Source: Naegleria gruberi
Taxonomy: Eukaryota
Length of the DNA stretch: 64,000 bases
Assembly: GCA_000004985.1 (NCBI GenBank)
Contig: GG738920.1
Direction: 5' to 3' (one strand)
Shown: positions 1 through 64,000 of the stretch, one piece after another
Layout: each line of letters starts with the position of its first letter
Position numbering within the stretch: the first letter of the stretch is position 1
Translations under genes and position numbers: made by a program
The notes under the pieces: model-generated
Databases searched by the model: none
Told to the model about the DNA's origin: nothing
Seen by the model: only the letters and a program-made list of their open reading frames with translations

Positions 1-1536
1 ATTGCATTGAGTCAGAATTCTTATCAGCATCACTTCCAGTATTCCAAATGTTGATTTTTGGATTAAGTCCCTTAACAGCTTCAGCACTTTGCTTGGCCAA
101 TTCAGGATACAATCCACTATTCAAACCGAGGTAGAATTGAGTGAGAACTGGGTTTCTGCCACATGATTCGTAAATCATCTTGAGACCGTTGGCTTGAGCT
201 TGCAAAGTGAGTTCAATAGCTTCGGCCTTCTTTCTTTCGGAATAGAAATGAGCATCGGCCATTCTTTCTTGAGCTTCAGCATCAACAATTGCCTTTGATA
301 AACTTTCACTTCTCATAAATTCAAGTTGTTGTTCCTTCAATTTAGTATTGACAGATCTTTGCAATTCAGCTTGACGTTCCTTGGCAGCCATGTGAGATTC
401 AATCTTGGCAATTTCTGACTTTCTAAGATTTTCAGCTTTAATAATTTCAAGTTCAGCATTAGAAATGGAGACTGATTTGGCATTTTCGTTTTCTGACAAT
501 CTAGCCTCTTGTTCCAATTGAGCCATTCTAATTCTGGTATCTCTACGATTCAATTCCATTGTAACATCACCTTCCTTCTTGGCTTCACTGACATCGGCTT
601 GTGATTGATAGTTGGCCTTTTCAATGGCAATTTGCTTTCTATATTCAAAGTACTTGTTTCTTTCGTCATAGTCAGACATTTCCTTAATGTTGGCATTGAA
701 AATTGTCAAACCCAACAAGTTCAAATCCTTTTCAATAGAAGCAACAACTTCTTCCTTAAATCTTTCCTTTGAATTGAACATTTCTTCCACAGTTAATTTA
801 GCAGTCAATCCTCTGGTTTCACCTTCAATAATACCAGCAATCCTATGATGAAAAATTTGATATTTCCAAAATTTAAAATTATTAAAACTTACAATGTTTC
901 AATTTCCTTTGGAGTTGCTTCAGTAATCTTTTGACAATATTTGATAAATCCTTCCATTCCCTTATCAGTATTTGGATCGATAGGACCAATTGTGAAAGTA
1001 ACTAATTCCCAAAATTAATAATAATTAAAATAAGAGTTCAATGATCGAATCAACTCATTTTCACAATAGTTTAAACTACTTACCTGGCAAGTTGAATTCA
1101 ACCTTTTCCTTACTCATATTGTGCAAATTGAACTATTTCACAAAAAACACAATTTCTAATAAATTTTTCAAATATAATAACTTACAGTATAAGTCTTTGG
1201 ATTCATATTAACATATACATGCTTTTGCAATGGCCAAACAACAGCCTTCTTTGAAACACTCATATTTGTAATACCAATACCTGTTCTAACTAAATATTGA
1301 TTAGGCTGACAAATCTTATATCTAGAAACAGCCAATGCCAAAGCAGCAGCTCCTAACAAGACTGTAGTAATAGTCTTCTTTGGAATTCTACTATCGGATG
1401 ATGATCCATTATTATTACCATCTGATGATGATCCTCTGAAAGAATCATTTGAATTATTTAAAGCAGCATCTTGATTTTCATTATCATGATCGCCATAACT
1501 TGTTGGATCTCTCTGTGCTTTCTTCTTTCCGAACAT
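1..1536 (-). CDS. Flotillin/reggie-like SPFH (band-7) protein, 3' end beyond window start. Exons complement(join(1..842,893..1001,1084..1132,1186..1536)).
   Basis: Translation gives TVEEMFNSKERFKEEV plus an EA-rich coiled-coil flotillin tail. The N-terminal exon carries a TM segment and a CQPNQYLVRTG...VVWPLQK block resembling the flotillin N-terminus. Three GTAAGT...AG introns of 50, 82 and 53 nt keep the frame. ATG at 1534-1536. Confidence 0.6.
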
Positions 1537-1938
1537 TTTTCAAAAAATTATTATTTTACAGCGAACGATGAAACTCTATTTTTTTTTGATTGGAAATTTG
1601 ATGATGACAATTATTTCAATCAATTTTTATTTGATTTTATTGTTCTGGTGAAGTTCATCTATTACAATTCAATCAAAGTTTAATTAAACTATTTTAATCG
1701 GATCTTGATGGAATCAATCTATTTGATCATGGTGTGTTTCATCATAAAGATCTTGACACTACTGACACAACCCATGTGAGATTACTTCATACTCGGAAGC
1801 AAACATGTCTCAGTCTCATTAGAAGCTTAATAATCTCCTGCTTCTTCTTACTTGCTGTTAATCATGAATTTTGGAAAAAGTCCTTCGAAAATTCCTCCAA
1901 CAAGATTCCAATTCAACTCGAAAAACTCCTTAAAAAAA

Positions 1939-2760
1939 ATGAGCAAACATTCCAACACTGAAAAATATCCGCTTCTCACAACTACTTCACAACATGCCTC
2001 CACACTTCGGAAATCGATTTACTACAAGCCAAGCTCAAAGGAGAGCAAATCTAATCGAAGGTCTTTATCAACAAGAGCAAAAAATTCAACACTGATTAGC
2101 AACACTAATTCATCAGATTTTCAAATTAGAAGAAATTCGAATGAAATGTTTTCTAATGATATTCTATGGGAAATTTTCTCATATCTTTCGATAGAGAGAA
2201 TTGAATTGCTGGATTCTATCGATTCTAAAGTGTTGGTTTCCAACTTGTCAGCTCTTGCCAAGTTGGGCTCTGCATGTCAACAATTCAGAAATGTCATGAA
2301 TGAGAGCAAATGTTGGGATGTGCTGTTCGAGCATTATGTATTTTTCTGCAGTGGAGAATATCATGGTTTGGCAAATCCAATGCTGTATTACAAGGCCCAG
2401 AGAAACAAGTTTGGAGATATGATATTGACATCCTGTCAAAAGAAACATTTCGTCATGTATGGAATTATGTTTGATTATATACGAAAGAGGCAATTATTTT
2501 CATCTCAATTCATGTCTGGATTAGTCAACAAGACCATCCATTCAATAGATTTCAAACACTACCCTCAGAGAAATATCATTCGAGCAACCAAATCAAGTAA
2601 CTCTCATATTGATCCATTATTTGCAAAGAGATGCCTTAGAAATCGAATAGAATCTCCAGAAAATAATAAGCAGAATCATGAAGTTTCACCAATTACTTCC
2701 TTCTCAATGAGGATTTTGTGTGGTTCAATATGTGGTGCGATTTTTTCTCCTTATGCTTAA
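1939..2760 (+). CDS. hypothetical F-box-like protein
   Basis: ORF 1852..2760. The track start is TTG. The first ATG in A-rich context is at 1939 (aaaaaaaATGagc). F-box-like ILWEIFSYLSIERIELL motif. Confidence 0.4.
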   Translation: MSKHSNTEKYPLLTTTSQHASTLRKSIYYKPSSKESKSNRRSLSTRAKNSTLISNTNSSDFQIRRNSNEMFSNDILWEIFSYLSIERIELLDSIDSKVLVSNLSALAKLGSACQQFRNVMNESKCWDVLFEHYVFFCSGEYHGLANPMLYYKAQRNKFGDMILTSCQKKHFVMYGIMFDYIRKRQLFSSQFMSGLVNKTIHSIDFKHYPQRNIIRATKSSNSHIDPLFAKRCLRNRIESPENNKQNHEVSPITSFSMRILCGSICGAIFSPYA

Positions 2761-2821
2761 TTCAAAAATTCCCGCCATTTTCCAAATCAAAACTTGTGCT
2801 TAAATTAATAAATCAAAAAAA

Positions 2822-4993
2822 ATGAAAAGAAACCATTCTGAAAGCATACCAACTGCAAAAAAGCAAAAAACTGGCGAGAATAAATTTATTGAGAATGTGC
2901 ACTTGTCAGTCTCATTGGAACTTATTTCCGAATTTTATAATGTTAGCGAAAAAACATTCAAACCCTCAAAGTCCAAACTCCGAGCCATCCTAAAAAAACA
3001 TCAAGTGGCAAACATTAAGGAAATCGAAAATCTAAAACTTCCAGCCCATTTTACTTTTACAACAAAGAGGATGGAAACTATTTTTAAATATACCTTGCAC
3101 GGATTTGGTATTACACTAAACAATTGCCAAACAAATCCTCTATTCGAAGAAAAGAAGGAAACCATCGAGAATATTCTAAGTTTATTACTCTCCTATCTTC
3201 AGAGCTCTGATATTGTGAGCCTTATTGACAAACTGAAAAAGGAAGGGCTAGTATTGAACAGGAAATATGAAGATTACAAATATAATGTTGAAATGCCTCT
3301 AAATAGTGATACCCTCAGACTAAAAACAATAGATAATTTAATTTTCAGCTCAATTATCCCTCCATTTCGAGATTCTATAGATACTACAAGCGAAATGGAA
3401 CTTTCTAGATTGTATTTCACACCAATGCTTAGCTTTACCTCTATTTTTTCTGATTGCTCTGGTGGATCGTAAGTTTTATATTCTGCATGCTAACAATATC
3501 AATCAGAAATTCCAGTATTAAGGATTTTGTTCATGTGGACAGTTTGGAAGCCAATCTACAGACCAGTATTCCAGATTTTAGACCTGATGATTTTACGCTT
3601 GTTAGTTTTGGAACTAGTTTTAAATGTATTCGAATAATAAGAGAAGATTCACCAGACACTTATGAAAACCATACTAGCCACAAGGACTTTATTGCCCTCG
3701 TATCTCAGATGAAAATGGCACTGTCGCAGGTTATGAGAAAATTGATCAAGAAAGACATTAAAGACTGGCACAAACAAATATTAGTCATGGGTATCACATC
3801 TGATAGTGTTGCTTCAAATTTATACACCTTACATTGTCAACCAAAGATGAGAGATGATGACACCATTCTACTTTCAAATTTTACTCTCTCATTCATTGGA
3901 TCGTATCAGCACAATGTCGTTAGTGATCGCATCCAGCTCATTTCTAGAATTATGACATCTCTTATTTATCCAAAGAATGAGGAAGTAAGGAACTATTTAA
4001 CGACACAGCACAGCCTTGTACAGTCTACAAAAAGGAATTATTTTTCATTTCCTGTATGGGATAGTTATTTCCAAAGAATCGAATATGATAAGGATTTTGA
4101 AATAATCCAAACTCGCTCAACCATCAAAAAAGGGAAAATTAACGGTTTTGAGTATTTCATTAAGTTTAACTCTAAGAATAACATTTATGAAAGTCCTCAT
4201 CATTATTCCTTTTTAACACTATATGCTCCAACACTTCAGACGTCTGAAGGTAACTGTTCACTTACACTTGCTGGAAAAAGCATGGCCAAACTCTTTGAAA
4301 AGATGAACGAGATTAATGTTATGGATTTTTTTATTGATATGCTAGTTCAGCTCTGTTATCTACAGGAAGGAAACTTTGTTCATAATGACATCAAGCCAGA
4401 AAATATTGTTCTCTATGACAATCATTGGTTTTTAATTGATTTTGAAATTGCAAAAAGGTATTCAGACTTTGACATTAACTCTGGAAAATGCCTTGGTAAT
4501 GATGATAAACCTATCACAACACAGAGTTTCTCAGAAGGTACGTTTTTAAATTCATTATATTCTTATCGTTTCAGGCTACAGATCTCCTGAGAGAGTTGAT
4601 TACAATCTAGTTTCCCCAAAGAGTGATATCTATGCGCTAGGTTTAGTAATATTAGAGATTATTCATAAGGAAAGATTAGAATCTTTAGAAGACAGAGAGG
4701 TTGTTTCCCAATATTTGGAAGAAGCTAGAACCAGTGTTTCAGATGAAACCACTAAAGATATTCTGTCAATTCTGAAAAAAAAGATACTCAGATCAGAGAA
4801 AAATAGACTTGATGCAATTAGTTTGTACCATCATCTTTTTGTTTCAACTGAGAAGAATGTTAATCCAAAACTGGGTCATTTCCGTGAACAGTGCAAGAAA
4901 GTGAAATCGTATTTTGGAAATAAGGAGTATTTCTCCTCTCGCACAACCAAAGAAAGAAAGGTTGTCAGGACCCTTAGTTTTTCAGAAATGTGA
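2822..4993 (+). CDS. protein kinase-like (TKL-like) with N-terminal non-kinase domain. join(2822..3468,3507..4537,4575..4993).
   Basis: Catalytic-loop HNDIKPENIVL, DFE (DFG-like), and a C-lobe GYRSPE...SDIYALGLVILEI after the intron. Introns are GTAAGT...(TGCTAAC)...CAG of 38 nt and GTACGT...TTTCAG of 37 nt. Both restore one continuous frame across three track ORFs. The alternative acceptor at 3515 is also in frame. Confidence 0.6.
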
Positions 4994-5025
4994 ATTCAGT
5001 GAGATTTCACTCAATATTTAATTTA

Positions 5026-6174
5026 TTATTTAAATATTTTTTCAAAGTACCTTTTGACAGTCTTATTTTGAAATATTACAACAGACTTGAATGCACTACC
5101 CTGCCTTAATATGTTTGATCTGTAAATCATTTTCTCTGTTTCCTCTGTAATATATTGGGGTAACGTGTGATTACCATTAGGGTCTTTGATTAGCTCAGCA
5201 GCTTTCGTCATAATTATTTCTCTAATTTTGTTGGGTAATAAAGCGATTGTTCGTGTAATTAACTGATCAATAATTGTTTCTAAACAACGAAAGTCCATTC
5301 GCCCACCATTAGATTTGAGACAGTAGCGAGCATAGCCCAAATAGACAGCCTTTGTTCCAGTAATATCTAAAACTCTTGTTATGGTATCATTATTTGTGAG
5401 ATTCAGCTTGTTAAGATACTTTACTCCAAATTCATGCGAGGGTTCTAAAAGTTCTGTTGTCCACAATCTGCCGCCTGCTGTATCTAGACCAGTATAATAA
5501 CCATCAGAAATGACTATTAGCAACCCGACTTGGCGTTCTGTGTTTTCTCTAACCATGTCAATAAATTGTTCAGTTATTTTCCTGTTTCTATTTGCATTAT
5601 CAATGATTAAAATTGGACATTGGCCTTTCTGATTCTGATGAGCCAAGGCAATGAACTGATTAATTGCTAGTTGGATATCTGACCACCTTGCTTCATCATC
5701 AACAACTAAATTCATGAGCTTGGCCAACTCCTTAATTGTTGTTGTTTTGGAGAGACTTACCAACAAGTAAGGAAATGGTTCAAGTAATCTCAAACTCTCC
5801 TTCAGCATTGTTGTTTTTCCAATCCCACTCTCTCCATAAAATCCTCTCATACTCAACTCACAACGTTGCATTGATTTCAATGTGTTGGTGAATAAATCAG
5901 AGAATTCATTTGTAACAATAAAAGGATTGCTTTGGATTTGGGAAGAGTAGAAACTCTGATTCAATCTAGCAACATTATCAACAATCGGACTAACAGTTTC
6001 AACTTTTTTCTCTCTGGAATAAATGTTCGAGTTTAAGCCATTCAGTACTGCAACAATAAGCGATACAACACCCACCACAACAATTCCAACCTCTTTGTAT
6101 TGTTTTATAAATTTCTCTTTTTGCCTTTCCTCTTGCTTGATTACTTGTTGATTATCAGCACGAACGGTGGACAT
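5026..6174 (-). CDS. P-loop NTPase domain protein with N-terminal transmembrane anchor
   Basis: 382-aa ORF. Walker A GESGIGKTTM, Walker B-like hhhhDNA (ILIIDNA), and a hydrophobic segment at residues about 30-50. Confidence 0.45.
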   Translation of the reverse strand: MSTVRADNQQVIKQEERQKEKFIKQYKEVGIVVVGVVSLIVAVLNGLNSNIYSREKKVETVSPIVDNVARLNQSFYSSQIQSNPFIVTNEFSDLFTNTLKSMQRCELSMRGFYGESGIGKTTMLKESLRLLEPFPYLLVSLSKTTTIKELAKLMNLVVDDEARWSDIQLAINQFIALAHQNQKGQCPILIIDNANRNRKITEQFIDMVRENTERQVGLLIVISDGYYTGLDTAGGRLWTTELLEPSHEFGVKYLNKLNLTNNDTITRVLDITGTKAVYLGYARYCLKSNGGRMDFRCLETIIDQLITRTIALLPNKIREIIMTKAAELIKDPNGNHTLPQYITEETEKMIYRSNILRQGSAFKSVVIFQNKTVKRYFEKIFK

Positions 6175-6372
6175 TAATGTAGTTAATTTTTTTTAAGGTT
6201 TTTCTTTATTATCACCAACATTATTTGTTGCTTATTTAATGCCGTTCATTGGTACTAAGTATATCAATGCTATTTTACTCAAATATAGTCGTTTTATTTT
6301 TAGATTGAGAAAAATCAAAAAAAATGATTCGTTCTGATCTTTATTCATTCTTCTTTCTATTTTTCTATTAAA

Positions 6373-6744
6373 ATGTATTTTCCGAAGGATTTAAAGAGAT
6401 TTCTGATCTATTTTATGCCTCCAATGGTATTACGGATGATCATAATGAAATTAATAAGAGAAGTGGGTATTTTCGTACAGTGGAATATAGTGAAATTTTC
6501 AAAGGGTGATGATAGTGTGGAAGTTGAAAAACAATTTTTAAATTTCACCGAGAAGGAAAAGAATTATAGACTTATCTTGTTTGTGATACATTCAACTTTT
6601 AAGGAAATGAACAACAAGATTGAAAAAACCATTGAAAATGTTATTGAGGAGGCTGGTTATGAGAAGGAGAATACCATGGTGGTTGTTCATTCAGATGAAA
6701 GTAATTTCTATCAGGGTTTGGAGTGGTTGTTCCAGAAGAAATGA
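6373..6744 (+). CDS. small hypothetical protein
   Basis: 123-aa ORF with ATG in A-rich context. No recognisable domain. Confidence 0.25.
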   Translation: MYFPKDLKRFLIYFMPPMVLRMIIMKLIREVGIFVQWNIVKFSKGDDSVEVEKQFLNFTEKEKNYRLILFVIHSTFKEMNNKIEKTIENVIEEAGYEKENTMVVVHSDESNFYQGLEWLFQKK

Positions 6745-6787
6745 ATTTATTTCATATAATCACATTAGATATAAGAGTTACATTATT

Positions 6788-8293
6788 TTAGCACTTTGCT
6801 CCATGGAACATGTATTCCATTCTTGCTTCATATAGGTCGTTTCTATATGTACATGTGTAGCCAGTTAGTTGAGCAACTTTTTTCGCAAATTCCTTATTAT
6901 CCATTTCTGCATTCCTAAGATCTAGCACATTATTGCTACTTATCCTGATTGCTTCCAATACAAAATCTTGAGAAAATCTCAATTCGTTTGTAATATATTT
7001 CAAAATTGGTTCAGTGGTTTCATTGATAATCTCAAACATGAATGGTGCACAACTTTTTAATTCATCAGGAACTCTAGTCAATTGTAATGCTGATTTTTTC
7101 ACAGCCTCTTTTACAACTTGTCTGTTCATCTCATGCTCAACAGGAATCCAATTCCCTCCCCTTATACTAATCAAAGCAAGTTCAACATCATTATTTCGTA
7201 AATCATCAGAAGCATACGAGTAAACAACGCTGTACTTCTCAATTGCTTTTTTCATAAAATCTCGATCACTTCTAATTCTCTCAGAAGCATAAGCAAGAGA
7301 GTGACAATGATTATTCAGTGCGCAAGTAACAATTTCGAAATCATCTCTGTATTCCTCATTGAGAAACTGAAGAGATAAACCATTCATCTTGACCATATGC
7401 ATAGCAATTTCTCTTTCGCTCATATGGTCCATCGAACTATCTTGTGCAATTTTACGAAACATTTTCATTATAAAAGAAGTATCATTCCTCAATCGTTCAG
7501 AAGCAAACATTAGAGCTGCCAAATCTGTTCGTGCAACAAGTTCAAATATATCCTCATCGTCCTGAAATGCATGTTCTAAATTTTCCAATATCCATGCATC
7601 ATTGCGTAATGCTGTGATTACTATCTCTCTATCATTCTGGAAATGATCAGGAGCTGCGAAAATGTCAACAGGACAAATCTCAACAGCTTTCAACACAAAA
7701 CTTCTGTCATTAATCAAAGATTTAGATAATCTACGCAATACTCCACCATCCTTTCCAATAAACTGCATATATTCAATTGCAAGATCCTCTCCAATATTTG
7801 CCAATCCTCCACAATCCTGAACTCTCTTTTTGATATCTTGATATTTTGAATTGGCGTAACTATTGATTGAATTAGTTTCTTTCTGGCAATTCTTAATATG
7901 ACATTGTAATTGTTCTCTAATGCCCAACCTAATCAGATCTGGATGAATTCGTGGTAATAGATATTCCAATGGGCTCACACCTCCAAATGAGCAAGTCGTT
8001 GTAATTAAATAACCATTGTTTACCAGTTTTGAAAACACTTTTTGAATAGTTTCTTCATCATTGGCATATTCAATAGGAAGATAGTACAAATCATGAACAA
8101 TAGTTTCCCTCCGAATCAGCCACTTTAACTTTCCCTCTTGTTGTGATGAGAATTTTTCTCTCAGCTTGTTCGATAGAAATAATAGTCGTACTAATGTTGT
8201 TGTTGTTGTTTTTGTTGTAGTAGATGAATGTTCATCATCATTATCATGAAAAGTAAAATGAACGAGAGATTTATCTGTAATGGTAATCATCAT
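6788..8293 (-). CDS. DUF4116 repeat-containing protein
   Basis: 501-aa ORF with repeated about 36-aa units (e.g. DREIVITALRNDAWILENLEHAFQDDEDI, DFEIVTCALNNHCHSLAYASERIRSDRDFM) typical of DUF4116. ATG at 8291-8293. Confidence 0.5.
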   Translation of the reverse strand: MMITITDKSLVHFTFHDNDDEHSSTTTKTTTTTLVRLLFLSNKLREKFSSQQEGKLKWLIRRETIVHDLYYLPIEYANDEETIQKVFSKLVNNGYLITTTCSFGGVSPLEYLLPRIHPDLIRLGIREQLQCHIKNCQKETNSINSYANSKYQDIKKRVQDCGGLANIGEDLAIEYMQFIGKDGGVLRRLSKSLINDRSFVLKAVEICPVDIFAAPDHFQNDREIVITALRNDAWILENLEHAFQDDEDIFELVARTDLAALMFASERLRNDTSFIMKMFRKIAQDSSMDHMSEREIAMHMVKMNGLSLQFLNEEYRDDFEIVTCALNNHCHSLAYASERIRSDRDFMKKAIEKYSVVYSYASDDLRNNDVELALISIRGGNWIPVEHEMNRQVVKEAVKKSALQLTRVPDELKSCAPFMFEIINETTEPILKYITNELRFSQDFVLEAIRISSNNVLDLRNAEMDNKEFAKKVAQLTGYTCTYRNDLYEARMEYMFHGAKC

Positions 8294-8500
8294 GCGGTGT
8301 TGTTGAATTGTTTTCTTGTATTTTTGAAAAATGAGTTTTTTGAAAAGAAATATTTCCTACAAGAATTTGTGATTTTCCATCCACAAGATAAATAATCTAT
8401 TTAAGAGTCTACTTTTGAATTTGAAACTAAAGTTTTCTTCCAAAGTCTCAAAGTAAAATTGTTGTTTTAAAAATATACAAAGTGACTCACTTTCATACTT

Positions 8501-9505
8501 CTACTTATTAAGTGATGTCAATTGTTTCATATCACTTATTGATTTGACTCCTTCATCACCAATTTGATTGTAATTAATACTAAGTGATGTTAATTGTTTC
8601 ATTTCACTTATTGATTTGGCTCCTTCTGCACCAATTCGATTGTTTGAAATATTAAGTGATGTCAATTGTTTCAATTCACTTATTGATTTGACTCCTTCAT
8701 CACCAATTCCATTGTTTGAAATATTAAGTGATGTTAATTGTTTCATTTCGCTTATTAATTTGACTCCTTCATCACCAATTCCATTGTTTGAAATATTAAG
8801 TGATGTCAATTGTTTCAATTCACTTATTAATTTGACTCCTTCATCTCCAATTCGATTGTAATTAATATTAAGTGATGTTAATTGTTTCATTTCACTTATT
8901 GATTTGACTCCTTCTGCACCAATATCATTTAAACTTATATCAAGTGATGTCAATTGTTTCAATTCACTTATTAATTTGACTCCTTCGTCACCAATTCGAT
9001 TGTTTGACATATTAAGTGATGTCAATTGTTTCAATTCACTTATTAATTTGACTCCTTCATCACCAATTCCATTGTCAGAAATAATAAGCGATGTTAATTG
9101 TTTCATTTCACTTATGAATTTCGCTTTTTCTATCGAGCCAAACAACCATGCAGAAAATTTAACATTAACAATACTATTCATAAATTGACTGTTCATGAAT
9201 AATTCAATTCTTTTCTCTGTAAATTTCTTTTTAAATTGAATAACAAGTTTTGAACGTTCCTTGATCACATTAAAGAATTGTTTTGAAATCAAGGAACAAT
9301 TATTCAAAATAAACCACGAATCATCAATCATGGAAATTATTTCAAAACAAACATCATCTGAAAATATTTCCTGTTCGAGTTTCACAACTTTTTTTGCCTT
9401 CTCTTCCAAACTCTTATTATGATTATTAAAATCGATCGTGAGTAGTTGTTCCTCCGAATTAATTAATTGATAATTTTCCAAATCTTGTCTCTTTCGTTTG
9501 CTCAT
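8501..9505 (-). CDS. F-box / leucine-rich repeat (RNI-like 24-aa LRR) protein
   Basis: The track start 9631 is TTG with a stop just upstream. The first ATG is at 9503-9505 (aaaaaaATGagc). F-box-like DDVCFEIISMIDDSWFILNNCSLISKQF. About 9 tandem LTSLNISNNGIGDEGVKLISEMKQ LRR units. Confidence 0.5.
   Translation of the reverse strand: MSKRKRQDLENYQLINSEEQLLTIDFNNHNKSLEEKAKKVVKLEQEIFSDDVCFEIISMIDDSWFILNNCSLISKQFFNVIKERSKLVIQFKKKFTEKRIELFMNSQFMNSIVNVKFSAWLFGSIEKAKFISEMKQLTSLIISDNGIGDEGVKLISELKQLTSLNMSNNRIGDEGVKLISELKQLTSLDISLNDIGAEGVKSISEMKQLTSLNINYNRIGDEGVKLISELKQLTSLNISNNGIGDEGVKLISEMKQLTSLNISNNGIGDEGVKSISELKQLTSLNISNNRIGAEGAKSISEMKQLTSLSINYNQIGDEGVKSISDMKQLTSLNK
8520..9115. repeat. tandem 72-bp direct repeats (about 9 copies) encoding the LRR units of the F-box/LRR gene
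   Basis: Near-identical 72-nt blocks (ttaagtgatgttaattgtttcatttcacttattgatttgactccttc...) are visible on the + strand. The antisense ORFs 8616..8861 and 8904..9188 are artefacts of this repeat. Confidence 0.7.
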
Positions 9506-9667
9506 TTTTTTGATATCTCCAAAATCAAATATCAAGAAAGCGAGATGATGTTTTAGCTTGTTAATATCATGGAGATTGTTTTTGTTGAATCGGATGATGA
9601 ATTTGCAAATCAAGTTTCCTCTTTGTTTCAATTTACAATGAGCATTCTCTAAACAACTTTAAAAAAA

Positions 9668-11011
9668 ATGCATGAAAATCAACAAGCAACCTCTAATGGC
9701 AACTCAAAAGATGAAGCAACAATAAACAACTCATCGGGTTGTAGTAGTAATAGTAATAGTGGCAGCAACACCATCATCAGTAGGGAAGAAAATTCATCAG
9801 AAGAAACTAGAGAATTATTGCAACAATTTTGTGAGAAATACAACATTCCACTCAGTGAATATTATCCATCATCGGAACAAGACGATTTTATTGAAAAGAA
9901 CGAATCGATACGGTATATTAGATTATCGTCATGTTTAAATGATGAGGGAATTTTAAATTGTTTAAATTCAATTGAAAAACAATGTGGAGTCAAGCCTTTG
10001 AATATTCAAAATATGGAAAAGAATTATTATCAAATTTATACACTCCCAAAGACAATTAATATTTCAAATTTGGAGGAATATAAGAAGGGAAATGTTTTTG
10101 GTGTGGATATTAGTAGTATTTATTGTATCTTGTCGTTGGAGAAGATTTTCATGAATGATGATAACAATCAATCAAATAGTTTGAATATTTTGCCAAATGT
10201 TTTGGATGTTTGTACTGCTCCAGGGACTAAATCATGTCTGATTTATGACCTGTTTAAATGTAAAAATTCTAGAGTTAACACGATTACTGGAATTGATGTT
10301 TCATATCATAGAATAATGACATGCAAGAATATTTTTAAAAAGTATAATATTAATGATATTAGACTGATATATGCTGATGGTACACGTTATTCGAATGTGG
10401 AAAAACCAACAAGAATGAAAAGATTTAAATACATTGAAAAAGTTAAGGAATTACCAGATAATGGTATTTTAATTTATGAAAAATATGGAAATTCAAAGAG
10501 GAAAGATCTTAAGGAAGAGACCAAACAACCACCAAAGAATATTTTTGATACACTAGCTCCAAAGTATGACATTATTGTAGTTGATGCAGAATGTAGCACT
10601 GATGGAAGAGTTGAGCATTACCGCAGAAATTTCAAACAAATTGACTATACGTTGAATAATATGGACAACATTGTGGATTTACAAAAGAAATTACTGGAGA
10701 ATGCCTACATTAATTGTCTAGCTCCATATGATGGAATTTCTAATAAGCATGGAGTTGTTCTGTATTGTACATGCTCCTTCACTAGGGAGCAGAACGAAGA
10801 TGTAGTTCAATACATATTGGACAAGTATAGGGAAGATACCAATCAACAACCAGAACTTATTCATCCATTCATTGATAGTCCAGTTCTCCAACATTTAGAT
10901 ATTCCATATGTGGAATCTCAGGTGTTGCCAAAAACAATAAGAATTATTCCATCTAAATCTCAAAGCAATACTTGTCTTTATATTGCGCTCATTAGGAAAC
11001 ACAAGAGGTAA
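9668..11011 (+). CDS. NOL1/NOP2/Sun-family RNA (cytosine-C5)-methyltransferase-like protein
   Basis: Motif I VLDVCTAPGTKS, motif IV DIIVVDAECSTDGR, motif VI TC in VVLYCTCSF. Divergent N-terminal region. ATG at 9668. Confidence 0.5.
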   Translation: MHENQQATSNGNSKDEATINNSSGCSSNSNSGSNTIISREENSSEETRELLQQFCEKYNIPLSEYYPSSEQDDFIEKNESIRYIRLSSCLNDEGILNCLNSIEKQCGVKPLNIQNMEKNYYQIYTLPKTINISNLEEYKKGNVFGVDISSIYCILSLEKIFMNDDNNQSNSLNILPNVLDVCTAPGTKSCLIYDLFKCKNSRVNTITGIDVSYHRIMTCKNIFKKYNINDIRLIYADGTRYSNVEKPTRMKRFKYIEKVKELPDNGILIYEKYGNSKRKDLKEETKQPPKNIFDTLAPKYDIIVVDAECSTDGRVEHYRRNFKQIDYTLNNMDNIVDLQKKLLENAYINCLAPYDGISNKHGVVLYCTCSFTREQNEDVVQYILDKYREDTNQQPELIHPFIDSPVLQHLDIPYVESQVLPKTIRIIPSKSQSNTCLYIALIRKHKR

Positions 11012-11019
11012 TAAAAGTA

Positions 11020-14000
11020 TTATTTCTTTTCAAAAGGTGTACAGAATGCAGTGTTTGTTGCAAAATGATGGAAGACTTCATGATTTTGTTTTTCAACTTG
11101 TGACATGACTCTCTTTCTAATAATCTTATCTTCATTGTGATGAATGAGATAGAGTAAGCAAACTAGCAGTACAAACACCACAATACTAATAATCAAATGT
11201 GGTAAGAATGCGGCTGTTGTATAAACTCTCAAACCAAAGAATACAATCAAAAACCAAGCTGACATGGAAAGTGCAATAATGAATACTTTCACAACGAGGA
11301 TAACTTTCTTCTGAATGGAAATGAAATCAATTCCCTTTGGTTTGTTATCAATTATGTCCAAATTATAACCAGCAGGAGCAGTGTAAATTTCTTGAAGTAA
11401 ATACCTGTCAATCCAATGTTTCATCATCATGTAGAATAATCCACATGGTAAAATAATTGGAATAAAAACTGAATAACACATGCACAAAGTGAAAACAGCC
11501 AAAATCTTTGCATAATTAGTATCAACAGAAAAATAGAATTGATCAGTGGCAGCTCTCAATTTCTCTAGAGGAGATTTTGCCTTTCTGTAAGGAGAAAGCT
11601 TTGTTTTCCAAATATACCAGAAAGCATCTTCAGTTCTAATCAAGTCATCCAAATTACCAATCAATGCATACTGAATAGCAGTCGATACCATCAATGCACC
11701 AGATGCTGGAAGGAAGATATTTGCAAGCATTTCTTGGAAATTCTCTTCAGTCTTGATATAATTGACAATACCATCCATAGAAGACAACCACAAGCTTGGC
11801 ATGACTAAAATGGTAAGAACCATGTAGAAATACTTTCTGAGAAGATAAATTCTCTTGTACTCTTGATTACTATCATATTTACCAAGCATGGTTACCTTAC
11901 TGATAACAAAACCAATTAATCTAGAAATCCAATAGAGGAAGAATGATGGCAAGAATTGGAAGAAAATACTTCCAACAATACCTGTGGCTCTTTGAATTTT
12001 TTGAATATCCATATCTACAACACCAACATTGAAAAGTGATTGAATAGCAGAGAGTATTGATGCAGGACTTGAGGCAACTATGAAGAATAGAACCAAGAAA
12101 AGATGGATCATTATATTGGTTGCAATTCCTTCATATCTTGAGCCTGTCAAACCAGAACTTCTGCAAACTGTGTACCAGTTAATATCAGTTGGTTCTTGAT
12201 CTAATGGGTGGATGGTAATCACATTATTTTGTAATCTAATTTCATTATTCAAATATCTTCCCAAAACATCTTTAACATGAGAGGTATTCTTGAAAATTAA
12301 ATAAGCAACTCCACTGCTGCTAATTCCTTCATTGTTTACGAAAATTGAAGATATTGGATCATTATTATTGGTTTCTTCAGCTTTAGTGTCCTCAATTTGA
12401 ATATCTTCCATAAAACTTGAATCATCAAAGCTGTCAATACTATTAACTTTTGGAATTTCTCTATTTTTGGTATGAAGTAACTGGTTGTATGAGGCATCCC
12501 ATTTACTGACCTCCTTACGGATCAGCCTTTTTCTCGTTTCTAAATGTTGAATAGCTTCCTCAGTATTCAACATGTTAATTTTCTTTCCGTGAGTATGTAC
12601 ACCAAAGCAGTGGGAAAGAACATTTTTGGAATCCACGACACCTTCATCAAAGATGACATGCTCCTTAAGGGAAAGTAATTCTTCTCCTCTTTCCAACTTC
12701 AAATGGATAAAGTGATCCAAATCTTCCTCAATATGTTTTAAAATTGCTGACATGGTTAATCTATTGATAAAGTCATAAATCAAAACTGATCTCAAAATTT
12801 TGCTGTCCTCATGATCTACTTTCAAATTGTCGTTAAAGTAAATCTCAACAAACGATTCAAAATCCTTCAAATTTGTCATTTCCCTTGGCAATCCTTTTAC
12901 AACGACAACATATGGAGAAATAATTTCTTTAGGATCAATAGATTTCTCCTTATTATGAATAGCAATAGAAGTGCTATCTGTTTCTTGGAATATTTCAAAT
13001 AGGCCATCCTTTTGTGATGAAATAATATTACTATCCTCTTGGTGTACTATTTCTTCTCTTGATTGATTCTCTACAACAACCTCATGAAAAACAAAGTGGA
13101 AAAAGAAGAAGAGTCCAACACAAATTGAAATTATACCAACAACTACGTGAGCATACAATGCAACAGGTGAGTCAATAACCATTTCAACAGTCGTTCTCAA
13201 TAATATATTGTCCTCTTGCGTTAAATTCTTGATTGGCTTAATACCTTTTTGCAAAACATCACTATTCGAATATAAAGAGATGTCATCAGAAGAAGGTAAA
13301 TAATTGAAACTACTACTACTATTATTCATAGAATACTCAAATATTGGAGGATTACCCGAAAGATGGATTGGTAACAATACCACACAAGCCAATATACTAC
13401 AAACCAACATGATATAAAGTATAATTTGTTGGAAATACAAGTAAATTACAATGTCCTTTCCATAGAGAGCCATCATTTTCTTTCTCTCCTGTTTTGCCTT
13501 CGAAGGAACAAAGAAGGACACAATTCCCTCCCTAAAGTGAGCAAGCATTGTTGGGAAGAACAAGATGGTAGAATTGAAAGCCTCCAAAATTACAATCTTC
13601 AATCTTCCTAACAAGTGCTTCTTCATCTCTGTTGGTTCGGAAGGAAGTTTTGGAATTTGATTAAAAGGATATTGATTAGAAACTTCTTGATAGGCACTCG
13701 TAATTTGATTAGTAATTGTACTGGCCGATGTATAATATTCATTATTACTATTTTCTACGTGTTGTTGTTGTTGTTGAGAATGATGGGATGAATCCTCTTC
13801 TTCATTAGCTTGCTGATGAGCCTTTTCCTCTTCCAAATCCCTCATGTATTCATCAAATAATTTCTTCTTTTTCCTCGGATTGAACAAAGACAATTGTCTA
13901 CAACATAAAAAGAATAATAACATATACAACAAGGCAATCAGAATATTGGCAACTAGAGTTGTCAACACTCCTCCTGCGCCTGCTATATTAAAATTAACTT

Positions 14001-14073
14001 GAATGGTACTATTGGGTGGTATAATGATAGGATCACCCTCTCCACCAAAGAGTGAAGAAGTGGTTAATGGCAT
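11020..14073 (-). CDS. CSC1/OSCA/TMEM63-family (DUF221, RSN1_7TM) stress-gated cation channel-like membrane protein
   Basis: 1017-aa single ORF. N-terminal TM then LSLFNPRK... region, central cytosolic domain, and a C-terminal multi-TM region with family-like blocks (PYRKAKSPLEKLRAATDQFYFS..., YSVFIPIILPCGLFYMMMKHWIDRYLL). ATG at 14071-14073. Confidence 0.5.
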   Translation of the reverse strand: MPLTTSSLFGGEGDPIIIPPNSTIQVNFNIAGAGGVLTTLVANILIALLYMLLFFLCCRQLSLFNPRKKKKLFDEYMRDLEEEKAHQQANEEEDSSHHSQQQQQHVENSNNEYYTSASTITNQITSAYQEVSNQYPFNQIPKLPSEPTEMKKHLLGRLKIVILEAFNSTILFFPTMLAHFREGIVSFFVPSKAKQERKKMMALYGKDIVIYLYFQQIILYIMLVCSILACVVLLPIHLSGNPPIFEYSMNNSSSSFNYLPSSDDISLYSNSDVLQKGIKPIKNLTQEDNILLRTTVEMVIDSPVALYAHVVVGIISICVGLFFFFHFVFHEVVVENQSREEIVHQEDSNIISSQKDGLFEIFQETDSTSIAIHNKEKSIDPKEIISPYVVVVKGLPREMTNLKDFESFVEIYFNDNLKVDHEDSKILRSVLIYDFINRLTMSAILKHIEEDLDHFIHLKLERGEELLSLKEHVIFDEGVVDSKNVLSHCFGVHTHGKKINMLNTEEAIQHLETRKRLIRKEVSKWDASYNQLLHTKNREIPKVNSIDSFDDSSFMEDIQIEDTKAEETNNNDPISSIFVNNEGISSSGVAYLIFKNTSHVKDVLGRYLNNEIRLQNNVITIHPLDQEPTDINWYTVCRSSGLTGSRYEGIATNIMIHLFLVLFFIVASSPASILSAIQSLFNVGVVDMDIQKIQRATGIVGSIFFQFLPSFFLYWISRLIGFVISKVTMLGKYDSNQEYKRIYLLRKYFYMVLTILVMPSLWLSSMDGIVNYIKTEENFQEMLANIFLPASGALMVSTAIQYALIGNLDDLIRTEDAFWYIWKTKLSPYRKAKSPLEKLRAATDQFYFSVDTNYAKILAVFTLCMCYSVFIPIILPCGLFYMMMKHWIDRYLLQEIYTAPAGYNLDIIDNKPKGIDFISIQKKVILVVKVFIIALSMSAWFLIVFFGLRVYTTAAFLPHLIISIVVFVLLVCLLYLIHHNEDKIIRKRVMSQVEKQNHEVFHHFATNTAFCTPFEKK

Positions 14074-14361
14074 CTATCTGTTCTGAGTAAATAAATTGAA
14101 AATTTCTCGTGCGAATTGTTTAGGTAATTGTTGTGGCTTTTTTTTTAATTTTAGTTGGAATATTTATTTTTGAACAAGTATCTGATTTGGGATGACCTAG
14201 AAGAAAAGTAGAGCATTGTTAGAAGAATAATAGTAAGTATGATCAAACTTACAACTTCAAAGTTATTCTAAACTATTTAATGAGATGTAAGTTTCTTGGT
14301 TCCTATGCAACATCTAACCAATGATGAGAACGAAATTGTCTAAATCCTTAACAGTGTAATT

Positions 14362-17300
14362 TTATTGAGATTGTGGATTTTTTTGATCTGATCTTTGATA
14401 AACAACAACAATATCTTCAGAGTTTTCGTATGGATTGTAAACTGATGATGTTGGATTCACATGATAATTTCTTGTGTCAGACGAATTATCATAAATCAAA
14501 ATATTACTATGATTTTCCTCATTCGATACTGGAGGTGCGCTTGGTTGTTGATTATTATTGGTTGCTGATGTTGTTGAGTTATTACTGAATTCTGTCATTT
14601 CGACATGAGTAGCTTGATTTGGTTTTGGTGGTGGAAGTTTCACATCTGGTGGAATGTTAATAGTGCTACTGCTGGTGATTGGAGGAACAGGAGGAATTGT
14701 TGAGGATGTGTTGGTTGCGAATAATTGATTTCTGGCCTCTCGTTCTCTTCTTAAGCGTTCCTCTCTGTCTATTCTTTCCATTGCTTCTCTTTCTCTTCTG
14801 AGGTTCTCTTCTTGCATTCTTGAAACAGAATTATCAACTTGAATGGTGTGGTTTCGTCTATTTTCTTCACTATCTGTATCTGAATGAGGTGCAGTAGATG
14901 CGTTGGAATGAGTTGTTATATTATGGTGCTGTCTTGCTGATTTGGTAGCGAAAATGGATTTGAAAATCCACTGATCATTCACTGATTTCTTAATTAAATA
15001 GTCAGCAAGTGCAGTTCCAAGGAAAAGAACTGTCAGGAATAGGAAAATAGTTCCAAGAACTAATCCTGAAATACCCAATGCTTGAATCTGATCAAAGCTG
15101 GTATTCAAGAAGATTATTTCAGAATTTGGGCATCTTAACTTGGCTGTTGCAATGGATCCCATTGTAAAATTGTTCTTTGTGATACTTGGTTGATATAACA
15201 CACCATTAATTGTCATATTAGATGGATAAGTCGAACTGGAAGAGTACTTAATGCATGAAAGGGTTCTATCTTGTGTATCCATTATAGTGGCATAGGTAGT
15301 TATGGAACTAGGTGCTCTATATTTACAGCAGGTATAATAAGTAGCATTTCCCAATTGAGCGCCATTTGGAATAATGTCACTTTCGGTATTTGATAGTGTT
15401 GCTATTCCCACTCCCATAGAAATGAGCAATCCAACATAGAATGCAACACTACAGAATAAACAAACAAATCCAAGAATTAGGTTGGACACTATCGTATGGA
15501 CTTTCTTTTTGGTTAACTTTTCCAATATACTGGAAAGTGCTGGACCAAGCAATAATACTAAATCATAAAATACTGTCATTCCTGATCCTTTCTTGAATGC
15601 ATTCAACGAGGCATCATAATTGGCACTGATAGATGGATCTTTAAGTGCTCCATTATAGATCAAGAATAAACAAAGTACTAAATAAAGAACTGATACAATG
15701 AATAAACCTCCCATTACACCCAAGGTAATCAGAATTGGAAGAGTTTCAGGTTGCACTTGAGCATCCTCTTCCACAAAAACGTAGGCATAATTAGAGGTGT
15801 ATTTAGAATTGGTGGTTGATGGGAAAATCATACTAAAGAATAGGAAAGTCTTACTGTCGACCATCTCTTGTGTAATTTTCATTCTAGCATTCAACTTGGT
15901 GAAGGATTGTTGATACTTGTAATTGTAATAGGTTACATCGTAATAATTGAAGAGGGTCTTGTTCATTGGAATTAGTTCACTAGTAGTCCAATCGACCAAG
16001 AAGACGTTTTCGTCATTTGGGATTGCGTAACTAGTTGTGAATTCTACATTAATATACTTATCAATAGTGGATTGTGAAATGTTCAAACTACTTGCATTCA
16101 GATAGAGATTAGGATATTTCAAGTCAATAGCTGACTCTGAATTATATCTAACAGTGGGAGTATAGCTGTGTTCGAAATAGATGTTTGAACTTAAATAGCA
16201 AGAATATGCATTCGTAACAATAGAGCCAGGAATTTCTCTAAAGAAGAGATAGATTTGCTGTCCTATCATGTCCAATTTCGAAGGTGAAATTAGACGAAAG
16301 TTGGATTCTTGCAATGAAAATGTTCCTGTGTTTGAAAAAGAATACCTCAAAGAATAGACTTTCGAAGAATTTTTAAAGGATAGGTCAGATATTTTCATAT
16401 CATAATCTGTTGTGGTTGGTTTTTGGCCAATTTTAGCATAAACCTCATATGATCTATCAAATATTCCCAACCTACTATCCAAATTAATAGTTAAATCGCT
16501 AGAGATAAGGTAGGTTCTATCAACATTGAGGGTATAATAGAAATCACCAGACAATGTTGATAAGTAATTTTTAGCATTAGTTCCAAATACATTATTGGTA
16601 TAGTTTGCAGCATAATAATAAAATGTAATTTGAGAATATTGGAGAGATGGATCAATAAACAATCCAAATTTCCAAATGTTTCCCTTGATTCCTGTTGTTG
16701 GGGTGAGAAGTGAAATCTGTGCCTCGTACGGAGAAGCAATGTTTGAAGAGTTACAGTTCAAAGTTTGATTGTAAAGTTCGTTAGATTGAATTGTTCTGGT
16801 TGCTCCATTAGAATTCAATGAATTATCAATAAAATCCTGAGTACCAATAAGAGATAGTTTTGAAGGTTGATTATATCTTGGTAAACCTTTAACAGTTGCC
16901 CTAACAAATAACCTTACAGTGTCAGAAGTTACCTTACTAGTGTCAAGGAATAACCAGTGGACTCCATTAGATACAGATGCTTTTGCTTGATTTTGAGACC
17001 CTGCTACTTTTAAAGAAATAGTGGATGGATTTGAAAATAAAGTAGGATAAGAAAGAGTCAAATTAACAGTGCACAATTGACATCTTGTCTCAAAAAAATA
17101 AAGAAAATTCTTGGAAGAAAGTTGAGCATTCGGAAATTGATTCTTTGGGACAGAAGATCCCTTCATTTGACTCATTAACTCAATGCTTGGTGATTTTAAA
17201 GTGTTAAACGCAATAAATTTGTCTGTACTTGAATCATCATTGACAAAGGTCAAATTTGTCAACAATGGAATGGATTCCAATTTGTTAATTGTTGAAATGG

Positions 17301-18786
17301 TCAGTCCAAATGCTTCACCTATTTCATTCTTTTCTGTAAAAATTGAATTGATTGTCAAGCTGTCATCACTCAATGTTGAATAAAACTTTCGTGACAAGTA
17401 CAATCTGAATGTGGCAGAGGTTGCTTCAACTCTCAAATAAATGGCTGTGTTACTCGATCCTGTGCAGTCTAATTGCTCTGATGGAACAACCAAGAATAAT
17501 CGAGACCCAATAAAATCTTTGTCAATGAACGAAATCTTTTTTTGTTCCATTGTCTTGTTGGAGAGAATGAATAAACTTCCAGAAAATGCACTAGATGCAA
17601 TCAAGTTCACTTGAAGCCAACAATTGTTTGAATTGAATGGGCTTTGTGCTTCATGAATGAAATACGACAAATCTGAAACTTGACTCTTCACAACCATGGA
17701 TGGATTTGAGCTTATTTCTGAATTGGTTGAAACTTGCTTGGTTTGGAAAATTGAATATGAAAACGATTTTGAATTATCTGATGAATTCATTTCCTCAACA
17801 AAATCATTCGATGAATCAACTGATATGTCAATGGAAGAGGAAACAGATGTCTCACTTTTCGATCCATTCAATTTGAAATTTACATCAAATGTCAATGTTT
17901 CCAAATATGATAAATTGACATTATAAAGTGTGAATGTCATCTTTGAGGATGATACTGTGCTATTCTCAATTTCAGGATAAATGTCCACTATGTTGGAAGA
18001 AGAAATCTTTCTTATACTCTGCAATGAAACTAGTGATATTGATAATATTGAAGAACTTATGGTAATAGTGATATTGACAGCTGGATCAATGGCCTTATTA
18101 TTGACTACAATTGGAATATTGGCAGAATCTGTCATATTATTTACAAAAAGTCCATTGAATGGTTCAGATTTGACTTGATTATATGAAGAAGGAGTAAGAA
18201 AATTAATTGAACTGCTATTTGATGCTAACACCAAATCAACAATTGTTGTGTCATTTGTAACATAGCAAAAACCCAACTTGACTTGAGTCATAAAGAGTGA
18301 AACTGTTGGATTTGCATTTCGTGTTGTAATTTTGAAAGTATTGATATCACTTAAATTCAAATAAGATGTAATTGCTTGACTATTCAAATCTAAACTAAAG
18401 GTTGATCCGTTACAAAAGGAATAGGTTGGTAATGGAAGATTCATTATGAAAATATCATTGATTAAAACAGATGTTGTGTGTTGATATTGACTATTTGATG
18501 TTGGGGAGAAGACGTACTTGGCTGTTACTGTCAAACCACTTCCAAGAATGATCTTTCCTTTGGTTGTGTATGGAAATGTTGCAACAAGATCCAGTGTATT
18601 TAATACCTTATATGCAGAGGTTGAACATGTAAGATCAGAGGCCATATTTTTGCTATCAAAATACGAATCCATCACTATTGAATCGGTACACATCTTTTTT
18701 GCCATTATAACCGACTGTTGGCAACACAAACAGGTCAACAACAGTAGCGTAAACAGTTGGACGAAACTTGCTGAGTTTCCTTTCAT
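14362..18786 (-). CDS. large (1474 aa) Ser/Thr/Asn-rich transmembrane glycoprotein, hypothetical
   Basis: Signal peptide (MKGNSASFVQLFTLLLLTCLC), about 950-aa S/T/N-rich ectodomain with many N-x-S/T sites, 3-4 TM segments, and a C-terminal charged (RREREAMERIDREERLRREREAR) and Pro-rich tail. Confidence 0.45.
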   Translation of the reverse strand: MKGNSASFVQLFTLLLLTCLCCQQSVIMAKKMCTDSIVMDSYFDSKNMASDLTCSTSAYKVLNTLDLVATFPYTTKGKIILGSGLTVTAKYVFSPTSNSQYQHTTSVLINDIFIMNLPLPTYSFCNGSTFSLDLNSQAITSYLNLSDINTFKITTRNANPTVSLFMTQVKLGFCYVTNDTTIVDLVLASNSSSINFLTPSSYNQVKSEPFNGLFVNNMTDSANIPIVVNNKAIDPAVNITITISSSILSISLVSLQSIRKISSSNIVDIYPEIENSTVSSSKMTFTLYNVNLSYLETLTFDVNFKLNGSKSETSVSSSIDISVDSSNDFVEEMNSSDNSKSFSYSIFQTKQVSTNSEISSNPSMVVKSQVSDLSYFIHEAQSPFNSNNCWLQVNLIASSAFSGSLFILSNKTMEQKKISFIDKDFIGSRLFLVVPSEQLDCTGSSNTAIYLRVEATSATFRLYLSRKFYSTLSDDSLTINSIFTEKNEIGEAFGLTISTINKLESIPLLTNLTFVNDDSSTDKFIAFNTLKSPSIELMSQMKGSSVPKNQFPNAQLSSKNFLYFFETRCQLCTVNLTLSYPTLFSNPSTISLKVAGSQNQAKASVSNGVHWLFLDTSKVTSDTVRLFVRATVKGLPRYNQPSKLSLIGTQDFIDNSLNSNGATRTIQSNELYNQTLNCNSSNIASPYEAQISLLTPTTGIKGNIWKFGLFIDPSLQYSQITFYYYAANYTNNVFGTNAKNYLSTLSGDFYYTLNVDRTYLISSDLTINLDSRLGIFDRSYEVYAKIGQKPTTTDYDMKISDLSFKNSSKVYSLRYSFSNTGTFSLQESNFRLISPSKLDMIGQQIYLFFREIPGSIVTNAYSCYLSSNIYFEHSYTPTVRYNSESAIDLKYPNLYLNASSLNISQSTIDKYINVEFTTSYAIPNDENVFLVDWTTSELIPMNKTLFNYYDVTYYNYKYQQSFTKLNARMKITQEMVDSKTFLFFSMIFPSTTNSKYTSNYAYVFVEEDAQVQPETLPILITLGVMGGLFIVSVLYLVLCLFLIYNGALKDPSISANYDASLNAFKKGSGMTVFYDLVLLLGPALSSILEKLTKKKVHTIVSNLILGFVCLFCSVAFYVGLLISMGVGIATLSNTESDIIPNGAQLGNATYYTCCKYRAPSSITTYATIMDTQDRTLSCIKYSSSSTYPSNMTINGVLYQPSITKNNFTMGSIATAKLRCPNSEIIFLNTSFDQIQALGISGLVLGTIFLFLTVLFLGTALADYLIKKSVNDQWIFKSIFATKSARQHHNITTHSNASTAPHSDTDSEENRRNHTIQVDNSVSRMQEENLRREREAMERIDREERLRREREARNQLFATNTSSTIPPVPPITSSSTINIPPDVKLPPPKPNQATHVEMTEFSNNSTTSATNNNQQPSAPPVSNEENHSNILIYDNSSDTRNYHVNPTSSVYNPYENSEDIVVVYQRSDQKNPQSQ

Positions 18787-19009
18787 TTTTTTTGTTTTGA
18801 TTTCTTTTTAGTTCCCACCTGAACTTGATCGATTTGATATCCATTTGGTCTAGACCCAACCAGGTCACGATCGTACACTTCTATACAAAAACAGAGAGTT
18901 CTATTTTCATCATGTACTTGCAATTACTATTATTTAATAATATTGTAATCGTCTAAAATGTTAATTCACAAACTAATACAATAACAAACGTTTTGATTAA
19001 TTGTGCAAA

Positions 19010-20000
19010 TTATTTCTTGGCTTTGTCTGCTTCCATCTTTTCAGATAACCAAAGACCAAGTTTCGAAAAACATGGAGAATTGAAGAGGCATAGCTGATAA
19101 TCTCCAACTGAAGTGGTGTTAATGGCTTCCTCATTGCTCGTTACATTGTTAGTCTTTTGTAGACAATCTAAAATGTATCTTTTACAGTGTACAGTCATTA
19201 ATTGCATTGCCAAAACATGGAAAGATGGTGGTAATAGAACGATATTATCTCCATATCCAACGACTGTTTTCAGTGTTTTTTGCAGTTTAAGCTTTTCAAC
19301 AATTTCATCCATTTGATTTCTGTCTTTATCGGTAAATTCTATTTCGGTTTGATCTGAAGCATCTTCAAGATGAGCGTTTTGGTCATCCTTTAGAATAGTT
19401 AAGTAATGTTTAAACTTTTGCAATGATTCCTTCTGGTTACATAAATGTCTATAATCTTCAATAGAATTAGCATGATGTTGCAAATTTGGATCTGTAATTC
19501 CATCAAAAGTTGCCTTTCCACATGATCGTAAATCTTCCACTAATTTTCTTCTTTCCATGGCCGAAAATTTCTTTTCCAACAAATCAACTCCACTCCAATC
19601 CTTCATACATTCATAATTTCCACCAAGCATTGCTTGTCCTAAGAATTCCAAATTTTAATGTAAAATTATTTAAATTATGAATAATATTAAATCAAATTCA
19701 TGAATATTGATCGGATCAAAACCTACCCATAGCCACATTATTAAACAAAAATTCTGTGTCTGATAAAGAGTATTCTTCCTTCGGAACCAATTCATCAAAA
19801 TCTCTCAGCTTCAACTCTGTAGCCTTTGTTTGAATTCGTGTATGTGCGAGAGCAAAGAATGAAAAAACTTGTTCATTGTGATCAAGAATAGCATCATCAA
19901 ATTCTGGTTTTACCTTCTCTGGTATGGAAAAGGTATCAAAAGTGGTATCTGTTTTATATTCGTATGGCGGAGGTGGTGCTTGGCTTGCTTGTTGTCCCAT
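19010..20000 (-). CDS. hypothetical N-myristoylation-motif protein. complement(join(19010..19638,19727..20000)).
   Basis: Start MGQQASQAPPPPYEYK (Met-Gly, A-rich Kozak aaaaaaaATGggac). An 88-nt GTAGGT...CTTAG intron joins the 128-aa and 213-aa track ORFs in frame (phase 1). Confidence 0.45.
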
Positions 20001-20113
20001 TTTTTTTGTTTTGTGATTGGTTTTTAATTTTGATTTGTAAAGAATCTTAATATATTGTAAAGATTTTAATGAGATTGATTTGTAAGAGAATGGGAATGGC
20101 AAAGCATATCAAG

Positions 20114-23100
20114 CTACTTTTTCTTTTTGTTAGGATAGGAGGAAGAAAAACTTCCTGATCTCTTTGGTTGGTGTGTAATTAGAGAAGATGAAGCTTGTGT
20201 TGGTTGCTGTTGAATGATGGGAGTGTTTGATAGTAAATTCTCCAAATAATTCAGGGCATCCTTAGTTTTGCTGCACTGTTCGTAAATGTTTAAACGAGGA
20301 TTAGAGATCTTTTGAATAATTACACTTGCAGTCCTCTGGTTCGTCTCGAAAGTAATATAAGAGAACAATCCAGTTACTGAATGTAGATTTGTTTCAATGT
20401 GAGATCGTAATAGTGGCATAGTTCTGTGTAGTTCATATTTCTTTGATGCTGGATTGCTGTTCTGGAGGAAATTATTAATATCTCTGCAATTTGAACAATT
20501 AGTTTCACATACAAAGGTTGGAAGTGACCAGTCCCTTACGTCAGCTTTTTCTTGAATATTGAGAATTGATTTAATAAGCTCAATACTACAGGTGACAAGT
20601 TGAGCAAATGCTTTAACATCAATGAATGCACTCTTACCATACGTAATCTCAATATATTTGATGAGAGGAATAAGTATTTTGGCAACTCCAACAAAATCTT
20701 TAATTTTTGAAGTGATTGCTGACGTAACTTCTGATAATTCATTTGGAAAATTGCAATAGCAGATAGCTGAAATAATGGCCTTGCAATTTTCCACACTAAT
20801 ATCATCCGTTATGAACTGATTAATTATCCTTTCTCTAAGTTTCAATAGCATGACATTGGCAACTTCATGATCACCAAGTCCATTCAAGTGAATGACAAAT
20901 TTAAGGGAAGTATTCAAATCCATTTCTGTTATAATACCTTCCAAAAAGTTTTTAACTTCCTCACAAAAGAAATATTTTAGATAGTAAATAATAACAGTAT
21001 AGTACCTTAAAAATTTTTCCTTATTTCCCAATAATAGATTCAATGCTGAAACCATATATGAATGATAATTCTCCAAGTATTTCAATATTAATGATAGTTC
21101 AGTTTGATCTACGACCATACAACGCTTAATCATATAGACAGAAGTACTCTCCATTAGAGGGACAGCACATAATTGCATGCAATTCAATATTCTTTCTACA
21201 GCATAGGGCGAAAGATATCCTGTGGTTGATAAATATTCAAATACATAGTCACACAGGTCTGATGTAAGAGTTGAGTTTTCCTGTAGTAAAATAGTCTCAA
21301 AAGCAAAATCAAATATCATTTTGCTACTGAGATTAGATGTTATAAATTTGAAGAATGGTTGTTTGAAACTATTCATAAATCCAAAGGTGCTTATTAGGTC
21401 TTGCCATGATTTTAAGCATAAATGTTTGTTTGAAAATTCAGTAGCTATTTCATCATTCTTCAATTTAAGTACAGCATTTAGAAGGGCACTTTCTTGCAAC
21501 CAATTAGTCTTCATCATTTCCAATATTTTATCTACATTCGCCTTGTTTGGATTTTCAAGTTGATCATCTACCAACATGTCAAAATATTTATGCTTGCAAT
21601 TACTGTCCAAAAAACGCAAAGCATTAACATAATTCTTCTTTGGAATAATTGCTAAGCAAGAACGAGAATGATATCTTGAAAGTTTGTTAGAAATTTCAAT
21701 CATCTACACATACCTAAAATTAGCTTTAACCAGGAACCTATCATCATGATAAACATGAAAACCATCATTCTCAAAATCGTTAATACGATCAAACGGAATT
21801 ATTATTGAAATATCTGAAACTTTGATCTCCTTAGAAAATATTTCATTTCCATTCTTCAAATATTCAATGGTATAAGTAGAATACGAGTTTTCCAAATCCT
21901 CACTGTCAACATCGTCGAGATCACTATTTTCATAATTTCTTCCTCCTTCATTTTGAAGACGTTTATGACGTTTCCACTCCTGCACACTCATACTTGTAAC
22001 ATCACCTGATTTAGATTTGTGCATATTACCCAAGCATAGGTAGAAATTATTATGTATAGAGTTGTAATTACGTAACCAGTCATAGATAACAGCATCGTTT
22101 TCTTTCAAATTACTACCATCACTCAATTCATGTCTCGAATATTGTTCATTCAAAATATAAATAATGTAGGGAGTTTCTGATTCCCACTCATTAAGTGTTT
22201 TGCTCAGGTAGTTCAGTGTCATTTCTGCAGCATTGGCAGCTGGCATTAGATAATATGGCCCATTGAAAATAACATTATACACCAAAGCCAATCTTAATCC
22301 ACTTGTCAAAACATTTACCTTAAAATCACTCTCATGATAGAAAGCAACGTAGGATGTGGAATAGTGAGATTTTGATGAGTTTGGATAGAAATTTTCATTT
22401 GATTTGTATTTCACACTCATCTCTCCACCTGTATAGACAGAAGGAAGATAGACAACTAGAGTGGCAAACATCTTGTCCTCCTTTTTGTGATCTGAATGAA
22501 AATCGTATTGTCTTTCTCCTTCGAATAACAATAATTTGCTGAGCTTGACTATTACTTCCTTACCTGCTCCAACTCCTAATCCTTGTTTGATTTCCTTTTG
22601 TAATAAATTATTAATCATATCATTCCAATTAGGATTGGTAATTTCAAATTGATTTAATTCCAATTGCCATGGTTTAGTTTCTTCATTCATTGTGGTGAGT
22701 TGAATAATGTCATTGGCTTGTTCCTTCGAAGCAAATGGAAGTGAAATATTCCTTCTCTCCACCACAACATTCGTGTCATTTGACACTAGTAATTGCAAAC
22801 CAATAGCTGGATAGATGTCAAACTCTCCTCCCACAGAAAAGTTTCCCTCTAAAACATCAGGTACCAGTTCTGACAATATCTTGTCCATTCGTTTTGTGGT
22901 TTTTGATGGATGATAGTCCTCTTCTTCATCAGAGGTGAGGAAATAAATTTCATCATCGGAATCGTCTTCACTATCAGCTTTATCATTGTGCATGATCTCC
23001 TCATCTTCATCCGATGAATTAATTTCCATCACATTTTCAAGATTAGTTACTTCTTGATCATTCTGTGAATCATCATCTTCGGTAATATCGATTACTTCAT

Positions 23101-23290
23101 GTCCTTTGATACTCTCTATTACTGATGAGGCAGCAGCTCCAGTAGCAGCATTACTCGAAACCTCTTTTAATTGAATTGTGTTGATGATCATGTCCTCTTG
23201 TTGATCAAAGCAAAAACTTTCAACATCTGAATTTCCTGATGATAAATCTTCATCTAATAGAGGAGAATTTGGTGTGGTTGCTACCAACAT
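20114..23290 (-). CDS. about 1040-aa protein with N-terminal acidic region and a 2OG-Fe(II) oxygenase-like domain. complement(join(20114..21674,21714..23290)).
   Basis: The two track ORFs (528 aa and 529 aa) abut at 21703/21704. A 39-nt intron GTATGTGTAG...TTCTAAC...CAAG (21675..21713) removes the stop and keeps the frame. 2OG-oxygenase motifs: HSDHKKED...TLVVYLPSVYTGGE...H...GLRLALVYN. Confidence 0.5.
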
Positions 23291-23488
23291 TCTCTGATCG
23301 CCAATACTAAACCCAACTTCAGGTGATGATGCAGAAGTTTCCTTGCTGGTTTTCCTTTTGCATTTTTTAAAAAAAGATTAAAAATTAAATTTGTTAAAAT
23401 GTAACGGTTAAATTTTAACAACAACAATTTTAGGTAAATGACATATCTGACTCATTCCAATTTTTAACAATTCTACTGTGAAATTGTT

Positions 23489-26023
23489 TTATTGCTTACA
23501 CCATTGATTAAAAGATTGCTCCTCCCTTCCGAATAATCCATGATCAAATCCATATTTGATAACTCTTTCAATTATTTCGGAAAATGTGCTGTCATCAGAG
23601 TAGTGCTCTAATTCACTCCATAACATTTCAAAGTTGTCCTTTCCAACGATGATTTGTTTCGATACAATGGGTATTAAATCTTTCATTTCGTGTTGGTGAG
23701 CTTTCTTGATGAGTGGAATTTGATGAATTGAGGGAACATAGTTCATGAATCCATAACAATATTGAATGAGATATTTCATCTCTGGACCATATTCTTCCAG
23801 TTCAATGGACCAATTTCCTTCGAATAGAGTTTCAAAGTAGACACTTCTCGAGATGAGAACTGTTTTGTGGCAATGAATTTTCTGATTTCCTACTAGGAAA
23901 CAAATATCACTGGTTGAGTGGTCATTGAATAGGTCCATTAGTGGTGATTTGGAAATATTGTTTGGCTTTTCTTCCCAAGTTACTGGTTTGATAGTTTTTC
24001 TCTTGATGATTAATCTCAAATACTTGTCAACTCTTTCATCAGTTTCAATAAAGAATTCGTATCCAGGTTCTGATGCCTGACTTCCCATGAAATCCAAACA
24101 ATAGTCCTTAATTTTCATCAAAGGAGAAGCTGCTGATGTTGATGAAAAGAATGAAGCATCTCTTGTGAGATAGCTTTCAATAGATTCCAGAATATCCAAA
24201 ACATTATCGAATCCAATTTTTGTAATCACTGATTGAATAATCATTGATTTCATGTAAATTAAATCTCCATGAGCTTGACCAAGTAAAAAGAGAATGCAAA
24301 GACTTTCGTCTGTATCCATATTCGATAATGTGGAATGTTTTTGATAGAGAATTTGATCCAAAATTCTCTGAACTATAGAGCATTCCTTCTCGTTCAAAGA
24401 GCTAATGAAATTATTATTCGAAATAACATTCTTATAGAAATTAGGAGTCATTCGTGCAAGAAGTGGTCTAAAGGCAATCAATCTATCAAATCTATCCATT
24501 TCAAGTTTCCGTACAGAAATATTATCTTCAAAGTGCCAATAATTTACTGCATCCGAAGCAAAATCTCTATTCATATGATCCACCAATGCCTGCTTTCTCA
24601 ATTCCTCCAAATCTATATTCTTCTTTTTGCAAATATTCAATATAATAGAGTCGACAGAAGCTTTGGCATGGAGCAGCAATTTGATAATGTTCCAATGCTC
24701 AAGAGTGCAAGCAATTAAAAGAGGTGTCTGTTATTATTGTGGTTGTTATGGTTGTGGTTGTTTGGAGAAGAGATGCAGTTGATGATGAAGACGGTTAATA
24801 GCGATGTTAAATTGTGTGGCAACTTACTTTCTGTGTTGTAGTGAGCTGTGCGTCAGTGTTGCTGAGATACTTACATACTGTGAAGTTGTGGAAATGTGTA
24901 AAAAGAACCAAATATTACAAATGCACTTACTATCTAAAAAAGTAAAGTCTAGACTGTTGGTGATGCGAAACTTACAAGCTGAAAAATGATAAGAACTTTA
25001 GTTTAGAGATTCCAAAGGAGCAACATACCATATTCATCTAAATTCCCAAAACCTTTTAACCATCAAACTTCATTGCTGGAATACTTACTGTCTGAGGCAA
25101 GTCAGTTAACACACAATATTTCAATATTGGTACTTACTTCCTATGTGTTGTGTAAGAATCTTTAAACTGTATCCAATACTTACATGCTGGCAAGAGTGTG
25201 AATTAATTGTTGCTCCAACCTGAATTACTACTTACCCACTATTAAAATAATGATTGATTATCCATTCGTTCCTAGCTGGTTAAAATAATCTACACTTACA
25301 TCGAACTATTCCATTTAGGATAAACTACATTAGTTATGGTGCCTACTTACAAACTGGAACAATGTGTGAAAATAATGGATTGGAATCTCTCTTAATACTT
25401 ACCCCTTGATTAACGTCTGTGCGATTACAATCTAACAACATTCTAACCAATTCTTCATTTCCTCTTTGACAAGAGACACATAGAGGTGTCTTTTCAAATG
25501 CGTTTGGAAATTTGATATCCAAAGTGTTTACTTACTTCCTATGAACGTGTCAATGAAATTTTAACTTCTGAATCACTTACTTCCTACAAGCACATAAGTG
25601 ACACAAGTGTTTCATCATGATCATCACAATAACTGATTAATAATTATGATTAGAATTAATTCACTTACCATCTAGATGATATTCAAGCTTTTACAACATT
25701 TTCGTTATCTAAATAACTTACAAACTATTTCAGAATGAGTTGACAAAATTCTTCTCAATACTACTTACTCCAATATTTGTATTTAAATGAGGAATCTTGA
25801 GTAAATTATCAACGAGTACTTCCTGTTCCTGTTCACAGGCCCAATATAATAATGTCTTATCCTGTAAATTCTTCAGTGGTTTATTAATCATCCATCTATC
25901 CTCCACAAGAGATGGCGGAAGTTTGCAATTCTCTAAAACCGATTCAATCATCATTAGACTATCTTCCCTCTGTGTCTCAGAAGCAGAAGTTGTGAACGTG
26001 GCCTGTAAAGTGGAGCTGTTCAT
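23489..26023 (-). CDS. ankyrin-repeat + BTB/POZ domain protein encoded by 3 normal exons and 14 microexons
   Basis: Exons on minus strand: 25769..26023 (M...KTLLYWACEQ...LNTNIG), then microexons 25722..24, 25669..71, 25581..83, 25536..38, then 25403..25489 (TPLCVSCQRGNEELVRMLLDCNRTDVNQG). Then microexons 25351..53, 25300..05, 25236..38, 25184..86, 25138..40, 25089..91, 24976..78, 24931..33, 24875..77, 24828..30, then 23489..24727 (TPLLIACTLEHWNIIKLLLHAKASVD... plus BTB DICFLVGNQKIHCHKTVLISRSVYFETLF). Every spacer is bounded by ct...acttac on the + strand (AG...GTAAGT on minus). Confidence 0.55.
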
Positions 26024-26460
26024 TTTGTTTTTTTGGAGCTTTAACGAGCGAGATGGCCACTTTCACTTTTTGTGGCGCGAGGAAAAAGATGAATTCAATG
26101 CCAACAACAGCAACCTTGAAGATGTGATAAGGGCGCTGTATATTGAGACAATTTCAAGTTGAGGAAATTTCCTTATGAAGAGGTGTGAATAATGGTCTGT
26201 TGGAATGAGGGTATGAACTCTCACAAAGTTTTCCTGACGTGGCAGTAAGCTGTGTGAAAAAAATGGTCTGATTAGAAGCCAGTAAACAGAATTAATTTTG
26301 CATTTTACTGTTTATTTTAGATACTGTTTAACTATTGACCTCTTCAATTAGCAAATGGTGTTGCTCCACTATCCAGAGTCAAAATATATTCTTCAGAATC
26401 AAGATGACTCAGAAATCAACGCACGAAAGTACAATCTCTACAAATATAAGCAAAATTATT

Positions 26461-26531
26461 TGCATTAGCCGGGAGTCGAACCCGGGTCACCAGCTTGGAA
26501 GGCTGGTATGATACCGTTACACTACTAATGC
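26461..26531 (-). tRNA. tRNA-Gly (anticodon UCC)
   Basis: Reverse complement is GCATTAGTAGTGTAACGGTATCATACCAGCCTTCCAAGCTGGTGACCCGGGTTCGACTCCCGGCTAATGCA. It folds as a cloverleaf with anticodon loop CTTCCAA and T-arm GGGTTCGACTCCC. It is near-identical in layout to eukaryotic tRNA-Gly-TCC. No intron, CCA not encoded. Confidence 0.85.
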
Positions 26532-26599
26532 TCGTTATTAAGCGTATTAAGGAATAATCATCTTTCCTTACACTACAATTAAGATATTATTGTTTTAAT

Positions 26600-29500
26600 T
26601 TATTGATTCAAATGCTTTAGTGCATCAAAGCCTATAACTGCAAGAAAACCAGAACCTACCAATGCTGGAATGACTGTATAAATATACATGTGATAATAGG
26701 CAATCACAAGTGGCCAACCAATCCATATAATAGTAATTGGCATTAGTATTAATTGTCCTAAAATTCCCAAATTTTTACAAAATCTTCCACAAGACTTGAG
26801 TAACCCAACGTAAATATCTGTTAAAATACTCATTCCTACTGAAGCATTGAAATAGGATCTGTATGCATGTATACTTTCCAGTGAAACAAAACCATACCAG
26901 AATACACAGTATCCCCAAGCAATAATAAATAACAAGATATTGATCCAATAGAATATTCCTGACTCTGCTATCAATACAAAAGACAATAACCAAAACACCC
27001 AACCTAACACAAAATCTTGAATGTAGAAGGTATAAACATGTAAAATAAATACATAGTAAAGAATTGGAGAGATGTTGTAAAGGTTACTAACAAGTGATGA
27101 AGACCACCCACCAATACTACCAATGCTCATTACAGTTTTACAAACAAGTACTCTTATATCAAAATAGAAAGGACTGAATGCAACTGAAAATCCATAGAGA
27201 ATTATTCCCACAGAGCTAAGAACAGAAGCAATACCAAGGAATACACTTGTTGCGTACTTCTTTCCATAAAAACTTCTATAGTTCCACAGTTGGAAGTCCC
27301 TATCACCCCACCATCTATACCCTAAGAATGGGAAAACATCCATTAGGTTGAAGAGTTTTTCAGTTAGGGAAACCAACAACATGAATAGGTTGATTGGAAT
27401 TAACAGTACCAAGAACTCAATTCTATCCCATGTCATATCACTTTCTATTCCTTCAACGTGTGAGAAGAGGCTAATGAGATAATAGAACGGATAAAGAACC
27501 AATCCCAAGAGCTTGTATCTAATGAAGAAAAGCTTGTAGATGTGTTCTATGACATGTTGTGTTTCAGCCTTGACAATATGATGGAAACCAGCTTTGTAGT
27601 CATCATTGACAGCATCCTCAAAAGTGTACTGCTTGTATGAGTAACGACTCTTTTTTTCTAGATATCTCTTGATATACTCATTTCTATTCTCAGAATCTGA
27701 AGCAGAGAAGGCCTTCTTGAAAACAGATGTGAAATCTTCATTCTTATATGATCCAATAGCACTGTAGTAAGCTTCATTCAAGTTGATATTATTGTAATAG
27801 TGGTAAGAGTTATAATTATTGGTATTGTTATACTTGGCTTGGAACTTTTTGTCAATCAAATTTGCCTTCTTATCAATATCGAGATACAATTGCCAAAGGA
27901 AGGAATCCTGTCTTGACAATTCGTGCCAATGTTTACAGACACGATCAAAGCTTGCTGCATTTTCTTCAGGGGTGAGGTAAGTCAAAATTTCAAAGAACAT
28001 ATCACTTGGTAATATCTCACCATTATCCTCACTTGTGTTTTTGGTTTTTGATTTGGTGGTTGAGAATGGTTTTGTTTTCATGAACGCCATTAAATGCTTA
28101 ATACATGCAACTGTGAAGAAATACAATCTCTTGACAGTGTAAGGGAATTGATAAACAAATGTAAGATTAATAAATAAAGCTGCAAGGCAAATGATATCCA
28201 AAATAGCACTCTTGAATTCAATCCACAATGTTCTTCTAACACCTTCCTTTAGCATCAAGTATCTGTACACAACGAATGGTATTCTCCAGAACATTACCAA
28301 TAGAGCAATACCAAATACAAGAGTCAGCAAATCAACAAGTGTCTTGGCAATTAAAACTCTAAGTTCTCTTCTTCTTTCTTCATCTCTGTTCTTCCACTGT
28401 TCATAGAGGAAAAGATATTTGAACATAAAGTAAACTCTATATGGAATAACAATACAAGTACATAGAGAAATTATAACAAGTGGAATATCAATGATTAATT
28501 GCAATGCCTGATCTCTAATAAATTCTCTATATCCTCTCTTAGATTTCTTCTTTGAAAGGAAGTGATAAAGCTCAACATTTCTGTAAACAGACAACACAAC
28601 TACCAATGTGAGTAGCATGTATGGTACATCAAGTATAATTTGACTAAGATGGTATCTAATAATTCCTCTTCTTCCCTTAGCTGTTTCTTCGATCCATGCT
28701 GATTTCAGTGCATTTGGAATTCTCCATAAAAGAAGTGGAATAAGAGCTATGTGAATTATGTCGAGAATGAGTTCGTAAAATTCCAAAAGAATGGAATAGT
28801 GAGCTTCTGATAGCTTTCCTGAAACATAAGCAGCAGTAATGATATTTACAACTCGCTTCGATCTCCAGGATACCAATAGCAAGGCTGAACATAAAATGCA
28901 AGGAATATCTAGGACCGTTAGGAAAGCGTTAGTTCCCAATAGGATTAATCGTTTCTTATAGTCTGTTTCGTTTGCTAAGGCTCTTAATATATGTTTGATT
29001 CTCCAAACAGTGAGGGATGAAAGAAGGAATAAAATAATTATAGGAATGTCTTTAACTAGATTCCAAAAAACGAGAGCTATTTGTTTGTGGACTTCCAATG
29101 CTTCTCTGATAGCAAATGTAGATTTGAAAACAGGATGTGTCTTGAGAACAGCAACTAAATCCTTGATTCTATAAACTGTGAGAACAATAATTGCAGAAAA
29201 TACAGTACAAATCAAATCCAAAGGAATTGATAAAGCTTGAGAAACAATTACCTTGGCGGCCAATTTCTTTGGTTCCTTCTGCCCAACAAGAGACTTCATA
29301 GTTGTGACAGTAATTGGAATACGGTAGACTGTGAATGTTACCAAATAAGTGCAGATAATTAATGGGATTTGGAGAGGAAGCAAATAAAGTTGCTTTAACA
29401 CCTTTCCTCTAAAGAAGGTGAATAATTCTCTCTGCTTACCCAACTCTTTTTCTTCCTTCTTTGCCTTTTTGTATTTTCTAAATAAGAGGAAGATAGTAAA

Positions 29501-31401
29501 GATGTGCATGATGGAGAGTATCATTAAAACTAGAGAAATAGTAAATGGGATATCTATCATGGCATCCAAAAATTGTTGAAGAGCTAATTTTCTTCTCTTT
29601 TCTGCAGTTTCATATTCTTCTTTATGGAATACCCAAATCTTGAGAATAATTACTGGTAAACGCCACATTGACAGCAAACCCAACAAAATAAAAGGTAAAT
29701 CTTTCAAGACTGCAAAAGCTTCAGAAATAATAATAAATTGATAGAGAGTGTCTTCTGTTCTTATTCTCTTAATAGTTGTACCTACTCTGTAAAGAGTTGG
29801 AACGACAAGGACTACCATTGCAGTTATTGCTACCACATCAAGAATACTTTGTACAAATTCTTCCATGGCCTTGTTTCTCATACTTCCCGCCTTTTCTTCA
29901 TTGGTAATGATGGTAAGATAGTGTAGAATAATTCTTGGAATTCTCCACAATGACATAATTCCTAAACAAATAAAAGCAATATCAATAATCCAATTTTTGA
30001 AAATATCCCTAATAAGTTCTCTTCTCTGAATAAAAATTTCATTTCCAACAACCTCTACCTTATCAAGTTCATCGCTATCACTATTTGAAAAGAATTTCTC
30101 ATCATAAAAGACATCAATAAATATGGAAGAGTAAAGATGGGAAGCTCTCCAAAAGGTAACAAATATTGGAACACATAAAACTATATGCATAAAATCCAAT
30201 ACCATTTGAGAGAACATGTACAAGCTAGTTGAATGGAAGTATAAGAAATTACCCTTCTCAAAGAGCTTCTTTTGTTCGGATCTAGTAATTTCCCATCTGT
30301 ATCTGGTTACAAATAATGTAATGAATGCCAATAATGAAGGCAAATCAAGGACCAGACAAATAAATTGTTCGAATGTGATTACTCTCATAGATTTAGTTCT
30401 CTTTTCATCTCTATATTGTTGAATTATTGGAATAAATCTATAAATGGTGATTGAAAGACAAAGACCTAGAGCAATAAATGGCATGTCAATAAGTACTTCT
30501 ACACAATGTGAGAAACAGTAAATAGCTCTGTCAAACCCTTCAGCTGGTTGTTCTTTGAATCCTTTGATAAATCCCTTAATTCTATAAAATCCAATAATAT
30601 TAAATAGAATACTCAAAGCATATGCTGGTATTTCCATAAGAATATAGCATCCATTTCTGAAAAATAGTTCGTGTGTCCATTTTTGGCTCCAAACATGAGG
30701 AATTCTCCACATGGTAACTGCAATCAATAACTGATAATTCAAGTTAAAATATTTAAAAGTCAAACAATAATACATACACAAAATGGCAAGCATAAATAAT
30801 CTAACACTGCTTTAACAGTATAATCAGCCATTAAATCAGTAAATGCAGATAATGTTTGAGATTTGTATCCTTGTTTTAAAAAGTATATGAATCTGACAGG
30901 ATTTACCAACATTACAATAGAAAATAAATGTTTAGGCAAACGTATTTGGAATTCACCCCAATCAGAGAAGATATCTACATTACTATTACGATAGCTTCTT
31001 CCAATCTTGTCATCCCACACAATGAAAGCTCTAATTGACATGGCCAACATGGACAAGAAGGTGACTGTCAATGAAATCATCATACTCCAAAAACCTGTAG
31101 AATTTTCCGAAATGTAAAGAGCATAAGTTTCATAGAATGCAAATATTGGATACAAAACAATGGATGGTACTGCAAGTGTAACGATCGGATACATGACTGG
31201 AAACATTAAATAATAGATCAACAATACACCATTATTAAAGTCTGAGTATAAACGCTTTCTACTTCCATAATTATGTGAAATATCCAATGCCAATGTGAGT
31301 AATAATAATGCTGGTGAATAAAAGAGGCATGATACAAAATCAATTACTATTAACCCCAATTTGAGGGCTATTCTCAGTAGAGTTACCACTAACAACTCCA
31401 T
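26600..31401 (-). CDS. about 1580-aa polytopic membrane protein with internal F-box and repeated [LVM]WRIP motifs. complement(join(26600..30730,30778..31401)).
   Basis: A 47-nt GTATGT...TATCAG intron (30731..30777, phase 0) joins the 213-aa and 1397-aa track ORFs. More than 20 predicted TM helices, many followed by WRIP/YRIP/WRLP. Central F-box ILPSDMFFEILTYLTPEENAASFDRVCKHWHELS. Confidence 0.5.
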
Positions 31402-31707
31402 TCCGATATGATGATGATGATGTTGTAAACAGTAATAAAAATAATCAGCTAATGATGGGTGCTGATTTAAAAGATACCAAGCATCTGTCTCTGATAATTT
31501 TTTTAAGTGGAAGAAAAGTTCATTCAGCTGTGGTAACCTTTTGGGAACACCAAAAACTAAAACGAACAGAGAACTAACACGTAAAAGAAGAACATTTAAA
31601 AAATTAAAAGATACAATACTAAGCGAAACTGCATTGAAAACATTGATCTATTTTCTTTCCATACACATGACGTCAATTACAAAGGAGAAAAGGAAGATTA
31701 ATTTACT

Positions 31708-32460
31708 TTACATGAAACTAGTTTCAGAATTATTCATAGCTGCTGATTGTTGTCTTTGTGTTAAAATACGCTTAAATCCTTCTATCAAGTTTGGATGTTC
31801 ACCTTTGAATATTATGTTAACATTATCTAGAGTTTGTTGGGCTGATTGTTGTTGATTGTTAAGCAGTTTGATTTGTTGTAAGAAATCAGCAAATTGTCTA
31901 TTTGTCAAAACTTCTTTAGCTTGCTTAAAGAATTCCTTGCCTTCCAAAGCTTGAGCTTGTTGTGATTGAGTTTGTTGTTGCATTATTGATTGATTATTGA
32001 TATTTGAAGAATTGAAACTTCTATTCTCTGACATCATGCTGTTATTTGTTTGAGTTGGAGGAATGAATTGACTTGTGTTGTTTCCATTCGAAGAAGGATC
32101 TTCAAGTTCTTCCAAATTGATTGATTGAATAATTTGTTTCTTGAATGCTTTCAACTTTGAAAGTTCCCCGTTGAGGGCCTTTACTTGAGCTGACAGTCTA
32201 TCTCTTTCACTTTGGAGATCTTGGTTCATTTCTTGTATAGTTTTCATGGCAGTATTGAGACTTTGATATTCAAATTGTAATTTGCTGTGTTGTTGATTAA
32301 TTTGATGAATTTCCTCTTGCTTTTTTTGTCCAATTTTTTTCAATCCTTCAATTTCATCCAACATTTGTAATTCCTTTGTTTTCCATGCTTTGTTTAAAAT
32401 AGCAATGCCCAATTCAAATTGTTCTTCGGCATTGTTTGTATTAAGACTACTAGTGTTCAT
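31708..32460 (-). CDS. coiled-coil, Gln/Asn-rich hypothetical protein
   Basis: 250-aa ORF with ATG at 32458-32460. Heptad-rich segment (LQSERDRLSAQVKALNGELSKLKAFKKQ). No catalytic motifs. Confidence 0.4.
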   Translation of the reverse strand: MNTSSLNTNNAEEQFELGIAILNKAWKTKELQMLDEIEGLKKIGQKKQEEIHQINQQHSKLQFEYQSLNTAMKTIQEMNQDLQSERDRLSAQVKALNGELSKLKAFKKQIIQSINLEELEDPSSNGNNTSQFIPPTQTNNSMMSENRSFNSSNINNQSIMQQQTQSQQAQALEGKEFFKQAKEVLTNRQFADFLQQIKLLNNQQQSAQQTLDNVNIIFKGEHPNLIEGFKRILTQRQQSAAMNNSETSFM

Positions 32461-32955
32461 AATAAATATAAATTAATTTAATAATAATGGTGATGAGATT
32501 ATTTCTAACGGGATGTTCTCTTTTAGGGAGGCAAACAAAAACTGTTTGGAGGTTTCTTAGGTTTTTTTTAAGTGTGTTTAACAGCTTTGATGTACGTCTA
32601 TTTTGGCGCCAATTTTGAATGCTAAGATTTTTAAATGAACGTTAGAGCTCTTGCTCAATACTTACACTTCCTTTACAAATACAACAATATTGTATGCACC
32701 TTAATAATATATTTATTGAATAATCATTCCTTTGATGAATTTAAACAATTTTAATTCATCCATAGATTTTAAGCAAATTTTGTCTTGTAGTTTTCCGACT
32801 TCAACTAACCGTTACAAACCAACATTTTTAAAATTAATTAAAAAATTTACAGCACCAACATTCACTTCATCTTCAGCACAGCCAAAAGCTAGGCAATAAC
32901 AAGATTATTATTGGAAGTTTATAAAAACATTTCCGAGTCAATCTTCAAGTGGACA

Positions 32956-34917
32956 ATGCCTCTCCACTATCCTCCCATTCGATTAGGACAACAGCCATCC
33001 AATCATCATGGCTCATCATCAGGAGGTTTATATCATCATCAAGGTAGTTCTACTTCGTTATTGTCGAGAGAGGACTCATCAATTGATATTTGCATAACAG
33101 GAGAGAAGAGCCATTTTGTCAGACAACATAGTGGAAGGAGCAACAGTCAGACACCAAGGTTAGCCAATCATAATATTCGGAATATTGCTTCACCAATTCC
33201 TCATCCAATCAATGCTTCCTCTTTTAATACATCGACGACAACAACAAATCAACATCATCAGACGGTGATGAATAATAGTGCTAGTATTAATACCAATGGT
33301 AACAATATTCCTCTAACTCTTGATTCTAATTTATCGAGCATATTGAAGGAACACTTGGACGAATCACTTATTAATTTCCTTCAACAAAATCCTCAGCTAA
33401 TTGACTCGAGTGCAATTAGTTTACTAAATCTTGTAAATAAGCATGCTTCTTCTAATAATCAACAAGTTGTACAACCTCAAACAACTCTACCCGAACATAC
33501 ATCAAACTCCCAACATCAAGGTATTCCCAACTTGACTGTAAATAATAGTAGTATGAATAATGAGGCAGTTTCATCCTCTGAACCAAAGATTACAATCATT
33601 AGAGAATACAAACAACACATGAAACCTACCACTAAAACGAAAAAGAAACCAAAATATGTCCCACCCACCATGGATAAAGCTGTAAGGAAAAAAGAGGACA
33701 GATTATGTGCTCTTGTCGTTCCCAATAAGCAAAGTGTAGAGTTTCCAGATGAATTTGAATTCAATGAAAAACACAAATCATTTATTTACAATCCAGAACC
33801 TACAAAGACTTCGTTTTTGGAAAGATTAAGCTTTTTGGATAGTAAGAAATCAAGGGATAGGAGTTTGAATTATTCAATATCCAATCAAAAGGAAGGAAAT
33901 CCAATAGAGCTATTTTCAAATAATGACATTAGCTATTACAACAAGTCTGATTTTTTGTTAGCTTCTGAAAAATTTGTAAAAACGGAAAAGGAACGAAATA
34001 ATGGAACAATTCCTCAATGGAACAAAATTACTGATAATATTCCAATGGGTTTTATTGACGATCTCAATGCAGATTATATCATTCAACCTGTTGATAGATC
34101 AAACTCAGTGATACCAGAAGAAGTGGAAGAAGCACCAGCAGAACGTGAAACCTTCTTCATTACAGGACTGGACGAAACAAATAACACTAACAACTCGATA
34201 CTTTCCAAAACTCAAAAATCTAACACTCAAAAATCAGAAATGCCAGAACTACCCTCTCGAATCAGTACCCCTAACTATGTGTTATTCTCTAGAGATGGCA
34301 CTAATCTTTCCCAAATGTCACAACACTCACAAAGAAGTGTTTCTCCTAATGTATCTGTAAACCTCTCACGACCTCACTCAACCCTAAGCTACCATTCAGT
34401 TCCCTCTAACAATTACCTTTCCAATCACTCGCTAATTTACCAAGAAAATGCACCACCAAGACCAAACACTTCCATGAATGTGGATAGAACAGCAGTACTC
34501 TCTGCTAAAAAGAAGTGGAATGTCTTTCCTCCTCGTCAGAAAATCATTGTGAATAATCCTAACAAACCAATCAATAGTTTTGTTGCTGAGCAATCGATGA
34601 ACTTGTATCACTCCTCGAGCAGTAGAATGGATTTTTCAAGAAGTGCCACACCTTTATCCACATTAAGAGCTAAAAGCTCAATGTCCTCTCGATCTGGATA
34701 CTCTATAAATACAAGTCAATCCCATGATAGCTCAGAACAGGAAGAAATTGTAATTCGACTTCCTGACCAATGTCTAATCTCTGCCACAAGCAAACCAATC
34801 ATTTCCAAGCCAACCCCAATCAAACAACACTCAATTTTCAACAAGAGTCAAGATAGAACTTGCAATTCCATCAATAACAGAGATCTCCTCAATATTTCAC
34901 CCATAAACAACCAATAG
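32956..34917 (+). CDS. Ser/Asn/Thr-rich low-complexity hypothetical protein
   Basis: The track ORF starts at a TTG (32911). The first ATG is at 32956 (MPLHYPPIRLGQQ). 653 aa, compositionally biased. Confidence 0.35.
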   Translation: MPLHYPPIRLGQQPSNHHGSSSGGLYHHQGSSTSLLSREDSSIDICITGEKSHFVRQHSGRSNSQTPRLANHNIRNIASPIPHPINASSFNTSTTTTNQHHQTVMNNSASINTNGNNIPLTLDSNLSSILKEHLDESLINFLQQNPQLIDSSAISLLNLVNKHASSNNQQVVQPQTTLPEHTSNSQHQGIPNLTVNNSSMNNEAVSSSEPKITIIREYKQHMKPTTKTKKKPKYVPPTMDKAVRKKEDRLCALVVPNKQSVEFPDEFEFNEKHKSFIYNPEPTKTSFLERLSFLDSKKSRDRSLNYSISNQKEGNPIELFSNNDISYYNKSDFLLASEKFVKTEKERNNGTIPQWNKITDNIPMGFIDDLNADYIIQPVDRSNSVIPEEVEEAPAERETFFITGLDETNNTNNSILSKTQKSNTQKSEMPELPSRISTPNYVLFSRDGTNLSQMSQHSQRSVSPNVSVNLSRPHSTLSYHSVPSNNYLSNHSLIYQENAPPRPNTSMNVDRTAVLSAKKKWNVFPPRQKIIVNNPNKPINSFVAEQSMNLYHSSSSRMDFSRSATPLSTLRAKSSMSSRSGYSINTSQSHDSSEQEEIVIRLPDQCLISATSKPIISKPTPIKQHSIFNKSQDRTCNSINNRDLLNISPINNQ

Positions 34918-35069
34918 TTTAATAACCACACAATATAATCTTATCTTATTCCATATAATCTTTGAACAATTATCAAATTTCATAGAGTTTTCGTACCGAA
35001 CGAACAAAAAACAATTTCTCCTCAGGTACATGATGATTCATCTTCGGACCAAAAAGCAAATCATAAAAA

Positions 35070-36374
35070 ATGGCACAACAAGCAGCGACAGTGAATCATC
35101 TTGGATCGGATGTGTCTTCATCAGCACTGACCAATATAACAATGATCATGAATAATAGTACTACTGCCAACAATCAGAGTGGTATTGCTTCGGTCGTTGA
35201 ATTTTTATTCTATACACTTTATGATTATTGTTTTAATTCAATTTTTGGAATTATATTTAATATTGTCTTGATACTTTTGATCCAAACAAAAACTAGTGGA
35301 TACCTTACTGTTGAAAATCATTTACTTTACCGATTGAGAATGATTTTACCGGAGATGGGACAACAAACATCAAAGGTTATTAAAATTTCGACCATGAACG
35401 AAGCTGTTATTAAGACTTTGTACTTTTATAACGATCTAGATTATTTATTCTTTACATTTATGATTATGATTTTCTCATTGAAGAATGTTTACAATTATTT
35501 AGTTGTGATTATATTTTTAATTTTACTTTTTAGAATTTATACAAACATGTATCAGAAGAGGAGAAATATTCTGTATTATTTAACATTTGTAGTTTCATTC
35601 CTTTTATCCTTTATTTGTATGGATTACTTTAATGCATCTTGTGGAAATGAAATTGAACATCGTGCTATTTATTATATTAAGAATCATATCAAACATTACT
35701 TTTTTGTTTATGATGATCATTCTACGAGAGGAATGGCTAATGGTTGGTTATTGAATGTGTGGAACTTTTTATTTGAAAATTCCACCAACTTTAGTTTATT
35801 TTTATTCCTCTTTATTAATTTAATTGTTTCATATTTCCTGAATCTTGTAGTTGAATTTGATTATATAAGCAAGTGCCATATTTACTTTACCTCTTTCAAA
35901 GAGTATCATCATTTTGTAATTGGAGGAAAGTCATTCAAGGACAAGAAGATTTTCAATCTCTATTCTTTGGCCTCTAGATATCTCAGTCATTTCCAATTAC
36001 TAGTTTTACCATTATTGGTCTTCTTCTTGGATCATACGGAACACATTAAGGTTTCATTATTTTGTGCTCTCAATATTTTGATGCATTTCATTTACTTTAG
36101 GATTTACCTCAAGTCATACTTTATTTACAGAGCACTTCATTATAACAAGTACAAGCAACCTCAAAAGATGATTAATTTGGTCAAGTTTACAATTCTTTAC
36201 TCATTGAAGAATTTGATTGTTCCATTTATCTCAACTGTGTTACTGGCTCTCTATGTCATTACTGACTATAGTTGTGTTGTCTTTTACACCATTTACATCT
36301 ATTATGCAACAAGTGGTACTATTGGATTGCTGACCTACTTCTTTGTCAAAGCCTTCTCTCATAATTTGTTATAA
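35070..36374 (+). CDS. hypothetical multi-pass membrane protein
   Basis: 434-aa ORF (aaaaaATGgca) with at least 8 hydrophobic helices and no recognisable family motif. Confidence 0.35.
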   Translation: MAQQAATVNHLGSDVSSSALTNITMIMNNSTTANNQSGIASVVEFLFYTLYDYCFNSIFGIIFNIVLILLIQTKTSGYLTVENHLLYRLRMILPEMGQQTSKVIKISTMNEAVIKTLYFYNDLDYLFFTFMIMIFSLKNVYNYLVVIIFLILLFRIYTNMYQKRRNILYYLTFVVSFLLSFICMDYFNASCGNEIEHRAIYYIKNHIKHYFFVYDDHSTRGMANGWLLNVWNFLFENSTNFSLFLFLFINLIVSYFLNLVVEFDYISKCHIYFTSFKEYHHFVIGGKSFKDKKIFNLYSLASRYLSHFQLLVLPLLVFFLDHTEHIKVSLFCALNILMHFIYFRIYLKSYFIYRALHYNKYKQPQKMINLVKFTILYSLKNLIVPFISTVLLALYVITDYSCVVFYTIYIYYATSGTIGLLTYFFVKAFSHNLL

Positions 36375-37226
36375 ATCTGTTGAATCCTTAGAAGAATCTT
36401 TCTTTTTTTCATCCTTTTCCTTCATTAATGTTTGAATTTGTTTCCACTCATTTTGTTCCTTATGTCTCTTGGCTACCTTGTTTGGTTTTTCAGATTTCTT
36501 GACCTTTGTAGAGCTGATAAAGTTGTGAGTCTCTGCAGCCTTATTCTTGAGTAAATCTTCATCCTCATCACTTTCCTCATCCTCATCATTCAATGCAATG
36601 GATTTATCATGTTCCTCATCCTCATCATCAGAATCTTCCAAGAAGGAAAATTTCTTTTCCTTTCTCTTTCTCTTGTGTCCTGACTTTTCCTTTTGCACTT
36701 GTCTCTCCTTTAATTGATCCTTGAATGGAACATCATCGTCGTCATCAATATCATCAAATAATTTAATTTTCACTTCCTTTTGATTTTCATCATAAATTGC
36801 AGGTTTATCAACTAGTTCCTCATCATCCTCATCATCGAAAAGCTTTACTTCCACATCAACTTGTTTCTTTTCTCCCAACGAATGTTTCTCCTCCTGGGCA
36901 ACATATTCTGTTATATTGTTATTGTATTTTCCTTGAAGTTTTACATTGAAAATATCATCGAGAATGTTCATCACTTCCGGCTTGGCAAAAACTTCTTCCT
37001 TTTCAATTTGTAATTTGCTCATTCCATTCATCTGTTGTTGATTGTCATACTTTTTGTTTATAATTACGTTCGGAACCATTGATTTAATCTTATCCAATCC
37101 ATATACATAATTAACTTGATGAGTTTGAAAGGAATAGGAAGATGAATTTGTAGTTTTTCCTTCCAAGAGTTGCATAATCTGTGATCCGAGCGTTTTATGT
37201 AAAGATGCTTCCTGTAATCGAGACAT
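36369..37226 (-). CDS. acidic/lysine-rich (D/E/K low-complexity) hypothetical nuclear-type protein
   Basis: 285-aa ORF with ATG at 37224-37226. Long DEDDEE and KRKRKEKK tracts. Confidence 0.35.
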   Translation of the reverse strand: MSRLQEASLHKTLGSQIMQLLEGKTTNSSSYSFQTHQVNYVYGLDKIKSMVPNVIINKKYDNQQQMNGMSKLQIEKEEVFAKPEVMNILDDIFNVKLQGKYNNNITEYVAQEEKHSLGEKKQVDVEVKLFDDEDDEELVDKPAIYDENQKEVKIKLFDDIDDDDDVPFKDQLKERQVQKEKSGHKRKRKEKKFSFLEDSDDEDEEHDKSIALNDEDEESDEDEDLLKNKAAETHNFISSTKVKKSEKPNKVAKRHKEQNEWKQIQTLMKEKDEKKKDSSKDSTDL

Positions 37227-37246
37227 TTTTTAATATTTAATAAATC

Positions 37247-38101
37247 ATGGCTATATTAACAGCAATCAAAATGCTGCCAAATCATTCCAATGCTAATGTA
37301 CATACTGATAGTCAAGTTGCTATTGAAGTTTTAAAAAAGAGTTACAGAGGAGACTTTCAAGGATTTCAAGAAGAATTCTTTGGTACCATTAAGGATAAAC
37401 ATTTAAATATCCATCTAGTTAAAGTGAAAGGGCATGAAGATCCAGAGAATATTATAGTTGATAAATTAGCAAAAGAAGGTGCACAAGGACAAAATATGAT
37501 TGATATTACCAAACTATTATCCCAAAACCAAAAGATTTTAATTAATACTAATAAGAAAACAATCATCTTTGACTATAGAAAATACATCAAAGATATCCAG
37601 AGAAAAGAATATTTAGATATTGTTGAGGATAAATCTGACTTACCTTTTAACCAAAGTCAGTCCCTCACTAATATCAATTTGAAATATATGGATCAAAGAT
37701 TTGACACTGAAACCAAATTGTCAATTTGGAGAAACATGACCGACTCACATATTAGACAATTCCGTCAAGTTTATTGTGATAACTGTGAATGTGAAGTGGA
37801 TTTGGAACATTTCATATACTACTGTGAAGAAACCGAATGTTTTAGAAGATATTTCTTAACTAAATTCACGAATCTTACAGGAGCATCCTGTAAGCTTCGT
37901 CCCCATGACACTTTTTGGGATAGACACAATTCAATTCTCAATTTAAATCATAGAGGCTTTATTAAGGCTTTAAATATTATTTTAGTTAAATCCTATAATC
38001 CTAAAATCATTGATAATTGGCATGAAATTCAAAGTCTATTATCACTACTTGTTGGTAAAGCACACAGAAAATATTACTCATGTTCTCTTAATTCAAGATA
38101 A
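37247..38101 (+). mobile_element. retroelement-derived RNase H-like ORF (probable non-LTR retrotransposon remnant)
   Basis: RNase H signature HTDSQVAIEVL...HLVKVKGHEDPENIIVDKLAKEG, followed by a Cys/His-rich tail (CDNCECEVDLEHFIYYCEETEC). No RT domain upstream within 1 kb. Flanked by AT-rich low-complexity sequence (38100..38300). Confidence 0.45.
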
Positions 38102-38619
38102 TACCTCATGATCCTATTGGGATCAGCTACACTGAAATAAAATTTTTTAATATTTAATAATTTTATTTATTAATTTACAATATTAATAATTTAATTTCTT
38201 AATAATATAATAAATTAGCTTCATGTTCAACATTGATCAAAATTCTCCAAATATTTAATATTTTCATTTTACAAACCTTATCATCATGCTGTTTGAAGGT
38301 TAATTTACAAAGGATGCACAAATTATTCGAAATCCAAAAATAATCTTCAACATTGAAAGTTTGTGCTTGTTGGAATTTCGTATTTGAAATTATCATCCAA
38401 CATTTTCTTGAATTCAAACATCGTCGAGTGGTTTCCATTAAAATTGAAAGATCACTCTTCGAGCGCTTGGTTGAAGTCAACCAAAATTATTCCTCACGAA
38501 AGTTTACAAAATCTAAGGAAGCACAAAGTAATCTGTCCGCCTTCATCATGAGTATGAAATCCAATCTACTCTTTAAATAGTGAGAGTAGAGGTCAATATG
38601 AGTTTCCAACAAAAATAAA

Positions 38620-39747
38620 ATGTCTGATAATCAAACTACAAGTCAACTCAAAACTATTCCAAGCTACAAGTTGTTGGGATCAAGCGGATTGAGAGTTTCT
38701 CCAATTGCTTTGGGTACTGGTCACTTTGGCCACAATGCTGTCTTCTCCACTTCAATGGTATGTTAATATTTCATTGAATTTGTTTTATTAGAAAGTTTAT
38801 TCGAATAGGGTGTTGGATCCACAGACGAAGAAAATGAGAAAATCTTTTTAAGATACCTTCAAGCTGGTGGTAACTTCATCGATACTGCCAACTTGTATCA
38901 AGATGGTGAAAGTGAAAAACTCATTGGTCAACTCATCAAGAAACACAACATTGACAGAAATGAACTTGTCATTGCCACCAAATATTCCTTTAGTGTCAAT
39001 CAAAAACCAAACTCTGTTGGTAATCACAAGAAGAATCTTGTCCAATCTGTCAATGCCTCGCTCGACCGTTTACAAACTGATTATGTTGACGTGTTGTACA
39101 TTCACTATTGGGATTACACAGTTGACTCTCATCAAGTCATTAGAGCTTTGGATGATTTAGTCAAACAAGGTAAAGTCCTTCATATTGCCATTAGTAATAC
39201 TCCTGCATGGGAAGTAGCTCGTGCCAATTCATATGCTGAATTTCATGCACTTTCTCCATTTGTTTCGTATACTGGTAACTATTCCCTTTCTGATCGTTCA
39301 ATGGAGTTGGACATTATTCCAATGGCTCAAAAATTGAATATTGGAATTGTTCCATGGTCTGTATTGGGTGGTGGCAAATTGACAGGAAAACATCAAAGAG
39401 GTCAAGAAAAATCAAGACGTCCAGTTGTCAAATTTACTGAAAAGGATTTTGACATTCAAGATGTTCTCTTGGAAATTGCTAAAGAAACAGGTAGAACTGC
39501 AAGTCAAATTGCTATCAATTGGGTACTCAACAAACCATTTGTTTCAAGTACTTTGATTGGTCCTTCAACTTTGGAACAATTGGAAGATAACTTGAAGAGT
39601 TTGGAATTCAAGTTGACTGAAGAACAAATTGCTCGTTTGGATAAGGTTAGTGGTGATCAACTCACATCTGTATTTCCTTATAATTTTATTGGAAAGGAAT
39701 TTAATAATAGTCCATTCTCTCCAAAGACTTTCACTATTAATCAATAA
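38620..39747 (+). CDS. aldo/keto reductase (aryl-alcohol dehydrogenase / Kv-beta-like). join(38620..38757,38809..39747).
   Basis: A 51-nt GTATGT...AATAG intron joins exon 1 (MSDNQTT...GTGHFGHNAVFSTSM) to GVGSTDEENEKIFLRYLQAGGNFIDTANLY... Motifs from this family present: IATKY, HYWD, a GL-kink motif and IGPSTLEQLEDN. Confidence 0.7.
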
Positions 39748-39771
39748 ATTTTACAATAAAATGTTTGGATT

Positions 39772-41332
39772 TTACTTGTGGTACTGCTTTAAGAGTGCTA
39801 TGATGTCTGATCTTCCTCGTTTTTGAGCTATTCTAATGAGATCTGTTTCTAAATCAATGGTTGGAAAGGTCAGTAAAAGTCGAACGATTTCGGTAAACCC
39901 CTTTCCACAAGCAACTCCAATTGGTGTCTTTGGTAATTCGGTAAATATTAACATATATTCGAATACTTACATGCTTTATATTCATTTGTTTAATAATTCC
40001 AATGAATTTCTACTTACTTCGTTTGGCTTTGAAATTGTTACAAAAATTGTAATCAGAGAAAAATGTAAACTTACACCATAGTTGATATCAACTCGTGGAT
40101 CTTTAACTAGTAATCGAACAATTTCAATGTGTCCATAATTACATGCTGCATATAAAGGAGCCTAAATTATTCATTTCCACATCTTACTGAACTTGTTAAA
40201 TTTACTTACATCCTTATTGACATCAATTGAAGGCATTTCCATGAGAATTTTAACAATTTCCAGGTGACCAAACATACAAGCTCGCGAAAGAGCAGACTGT
40301 TACTATTGTTATACACTCAATGTTTGAAAAACTCACTTTCTATTCGAAAAGTTTAGTTTCGAAAAATCTGAGAGAAACTTACTCCCTTATTCAAACTAAT
40401 TCCAGGAATTTCAAGTAACATTTTTACAATTTCCAAATTACCAGTCTCACAAGCTCCATACAGTGCACTCTTCAACTTTTTTATCATTTCCCTCTTTTAA
40501 AAACTTACATACTATTACAATAGTTACAAAAAACTGGAATTTCACTTACATTCTGAAAGAGTTGGAAATTGAGATACGGATAAATTACTTACTCCATAAT
40601 TGACTTCAACTCCTTTTGTGGAGAGTAATAGCTTGACAATTTCAGTGCGTTCAGTTGAACACGCAGCAAATAGAGGTGACTTGTAATTGGTTAATTGGTT
40701 TCGAATATTGTTTCCACTTACAAACTTAATTAGTTCAGGATAAATTACATGTATTTAAGAAAATACTCACATTCTGTAATATTAATAGAAATCCCAACTC
40801 CTATAAAAACTTACTCCAAGCTGAAATAGACAAAATGTCAAAAATCTCATTTCTAATAAAAAGGTAACTTACAGACTTTGAACTTTAGAAAGAAAAACTC
40901 AACTCAACCTACATGCTAATCAAACAGTTATGAAATTCACCCATTCCCATTCAAACACTTACTCCCTTATTGACATCTATTTTTGGAATACTCAAAATAT
41001 GTTTTACAATTTCAATTTTTCCGCAATGACAAGCTTCATATAATGGAGTCTTGTTTTTTCATTTGGAATTTGAGTTCTGATTGTGTTTGTCTTCAACTTA
41101 CAAACTATTTTGTATGTAAATTTTCAAGATTGTTATTCGAATCCTTACCATGAGCTAGATATGAGTTTCATTGGAAATTGAAATTATATTCGAAACAAAC
41201 ATTATTGGTTGTTGAACGAAACAACTTGATATCCTTTATGGATTGAACTTTTTTCAAGTCTCCATTTCCGATGGCATCAAACAAGGATATTTCCTCTTCC
41301 ATTGGTTCTTCCTTCCTTTCGACATTTGACAT
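39772..41332 (-). CDS. ankyrin-repeat protein (7 repeats) encoded by 87-nt exons interleaved with 3/6/9-nt microexons
   Basis: Minus-strand exons: 41201..41332 (MSNVERKEEP...), microexons 41149..54 (low confidence) and 41102..04, then 40963..41049 (TPLYEACHCGKIEIVKHILSIPKIDVNKG). Microexons 40913..15, 40873..75, 40815..20, 40771..73, 40722..24, then 40593..40679 (SPLFAACSTERTEIVKLLLSTKGVEVNYG). Microexons 40550..52, 40509..11, then 40383..40469 (SALYGACETGNLEIVKMLLEIPGISLNKG). Microexon 40337..39, then 40210..40296 and 40075..40161. Microexons 40018..26, 39971..73, then 39772..39927 (TPIGVACGKGFTEIVRLLL...). Confidence 0.55.
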
Positions 41333-41468
41333 TTTTTTATTGACTTTGAAATAAGCTAATTTTCTAAGGAGATAAACCACTAATCATAACACATCACTAA
41401 TATTTAATTTTCTTTATTTACAACAATTACTTTCGAATATTTTACAATAAATCTGAACTATTCCTTAA

Positions 41469-43551
41469 CTATTCCTCATCAACAAGTGACTGATTAGAAT
41501 CCAACGATGCCAGTGTAGTACTACTACTACCAAATCCCATCTGTTTCTCAGCCAACTTTCTATAAATTCCCTTCTCCAAACCAATCAACTCCTTGTGCGT
41601 TCCAGCTTCCTTCAATTCTCCCTTTGCCAACACATAAATCACATCACAATTCTGAACAGTTGACAAACGATGAGCAATGGAAACTGATGTTCTTCCTTTC
41701 ATGAGAGTTTCAAGGGCTGCCTGAACTAGTGCTTCAGATTCAGTGTCGAGTGCTGAGGTTGCTTCATCTAAGAGGAGGATTTTTGGATTTTGTAAGAGAG
41801 CTCTTGCAATGGCAATACGTTGTTTTTGGCCACCTGAAAGGGAGACTCCCTTTTCACCCAGCATGGTGTCGTAGCCATTAGGGAGCTCGAGGATAAAGTT
41901 GTGGCAGTTGGCAGCTTTGGCAGCTTGTTCGATTTGATCTTGAGTGACATTTTCAATTCCAATGGCATAGGCTAGGTTTTCTCTAATGTTCATTGCAAAT
42001 AGAACAGGTTCTTGAGTTACAATGCCAACTATGTGAAAACAATATAGAACAAGACAAATGTCTAAAACTTACCATATTTGTGCAACCATTGAGGATCAAT
42101 TTCCTTAATGTTAACTCCGTCAATGAAAATTTCACCTTCTTGTGGATCATAATATCTTTCCAATAAACCAACAATTGTGGATTTTCCTGAACCAGATGGA
42201 CCAACCAAAGCAATCGATTGACCAACTCGGATATCAAGTGAGAAATCCTTAAGAACTGTCACATTTGGACGAGATGGATAATTAAATTTGACATTTCTGA
42301 ATTCTATTTTACCAACTTGTTCACCCAATTGTTTTCCACCTTTGAATGGAATAGCCGGTTCTCTCTTAATAACTTTCAATAAGGCAGTATGACTCATATG
42401 AGCTTTTGACATATCTGGAAGCATGATTAAAGCTTGGGATAAACCAAAAATACTAAAAATGGTTAAAATTAAGAAATTGTTAAATAATAAACATACGCAA
42501 AAATTAATAAACCAAACACCTTGACCAAATCACCAACTGTAATGACACCATCAGCTGCCAAATTACCACTTTAGGAAAATGTTAATTTCACAAAACTTAA
42601 TAGAGTTACAACTTACCCATACCAAAGAGCCAATGCAATTGTTCCCCAGGAAATGATATTTTCACTTGAAATACTGACACCTTGAATACTTGCTCTGATA
42701 ATTGCATACAAACGTAAACGTTTCAAAATATTGGCAAAGTTGACTTGTTCCTTTTCTTCACATCCCATGCTTTTCACAGTTTTGAATGAAGAAACAACTT
42801 CAGTGGCCTTTGCAGCACTCTTGGAAATGACAATATTGGATTTTCCAGTAAGAATCTCAGTAAACTTTCCTAAAATGACTGTAATGATCAACATTAATGG
42901 AACAGTTGACATCATGACAAGAGACATTTGCCAACTACTAATCAATGCAAGAATTAGACCAATTACAAACATTCCCAAATTGGACATGATCAATGAAAGT
43001 TTAGTAGTGTAAGCTTCTTGAATCTTGGCCACATCTTCACTCAATCCAATGGTCAATGCACCTGTTTGTTTCACATCAAAGAATCCGACATCTTGTCTTG
43101 TTAAGGCATTGAAATAGGCCTTTCTCAATGAAACTCCAATCAGCTCATTGGCCCAACTCAAAAAGAATTGAGCTATGAAACTTGCAGCCATACCACCAAT
43201 GGCCACTCCAGTGAATTTTATAGAAATGAGAGAAATGTCACTCTTAATCTTTTCAGTGGTTGGTAAATTGCCGTTCGAATCTGCTTGGAAAATGTTAATC
43301 AAATCACCAAATAGAAATTGAAACACCAAGAGAATGACACCATTTCCTAGCGAACCAATAATTCCCAAGAAGAGAAAGACCCAACTCCATCCAAAGATTT
43401 TGTAAATTCTCAAATGGTCATAAAAGTGAATCTTTGGTTCTCTTTCATCTTTGAGTTCCATAGAAAAATCATTCTTCTTTTTCTTGAATGGATTTCTACT
43501 TTTACGTGGTTGTTGTTGTTCAGTATTTACAGCTTGTTCAACTACTGTCAT
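41469..43551 (-). CDS. ABC transporter, B-family half-size (TMD-NBD). complement(join(41469..42028,42073..42452,42497..42568,42617..43551)).
   Basis: Six-helix TMD then NBD with Walker [10 protein letters not shown], signature LSGGQKQR, Walker [13 protein letters not shown] and H-loop SIAHRL. Three introns of 44-48 nt (GTAAGT/GTATGT...AG) restore one frame across four track ORFs. The track start 43581 is TTG. The first ATG is at 43551. Confidence 0.7.
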
Positions 43552-43939
43552 TTTGTTTTGTTGTTTGATTACATTGTTCAATACCCTGGTTGACTATTTA
43601 TACCATTTTTGATTTGTCCATGGTCATGCCGCGCACTTGGGTGTGAGCAGAAATTAAAGGAATGCAATAATGGACTTCGGCAATGAGATTCAAACTCCAA
43701 GGACATCCAAGGAGCAGTGTTGAGGAGTCGAGCATTTGAATACCGAAACCCAAGAGTTACAACCAAAATAGGTTAGCTAACCTATTCTACACTGCTTCTA
43801 AATGAAAATTGTTGGTAGTTAGATTGATGAACAATCCTTAATTGTGTAATGGTTTTAAAGAATTTTAAAATAAACAATAGTTGGCCATAAAAATAATAAT
43901 AATTAACGTTAGGTTCATTAGGTTTGGCAATTTAAAAAA

Positions 43940-45433
43940 TTAGTGAATAAATGTTAGATGACTATTGTGCTGATTTAACAGGCTTTCAATCTTTTCGAAA
44001 ACTTGAGAGAAGTGGAATGCTACTATACGGTATTTGGATTTGAGAGAGTTATACGCATGCAATTCCTTCCTCAGTAAATCGAGATAATTGATACCATTAT
44101 TGGTGATAATTCCACTATCCACTTTCTGCAAATGGTATTCAGCAGCATAAGAGACATGCAATAAAACTTCAAATGGTAAGAGTGAGAATCGAGGATGATC
44201 GAGAGATTGAGCAATGTAAAAAGCGCTCGCTTCAATAGAGAGTTCAATAATTGAAGATTTGGTAGTTTTTTTTGATAAGAGAGCAATTCTTGAGCCATTC
44301 TCTGCTAACCTATAGTAGAGGTCACTAAGCTCTGGATTTGTCTTGAATGGTGTATGTATTTTAGCTTGGGTGAGAATTAATTCGACCAGAGTCCAAACTT
44401 CCAAACAATTTTCTGAAGTAATTGGCTGTTTCAAACATGCATCCCAGCCAGCTGGCAAACTTGTACTATTAAATACAAATAAATCTGGAATAATATCAAG
44501 AAAATCTTCCACTGTCATTATTTGTTTCACATTTTGATCTACCTTGAAAACAATCTTCTCCAAATAAAATATTGCCTTCTTGACATTCAGTTGATATTCA
44601 TTGAGGGAGGCGTTAGGATTTTTAAATAAACTCTGCTTGAAAAAGAGTAAAATTCTAAAGTACAATTGTGCCTTATCAAGTCTCTCCTGTAAGAGTTCGT
44701 AAATGCACATGTGGAAATAGGCACCAGCAATATAGAAACTGGAATAATTAGCAAAAGAGTTAGAAAGATATCGTTTAGCAATACTGGCAGTCTCATCAGG
44801 TTGTTTTCCCTGTGTTATCTCACAAACAGTTTTGATTGAATAGAACAAGGCAGCCATTTCATTCATGAATGGTGTATCAAACTCTCCCTCAACCAGAGCA
44901 GAAATCTCCACAAACTTTTCCAATTCACTCCTCGATACGATGGGATGAGCAAAACAAGCCACTTCGAAATAAAAATCAACTATTTGCAATCGTTCACTTC
45001 TACTATTTACAATTTGATTAGAATTATTACTTTCGGGACTGCTATTTGATGAAGATGACGAAGATTTAATTGTTTGTTGTTCGGGTGGTGTTGATAATGA
45101 AGCTGATGATGATTGTGGAGGCTTTTGAAAAGGAAAGGTAAACATTGGAAAGCCTTGTTGTTGTTGAAATTCTTCCTGATGATGATGAGGAGTTGGCACT
45201 ACTTTCATAACAGTCATCATTTGATCCATTTCTTCATTATTCCTCTTTTTCCTCTTACCAGAACCATAAATACACTCAACACCTCTCATGACACACGAAT
45301 AACAACTTGGTTTTGTTTTGCTACATCGACGATGCTGGGACCTGCAGAACTGGCAGGAAATAGAAGAGACTTCTACTGGATTAAATTGTTGTTGTTGTTG
45401 TTGTTGCATTTTTTCTCTTACTATTAATAACAT
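43940..45433 (-). CDS. Zn(II)2Cys6 (GAL4-type) fungal zinc-cluster transcription factor
   Basis: CQFCRSQHRRCSKTKPSCYSCVMRGVEC fits C-x2-C-x6-C-x6-C-x2-C-x6-C. PolyQ N-terminus. Alternative ATG at 45409 (MQQQQQQQ). Confidence 0.65.
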   Translation of the reverse strand: MLLIVREKMQQQQQQQFNPVEVSSISCQFCRSQHRRCSKTKPSCYSCVMRGVECIYGSGKRKKRNNEEMDQMMTVMKVVPTPHHHQEEFQQQQGFPMFTFPFQKPPQSSSASLSTPPEQQTIKSSSSSSNSSPESNNSNQIVNSRSERLQIVDFYFEVACFAHPIVSRSELEKFVEISALVEGEFDTPFMNEMAALFYSIKTVCEITQGKQPDETASIAKRYLSNSFANYSSFYIAGAYFHMCIYELLQERLDKAQLYFRILLFFKQSLFKNPNASLNEYQLNVKKAIFYLEKIVFKVDQNVKQIMTVEDFLDIIPDLFVFNSTSLPAGWDACLKQPITSENCLEVWTLVELILTQAKIHTPFKTNPELSDLYYRLAENGSRIALLSKKTTKSSIIELSIEASAFYIAQSLDHPRFSLLPFEVLLHVSYAAEYHLQKVDSGIITNNGINYLDLLRKELHAYNSLKSKYRIVAFHFSQVFEKIESLLNQHNSHLTFIH

Positions 45434-45626
45434 AGTATTAGTTACGCTTTTACTTACATCTTACTACGAACTACTAATAAGAGGACGATAAGGTTTTGAT
45501 GATAAAATAAAATCTTCATTAAAAAATTAATCATCACCCGAACCTATTTAATAATAAATATTTATTCATCCATGATGATTGATTCTTCAATTAAAAATGG
45601 ACATGAAAAAGAAAAATTAAAAAAAA

Positions 45627-46421
45627 ATGAAAATCCTCGTCGGCTTGAAGCGTGTTATTGATTACAGTGTTTCCGTGAGAGTGAACAAGACTCTCACTGG
45701 CGTTGTTACTCAACAAGTTAAACATAGTATGAACCCATTCGATGATATTGCTCTTGAAGAAGGTATCCGAATTAAAGAAAAATTCAATTCACCAAAATTA
45801 ATTAGTGTTTCTATTGGTACCGATCAATGCCAAGAAATTTTGAGACAAGCTTTGGCTAAAGGAAGTGATGAAGCCATCCACGTTAAAACAGATTTTGATA
45901 GCGGAGAAGTTCAACAATGGATTTCACCTTTACAAGTTGCTCACATTCTTCGTCGTATTGTTGAAGAAAATCAAATTGATTTAGTCTTGTTGGGTAAACA
46001 ATCTATTGATAGTGATAATGGACAAGTTGCCCAATTACTTGCCAGCATGCTTGGTACTCAACAAGCTACTTTCATCAGCAAATTAAAACCAACCAGTGAG
46101 GAAGGAAAGGAATTTGAAATTGAAAGAGAAATTGATGGTGGACTTGAATCTCTTATGCTCAATGGTAAGCCATCTGTTATTAGTTGTGATTTGAGATTGA
46201 ATGAACCTCGTTTTGCCAATTTGAAGGCCATCATTCAAGCCAAGAAGAAACCATTGACTACTCTCAACTATTCCGATCTTGTCAAAGGAACTGAATTCGA
46301 AGAATCTCAATTGGAATATGTTCAAATTACTGAACCAAAGGCCAAGACTGGATCATGCGTTTTTGTTGAAAATGCAGAACAATTAGTGGATAAATTGAAG
46401 AATGAAGCTAAAATTTTGTAA
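45627..46421 (+). CDS. ETFB: electron transfer flavoprotein beta subunit
   Basis: MKILVGLKRVIDYSVSVRV...MNPFDDIALEEGIRIKEK...LVLLGKQSIDSDNGQVAQLLA is a strong match to the ETF-beta family. 264 aa, single exon, aaaaaaaATG. Confidence 0.8.
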   Translation: MKILVGLKRVIDYSVSVRVNKTLTGVVTQQVKHSMNPFDDIALEEGIRIKEKFNSPKLISVSIGTDQCQEILRQALAKGSDEAIHVKTDFDSGEVQQWISPLQVAHILRRIVEENQIDLVLLGKQSIDSDNGQVAQLLASMLGTQQATFISKLKPTSEEGKEFEIEREIDGGLESLMLNGKPSVISCDLRLNEPRFANLKAIIQAKKKPLTTLNYSDLVKGTEFEESQLEYVQITEPKAKTGSCVFVENAEQLVDKLKNEAKIL

Positions 46422-46604
46422 AGAGGAGTTAATTTTGTATAAAAAAATGATGTTTAATGATTTGTAAAATTGAGTTGTTTTAATAGTATGTTTTATTAAT
46501 ATTTTTGCTTTTTGACAAACAATTAAAGCATCTTGTAATTATTCCTCAGTTCTTCCAGTTTTTTCAGTTTGGCGCCCAAAATGTAAATTAAAGCAAGAGA
46601 AAAA

Positions 46605-48140
46605 ATGTCCTCACATCGTCACCCTCTCGAACTCGAGGTTTTAACCTCCCTCAATCATTACCTCTCGAAGAAGAATAAGAATTTGGAATCTTGTCCTTTG
46701 GTTTTTGTTCCTCAAACTATTGTATATGAACATAACTTTCCGACTGTTTGGTATCAACAAAATCCTGCTACAAAGGAATTTAAAAAGAAGAGTGGTAAGG
46801 AATTGGAAACAAAGGCTATCATGAATGAATTTACTAGAAATATCGTTGTACCAAGAAGTGGAACTGGAGCATCAGGAGATCAACAAGATCCTAACGCTGC
46901 AGCAACAACACAAACTCAAGCAACTCCTGCAGTTGATCCAAATAATCCTGCAGCCTCTAATGAAAATGTTATGAATAATGATAATCATCACGGAATTGTT
47001 GCCCAATTCATTTCTCAAACTGAGGATGAAAAAACTGGTGAAATAATCAATAATGTTGAATTTTTGGATGTTGATAGTTTGGATGATTTCCTCTTCAAAA
47101 GAAAGAAGAGAGACAAGGGTATTTTACAACAATTTATCACTCCAAAAGGTCCATACAACTTTGTTATTCAAGCCATCTGGTCTCCTCACGTAACCAAGAT
47201 TGAGAGGCGTGTAAATATTCATAGAATTACTGATAGAAAGAATTACTCTCCATACGAAAGAGCAGTCACTTATGAAGGTCCAAGTCACTTTAGTAATGAA
47301 GTGTTTTGTGCTCCTCACTTGGAAAAGGAAATTAAGAGAGTTTGTTCTGCAATTGTTGACCACTTCTTTAGTGTTGAACACAAGAATATTACTAGAATGG
47401 TTTTGTACTTTAAGGTTGATCCAAAGAATAACTTGTACTTGCTGTGGAGTAGCAGTATTAGAATTGGTAATCAAAAGAATGATAAGCCTATTGTGACTGT
47501 AAACAATGGAAACACTCTCACTCCTCCAAAGAGAGAACCATTAAATCTCTCTCCAAAATTCAACTATAATCATTTCGATTCTCAAGAGGAAAAAGATGGA
47601 TCAAAATCAAAGGATGATTATGGTGACGTTTTGGACAAGATTGATAGTAAAAAGCCAAAGAAAGCCAAGTCCAGTAAGGTTGATACAACTCAATCATTAG
47701 CAATGACTGAAAATTCATTTGACTTCTCTACGAGAGATGAATTTGATAATAATGATGGAAATAACGATTGTGACAGAGACGAAGAATTCCAAAAAATCAA
47801 ACAAGATTTACAACAAGAGTTAGACGACTTGCTCTATTTGGCTTACTCACACTTCCTTCACAATAGTGAAATTGAAGAACAAACTATGGAATTCCCATTC
47901 TTGATGCCACCAATTTTATTGAAGGCATTCGGTGAGGAAAGTACTTTGGTTCAACTTTTTTCGAATCGTGATCTCAACTTGACAAGAGACGAAAGAGAAG
48001 ACGGTGTTTACATTCTTAGCCTCAAGCAAGCTTCATCTATGAATAAGTTGCAACATGAATTCACAACTTTCAAGGAATATCTTATGGAATGTTTCGAAAG
48101 TGAAGGATATTACGAATCAAACTTCAAAGTTCAAGAATAA
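46605..48140 (+). CDS. hypothetical protein (conserved-looking central domain, acidic C-terminus)
   Basis: 511-aa ORF (aaaaaATGtcc). No motif recognised. Confidence 0.4.
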   Translation: MSSHRHPLELEVLTSLNHYLSKKNKNLESCPLVFVPQTIVYEHNFPTVWYQQNPATKEFKKKSGKELETKAIMNEFTRNIVVPRSGTGASGDQQDPNAAATTQTQATPAVDPNNPAASNENVMNNDNHHGIVAQFISQTEDEKTGEIINNVEFLDVDSLDDFLFKRKKRDKGILQQFITPKGPYNFVIQAIWSPHVTKIERRVNIHRITDRKNYSPYERAVTYEGPSHFSNEVFCAPHLEKEIKRVCSAIVDHFFSVEHKNITRMVLYFKVDPKNNLYLLWSSSIRIGNQKNDKPIVTVNNGNTLTPPKREPLNLSPKFNYNHFDSQEEKDGSKSKDDYGDVLDKIDSKKPKKAKSSKVDTTQSLAMTENSFDFSTRDEFDNNDGNNDCDRDEEFQKIKQDLQQELDDLLYLAYSHFLHNSEIEEQTMEFPFLMPPILLKAFGEESTLVQLFSNRDLNLTRDEREDGVYILSLKQASSMNKLQHEFTTFKEYLMECFESEGYYESNFKVQE

Positions 48141-48184
48141 ATTTAACAATTAAGTTTATTTAATTTATTACAGAACTAGGTGCA

Positions 48185-49816
48185 TTAAAGAGTGATATTT
48201 TTCATCTTCCATTGTCCATCAATAAACGAACCAAAACTCTTAAAGTTAGCAAACGAAAAGTTACCATCAATATTTGAGCCAGCAAAGTTTTCAGAGGAGA
48301 AGGCAATCTTTCCATCTTTCCAATTCCAAACACCAGAGATAAATTTACCTTCTTTCCATTCTCCATCTAAACTAGAACCATCAGCTGCGAAAGTGTAAAC
48401 ACCTTTTCCAGTTTTATGGTCGTCCTTAAACTCTCCAACGTACATATCACCGTTGCTATACAAATAAATTCCTCTTTCACATTGTTTCTTGTCGTCCACA
48501 TAGTCACCATAGAATCTATCTCCATTGTGATACAACATTCTTCCTTTTCCATTCTTCATATTTTTCTTCCAATCTCCTACATAGTAGCAGAGAGGAACAT
48601 TTTCTGGATTGAAAGCTTCTTCATCACCTTCAGCATTTCCATCATCTTCCTCGTCTTTTTCTTCTTGTTCTTTTTCTTTCTTTTCCCTCAATTGTTTCAA
48701 ATAGTCACCTCTGTAAATATAGGCACCCATTCCCTCACGAATGGTGTTGTCGAAAGTACCAATATATACATCGTCATTTGGATAGTATGCCGATCCGAAA
48801 CCATGTCTGTATTTTACAATAATTGGTTTAGGTGGTTCGACAACCTTGACTTTCTTTGGCTTCTTCTCAACAGGTTCCTTAGGTTCATCGTCGTCATTAT
48901 TTTCATTGTCATCTTCATTCTTTTCCTCAGAGTTTTCATCTGTGGTAGGGGGTTCTTCCTTAGGTTCTTCTTTTGGTGGTTCCTCTTCAACTACTGGTGG
49001 TATTTCAACAGGTATTTCAAATTCGGCTGTTTCTCCCTCATAAATACCATATTCTCCAATTTGCTTAATCAACTCTACGGTATACTTTTCAAATTTCTCA
49101 ACAAGTCCCGAGGCAAAGTCTTTTTCTTCTTCTGGTTCTTCTTCTTCTTCAGTTGATTCTTTTGGTTCATTTTGCTTCTTTTCAAGAAGATGGAGTCTTC
49201 TTTTTTCTTTTTGCCATTCCTTGATTATTTCAAAATCTTGCTCATTGACCAAATTGGCTACCTTCTTTGGTCCAAAAGCTCTCAATAAAAATTCAATAAC
49301 AGGATACTTTCTATTCATTGTTGCCCAACTAACAATTGAATATCCTTTAATAGGATGCTTCATTGAGATAAGTTCATGAGAGCTACTAGTACTGCCACCA
49401 CTATCATCACCATCATCACCCCCATCTTCCTTTCTCTTTGCTTCCTTAAATATTTTGATCACTTCATTAACTTTGTTTTCATCAGCAAATTGGAAAACTG
49501 GAGGAATATTAATTACTACAACAAACAAACTTGGCCATTCAATTGCCTCCACTTTTTTGACTGTAAGAGAAATTCTCCACTTATTTGTATCAAGTTTCCA
49601 GTCCAAAGAATTTGGATTTACAGCCTCATGAAGTGTATCCTCCAATAATTTTTCTTCATCTTCTCCCGGTTTTCTTACAACAATTGACAATTTTTTCCCT
49701 ACAATTGAAACATCAATATCCTCCTGTACCAAATCTTCAGGACTTGGTAGCTCAACTGTTATAGCATTCTTTGTTTGCTTAAACGTATAATTATGTTCTT
49801 GGGGTTCATCAGACAT
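48185..49816 (-). CDS. CS (p23/HSP20-like) domain + MORN-repeat protein
   Basis: N-terminal CS-like beta-sandwich (YTFKQTKNAITVELPSPEDL...DVSIVGKKLSIVVRK...WRISLTVKK), a central E/K-rich acidic region, and C-terminal MORN repeats (YIGTFDN..REGMGAYIY, YGDYVDDKKQCERGIYLYSNGDMYVGEFKDDHKTGKGVY). The track start is TTG. ATG at 49814-49816. Confidence 0.5.
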   Translation of the reverse strand: MSDEPQEHNYTFKQTKNAITVELPSPEDLVQEDIDVSIVGKKLSIVVRKPGEDEEKLLEDTLHEAVNPNSLDWKLDTNKWRISLTVKKVEAIEWPSLFVVVINIPPVFQFADENKVNEVIKIFKEAKRKEDGGDDGDDSGGSTSSSHELISMKHPIKGYSIVSWATMNRKYPVIEFLLRAFGPKKVANLVNEQDFEIIKEWQKEKRRLHLLEKKQNEPKESTEEEEEPEEEKDFASGLVEKFEKYTVELIKQIGEYGIYEGETAEFEIPVEIPPVVEEEPPKEEPKEEPPTTDENSEEKNEDDNENNDDDEPKEPVEKKPKKVKVVEPPKPIIVKYRHGFGSAYYPNDDVYIGTFDNTIREGMGAYIYRGDYLKQLREKKEKEQEEKDEEDDGNAEGDEEAFNPENVPLCYYVGDWKKNMKNGKGRMLYHNGDRFYGDYVDDKKQCERGIYLYSNGDMYVGEFKDDHKTGKGVYTFAADGSSLDGEWKEGKFISGVWNWKDGKIAFSSENFAGSNIDGNFSFANFKSFGSFIDGQWKMKNITL

Positions 49817-49969
49817 TTTTTTTGTATATTTTTGAATGATGATATTTGGCGCCAATTTTAAATCATCTACAATTTTAAACCTGCTAAACCATTTCCCGCC
49901 AAAAAAACAAGTTTAATAAGTTGGGGAAAAAGGAACTTGATTATTAGATAAATATAAACTTTAAAAAAA

Positions 49970-50915
49970 ATGTCGTCATTCTCAACCAAACCTCACTCTC
50001 CCCGTTTTAATAGCCAGGCTGTTGAGTTGAATGAAATTTTACAGTACATACAAAATAGATGCACTCAGAGTTTATCATGTGATGGATATCATTATGGATG
50101 GAATGGACAATATGAATGTGTATTGGAGGATGCTGCCATCAAAGTGAATATTACCAAGTTTATTGAAAAAAACAGGGAGGAACAGTTTGTATATTATTAT
50201 GTAAGACCTGATTATAGGAAGGATGATAAGGTGATTGATTATATTGTAAATGAATCATCGGAATTGATTGTTGAAAAAGATTCCTTCTTGTTGGATCGTT
50301 TGAACGGAAGAAAGGTTGTCTATTGGGAAAAGTGTAATTTTGTGGAATATCAAGCTGTGGAGAAGGCCTACGGGGATCACCATGCTGAGAGATCGGGTGT
50401 TCATCTCATCAATCATATTGATGAAGGGATGTACATTTTGAAAAAAGTGGGAGCTTCTGAACTAGCTCAAAAAGCTTATATTTTACACCCTCTCATTCAA
50501 GGAGACTCAGAAATCAAGGAATTTTTTAACAACCAATTGCTGAATGATGAGAATAGGAATAAGTGGGATATCAGAGTTATAATGCTTGCCACCGAGTACA
50601 GAAATATTGCAAACGCTTACCTATCTCACTGTGCATCTTCAGAAACATTTGCATTGAGTTCACTAAAGGAAGTTAATCAGATGTTAATGTAAGTTTCCTA
50701 CTATTTAAAATAGTTGAATTAACATTTCTAGTGCTGATAAGATTCAAAACAGAAAAGATTTTGAAAAGTATCACATCTTGACACACCCAAAAACAAATCG
50801 TCTACAAGAGTATTTTGGACAATGGTTAAGAAGATTGGAAATCTCTGAGGAATATTACAAACAAACAGTTGAAGAAATTTATAATCTTATTGGTAGTTCC
50901 TCTAAATATCTCTAA
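49970..50915 (+). CDS. hypothetical protein. join(49970..50688,50732..50915).
   Basis: 240-aa ORF ending ...VNQMLM, then a 43-nt GTAAGT...TTCTAG intron and a 61-codon in-frame exon (IADKIQNRKDFEKYHILTHPKTNRLQEYFGQW...) to TAA at 50913. Confidence 0.4.
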
Positions 50916-51120
50916 TTTGAATTGATAAACTTTAATTTAAAACTCTATGCAAGTTGTTCATATTTATGGTAATTATGAATTTGAACTCAATGGTAGTGAA
51001 GTATCTAAATTAATTAGTCAATTCGTCAAGAAGAATTGAAAACTTTATTCTCTGTTGTTGTATTATAGAACTAATATTAATAAATTTTGTAAATATAGTA
51101 AGAATTGGAAGAGATTTCTA

Positions 51121-53739
51121 TTATTTTACATGCTTATCAGGTAAGTGAATCATCTTAACTTTAAGGCATTTGGCTCTTGTAGAATCAATCAAAGTATTCA
51201 AAGTTGTTTTTTTGATTTTTGTAATGCAAAGCTCTTTAACAGATGAAAGAGACCAACAAGGAAATTCAACATTAAATGTGTCAATAAGGTTAATGTGAAT
51301 GAGGTTCAATTTAGAGTTGTCTATTTCTTTGGTATAATGAAGTTTTAGATTGTAACAGGTCTCAATTTTTAGATTAGTTAATAATGGAAGCAGTGCCATG
51401 TCAAGTTCTACTGTTTGACTTGATGAAATAGTTAAGCTTTTCAAAATACATGTTGCATTGTTTGAGAATATTGTTTGCTGACTTATGTTGAGTGTTTCCA
51501 AATTAGAAAGTTTCTGCAAATCTATTGGAAAGTTGATTAGTTTCTGATTACCATTTGTCATAATTGTTAAACTATTAAGAGTGGCTGATTCAACTGGTGG
51601 GGGAATTTTCATCTCTGGATAGACAGTTAAACTTGCTATCATTAATCCAGGATTAGATAAAATAGCATTAACTTTTTCCGTTACATTGCTTGTTTGTTCA
51701 CATGAAAGATTTGATAATTTTCGAGTACAATACATATAGAGACCATCACTGTTAATATATTCCACTACTTCATATTCCTGAGCTTTTCCTGAAATGCTTG
51801 ACAAAATTTGATTCCAAATATCAGATGACATGTTGGAGAATTTGATTTTCCTAATTGTAGACACTTGCTTCAAATTATTTACAAGCAAATCTAATAGGTT
51901 CTTATTGCTATTACTAATGCTCAAATCAAGATTGTCAATGTTGCTTGAATAAGGGAAAATTAAGAAATTATTTGGGTCATTAATTGTTAACAGAGAAATG
52001 CTGTGGATCTGAACGGAAAAATGATTGATTTCCCCAACATTAATTTCACAAATAGATTGATCTGTAATTTGTAGGATGAATATAGATAGACTCTTACATG
52101 AAGGAGATGATAAGGACAAAAACTGAGGATTTCTATACATGTAAAATGATGTAGAAATAGGATGGCTAGATTGTTCAATATTGATTGATTCAGTTACTGA
52201 ATTAAAATTACATCTGTCAAGTTTACAATCTTTAGCATGGAAAGACAAGGATGAAGAAATGTCAACATCATCCAATTTAGGAAGATCTAGTGCTTGTATA
52301 TTTCTTGCTTCTGAAACTTTCAAAACCTCCAATTTGTGAAATTTCGAATCAAAATACAAATCCAATTTTTGATTATAGTCCTCGACACATGATCTAACAT
52401 TTAGATTCTCCAAAGAGTCATAATGCTTGTCAATCAAGAAATCTTTTCTGAATTTTGAATATTTCAATTCAAGAGTTTGCAGCTTTGGAAATAGTTTTTG
52501 GTTTTCAACACTCAATTCAAAATGCTCTAATTCAAAATATGAAAGTATAGGTGCATCAACATTGTCAAACTTGATGTGATGTAATTTCAGAGTTTGCATT
52601 GTTGGATTCAATTCTTCTTGGTATTTTCCATGAAAATCTAGCCATTTCAAGTGTGGTAGTGAAATATCCTTTAGAACAATTGTCTCCTCTGGTGCAGATT
52701 TCAAAGTGACAGAAACTCTTTTCAAGTATTGATAGAGAACACTAAAACATTGAGTTTCTATAGCAAATACAGTCGTTGTTACTTGAATATTTGGACAACT
52801 TTGCACAAAATTTGAAATATTTTTCAATAATACATTCGATTTCCCCTCTCCCAAGTTGATTGACATGTTAACTCTCTTCATTTCATTTTTCTTTTCACTT
52901 GTAAATTTGGAAATTAGGTTCCTTTTCAAAACATCTTGGAGTGAGAAGAAGGATGAATAGCTCACAACAATGCCTTCCATTTCATGCCACCAATTCTTTT
53001 TTTCAAAATCAATTTCAGAATTGAACCAATAATTGCAATCTACATAATTCGATTGCGATCTAAAAGAAGCACATCGAATGTGTGGAAATTTCTCATGATA
53101 CCTTCCAATAGTCAAATGAGTTTCCTTTCTCTTGTGTAATTCTAGAGGTAGAGGATTGAAACCCTCAAAGTAAATATCCATACTATCTGTATCACAGAGA
53201 ACATTAACAAATTCAGAGTAGGAATCGAGTAATTCCAATTCACATGAAGAATAATGATGAATTTTGTTTTTTTTTTCTTGTGCAATAAAAGTACTTGTGG
53301 AAGGTACCTTTCCTTCCTTGATTGTTTCCAAAGTGGAATCATCATCAATGGGAGGACAATAAGAAACCTCTCCCATATAATAATCTACCTTTTGTTTCGA
53401 ATAACTTTCAAAGGTTGGCAGCTTTAAATTTGCATAATTCTCATCACATCTCATCACTAATTTCTTACATAATTTCAAGTTGCAATCCAAAAAACATGGA
53501 AATCTAAATAAACATCTCGACCACAAATCCGTATTATTTCTCACCAAATCTCTCAATTTACGATTCGTATGCACGAGTGAGATGAGAGAAGTGTAATCGG
53601 AACAGGAAATGCAAGAAAGTGCTGGAAATGGATAACAAATTACGAGAGGTTTAGCAAAAAAGTAGTCACATATTTGTGAGATGAGATCTTCAGAGAGATC
53701 GTAGAGTTTGTAGTGATGGAGGCTTTGGTTTTCGTTCAT
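51121..53739 (-). CDS. large F-box-like / LRR-like hypothetical protein
   Basis: 872-aa single ORF with ATG at 53737-53739. N-terminal YKLYDLSEDLISQICDYF (F-box-like). Leu-rich repeats with LxxLxLxxN periodicity. Confidence 0.4.
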   Translation of the reverse strand: MNENQSLHHYKLYDLSEDLISQICDYFFAKPLVICYPFPALSCISCSDYTSLISLVHTNRKLRDLVRNNTDLWSRCLFRFPCFLDCNLKLCKKLVMRCDENYANLKLPTFESYSKQKVDYYMGEVSYCPPIDDDSTLETIKEGKVPSTSTFIAQEKKNKIHHYSSCELELLDSYSEFVNVLCDTDSMDIYFEGFNPLPLELHKRKETHLTIGRYHEKFPHIRCASFRSQSNYVDCNYWFNSEIDFEKKNWWHEMEGIVVSYSSFFSLQDVLKRNLISKFTSEKKNEMKRVNMSINLGEGKSNVLLKNISNFVQSCPNIQVTTTVFAIETQCFSVLYQYLKRVSVTLKSAPEETIVLKDISLPHLKWLDFHGKYQEELNPTMQTLKLHHIKFDNVDAPILSYFELEHFELSVENQKLFPKLQTLELKYSKFRKDFLIDKHYDSLENLNVRSCVEDYNQKLDLYFDSKFHKLEVLKVSEARNIQALDLPKLDDVDISSSLSFHAKDCKLDRCNFNSVTESINIEQSSHPISTSFYMYRNPQFLSLSSPSCKSLSIFILQITDQSICEINVGEINHFSVQIHSISLLTINDPNNFLIFPYSSNIDNLDLSISNSNKNLLDLLVNNLKQVSTIRKIKFSNMSSDIWNQILSSISGKAQEYEVVEYINSDGLYMYCTRKLSNLSCEQTSNVTEKVNAILSNPGLMIASLTVYPEMKIPPPVESATLNSLTIMTNGNQKLINFPIDLQKLSNLETLNISQQTIFSNNATCILKSLTISSSQTVELDMALLPLLTNLKIETCYNLKLHYTKEIDNSKLNLIHINLIDTFNVEFPCWSLSSVKELCITKIKKTTLNTLIDSTRAKCLKVKMIHLPDKHVK

Positions 53740-54467
53740 TTTTTTTTTTAAATTTACTGTTCCAGTTGATTAGGTTGTTTACAATGACCTTTCGAATGAG
53801 TTTTATTTCACACGCTGGAAAGGGCGGTCAGGCCAATAATAGTTGTTCAAAATTTTGCTGTACTATGAGAAAGGTTGGGATTCAACTCTTTTTGAAAAAG
53901 TTTGGCACTCAGTTTATCTTATTGAGGCAGCCATTGGATTTTTTAAAATAATTTTCCTTAATTTTGGAAATCAAAAAAAATGTTCAAACTTAAAATCCTT
54001 ATTCCCAACAGACATTGCATTGTTGTTAGAGGTGCTGGTGCAATACTTGCTTTTAATAAATCAATCAACAACAATAAACACTTTACCACCACCTGCATTC
54101 CATTCAACAAATGTAAAGACTTTGATAAATGGACAAGAATGGATTGAATGGCCCTCTTGAAGAACTCATCTTTATATTCTCTCAATTGGTCCAATTAAAT
54201 GCACCAGAAGTTGAAGATATCTTTACAGAATCAACAGAATTTATTGCCTCTGATTGTATTGATTGATTCATTTCATGCCATCAACACAAACACTAGCCCC
54301 AATGGTTCTCTTTATGAAGTTGGAATTCTCCTATTCGAAAGCATGAAATATGAGCTGAAATCCAGTGCCACTTTGTCTCTTGTTTTATCTGCCAATTCCT
54401 TTCCAAACCAGTTTATCTTCAGCCGATACATGTTACAATCTCAAAGTTGTAAACCTAGAGTTGCTGT

Positions 54468-55609
54468 TTGGAGCAAATGTTTTTCAAGAAATTACATTCG
54501 AATTGTTCTCTGCATATCTACATAGTGGTCAAAGAATTGGGAGGAAATCCAGTGGCATGTGATAGCGCAAAAGAGCTTTCTCCTTATCTATCCAGAATAA
54601 TTGTTTCTGTTTTATTAATGTGTAGTGGAAATGGAAGAGCAATGGAAAATATGTATTACCATTATGGTTCAGACCTTGCTAAAATGGTAGCTGACGAATT
54701 GTCAATTTCCCCACTTGAAAGGTCAACTCTATCTCACCAAGAATTTGATATTTTGGAACAATGTAGAAAGACAATACAAACCTTTGCGAAGAAATACCCA
54801 GACAAACCTGAAGTTGGATTCTTTGATGAAGGTGAAGCACAGTATTTCCAATTAATCAAAGTGATGGGAATTACAAAACCACCATATCAACCACTTTTCC
54901 CAAGATCAAAGGATAAGCATAGTTTGACGGAGTTTCAAAAGATTGGATGGTGTGTTAAACTTGGAGTGGATAAAGAGCTATGTCAAGCAAGTTATGCTGG
55001 TTCCTTTATGATAAACATTTAACAAAACCGAAATTCCAAACGAAACTACAAGATGATCATTTCAAAAAAACTATTGCAGCCTCTATTTGGGCAAGCTATT
55101 GTTTGGGCTGTTTGGAATCTAATGTACCGATTGGATCATGTCTTCCAATTGAAAAAGTACTTCCTGAAAGTATGATTCCAGATGATTGCAAATCTGGCCA
55201 AGTTTCTCTCAAAGGGGTTGTAAAATTATGCAAGCAATTTGATTCTCTATCAGATATTGATGTTCTACCTGTGGAAAGGGTAATTCTTAATTCTGCAAAA
55301 GCAAAATTTGCAGATATAATTTTGCCTGTCAAGGTCAAAAACGAGCAAAGATTTATTGGCATACAAGCATGTTACCTCAAGTCAAATAGATCACAATCCA
55401 ACCTATTCAAAATGGTTCAAGATATGAAATATGTATTAGAATTACCATCTTTCTCATACCTCTTTATATCCACTTACAATGTTCTCAACTTTCCAATTCC
55501 CAAAAAAATAGCACCACATGTTAATTATTTATTGAAACACCAAACCCAGTTTAAAGCAACACTGCCAAATAATCTGGTTTCCTATTGGTGGAATCAAATA
55601 ATTCTCTGA
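54468..55609 (+). CDS. hypothetical protein, two track ORFs possibly joined by an about 52-nt intron (54997..55048, weak GTTCCT donor). Upstream exons in 53990..54470 unresolved.
   Basis: Frames 54468..55022 and 54980..55609 can be joined in phase (...CQASYA|D|DHFKKTIAAS...). Three different open frames lie upstream in 53843..54562, suggesting more short introns. Confidence 0.25.
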
Positions 55610-55712
55610 AAATAGTAAAGAAGTTCACTAACATGATGTGCTTTATTTCAAAGATACTACATAATCTCAGAAAAGAATGTATAATTTGAAAAAAGTGAAA
55701 AGAGTTCCTGAA

Positions 55713-58700
55713 CTAATAGAAATAAGAATTATCCATTCCTTCTGTCCATGAATCCACTTCTGAACATGTTGATTCTACTTCTGATTCATCTCCAGTCAAG
55801 TCATACAAGTCATCATCATCATTATAATTCTCATCATATTCTCCTTCACTATTTTCTTCAAGATTTTGAATTTCTTCATCCGAATCCACTCTAATTTCCT
55901 TCTCTTTCGTAGCAATCATTACCAGTTCCTTAAAGTTTATCCACCCAAAACTGAAAATATTGAACTGATTTTTCTCTGTATGAGTAATGTAATACCAGGC
56001 AGAGGCAATTGCCAATCGCTCACTCTCCCCATATTTCCTTACCATCTCTTCGAAAACATTCCTAAAATGTTTCAGGTAGAATGAAATGGTGATTGCAATG
56101 GTTTCGTGAATATCATGTTCCTTATGTCCAAAGCATTTGATATTGGTATTAATCCAACCTGAAATAATTTGTGATTCGTCCTCAACGCCATACTTTACCA
56201 TATCCGAGTTGACAAATCTACTGTAATTGTAATAATGTGGCTCTATTTCCTTCAAGTACTTGTCAAATCCGTCAACAATGAGTAATGAATTGTGCTTTTT
56301 GTTGCATTTTCCTGGTGTTTCATGTTTGAATTGTGTTTCATCAAATAGTTTTCCAAGCACTTTTTTAGACTTGTACTTTCTTTTCATAGAAGAAATCATA
56401 AAGTGTGGATATTCATATAATTTGACCTTTGATGGAATGATTGCAAATTTACCACTCTTGGCACTGTCTACAGCTGTTGAGTGAAGCTCACAAAGTGTTA
56501 AACATTCCTTCGATGTTAAACCATTTTTTCTAAAATCAGAATTAGCCAAATGAGTATTGGCAATCAATCCAAGATTATTTCTCGTAATAAACTCTATGAA
56601 AAAGTCTATAATATCATCTTGCTTAATCTTGTATTCTTCTTCCTCCTCGTCTTTTTTGTTTGTTGGTTTGGCTACAGCTCCAACTGAATAGTCCATTGGT
56701 TCAGAATCTGATTCAGGAATCAAGTCTGGATCCCAATAGACAAAAAATTGATCACCATCAAGATCTGAGCCTGTTATCATGTTTGTTATTGGCCTTTTTC
56801 CTTTCTTAGAAAATACCACAACATCATTTAAATGGTAAAGTTCTGGACGATCGACTGCTGTTACTATTCTCAAATCACCTTTATGTAGAGAAGGGTTCTT
56901 TCCAACAATACATCTTCCCTTAACTACTCCAAATTCAGCATTAGGTCTATGAAAGATAGGTGATAAATTAACAAAGATTTCATTTTCCTCCAAAACTCCA
57001 TACTCATCAATGGCTCCCATTAAATACGCTGATTTCTCAATATATATTTTAGTCTTGTCTCGTAATCCTTTCAATAATTGTTCCTTATATGAACTCAACA
57101 TATTCATGATAAAATTTTCTGATGTTGCAATTTCTGGTACATATTTAAGAACATGGCAAATAAATGTCCTTGTATGGTTGGAATGGTAAATCGACAGCCA
57201 TTCATAGGCCTTTGAGACATCGTCTGTTATACTAAGAATGGAACGTATCATTTCTCTCTGTTTTGTCATGAATATTTCATCCTTAATTCCAAGTGCTGTC
57301 AAAATTGTTATGAATTGTCTATTCAAAAATCCACTTCTCCTCTTTGAGTAATCCACAATTTCCAATTGTTTCTGTATTGAGGTAAATTTGAATTGACTCT
57401 TTCTGAAAACTATTTGTTCTCCTTTTAAAGTTGGATCTATTGCTAATACTCCCTTTCCTCCTCCACATCTAAATTGAATAGCTGATAGTAATGATTCTCC
57501 TAATTGAAGCTTTTCCTTTACTCGTTGCATCATTTCTTCACTTATCTTTCCAATACCATCTGTAAAAGTGAATCCATTTCTTTCAATATCTTCAACTGGT
57601 TCAATATCTTTAGTAATTTCAATTGATGGAGTTGTACTTGTTAAGCATTGTCCAAATCTTGCTGCAACCTTTGCAGGTGTTTTAATGTCAGTGAAATCTC
57701 CCATATAATCGAATGTCCTGTGGTGATGGTTTCAACTTGTTGTAATCTCTGAGGAAAAACCAACTTGACGAATTTCTTAATTGTGAAGATGAAAATCCAA
57801 GAAATTCCAATCGTTTCATGTCAGTAATCATTATACCTCTACTCATCAGTTGCTTGATACGATTGCTAATATTTCTGAACTCACTCGCGAACAGATTATT
57901 GAAATTATCATCTAAGAAATTAACTCTAAAAAAGTTTTCTCTACTTCCCCACTTTTTATCGGCGTATCTGATGACTAGATTTGTTTTATCAACCTCAGGA
58001 GGTAAAAAGTAAATCTTGGTAGGTGTTACAATGACCTTTTTGCACAGATTCACCTCTTGTGCAGAGTCTCCCTGCATTAATATAGAACGACTCATTTGTA
58101 ATTGGTAATCTTTTGAATTTAAATACGTTTCAATAGTTTCTTCCAAATTGTAAACTCTACTTGGATACTTGATTAAATAGTCAAAGTAAATCTTTTCCAA
58201 AAGGGTTCCCATTTTGATTTTGTACTCGTTTGATTCGTCTCCTTTTAACAATTCGAAAAATTTGTCACTATAATTGCATGGACTGAAAATACCATGACTT
58301 TCTAATACCAATAAATAATATTGAATATTGTAAAAGTCAAGTTTTCTAATCTTTTCCAAAGAGGAGTTTGAAATTTCAAACTTCTTGTGACAGAAATCAA
58401 TACTTTTGATTGGAACTGCCTCTATTTTCTCTTTCAATAACTCAAACAATTTTGGTATCTGCTTTTTGACATCCTGGAACAAACTCAATTTCAGTAAAAA
58501 CACCTGAGTAAGTCCAATGTCTTCAAAAAGAGTATTTGTTTCTTTGCAAATCCTTGCACGTGAGGTTGTTTTAAAATTTTCCATATACTGTTGTTCCAAC
58601 ATGAGTGGAATATTCTTTGATTCCAATTCCAAGAAGAATTTTCCAACAATCTAATTCCATTCTTAATAGTTGCCAAATTGAATCTTAATTCAAATAACTT

Positions 58701-64000: not shown

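What the first reader, a model, noticed from the sequence alone, without database searches (positions are those of the whole stretch)
24728..25768. Chains of single-codon (3-nt) microexons inside an ankyrin-BTB gene
Between the three conventional exons of the complement(23489..26023) gene there are 14 segments of 3 nt (one of 6 nt). On the + strand each is bounded by ...ACTTAC | NNN | CT... That is AG|NNN|GTAAGT on the coding strand, with 42-110-nt introns between them. All 14 spacers are multiples of three, a chance probability of about (1/3)^14. Splicing them gives G-FMEE-TPLCVSC... and G-FFDWHETLIYK-TPLLIAC..., which are plausible ankyrin inter-repeat loops. Each 87-nt exon encodes exactly one 29-aa TPLxxAxxxGxxxIVxxLLxxxxxDVNxG core. 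Runs of 1-aa microexons like this are, to my knowledge, undescribed. This could be a lineage-specific intron-gain mechanism. It could also be recursive-splice-like ratchet sites that leave one codon behind.
Basis: seen in the sequence. Interest (0 to 1): 0.92.

Follow-up and report, generated by a model that had tools for sequence, protein, structure and literature searches.

The report
Chains of single-codon exons in Naegleria
Two ankyrin-repeat genes of the amoeba Naegleria gruberi have loops encoded one amino acid at a time by runs of up to ten 3-nt exons, each flanked by a normal ~45-nt intron; related species keep the same runs, and the reference gene annotations get them wrong.

Summary
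On the minus strand, gene A (26023..23489, ankyrin-BTB) has 13 segments of 3 nt and one of 6 nt. Each is bounded AG|NNN|GTAAGT, and the introns between them are 42-110 nt. AGNNNGTAAGT occurs 22 times in the window against 0.97 expected, always on this strand. A second ankyrin gene (41332..39772) has 11 more such segments.

The window is Naegleria gruberi or a near-identical strain. Normal introns elsewhere in the window are about 38-85 nt. The chain introns share no sequence with each other, yet all 33 keep GT and AG, and 30 keep GTAAGT. That argues each one is spliced.

Homologous loci in N. lovaniensis and an unidentified relative have microexons in the same order before the last ankyrin exon. 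Their introns are as different as shuffled sequence. The microexons nevertheless encode D-G-L-I-V, E-G-L-I-S and, in N. gruberi, E-T-L-I-Y, with synonymous Leu and Ile codons (P about 0.002 and 0.0002). So the codons are very probably translated.

A metagenomic homolog carries a 96%-identical tandem repeat of [3 nt + 44-nt intron]. This suggests chains grow by tandem duplication.

No RNA data could be examined. My literature searches found no prior description. I rate it a new variant of known kinds: microexons and tandem intron gain.

The parts
23489..26023 (-). Gene A: ankyrin-BTB protein, 17 exons, 541 aa when all micro-segments are spliced in
   Evidence: Exon model and translation. Pfam Ank_2 58 bits and BTB 44 bits. 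Homologs in N. lovaniensis and in metagenomes.
25769..26023 (-). Gene A exon 1 (255 nt), ends ...NTNIG|GTAAGT
25490..25768 (-). Chain 1: five introns (44, 50, 85, 42, 46 nt) with four 3-nt exons
25722..25724 (-). microexon TTT (F)
   Evidence: AG|TTT|GTAAGT
25669..25671 (-). microexon ATG (M)
   Evidence: AG|ATG|GTAAGT
25581..25583 (-). microexon GAA (E)
   Evidence: AG|GAA|GTAAGT
25536..25538 (-). microexon GAA (E)
   Evidence: AG|GAA|GTAAGT
25403..25489 (-). 87-nt exon, one 29-aa ankyrin core (TPLCVSCQRGNEELVRMLLDCNRTDVNQG)
   Evidence: Pfam Ank HMM positions 3-30 of 33.
24728..25402 (-). Chain 2: eleven introns (49, 45, 61, 49, 43, 46, 110, 42, 53, 44, 100 nt) with ten micro-segments
25351..25353 (-). 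microexon TTT (F)
25300..25305 (-). 6-nt microexon TTCGAT (FD)
25236..25238 (-). microexon TGG (W)
25184..25186 (-). microexon CAT (H)
25138..25140 (-). microexon GAA (E); aligns with E/D microexons of the relatives
25089..25091 (-). microexon ACA (T); aligns with G microexons of the relatives
25029..25037 (-). Candidate extra 9-nt microexon ATGAATATG (MNM) with a GTATGT donor; uncertain
   Evidence: Would split the 110-nt intron into 51 + 50 nt. It interrupts the gapless E-x-L-I alignment with the relatives.
24976..24978 (-). microexon CTT (L); Leu in all three species (CTT/CTT/TTG)
24931..24933 (-). microexon ATA (I); Ile in all three species (ATA/ATC/ATC)
24875..24877 (-). microexon TAT (Y)
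24828..24830 (-). microexon AAA (K)
23489..24727 (-). Gene A last exon (1239 nt): last ankyrin core, family-specific region and BTB domain
39772..41332 (-). Gene B: ankyrin-only protein, 18 exons, 255 aa.
   Evidence: Model. Exon stretches 100% identical to the N. gruberi 'predicted protein' P0124, whose model is mis-spliced and truncated.
41149..41154 (-). gene B 6-nt microexon CTCATG (LM), donor GTAAGG
41102..41104 (-). gene B microexon TTT (F)
40963..41049 (-). gene B 87-nt ankyrin exon 1
40913..40915 (-). gene B candidate microexon CAT with a GTAGGT donor; uncertain
   Evidence: Would split the 87-nt intron into 47 + 37 nt.
40873..40875 (-). gene B microexon TCT (S)
40815..40820 (-). gene B 6-nt microexon CTTGGA (LG)
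   Evidence: Also present in the JGI model P0124.
40771..40773 (-). gene B microexon AAT (N), donor GTGAGT
40722..40724 (-). gene B microexon TTT (F)
40593..40679 (-). gene B 87-nt ankyrin exon 2
40550..40552 (-). gene B microexon AAT (N)
40509..40511 (-). gene B microexon TAT (Y)
40383..40469 (-). gene B 87-nt ankyrin exon 3
40337..40339 (-). gene B microexon AAA (K), donor GTGAGT
40210..40296 (-). gene B 87-nt ankyrin exon 4
40075..40161 (-). gene B 87-nt ankyrin exon 5, joined to exon 4 by a single 48-nt intron with no microexon
40018..40026 (-). gene B 9-nt microexon CCAAACGAA (PNE)
39971..39973 (-). gene B microexon CAT (H)

Best explanation
These are true spliceosomal GT-AG introns of the normal Naegleria size (about 40-60 nt), arranged head to tail and separated by exons of a single codon (occasionally two or three).

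Location: the chains sit at the phase-0 boundaries between ankyrin-repeat exons. In ankyrin terms this is between '...DVNxG' and 'TPL...', the hairpin loop that links consecutive repeats.

Splicing (inferred): each intron is recognised on its own by intron definition. The 3' splice site of one intron and the 5' splice site of the next are only 3 nt apart, so neighbouring introns probably have to be removed one after another. Each splice leaves one codon attached to the growing upstream exon and presents the next NNN|GTAAGT as an ordinary 5' splice site. This is a ratchet with a one-codon footprint. The near-invariant GTAAGT donor would compensate for the lack of any exonic context.

Product (shown indirectly): the codons end up in the mRNA and are translated. 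They add 0 to 11 residues to individual inter-repeat loops.

Origin (inferred): a cassette of [one codon + one intron] arises by a small tandem duplication that includes a whole intron plus 3 nt. That is the smallest frame-preserving offset. The cassette then expands like a minisatellite. Old arrays, such as those in this window, have lost all similarity except the selected splice signals and some of the codons.
For: Anatomy:
- 33 of 33 modelled introns in the two genes start GT and end AG. 30 of 33 start GTAAGT. None has G at position -3 of the acceptor. 29 of 33 are 38-61 nt long.
- Ordinary introns in unrelated genes of the window have the same donor and sizes of about 38-85 nt.
- The motif is strongly enriched: 22 observed against 0.97 expected, on one strand only.

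Selection on the splice signals:
- Pairwise similarity of the intron cores equals that of shuffles. The conserved hexamers are therefore not left over from recent duplication.

Reading frame:
- Every micro-segment is 3, 6 or 9 nt long. None of the micro-segments in the two gene models has a length that is not a multiple of three.
- There is no stop codon among the 30 microexon codons (weak on its own, P about 0.12).

Coding constraint across species:
- N. lovaniensis C9374_005517 (L124) and the SRR29240419 contig (L001) have microexons in the same order before the last ankyrin exon.
- The intervening introns are 53-60% identical, against 55-59% for shuffles.
- The microexons encode D-G-L-I-V and E-G-L-I-S, with Leu as CTT versus TTG. 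That is 3 of 5 identical, the same level as the flanking exon (59% aa identity).
- N. gruberi gene A aligns without gaps as E-T-L-I-Y-K-TPL. Chance of at least 3 of 5 matches is 0.002. Chance of three-way identity at 2 or more of 5 positions is 0.0002.
- A second N. lovaniensis paralog (L125) has microexons AGA and GCCAAG at the same place.

Position in the protein:
- The 87-nt exon covers Pfam Ank HMM positions 3-30 of 33. The microexons therefore supply the inter-repeat hairpin. With them, the gene A Ank_2 score rises from 44 to 58 bits.

Origin:
- L003, a homolog, has a 47-nt tandem repeat of 2.6 copies at 96% identity. Each unit is 3 nt plus a 44-nt intron.
- L022, an unrelated fungal-like contig, has about 18 units of [3 nt + 63-76 nt intron] that can still be aligned.

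Feasibility:
- Exons of 1 nt and 3 nt validated by RT-PCR or RNA-seq exist in plants and Drosophila (PMC8831610, PMC7392893).
Against: - No transcript evidence was available. Neither gene has any transcript-derived protein in the 5.8-billion-protein set.
- No branch-point consensus is enriched in the chain introns (10 of 33 have yTrAy, against 10.3 in shuffles).
- For gene B the Pfam Ank_2 score is higher without the microexon residues (160 versus 134 bits).
- One repeat junction in gene B has no microexon at all, so the extra residues are not structurally required.
- Loop lengths vary from 0 to 11 residues. The residues are rather hydrophobic and come from AT-rich codons (F, I, Y, K, L), as expected for weakly selected sequence.
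- The comparative test rests on only five codons in one set of related loci whose orthology is not established.
- The tandem-duplication origin is seen in other loci, not in the window itself, where the introns share no similarity.
- Two strong splice sites 3 nt apart may clash sterically. How Naegleria's spliceosome would handle this is unknown.
Confidence: 0.78

Rival explanations
1. The internal sites are not productive. The 279-nt and 670-nt regions are removed as single long introns, or the microexons are all skipped, so the mRNA joins the conventional exons directly and encodes 29-aa repeats.
For: - Skipping all micro-segments also keeps the reading frame.
- One junction in gene B naturally has no microexon.
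- Pfam Ank_2 scores gene B higher without them.
- No RNA data were available.
Against: - Introns of 279 and 670 nt would be far outside the roughly 38-110 nt seen in this window.
- Four to ten perfect GTAAGT donors and matching acceptors would have to be ignored.
- Those signals are conserved while the rest of the intron sequence is randomised.
- Microexon codons show amino-acid-level conservation with synonymous changes across species. That would make no sense for sequence that is always discarded.
Confidence: 0.07
2. The chains are mainly a device for diversity. Individual one-codon exons are skipped stochastically or under regulation. Because every unit is a multiple of 3 nt, this would produce families of in-frame isoforms that differ in the length and sequence of the ankyrin finger loops.
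For: - All units are multiples of three, so any subset is in frame.
- Skipping one unit gives an intron of about 90-100 nt, within the range seen in this window.
- Loop length is clearly not fixed within the family: 0-11 residues, and 2 to 10 microexons at the same junction in different species.
- The loops are the usual ligand-contact surface of ankyrin domains (general knowledge).
Against: - There are no data on isoforms.
- Strong consensus donors at every unit argue for constitutive use.
- Conservation of G-L-I residues suggests a defined product.
- Exon skipping is generally rare in short-intron, intron-defined genomes (PMC6142364).
Confidence: 0.12
3. A different origin: introns were inserted between pre-existing codons of an ancestral loop, by reverse splicing or an introner-like element that targets these junctions. 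On this view the chains did not arise by tandem duplication that added new codons.
For: - The E/D-x-L-I peptide is shared by three species with one intron after each residue. This is what codon-by-codon insertion into an existing peptide would look like.
- The N. gruberi chain introns show no mutual similarity.
Against: - L003 shows a 96%-identical [codon + intron] tandem repeat in this very family and at this very junction.
- L022 shows a long array whose units still align.
- No terminal repeats or other shared element sequence were seen among the 33 introns.
- An intronless homolog (P0253) has unrelated loop sequences.
Confidence: 0.2
4. A decaying minisatellite or pseudogene: the regions are non-functional repeats that happen to contain splice-like motifs.
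For: Tandem repeats with GTAAGT-like motifs do give false positives. Examples are (AAGT)n arrays and a bacterial 63-nt intergenic repeat in the metagenome scan.
Against: - The window chains are not repetitive.
- The genes have intact long reading frames with conserved ankyrin and BTB domains.
- Homologs exist in several species.
- The architecture is conserved across species.
Confidence: 0.02

Closest known systems
Ultra-short microexons: the 3-bp exon of Drosophila homothorax (PMC7392893), the 1-nt exons of plant APC11 and VPS55 (PMC8831610), and the three consecutive microexons of human RPS24 (3, 18 and 22 bp; PMC12207440)
   Same: - Exons of 1-3 nt flanked by full splice sites.
- Strong GTRAGT donors next to the tiny exon.
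- Frame-preserving.
- Routinely missed or mis-modelled by genome annotation.
   Different: The known cases are single exons or at most two or three in a row, usually between long introns, and often alternatively spliced. Here 4 and 10 (possibly 11) occur back to back between minimal introns of about 45 nt, in several genes of one repeat family, and the whole loop is encoded one codon at a time.
Recursive splicing (Drosophila ratchet points; vertebrate recursive-splice exons; PMC8797253 for background)
   Same: A long stretch is removed stepwise from 5' to 3'. A 3' splice site lies immediately next to a 5' splice site.
   Different: Ratchet points are AG|GTAAGT with a zero-length exon. They regenerate a 5' splice site, so nothing remains in the mRNA. 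Here 3 nt separate the sites and NNN never begins with GT, so no site is regenerated and one codon is left behind at each step. The removed pieces are minimal introns, not segments of a very long intron.
Intron gain by tandem duplication, and introns born from tandem arrays (reviewed in PMC3488318 and PMC2586383; Drosophila cases in PMC2891723; Zhuo et al. 2007 is known to me only through citations in these papers)
   Same: A duplicated segment that carries splice signals creates additional introns. L003 and L022 show arrays in which each repeat unit is a complete intron.
   Different: The classical model duplicates an exonic AGGT segment to make one intron. Here the unit is a complete existing intron plus exactly one codon. 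It is amplified many times, fixed, and then kept long enough for all similarity outside the splice signals to be lost.
Micro-exon genes (MEGs) of Schistosoma (from my own knowledge, not checked here)
   Same: Runs of symmetric, frame-preserving very short exons whose skipping could vary the protein.
   Different: MEG exons are 6-36 nt, separated by long introns, make up most of the coding sequence of small secreted proteins, and occur in an animal. Here the exons are mostly 3 nt, the introns are minimal, and the chains are confined to loops of an intracellular-type repeat protein in a heterolobosean.
Introner elements (transposon-like introns; background mentioned in PMC3488318 and PMC12768974)
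   Same: Many introns gained within one lineage.
   Different: Introners are dispersed families of similar sequence. The chain introns here share nothing beyond splice signals, and they are local arrays.

Membership tests
U2-type GT-AG spliceosomal intron | GT at the 5' end and AG at the 3' end, with the species' donor consensus | tested here: met
   33 of 33 start GT, 33 of 33 end AG, 30 of 33 start GTAAGT, and none has G at -3. Ordinary introns of the window have the same donor.
U2-type GT-AG spliceosomal intron | Length within the genome's normal intron range | tested here: met
   29 of 33 are 38-61 nt. Ordinary introns in the window are about 38-85 nt.
U2-type GT-AG spliceosomal intron | Recognisable branch-point motif upstream of the acceptor | tested here: inconclusive
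   yTrAy is present in 10 of 33, against 10.3 +/- 2.6 in shuffles. The Naegleria branch-point consensus was not established here.
U2-type GT-AG spliceosomal intron | Removed from the transcript | not testable with these tools
   No RNA data were accessible. N. gruberi RNA-seq exists (PRJEB23822, cited in PMC6142364).
Coding microexon | Very short exon (30 nt or less) flanked by an acceptor and a donor, preserving the frame | tested here: met
   25 segments of 3, 6 or 9 nt. All are bounded by AG and GT. The spliced frame is open in both genes.
Coding microexon | Sequence under protein-coding constraint | tested here: met
   G, L and I are conserved with synonymous codons between N. lovaniensis and L001, and L and I also in N. 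gruberi, while the introns are at shuffle-level identity (P = 0.002 and 0.0002). The sample is small: five codons.
Coding microexon | Observed in mature mRNA | not testable with these tools
   No transcript-derived homologs were found in the searches.
Recursive splice site (ratchet point) | Acceptor directly joined to a donor (AG|GTAAGT), so that a 5' splice site is regenerated after the first splice | tested here: not met
   The spacing is 3, 6 or 9 nt in every micro-segment of the two gene models, never 0. No NNN begins with GT (one search list).
Introns created by tandem duplication or tandem arrays | Neighbouring introns are recognisably similar copies with a constant period | tested here: not met
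   In the window, pairwise similarity equals that of shuffles. The feature is met in related and analogous loci: L003 has period 47 at 96% identity, and L022 has about 18 alignable units. Membership for the window chains is therefore inferred, not shown.
Introner / transposon-derived introns | Dispersed family of introns with shared sequence | tested here: not met
   No similarity among the 33 introns beyond the splice signals. Terminal repeats and target-site duplications were not specifically tested.
Ankyrin repeat protein | Significant match to the ankyrin repeat profiles | tested here: met
   Gene A scores Ank_2 58 bits and Ank 42 bits. Gene B scores Ank_2 134 bits.
BTB/POZ domain protein | Significant match to the BTB profile | tested here: met
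   Gene A residues 394-488 match PF00651 at 43.7 bits, above the cut-off of 20.5.
Schistosoma-type micro-exon gene | Most of the coding sequence made of symmetric 6-36-nt exons; small secreted product | tested here: not met
   Microexons contribute 45 of 1626 coding nt in gene A. The remainder lies in conventional exons.

The most novel reading that the evidence does not exclude
Naegleria's spliceosome may routinely process long runs of 3-nt exons, and these runs may serve as a combinatorial loop generator. Each one-codon exon could be included or skipped independently. A single gene with 10 such exons could then give up to about 1000 in-frame isoforms that differ only in the length and sequence of an ankyrin 'finger' loop. 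That would be a somatic, splicing-based way of diversifying a binding surface in a unicellular eukaryote. The array itself would be evolvable by gain and loss of [codon + intron] cassettes in the manner of a minisatellite.
Probability: 0.15. Interest if true: 0.92.

Novelty: new variant of a known kind. Interest (0 to 1): 0.8.

Why it matters
If RNA data confirm it, these would be the longest known runs of minimal exons: 4 and 10 consecutive one-codon exons in one gene, 16 introns in 2.5 kb.

- **Splicing mechanism.** It would show that an intron-defined spliceosome can use an acceptor and a donor only 3 nt apart, repeatedly and accurately. That constrains models of splice-site pairing, steric exclusion and the order of intron removal.
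- **Intron gain.** It would provide a concrete, still active route of intron gain: tandem amplification of an intron plus one codon. This route also lengthens protein loops one residue at a time, so it links intron gain to protein evolution. Naegleria is often used to infer the intron content of early eukaryotes.
- **Annotation.** The reference models inspected for N. gruberi (one gene) and N. lovaniensis (two genes) are wrong at these loci. They are truncated, or they read through introns. Ankyrin-family proteins in these genomes, possibly including the pathogen N. fowleri, may therefore be mis-predicted, and intron counts underestimated.

Tried and rejected
- **Exact-sequence look-ups** of window proteins and of N. 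gruberi proteins failed. The N. gruberi genome is not in that index, so no further N. gruberi loci could be fetched.
- **Homology searches** with the spliced products of genes A and B found no transcript-derived proteins. This gave no direct mRNA evidence.
- **Metagenome pattern scan** for GTAAGT-N-AGNNNGTAAGT-N-AGNNNGTAAGT was swamped by (AAGT)n microsatellites. After filtering only L022 was a convincing analogue. L025 proved to be a bacterial intergenic repeat, L099 a 24-nt minisatellite, and L010, L089 and L123 short ambiguous arrays.
- **Branch-point motif enrichment** gave no signal.
- **Stop-codon avoidance** is only weakly significant (P about 0.07-0.12).
- **Pfam scores with versus without microexons** gave opposite answers for the two genes.
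- **Hypervariability of microexon positions in L022** as a sign of diversifying selection: positions 1-2 are as variable as the most variable intron columns, not more so.
- **Acrasis kona as source organism** was considered and dropped. Its GC content is 38% and its proteins did not match. P0124 identifies N. gruberi.
- **Microhomology explanations** for the exact 3-nt offset (the AG in AAGGGA; GAGTA in L003) did not fit the unit lengths and were dropped.
- **Literature.** Ten full-text searches found no description of such chains.
Full report
**What is in the sequence**

On the minus strand, an open reading frame starts at ATG 26023 and ends at the TAA at 23489. It is interrupted by two regions (25768..25490 and 25402..24728). 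In these regions the hexamer GTAAGT recurs every 45-113 nt. Each internal GTAAGT is preceded by AG plus exactly three nucleotides, or six in one case.

I treated every AG|NNN|GTAAGT as acceptor, exon and donor. This gives 17 exons and 16 introns of 42-110 nt, and an uninterrupted 541-codon frame.

AGNNNGTAAGT occurs 22 times in the 64-kb window, all on the minus strand. Dinucleotide-preserving shuffles give 0.97 +/- 0.99. The 'multiples of three' in the finding are the lengths of the micro-segments. The intron lengths are not multiples of three. The quoted (1/3)^14 is not a meaningful probability.

**A second gene with the same architecture**

Nine of the 22 motif hits lie at 39970..41106. That region holds a second gene (ATG 41332, stop 39772). 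It consists of five 87-nt exons, each encoding one 29-aa ankyrin core, plus a first and a last exon. Between them are eleven micro-segments: seven of 3 nt with GTAAGT, two of 3 nt with GTGAGT, two of 6 nt and one of 9 nt. The introns are 38-52 nt, apart from one of 87 nt.

The linker between consecutive ankyrin cores contains 0, 1, 2, 4 or 5 residues encoded by micro-segments. A pattern search of the six-frame translation finds ankyrin cores only in these two genes. So both ankyrin genes of the window have chains. No other gene does. For example, the flotillin-like gene at the window's start has three ordinary introns.

**Source organism**

- The window has 33% GC and is gene-dense.
- It encodes DUF4116, F-box, LRR, Zn2Cys6 and RdRP proteins.
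- The RdRP is closest to Naegleria lovaniensis, at 45% identity.
- Gene B's exons are 100% identical to stretches of the 148-aa 'predicted protein [Naegleria gruberi]' P0124.

The window is therefore N. gruberi or a near-identical strain. P0124 is clearly a mis-model. It skips most micro-segments, contains pieces that are not contiguous in the DNA, and terminates by reading into an intron (...DVNKD|VSKFNKFSKMWK*).

**Are the small introns real?**

- All 33 modelled introns begin GT and end AG. 30 begin GTAAGT. None has G at -3 of the acceptor. 29 are 38-61 nt long.
- Ordinary introns in unrelated genes of the window have the same donor and sizes of about 38-85 nt.
- The chain introns show no sequence similarity to one another beyond what shuffled sequences show. 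Perfect splice signals in otherwise randomised sequence indicate selection on each site, which means each site is used.
- If instead the regions were single introns, they would be 279 and 670 nt long. That is far outside the local range, and it would require ignoring up to ten consensus donors.
- A branch-point motif could not be demonstrated.

**Are the micro-segments translated?**

No RNA data were accessible. Pfam scores with and without the extra residues were contradictory. Stop-codon avoidance is only suggestive.

The best evidence is comparative. A profile-free HMMER search with gene A's last exon found two N. lovaniensis homologs (names). Their genomic loci could be fetched.

- In L124 (C9374_005517), the region before the last ankyrin exon reads GGA TCT|GTAGGT, followed by microexons GAT, GAT, GGA, CTT, ATC and GTT. 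The introns following these microexons are 49-68 nt.
- In L125 (C9374_008811), the same position has microexons AGA and GCCAAG.
- The contig L001, from sequencing run SRR29240419, carries a protein 59% identical to C9374_005517. It has microexons GAA, GGA, TTG, ATC and TCG.

In the alignment of L124 and L001:

- The last exon is 76% identical at the nucleotide level.
- The five corresponding introns are 53-60% identical, no better than shuffles at 55-59%.
- The microexons are in the same order and encode D-G-L-I-V versus E-G-L-I-S.
- Leucine is CTT in one and TTG in the other.

N. gruberi gene A aligns without gaps to both, as H-E-T-L-I-Y-K-TPL. Its Leu is CTT and its Ile is ATA, against ATC in the others.

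The null model draws triplets from the local intron composition. Under it, the chance of at least three identical residues out of five is 0.002. The chance of three-way identity at two or more of five positions is 0.0002. Changes that are synonymous or conservative at the amino-acid level point to coding constraint rather than splice-signal constraint.

I therefore consider it very likely that the micro-segments are in the mRNA and are translated. I also conclude that the chain architecture predates the divergence of these Naegleria lineages. The test rests on few codons, and this is the main weakness.

**Where the residues lie in the protein**

The 87-nt exon matches Pfam Ank HMM positions 3-30 of 33. 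The missing positions are the turn or hairpin between repeats. The micro-segments thus encode the inter-repeat loop. Four extra residues, as in gene A's first linker, restore the canonical 33-residue period.

Loop length is evidently free to vary. It is 0-11 residues within N. gruberi. At the same junction there are 10 microexons in N. gruberi, 6 and 2 in N. lovaniensis, at least 5 in L001 and 2 in L003.

**Origin**

L003 is a metagenome contig encoding a 36%-identical homolog. There the junction before the last ankyrin exon reads GGA|intron|AGA|intron|AAA|intron. The first two introns differ at one position in 44. Tandem Repeats Finder reports a period of 47 (44 + 3), 2.6 copies and 96% matches. 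This is a recent tandem duplication, or a homogenised array, of a cassette made of one codon plus one intron.

The metagenome pattern scan was mostly swamped by (AAGT)n microsatellites. It did yield one convincing independent analogue, L022. This is a fungal-like contig (GC 45%) with a P-loop GTPase-like gene. About 18 consecutive units of [3 nt + 63-76-nt intron] still align with each other and share a GCTGAC/GCTAAC branch region.

These observations support the following model. A small duplication that contains a whole intron is tolerated only if the extra exonic length is a multiple of three. The smallest such unit, intron + 3 nt, can then expand by unequal exchange, which explains the uniform 3-nt spacing. 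The 6- and 9-nt segments would be later fusions by precise intron loss, or other offsets. For the old, fully diverged N. gruberi arrays this origin is an inference. Codon-by-codon intron insertion into a pre-existing loop cannot be excluded.

**Mechanism of splicing (inferred)**

An acceptor and the next donor are 3 nt apart. Spliceosomes on neighbouring introns would therefore overlap, so removal is probably sequential. After intron n is removed, the growing upstream exon ends in the next codon and is followed by GTAAGT, which is a normal 5' splice site.

This resembles recursive splicing, but it is not a member of that class. No 5' splice site is regenerated, and one codon is retained per step. 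The spacing is never zero in any micro-segment of the two gene models.

**Comparison with the literature**

Ten searches of the open-access library found no description of such chains. The nearest precedents are:

- single 1-3-nt exons in plants and Drosophila (PMC8831610, PMC7392893);
- three consecutive microexons in human RPS24 (PMC12207440);
- recursive splicing;
- intron gain from tandem duplications or arrays (PMC3488318, PMC2891723).

[quoted passage not shown] This may or may not be related.

The three reference gene models I could inspect, one in N. gruberi and two in N. lovaniensis, all mis-model these loci. That suggests the feature has gone unnoticed.

**Verdict**

It still needs transcript confirmation.
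- It is best classed as a new variant of known kinds: microexons, tandem intron gain, and stepwise splicing.
- Interest is high. It concerns the lower limit of exon size, the mechanics of intron definition, a live mechanism of intron gain coupled to loop growth, and gene annotation in Naegleria.

Noticed in passing
window 39772-41332 (-): The N. gruberi reference protein for this ankyrin gene (P0124, 148 aa) is mis-spliced and truncated. It reads into the intron after the fourth ankyrin exon (...DVNKD|VSKFNKFSKMWK*) and contains 'YLK' and 'LYVNKG' pieces that are not contiguous in the DNA.
   Followed up: yes
L124 5001-7066 and L125 3001-4658 (N. lovaniensis GCA_003324165.2): The NCBI models C9374_005517 and C9374_008811 translate parts of the microexon chains as if they were exons (linkers 'SKLNNYNISHPNRESYVFIRKNMVDSRLTLAPLQVY' and 'TTVSGYHHQQRKKYCKVFTESKWSYNFTSRVYKDEQAK'). 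In L125 the two introns plus the microexon sum to 102 nt and contain no stop codon, so read-through stays in frame.
   Followed up: yes
L022 4560-5900 (-) (metagenome contig Ga0307507_10005984): A fungal-like contig (GC 45%) has about 18 consecutive [3 nt + 63-76-nt intron] units downstream of a P-loop GTPase-like coding region. The units still align and share a GCTGAC/GCTAAC branch region. Microexon positions 1-2 are highly variable and position 3 is nearly always T. This is an independent instance of the same architecture outside ankyrin genes and outside Heterolobosea.
   Followed up: partly
L003 1-60: The start of this metagenome contig is an inverted copy of the intron/microexon repeat that follows it. 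This is probably an assembly fold-back, so the true copy number of the 47-nt unit is uncertain.
   Followed up: no
window 26461-26531 (-): A tRNA-Gly(TCC) gene lies about 440 nt upstream of gene A's start codon, on the same strand.
   Followed up: no
window 55713-57704 (-): A 663-aa eukaryotic RdRP reading frame has no N. gruberi protein among its hits. The best hit is N. lovaniensis at 45% identity. Gene A also has no N. gruberi entry. These loci may be unannotated in the reference proteome.
   Followed up: no
window 41155-41200 (-): The first intron of gene B would use a non-consensus donor, GTTTGT. The 5' end of this gene model is therefore the least certain part.
   Followed up: no
L025 2970-3300: A bacterial contig carries a 63-nt intergenic tandem repeat (six copies) containing GTAAGTACTAAC between a cysteine-synthase-like gene and a methyltransferase-like gene. 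It matched my splice-site pattern by chance. Its function is unknown.
   Followed up: no
loci L004-L123 (metagenome scan): Most hits of the chain pattern are (AAGT)n-type microsatellites. By their contig names I take many to be termite-gut metagenomes, but I did not verify this. Any genome-wide scan for this motif needs a low-complexity filter.
   Followed up: yes
window 6788-8293 (-) and 61603-63198 (-): Two paralogous DUF4116 repeat proteins (six repeats each) are present, along with a Zn2Cys6 'fungal-type' transcription-factor domain at 43940-45433 (-).
   Followed up: no

What the first reader, a model, noticed from the sequence alone, without database searches (positions are those of the whole stretch)
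26461..31401. Giant WRIP-repeat polytopic membrane protein with an embedded F-box, flanked by tRNA-Gly
An about 1580-aa protein with more than 20 TM helices. Many helices are followed by a conserved W/Y-R-I/L-P motif, suggesting an internally duplicated membrane module. A canonical F-box (LPxxMxxEILxYL...W) sits mid-protein in a predicted cytosolic loop. An F-box inside an integral membrane protein is an unusual architecture. It may be a membrane-anchored SCF substrate adaptor. The tRNA-Gly(UCC) lies 70 bp downstream of its stop codon.
Basis: partly seen in the sequence, partly recalled or inferred. Interest (0 to 1): 0.5.

Follow-up and report, generated by a model that had tools for sequence, protein, structure and literature searches.

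The report
Membrane F-box protein with new repeat
This Naegleria gruberi gene encodes a 1584-residue membrane protein in which an F-box, the tag that recruits a ubiquitin-ligase complex, sits between 18 copies of a previously undescribed hydrophobic 47-residue repeat and a membrane domain, and relatives are found in many distantly related protists, so it looks like an unstudied ancient protein family.

Summary
On the minus strand, two ORFs (31401..30760 and 30793..26600) join through a 47-nt GTATGT...CAG intron (30777..30731) into one 1584-aa protein. It has an N-terminal hydrophobic domain, 18 tandem repeats (aa 189-1076), an F-box scoring above Pfam's threshold (aa 1114-1157), a polar linker and a 340-aa C-terminal multi-helix domain. 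A tRNA-Gly(UCC) gene lies 68 nt past the stop codon and appears unrelated.

The window is Naegleria gruberi DNA. The public gene model for this locus is a chimera of three genes.

A profile of the repeat finds 493 proteins (E<=1e-3). Named sources cover Amoebozoa, Metamonada and, by my own taxonomic assignment, Discoba, Rhizaria and Picozoa. Many share the F-box at the same place and the C-terminal domain. Neither Pfam nor PDB sequence searches recognise the repeat or that domain.

The "one transmembrane helix per repeat" reading is doubtful. The strictly apolar stretch is only 15 residues, bracketed by a 97%-conserved Asp and Arg, and 16 of 17 inter-repeat loops are net basic. AlphaFold2 (pLDDT above 90 in this region) together with covariation points to a staggered three-helix rod with a hydrophobic stripe, probably lying in the cytosolic leaflet. 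That is an inference.

A role as an SCF adaptor is plausible but untested. F-box-less paralogs exist.

The parts
26600..31401 (-). Whole gene: exon 1 at 31401..30778 (aa 1-208), intron at 30777..30731, exon 2 at 30730..26603 (aa 209-1584), stop TAA at 26602..26600.
   Evidence: The N-terminus MELLVVTLLRI matches the N. lovaniensis ortholog MGELLVVTLLRF.
30731..30777 (-). 47-nt spliceosomal intron, GTATGT...TTTTAAC...CAG.
   Evidence: Its removal restores the frame and rebuilds repeat 1, which then aligns without gaps to two homologs. No transcript data were available.
30847..31401 (-). N-terminal hydrophobic domain, aa 1-185, with about 4-5 hydrophobic helices of transmembrane length.
   Evidence: Kyte-Doolittle segments at aa 2-35, 59-87 and 105-127. 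Conserved in P0002 and P0003.
28127..30837 (-). Array of 18 tandem repeats, aa 189-1076, with spacings of roughly 40-70 aa in this protein (most common spacing across the family 47 aa). The span includes the intron. Consensus: R-R-K-x-V-L-x-Q-F-x-x-L-L-L-D-I-P-(12 apolar)-T-x-[WY]-R-x-P-x-L-L-[RK].
   Evidence: Repeat HMM, 18 units with E between 5e-9 and 2e-14. Column statistics on 808 repeats: Asp 97%, Arg 97%, W/Y 93%. AlphaFold2 pLDDT 85-95 for the last four repeats.
27884..28015 (-). F-box, aa 1114-1157: ILPSDMFFEILTYLTPEENAASFDRVCKHWHELSRQDSFLWQLY.
   Evidence: Pfam PF12937, 29.7 bits, above the 24.3 cutoff. All 7 PDB sequence hits are F-box domains or F-box proteins (Fbw7, FBXL17 and 1fs1 chain A), though weak at E 0.05-0.76. 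Conserved at the same position in 16 family members.
27623..27883 (-). Polar, N/K/Y-rich linker, aa 1158-1244.
   Evidence: Translation. Low pLDDT in the AlphaFold2 model.
26603..27622 (-). C-terminal multi-helix hydrophobic domain, aa 1245-1584, about 9-10 helices. It ends in an invariant hairpin motif G-x-L-G-x-L-L-L-x-P-x4-W-x2-W-P.
   Evidence: A local HMM finds it at the C-terminus of many family members. Alignment A6 shows invariant G, W and W-P. pLDDT 60-90. No PDB relative by sequence profile or by fold.
26461..26531 (-). tRNA-Gly(UCC), a neighbouring gene 68 nt downstream of the stop codon. It is not part of the protein-coding unit.
   Evidence: ARAGORN; Rfam RF00005, 69.3 bits; spacing computed.

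Best explanation
The locus is a single two-exon Naegleria gruberi gene. It encodes a 1584-aa integral membrane protein belonging to an uncharacterised, widely distributed protist family.

Shown: the domain order is an N-terminal hydrophobic domain, 18 copies of a roughly 47-residue repeat, a canonical F-box, a polar linker and a conserved C-terminal multi-helix domain.

Inferred structure of the repeat: each unit is a long 27-31-residue helix followed by a 12-residue helix that begins at [WY]-R-x-P. The long helix has an amphipathic basic first half, then the invariant Asp, then a 15-residue fully apolar second half. Successive units stack with a half-helix stagger. The apolar half of helix A(n), the short helix B(n) and the amphipathic half of A(n+1) form one three-helix step. 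This gives a long rod with spectrin-like connectivity and a continuous hydrophobic stripe.

Inferred placement: because the rod carries about 4-11 Lys/Arg per inter-repeat loop, it most likely lies in the plane of the cytosolic leaflet, held between the true transmembrane domains at each end. That would put the F-box on the cytosolic side.

Inferred function: the F-box binds Skp1 and so brings an SCF (Skp1-Cul1-Rbx1) ubiquitin ligase, or Skp1 alone, to this membrane scaffold. The membrane-embedded parts would take the place of the WD40 or LRR substrate-binding domains of ordinary F-box proteins.
For: Gene structure.

Organism and orthologs: 100% identity to the N. gruberi model; N. lovaniensis ortholog at 51% identity and 97% coverage; a distant EukProt transcriptome homolog.

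F-box: Pfam above its cutoff. PDB hits are exclusively F-box domains. 9 of 24 distant family members match Pfam F-box-like, and 16 members carry it between the repeats and the C-terminal domain.

Family breadth: the repeat profile finds 493 proteins at E<=1e-3, 216 at E<=1e-10 and 47 at E<=1e-30 among 1.84 billion representatives. Named sources include Anaeramoeba, Mastigella, Balamuthia, Soliformovum, Pelomyxa, Mastigamoeba, Picozoa, Polysphondylium, Cavenderia, Pyxidicula, Paulinella and Diplonema.

Repeat structure:
- AlphaFold2 with a 35-sequence alignment gives the long helix, a one-residue break, a 12-residue helix and a 4-7-residue loop, at pLDDT 85-95.
- In 808 repeats, positions D+1 to D+15 have essentially no charged residues (0% at almost every position), and small residues sit at D+3, D+7 and D+13.
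- 16 of 17 inter-repeat loops are net basic, with no odd/even alternation.
- Covariation over 628 adjacent repeat pairs shows charge-complementary pairing between R+7(n) and D-7(n+1): R-E 42 observed vs 14.2 expected, D-H 36 vs 10.2, E-E 2 vs 13.2.
- It also shows size-complementary pairing between D+3(n) and D-9(n+1): A-F 30 vs 12.3, F-A 31 vs 17.1, T-W 17 vs 3.1. W/Y(n) pairs likewise with D-3(n+1).
- The best register for neighbouring long helices is parallel with offset -12.
Against: - No coordinates could be inspected, so the rod geometry rests on secondary structure plus covariation from about 630 non-independent repeat pairs. Shared descent and the weak R-type/H-type alternation of repeats can inflate couplings.
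- 19-residue windows in the repeats reach Kyte-Doolittle values of 1.6-2.6, and AlphaFold2's long helices are long enough to span a bilayer. A conventional polytopic topology is therefore not excluded.
- The first AlphaFold2 run with 3 sequences was uninformative, at pLDDT 35.
- Skp1 or Cul1 binding, membrane localisation and topology are all untested.
- PF00646 falls just below its cutoff, and single-sequence PDB E-values for the F-box are weak.
- F-box-less paralogs show the F-box is dispensable for the core function of the family.
Confidence: 0.5

Rival explanations
1. Conventional polytopic membrane protein. Each of the 18 repeats contributes one membrane-spanning helix in alternating orientation, giving about 30 or more transmembrane helices in total. 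The [WY]-R-x-P helix would lie at the interface on alternating sides. The F-box would sit in a cytosolic loop.
For: Hydrophobic 19-residue windows with Kyte-Doolittle values 1.6-2.6 occur in every repeat. AlphaFold2 long helices of 27-31 residues could span a bilayer. Basic residues at both ends of each repeat would suit a topologically neutral unit able to insert either way.
Against: - The charge-free stretch is only 15 residues, bracketed by a 97%-conserved Asp and Arg.
- 16 of 17 loops are net basic, so half of them would sit on the non-cytosolic side.
- Covariation pairs D+3(n) with D-9(n+1) and D+6(n) with D-6(n+1). That is a parallel register with offset -12, which cannot arise between residues that would lie on opposite faces of the membrane in an up-down array.
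- No significant fold match to any membrane transporter or channel.
Confidence: 0.3
2. The F-box binds Skp1 but not as part of an SCF ligase. It would resemble yeast Rcy1, or Skp1 in the RAVE or CBF3 complexes, with Skp1 acting as a structural or regulatory partner of a membrane scaffold or transport machine. Alternatively, the F-box could mainly control the protein's own turnover.
For: The F-box is present in only part of the family. Dictyostelid, Pelomyxa and Pyxidicula paralogs with the same repeats and C-terminal domain lack it. This suggests an accessory or regulatory module on a machine that works without ubiquitin ligase activity. No recognisable substrate-binding domain such as WD40, LRR or Kelch is present. 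That non-SCF F-box proteins exist is from my own knowledge of the yeast literature.
Against: Most characterised F-box proteins do assemble into SCF complexes. The motif here keeps the canonical LPxD..I..L...VCKxW...LW residues. Nothing in the sequence discriminates between the two roles.
Confidence: 0.25
3. Annotation artefact. The locus would hold two or more independent genes (a 213-aa membrane protein and a 1397-aa F-box protein), or a pseudogene with a frameshift, rather than one spliced gene.
For: The two ORFs are in different frames and overlap by 34 nt. No transcript evidence was available. The public N. gruberi model for this locus is itself clearly wrong.
Against: The 47-nt segment has canonical GT...AG ends. 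Its removal rebuilds a complete repeat that aligns without gaps to N. lovaniensis and to a distant homolog. The N-terminal 185 aa are conserved and collinear in both homologs. In any case the F-box, most of the repeats and the C-terminal domain share one uninterrupted ORF.
Confidence: 0.03

Closest known systems
F-box proteins, the substrate receptors of SCF ubiquitin ligases (Pfam PF12937 / PF00646), 'FBXO/other' class
   Same: It has a canonical 40-45-residue F-box (LPxD..I..L....VCKxW....LW) that scores above the Pfam threshold. Its best matches among solved structures are the F-boxes of Fbw7, FBXL17 and 1fs1 chain A.
   Different: The F-box lies about 70% of the way along the protein rather than near the N-terminus. 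It is flanked on both sides by very hydrophobic domains. There is no WD40, LRR, Kelch or other known substrate-binding domain.
Arabidopsis CFB, a membrane-anchored F-box protein (PMC5853388)
   Same: It is an F-box protein tied to a membrane by hydrophobic sequence. The paper shows that CFB binds ASK1 (the plant Skp1) through its F-box and needs its transmembrane domain for membrane localisation.
   Different: CFB is 363 aa with an N-terminal F-box and a single predicted C-terminal transmembrane helix. The Naegleria protein is 1584 aa with about 30 hydrophobic helices and a repeat array. The repeat-profile search was not examined for CFB-like proteins, and no direct sequence comparison with CFB was run.
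Polytopic membrane E3 ligases of the RING type (Hrd1, Doa10/MARCH6); functional analogy only, from my own knowledge
   Same: The concept is shared: ubiquitin-ligase machinery built into a multi-helix membrane protein, so that membrane-embedded parts can select substrates.
   Different: Those enzymes carry a RING domain and act directly with E2 enzymes. This protein has only an F-box and would need Skp1, Cul1 and Rbx1. There is no sequence or fold similarity.
Spectrin-type rods of three-helix repeats joined by continuous helices; also caveolin- or reticulon-like in-plane or hairpin membrane segments (structural analogies, from my own knowledge)
   Same: The inferred connectivity matches: the last helix of one three-helix step continues as the first helix of the next. 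One face is fully apolar, as expected for a protein embedded in a single leaflet.
   Different: The period is about 47 residues rather than about 106. One helix segment per step is entirely apolar. There is no Pfam spectrin, caveolin or reticulon match. The geometry is inferred, not seen.

Membership tests
F-box protein (SCF substrate receptor) | Sequence matches the F-box profile above the curated threshold. | tested here: met
   PF12937 F-box-like scores 29.7 bits against a cutoff of 24.3, E=5.3e-7, at aa 1115-1155. PF00646 scores 19.8 bits against 20.5, just below.
F-box protein (SCF substrate receptor) | The F-box is conserved in orthologs, so it is not a chance match. | tested here: met
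   Present in N. lovaniensis and in 9 of 24 distant family members by Pfam. Found in 16 sequences by a family HMM, always between the repeats and the C-terminal domain. Soliformovum P0009 matches PF00646 with 26.8 bits.
F-box protein (SCF substrate receptor) | Binds Skp1 through the F-box. | not testable with these tools
   Only resemblance is available: all 7 PDB sequence hits are F-box domains or F-box proteins, several from entries I recall as Skp1 complexes, at E 0.05-0.76.
F-box protein (SCF substrate receptor) | Assembles with Cul1 and Rbx1 and targets substrates for ubiquitination. | not testable with these tools
F-box protein (SCF substrate receptor) | Has a recognised substrate-binding domain (WD40, LRR, Kelch and so on) after the F-box. 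| tested here: not met
   Pfam finds nothing except the F-box. What follows the F-box is a polar linker and a hydrophobic multi-helix domain.
Conventional polytopic alpha-helical membrane protein (for the repeat array) | Apolar segments long enough to span a bilayer (about 19 or more residues). | tested here: inconclusive
   19-residue windows reach Kyte-Doolittle 1.6-2.6. However, the charge-free stretch is 15 residues between the invariant Asp and Arg, and the D-to-R distance is 16 in 817 of 1112 repeats.
Conventional polytopic alpha-helical membrane protein (for the repeat array) | Loop charge bias alternates between sides (positive-inside rule). | tested here: not met
   16 of 17 inter-repeat loops are net basic (K+R 2-11 against D+E 1-5), the loop between repeats 5 and 6 being net acidic; there is no odd/even pattern.
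Conventional polytopic alpha-helical membrane protein (for the repeat array) | Sequence-adjacent helices pack antiparallel (up-down). | tested here: not met
   Covariation favours a parallel register with offset -12. The sum of the top four couplings is 6.68, against 4.58 for the best antiparallel register, and that one includes the invariant D-D pair. This is indirect evidence only.
TatA/TatB (the name IMG gives to two family members) | Matches the TatA/TatB family model above its cutoff. | tested here: not met
   NCBIfam TatB gives 16.9 bits against a cutoff of 56.5 for P0043, and no hit at all for the Naegleria protein or P0007.
Spectrin-like three-helix repeat rod | Three-helix steps joined by continuous helices. 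| tested here: inconclusive
Spectrin-like three-helix repeat rod | Sequence homology to spectrin repeats. | tested here: not met
   No Pfam match and no PDB sequence match for the repeat profile.

The most novel reading that the evidence does not exclude
The repeat defines a new kind of membrane architecture. It would be a beam tens of nanometres long, built from 18 to about 40 miniature three-helix steps with a continuous apolar stripe. The beam would lie in one leaflet between two transmembrane anchors. In the F-box-bearing branch it would couple a membrane-embedded sensing or scaffolding element directly to SCF ubiquitination. This would be an ancient eukaryotic system that may be absent from animals, fungi and plants (none appear among the 30 named sources looked up, but this was not systematically tested).
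Probability: 0.3. Interest if true: 0.8.

Novelty: new variant of a known kind. Interest (0 to 1): 0.62.

Why it matters
F-box proteins are normally soluble adaptors, and the known membrane-tethered examples use a lipid anchor or a single helix. Here a canonical F-box is built into a very large hydrophobic protein.

The same layout is conserved in Amoebozoa (taxonomy checked here) and, by my taxonomic assignment of the named sources, in Heterolobosea and Euglenozoa. That argues for an old and selected function, yet the sources name its members only as 'hypothetical', or with evidently spurious names such as 'homeobox', 'polyprotein' or 'TatA'.

The 47-residue repeat, with a 97%-conserved Asp and Arg around a 15-residue charge-free helix, has no Pfam model and no solved relative. 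If the staggered-rod reading is right, it is a new way of building a membrane-embedded scaffold.

The family includes dictyostelid members (Polysphondylium, Cavenderia), so a genetically tractable relative may exist, and it includes the opportunistic pathogen Balamuthia. Its biology could therefore be tested directly.

The work also corrects a chimeric public gene model for this locus.

Tried and rejected
- Word-indexed homolog searches with the single protein and with alignments A1 and A5 returned only 3 proteins each. For A5, only the 8000 candidates sharing most words were scored. Only the exhaustive profile search revealed the family.
- AlphaFold2 on aa 385-1584 with a 3-sequence alignment gave pLDDT 35 and was discarded.
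- PDB sequence-profile searches for the whole protein, the C-terminal domain and the repeat gave no meaningful hit.
- The TatA/TatB relationship suggested by IMG names was rejected on NCBIfam scores.
- A statistical test of Asp(n+1)-Arg(n) co-loss had no power, because both residues are almost invariant. The only evidence is an anecdote in this protein: repeat 9 lacks the W-R, repeat 10 has Gln in place of Asp, and the last repeat has Gln in place of Arg.
- A hairpin-at-D-x-P model was considered and dropped, because AlphaFold2 runs a continuous helix through D-x-P.
- Literature searches for the accession numbers, for the GILJ transcriptome and for polytopic F-box proteins found no description of this family.
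- Any functional link between the gene and the tRNA-Gly was rejected. It is a standard tRNA 68 nt downstream in a gene-dense region.


Full report
**What is at the locus.** The window is AT-rich (about 33% GC) and densely coding on both strands. The region holds two long minus-strand ORFs in different frames, 31401..30760 (213 aa) and 30793..26600 (1397 aa). Between them lies a 47-nt segment with GTATGT at its 5' end, a TTTTAAC branch-like element and CAG at its 3' end. Removing window 30777..30731 gives one frame of 1584 codons with a single terminal stop.

The junction ...DYLCLPFC|LLIAVTMWRIP... recreates a full copy of the repeat. It aligns without gaps to two homologs. The first ATG gives MELLVVTLLRI, matching the ortholog's MGELLVVTLLRF. 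I therefore treat this as one two-exon gene. No transcript data were available.

A canonical tRNA-Gly(UCC) sits at 26461..26531 on the same strand, 68 nt after the TAA stop. It is an ordinary neighbour.

**Organism and gene models.** The protein is 100% identical over 63% of its length to NAEGRDRAFT_59810 of Naegleria gruberi. That 2590-aa public model begins with the product of the upstream coiled-coil ORF (31708..32460). It jumps into this gene near aa 425 and leaves it near aa 1413. It then continues into the BTB-domain gene downstream of the tRNA. It is a chimera.

The N. lovaniensis ortholog (1523 aa, 51% identity, 97% coverage) is annotated as an F-box domain-containing protein. It supports the structure proposed here, although that model itself seems to miss part of repeat 12 and the last two helices.

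**The F-box.** Pfam F-box-like (PF12937) matches aa 1115-1155 with 29.7 bits against a cutoff of 24.3. PF00646 scores just below its own cutoff. The sequence ILPSDMFFEILTYLTPEENAASFDRVCKHWHELSRQDSFLWQ has the canonical LPxD..I..L...VCKxW...LW pattern.

All seven PDB sequences found with this segment are F-box domains or F-box proteins (Fbw7, FBXL17 and 1fs1 chain A). The E-values are weak, at 0.05-0.76.

**The repeat.** Anchoring on the W/Y-R motif and iterating an HMM over the three homologs gives 18 tandem units in the Naegleria protein, at aa 189-1076. Each has E between 5e-9 and 2e-14. The simple motifs are far above chance, with none of 5000 shuffles reaching the observed counts.

Over 808 repeats from 153 proteins the unit reads as follows:
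- A basic start: Arg 58% or His 18% at D-13.
- An amphipathic stretch, with Phe at D-6 and Gln/Glu/His at D-7.
- Asp at 97%.
- I/L, then Pro at 55%.
- Positions D+1 to D+15, which essentially never carry a charge.
- Thr/Ser at D+13.
- W or Y at 93%, then Arg at 97%.
- x-Pro, followed by an amphipathic basic tail.

The most common period is 47 residues. The Asp-to-Arg distance is 16 in 817 of 1112 repeats.

**How widespread it is.** Word-indexed searches found only three proteins. An exhaustive HMMER search of 1.84 billion cluster representatives with the repeat profile found 493 proteins at E<=1e-3, 216 at E<=1e-10 and 47 at E<=1e-30. Many are 1200-3400 aa long with 10-40 matched stretches.

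Exact look-ups named these sources:
- Metamonada: Anaeramoeba flamelloides (taxonomy checked).
- Amoebozoa: Mastigella, Mastigamoeba, Pelomyxa (several paralogs), Balamuthia, Soliformovum (taxonomy checked), Pyxidicula, Polysphondylium and Cavenderia.
- Other lineages: Paulinella, Diplonema and a picozoan.
- Metagenomes.

Apart from the two taxa checked, the group assignments are from my own knowledge. The source names are 'hypothetical' or evidently spurious ('homeobox', 'rab-gap', 'polyprotein', 'TatA'). The TatA name does not survive a check against NCBIfam.

Of 24 top hits scanned with Pfam, 9 match F-box-like and 5 match F-box. One has a RanBP zinc finger, and nothing else is found. A family F-box HMM places the F-box between the repeats and the C-terminal domain in 16 sequences. 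The C-terminal domain is shared by dozens of members. It ends in an invariant motif G-x-L-G-x-L-L-L-x-P-x4-W-x2-W-P.

A subfamily lacks any detectable F-box. It includes dictyostelids, three Pelomyxa paralogs, Pyxidicula and Mastigamoeba, and it has a longer C-terminal domain. The F-box is thus a conserved feature of one branch, not of the whole family.

Four observations argue otherwise.

1. The charge-free stretch is 15 residues, fixed between a nearly invariant Asp and Arg.
2. Sixteen of the 17 inter-repeat loops are net basic (K+R 2-11, D+E 1-5); the exception is the long, acidic loop between repeats 5 and 6. There is no odd/even alternation, whereas an up-down array would place half of them outside the cytosol.
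3. AlphaFold2 with a 35-sequence family alignment (mean pLDDT 71.8, and 85-95 over the four repeats included) predicts this for each unit: one continuous 27-31-residue helix running through D-x-P, a one-residue break, a 12-residue helix starting at [WY]-R, and a 4-7-residue loop.
4. Covariation over 628 adjacent repeat pairs gives physically sensible contacts:
   - R+7 of unit n pairs with D-7 of unit n+1 in a charge-complementary way (R-E 42 observed vs 14.2 expected, D-H 36 vs 10.2, E-E 2 vs 13.2, R-H 1 vs 10.3).
   - D+3(n) pairs with D-9(n+1) in a size-complementary way (A-F 30 vs 12.3, F-A 31 vs 17.1, T-W 17 vs 3.1).
   - W/Y(n) pairs with D-3(n+1): W goes with Ala or Gly, and Y with Ile or Val.
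   - The best register between neighbouring long helices is parallel with offset -12, while the short helix packs antiparallel on the first half of the next long helix.

Together these describe three-helix steps. Each step contains the apolar half of A(n), then B(n), then the amphipathic half of A(n+1). Steps are joined by continuous helices, and each repeat advances about half a long helix.

I could not see the coordinates. The covariation sample is modest and its members are not independent. I therefore hold the rod model at roughly 55-60% and the conventional polytopic model at about 30%.

**Consequence for topology.** A rod carrying more than 100 Lys/Arg and one fully apolar helix segment per step is most simply placed in the plane of the cytosolic leaflet. 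That would put the F-box, which follows directly after the last repeat, on the cytosolic side where Skp1 is found. This is an inference, not a measurement. The N-terminal (aa 1-185) and C-terminal (aa 1245-1584) domains do have helices of normal transmembrane length.

**Function.** What is shown is a canonical, conserved F-box embedded in a conserved hydrophobic architecture. What is inferred is that it recruits Skp1, and most likely a full SCF ligase, to a membrane scaffold. The membrane-embedded parts would stand in for a soluble substrate-binding domain.

The closest experimentally studied precedent found is Arabidopsis CFB. It is a 363-aa F-box protein with one C-terminal transmembrane helix, and it binds ASK1 through its F-box (PMC5853388). 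It is far simpler, and I did not test it for homology.

A non-SCF Skp1 role or self-regulation is a serious alternative, because F-box-less paralogs exist. No paper mentioning these accessions, or a polytopic F-box family, was found.

**Verdict.** The gene is a member of an undescribed, widely distributed protist family. I rate it as a new variant of a known kind: an F-box protein with an unprecedented membrane-embedded repeat architecture. There is a reasonable chance that the repeat itself is a new structural principle.

Noticed in passing
window 19000-32460, minus strand: The public N. gruberi model NAEGRDRAFT_59810 (2590 aa) is a chimera. It fuses the upstream coiled-coil gene, the middle of this gene and the downstream BTB gene(s), and it skips the tRNA-Gly in between.
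   Followed up: partly
window 23489-24679, minus strand: A BTB/POZ-domain gene lies directly downstream on the same strand (Pfam PF00651, E=2e-11). BTB is the domain typical of Cul3 ligase adaptors, so two cullin-adaptor-type genes sit side by side. This may be coincidence.
   Followed up: no
P0002 (N. lovaniensis ortholog), aa ~728-760 and the C-terminus: The N. lovaniensis model lacks part of repeat 12 and the last two conserved helices (the GxLGxLLLxP..W..WP motif). It is probably mis-modelled at an intron or at the contig end.
   Followed up: no
family proteins P0007 and P0043 (metagenomic): IMG names these 'Sec-independent protein translocase protein TatA'. NCBIfam gives only TatB at 16.9 bits against a cutoff of 56.5 for P0043, and nothing for P0007. 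The name is spurious.
   Followed up: yes
repeat arrays of 153 family proteins: Repeats alternate weakly between an Arg-type and a His-type at position D-13. His followed by Arg occurs 99 times vs 75.8 expected, and His followed by His 9 times vs 24.7. This hints at a two-repeat super-period.
   Followed up: partly
family proteins such as P0045, P0053, P0096, P0084, P0063: The C-terminal domain comes in a short form (about 270 profile columns, as in this gene) and a long form (about 430 columns). The extra ~180 columns also occur elsewhere in other repeat proteins, so they may be a separate domain. The iterated HMM may have drifted.
   Followed up: no
window 31402-31551, upstream of the start codon: The 150 nt upstream of the ATG are open in frame (...QHHHHHIG|MELLV) but contain no start codon. 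The ortholog starts at the same Met, so the start call is probably right, but an additional upstream exon was not excluded.
   Followed up: partly
window 48185-49855 (-) and 48416-49156 (+): Two ORFs longer than 240 aa overlap on opposite strands. At most one of them is likely to be a real gene.
   Followed up: no
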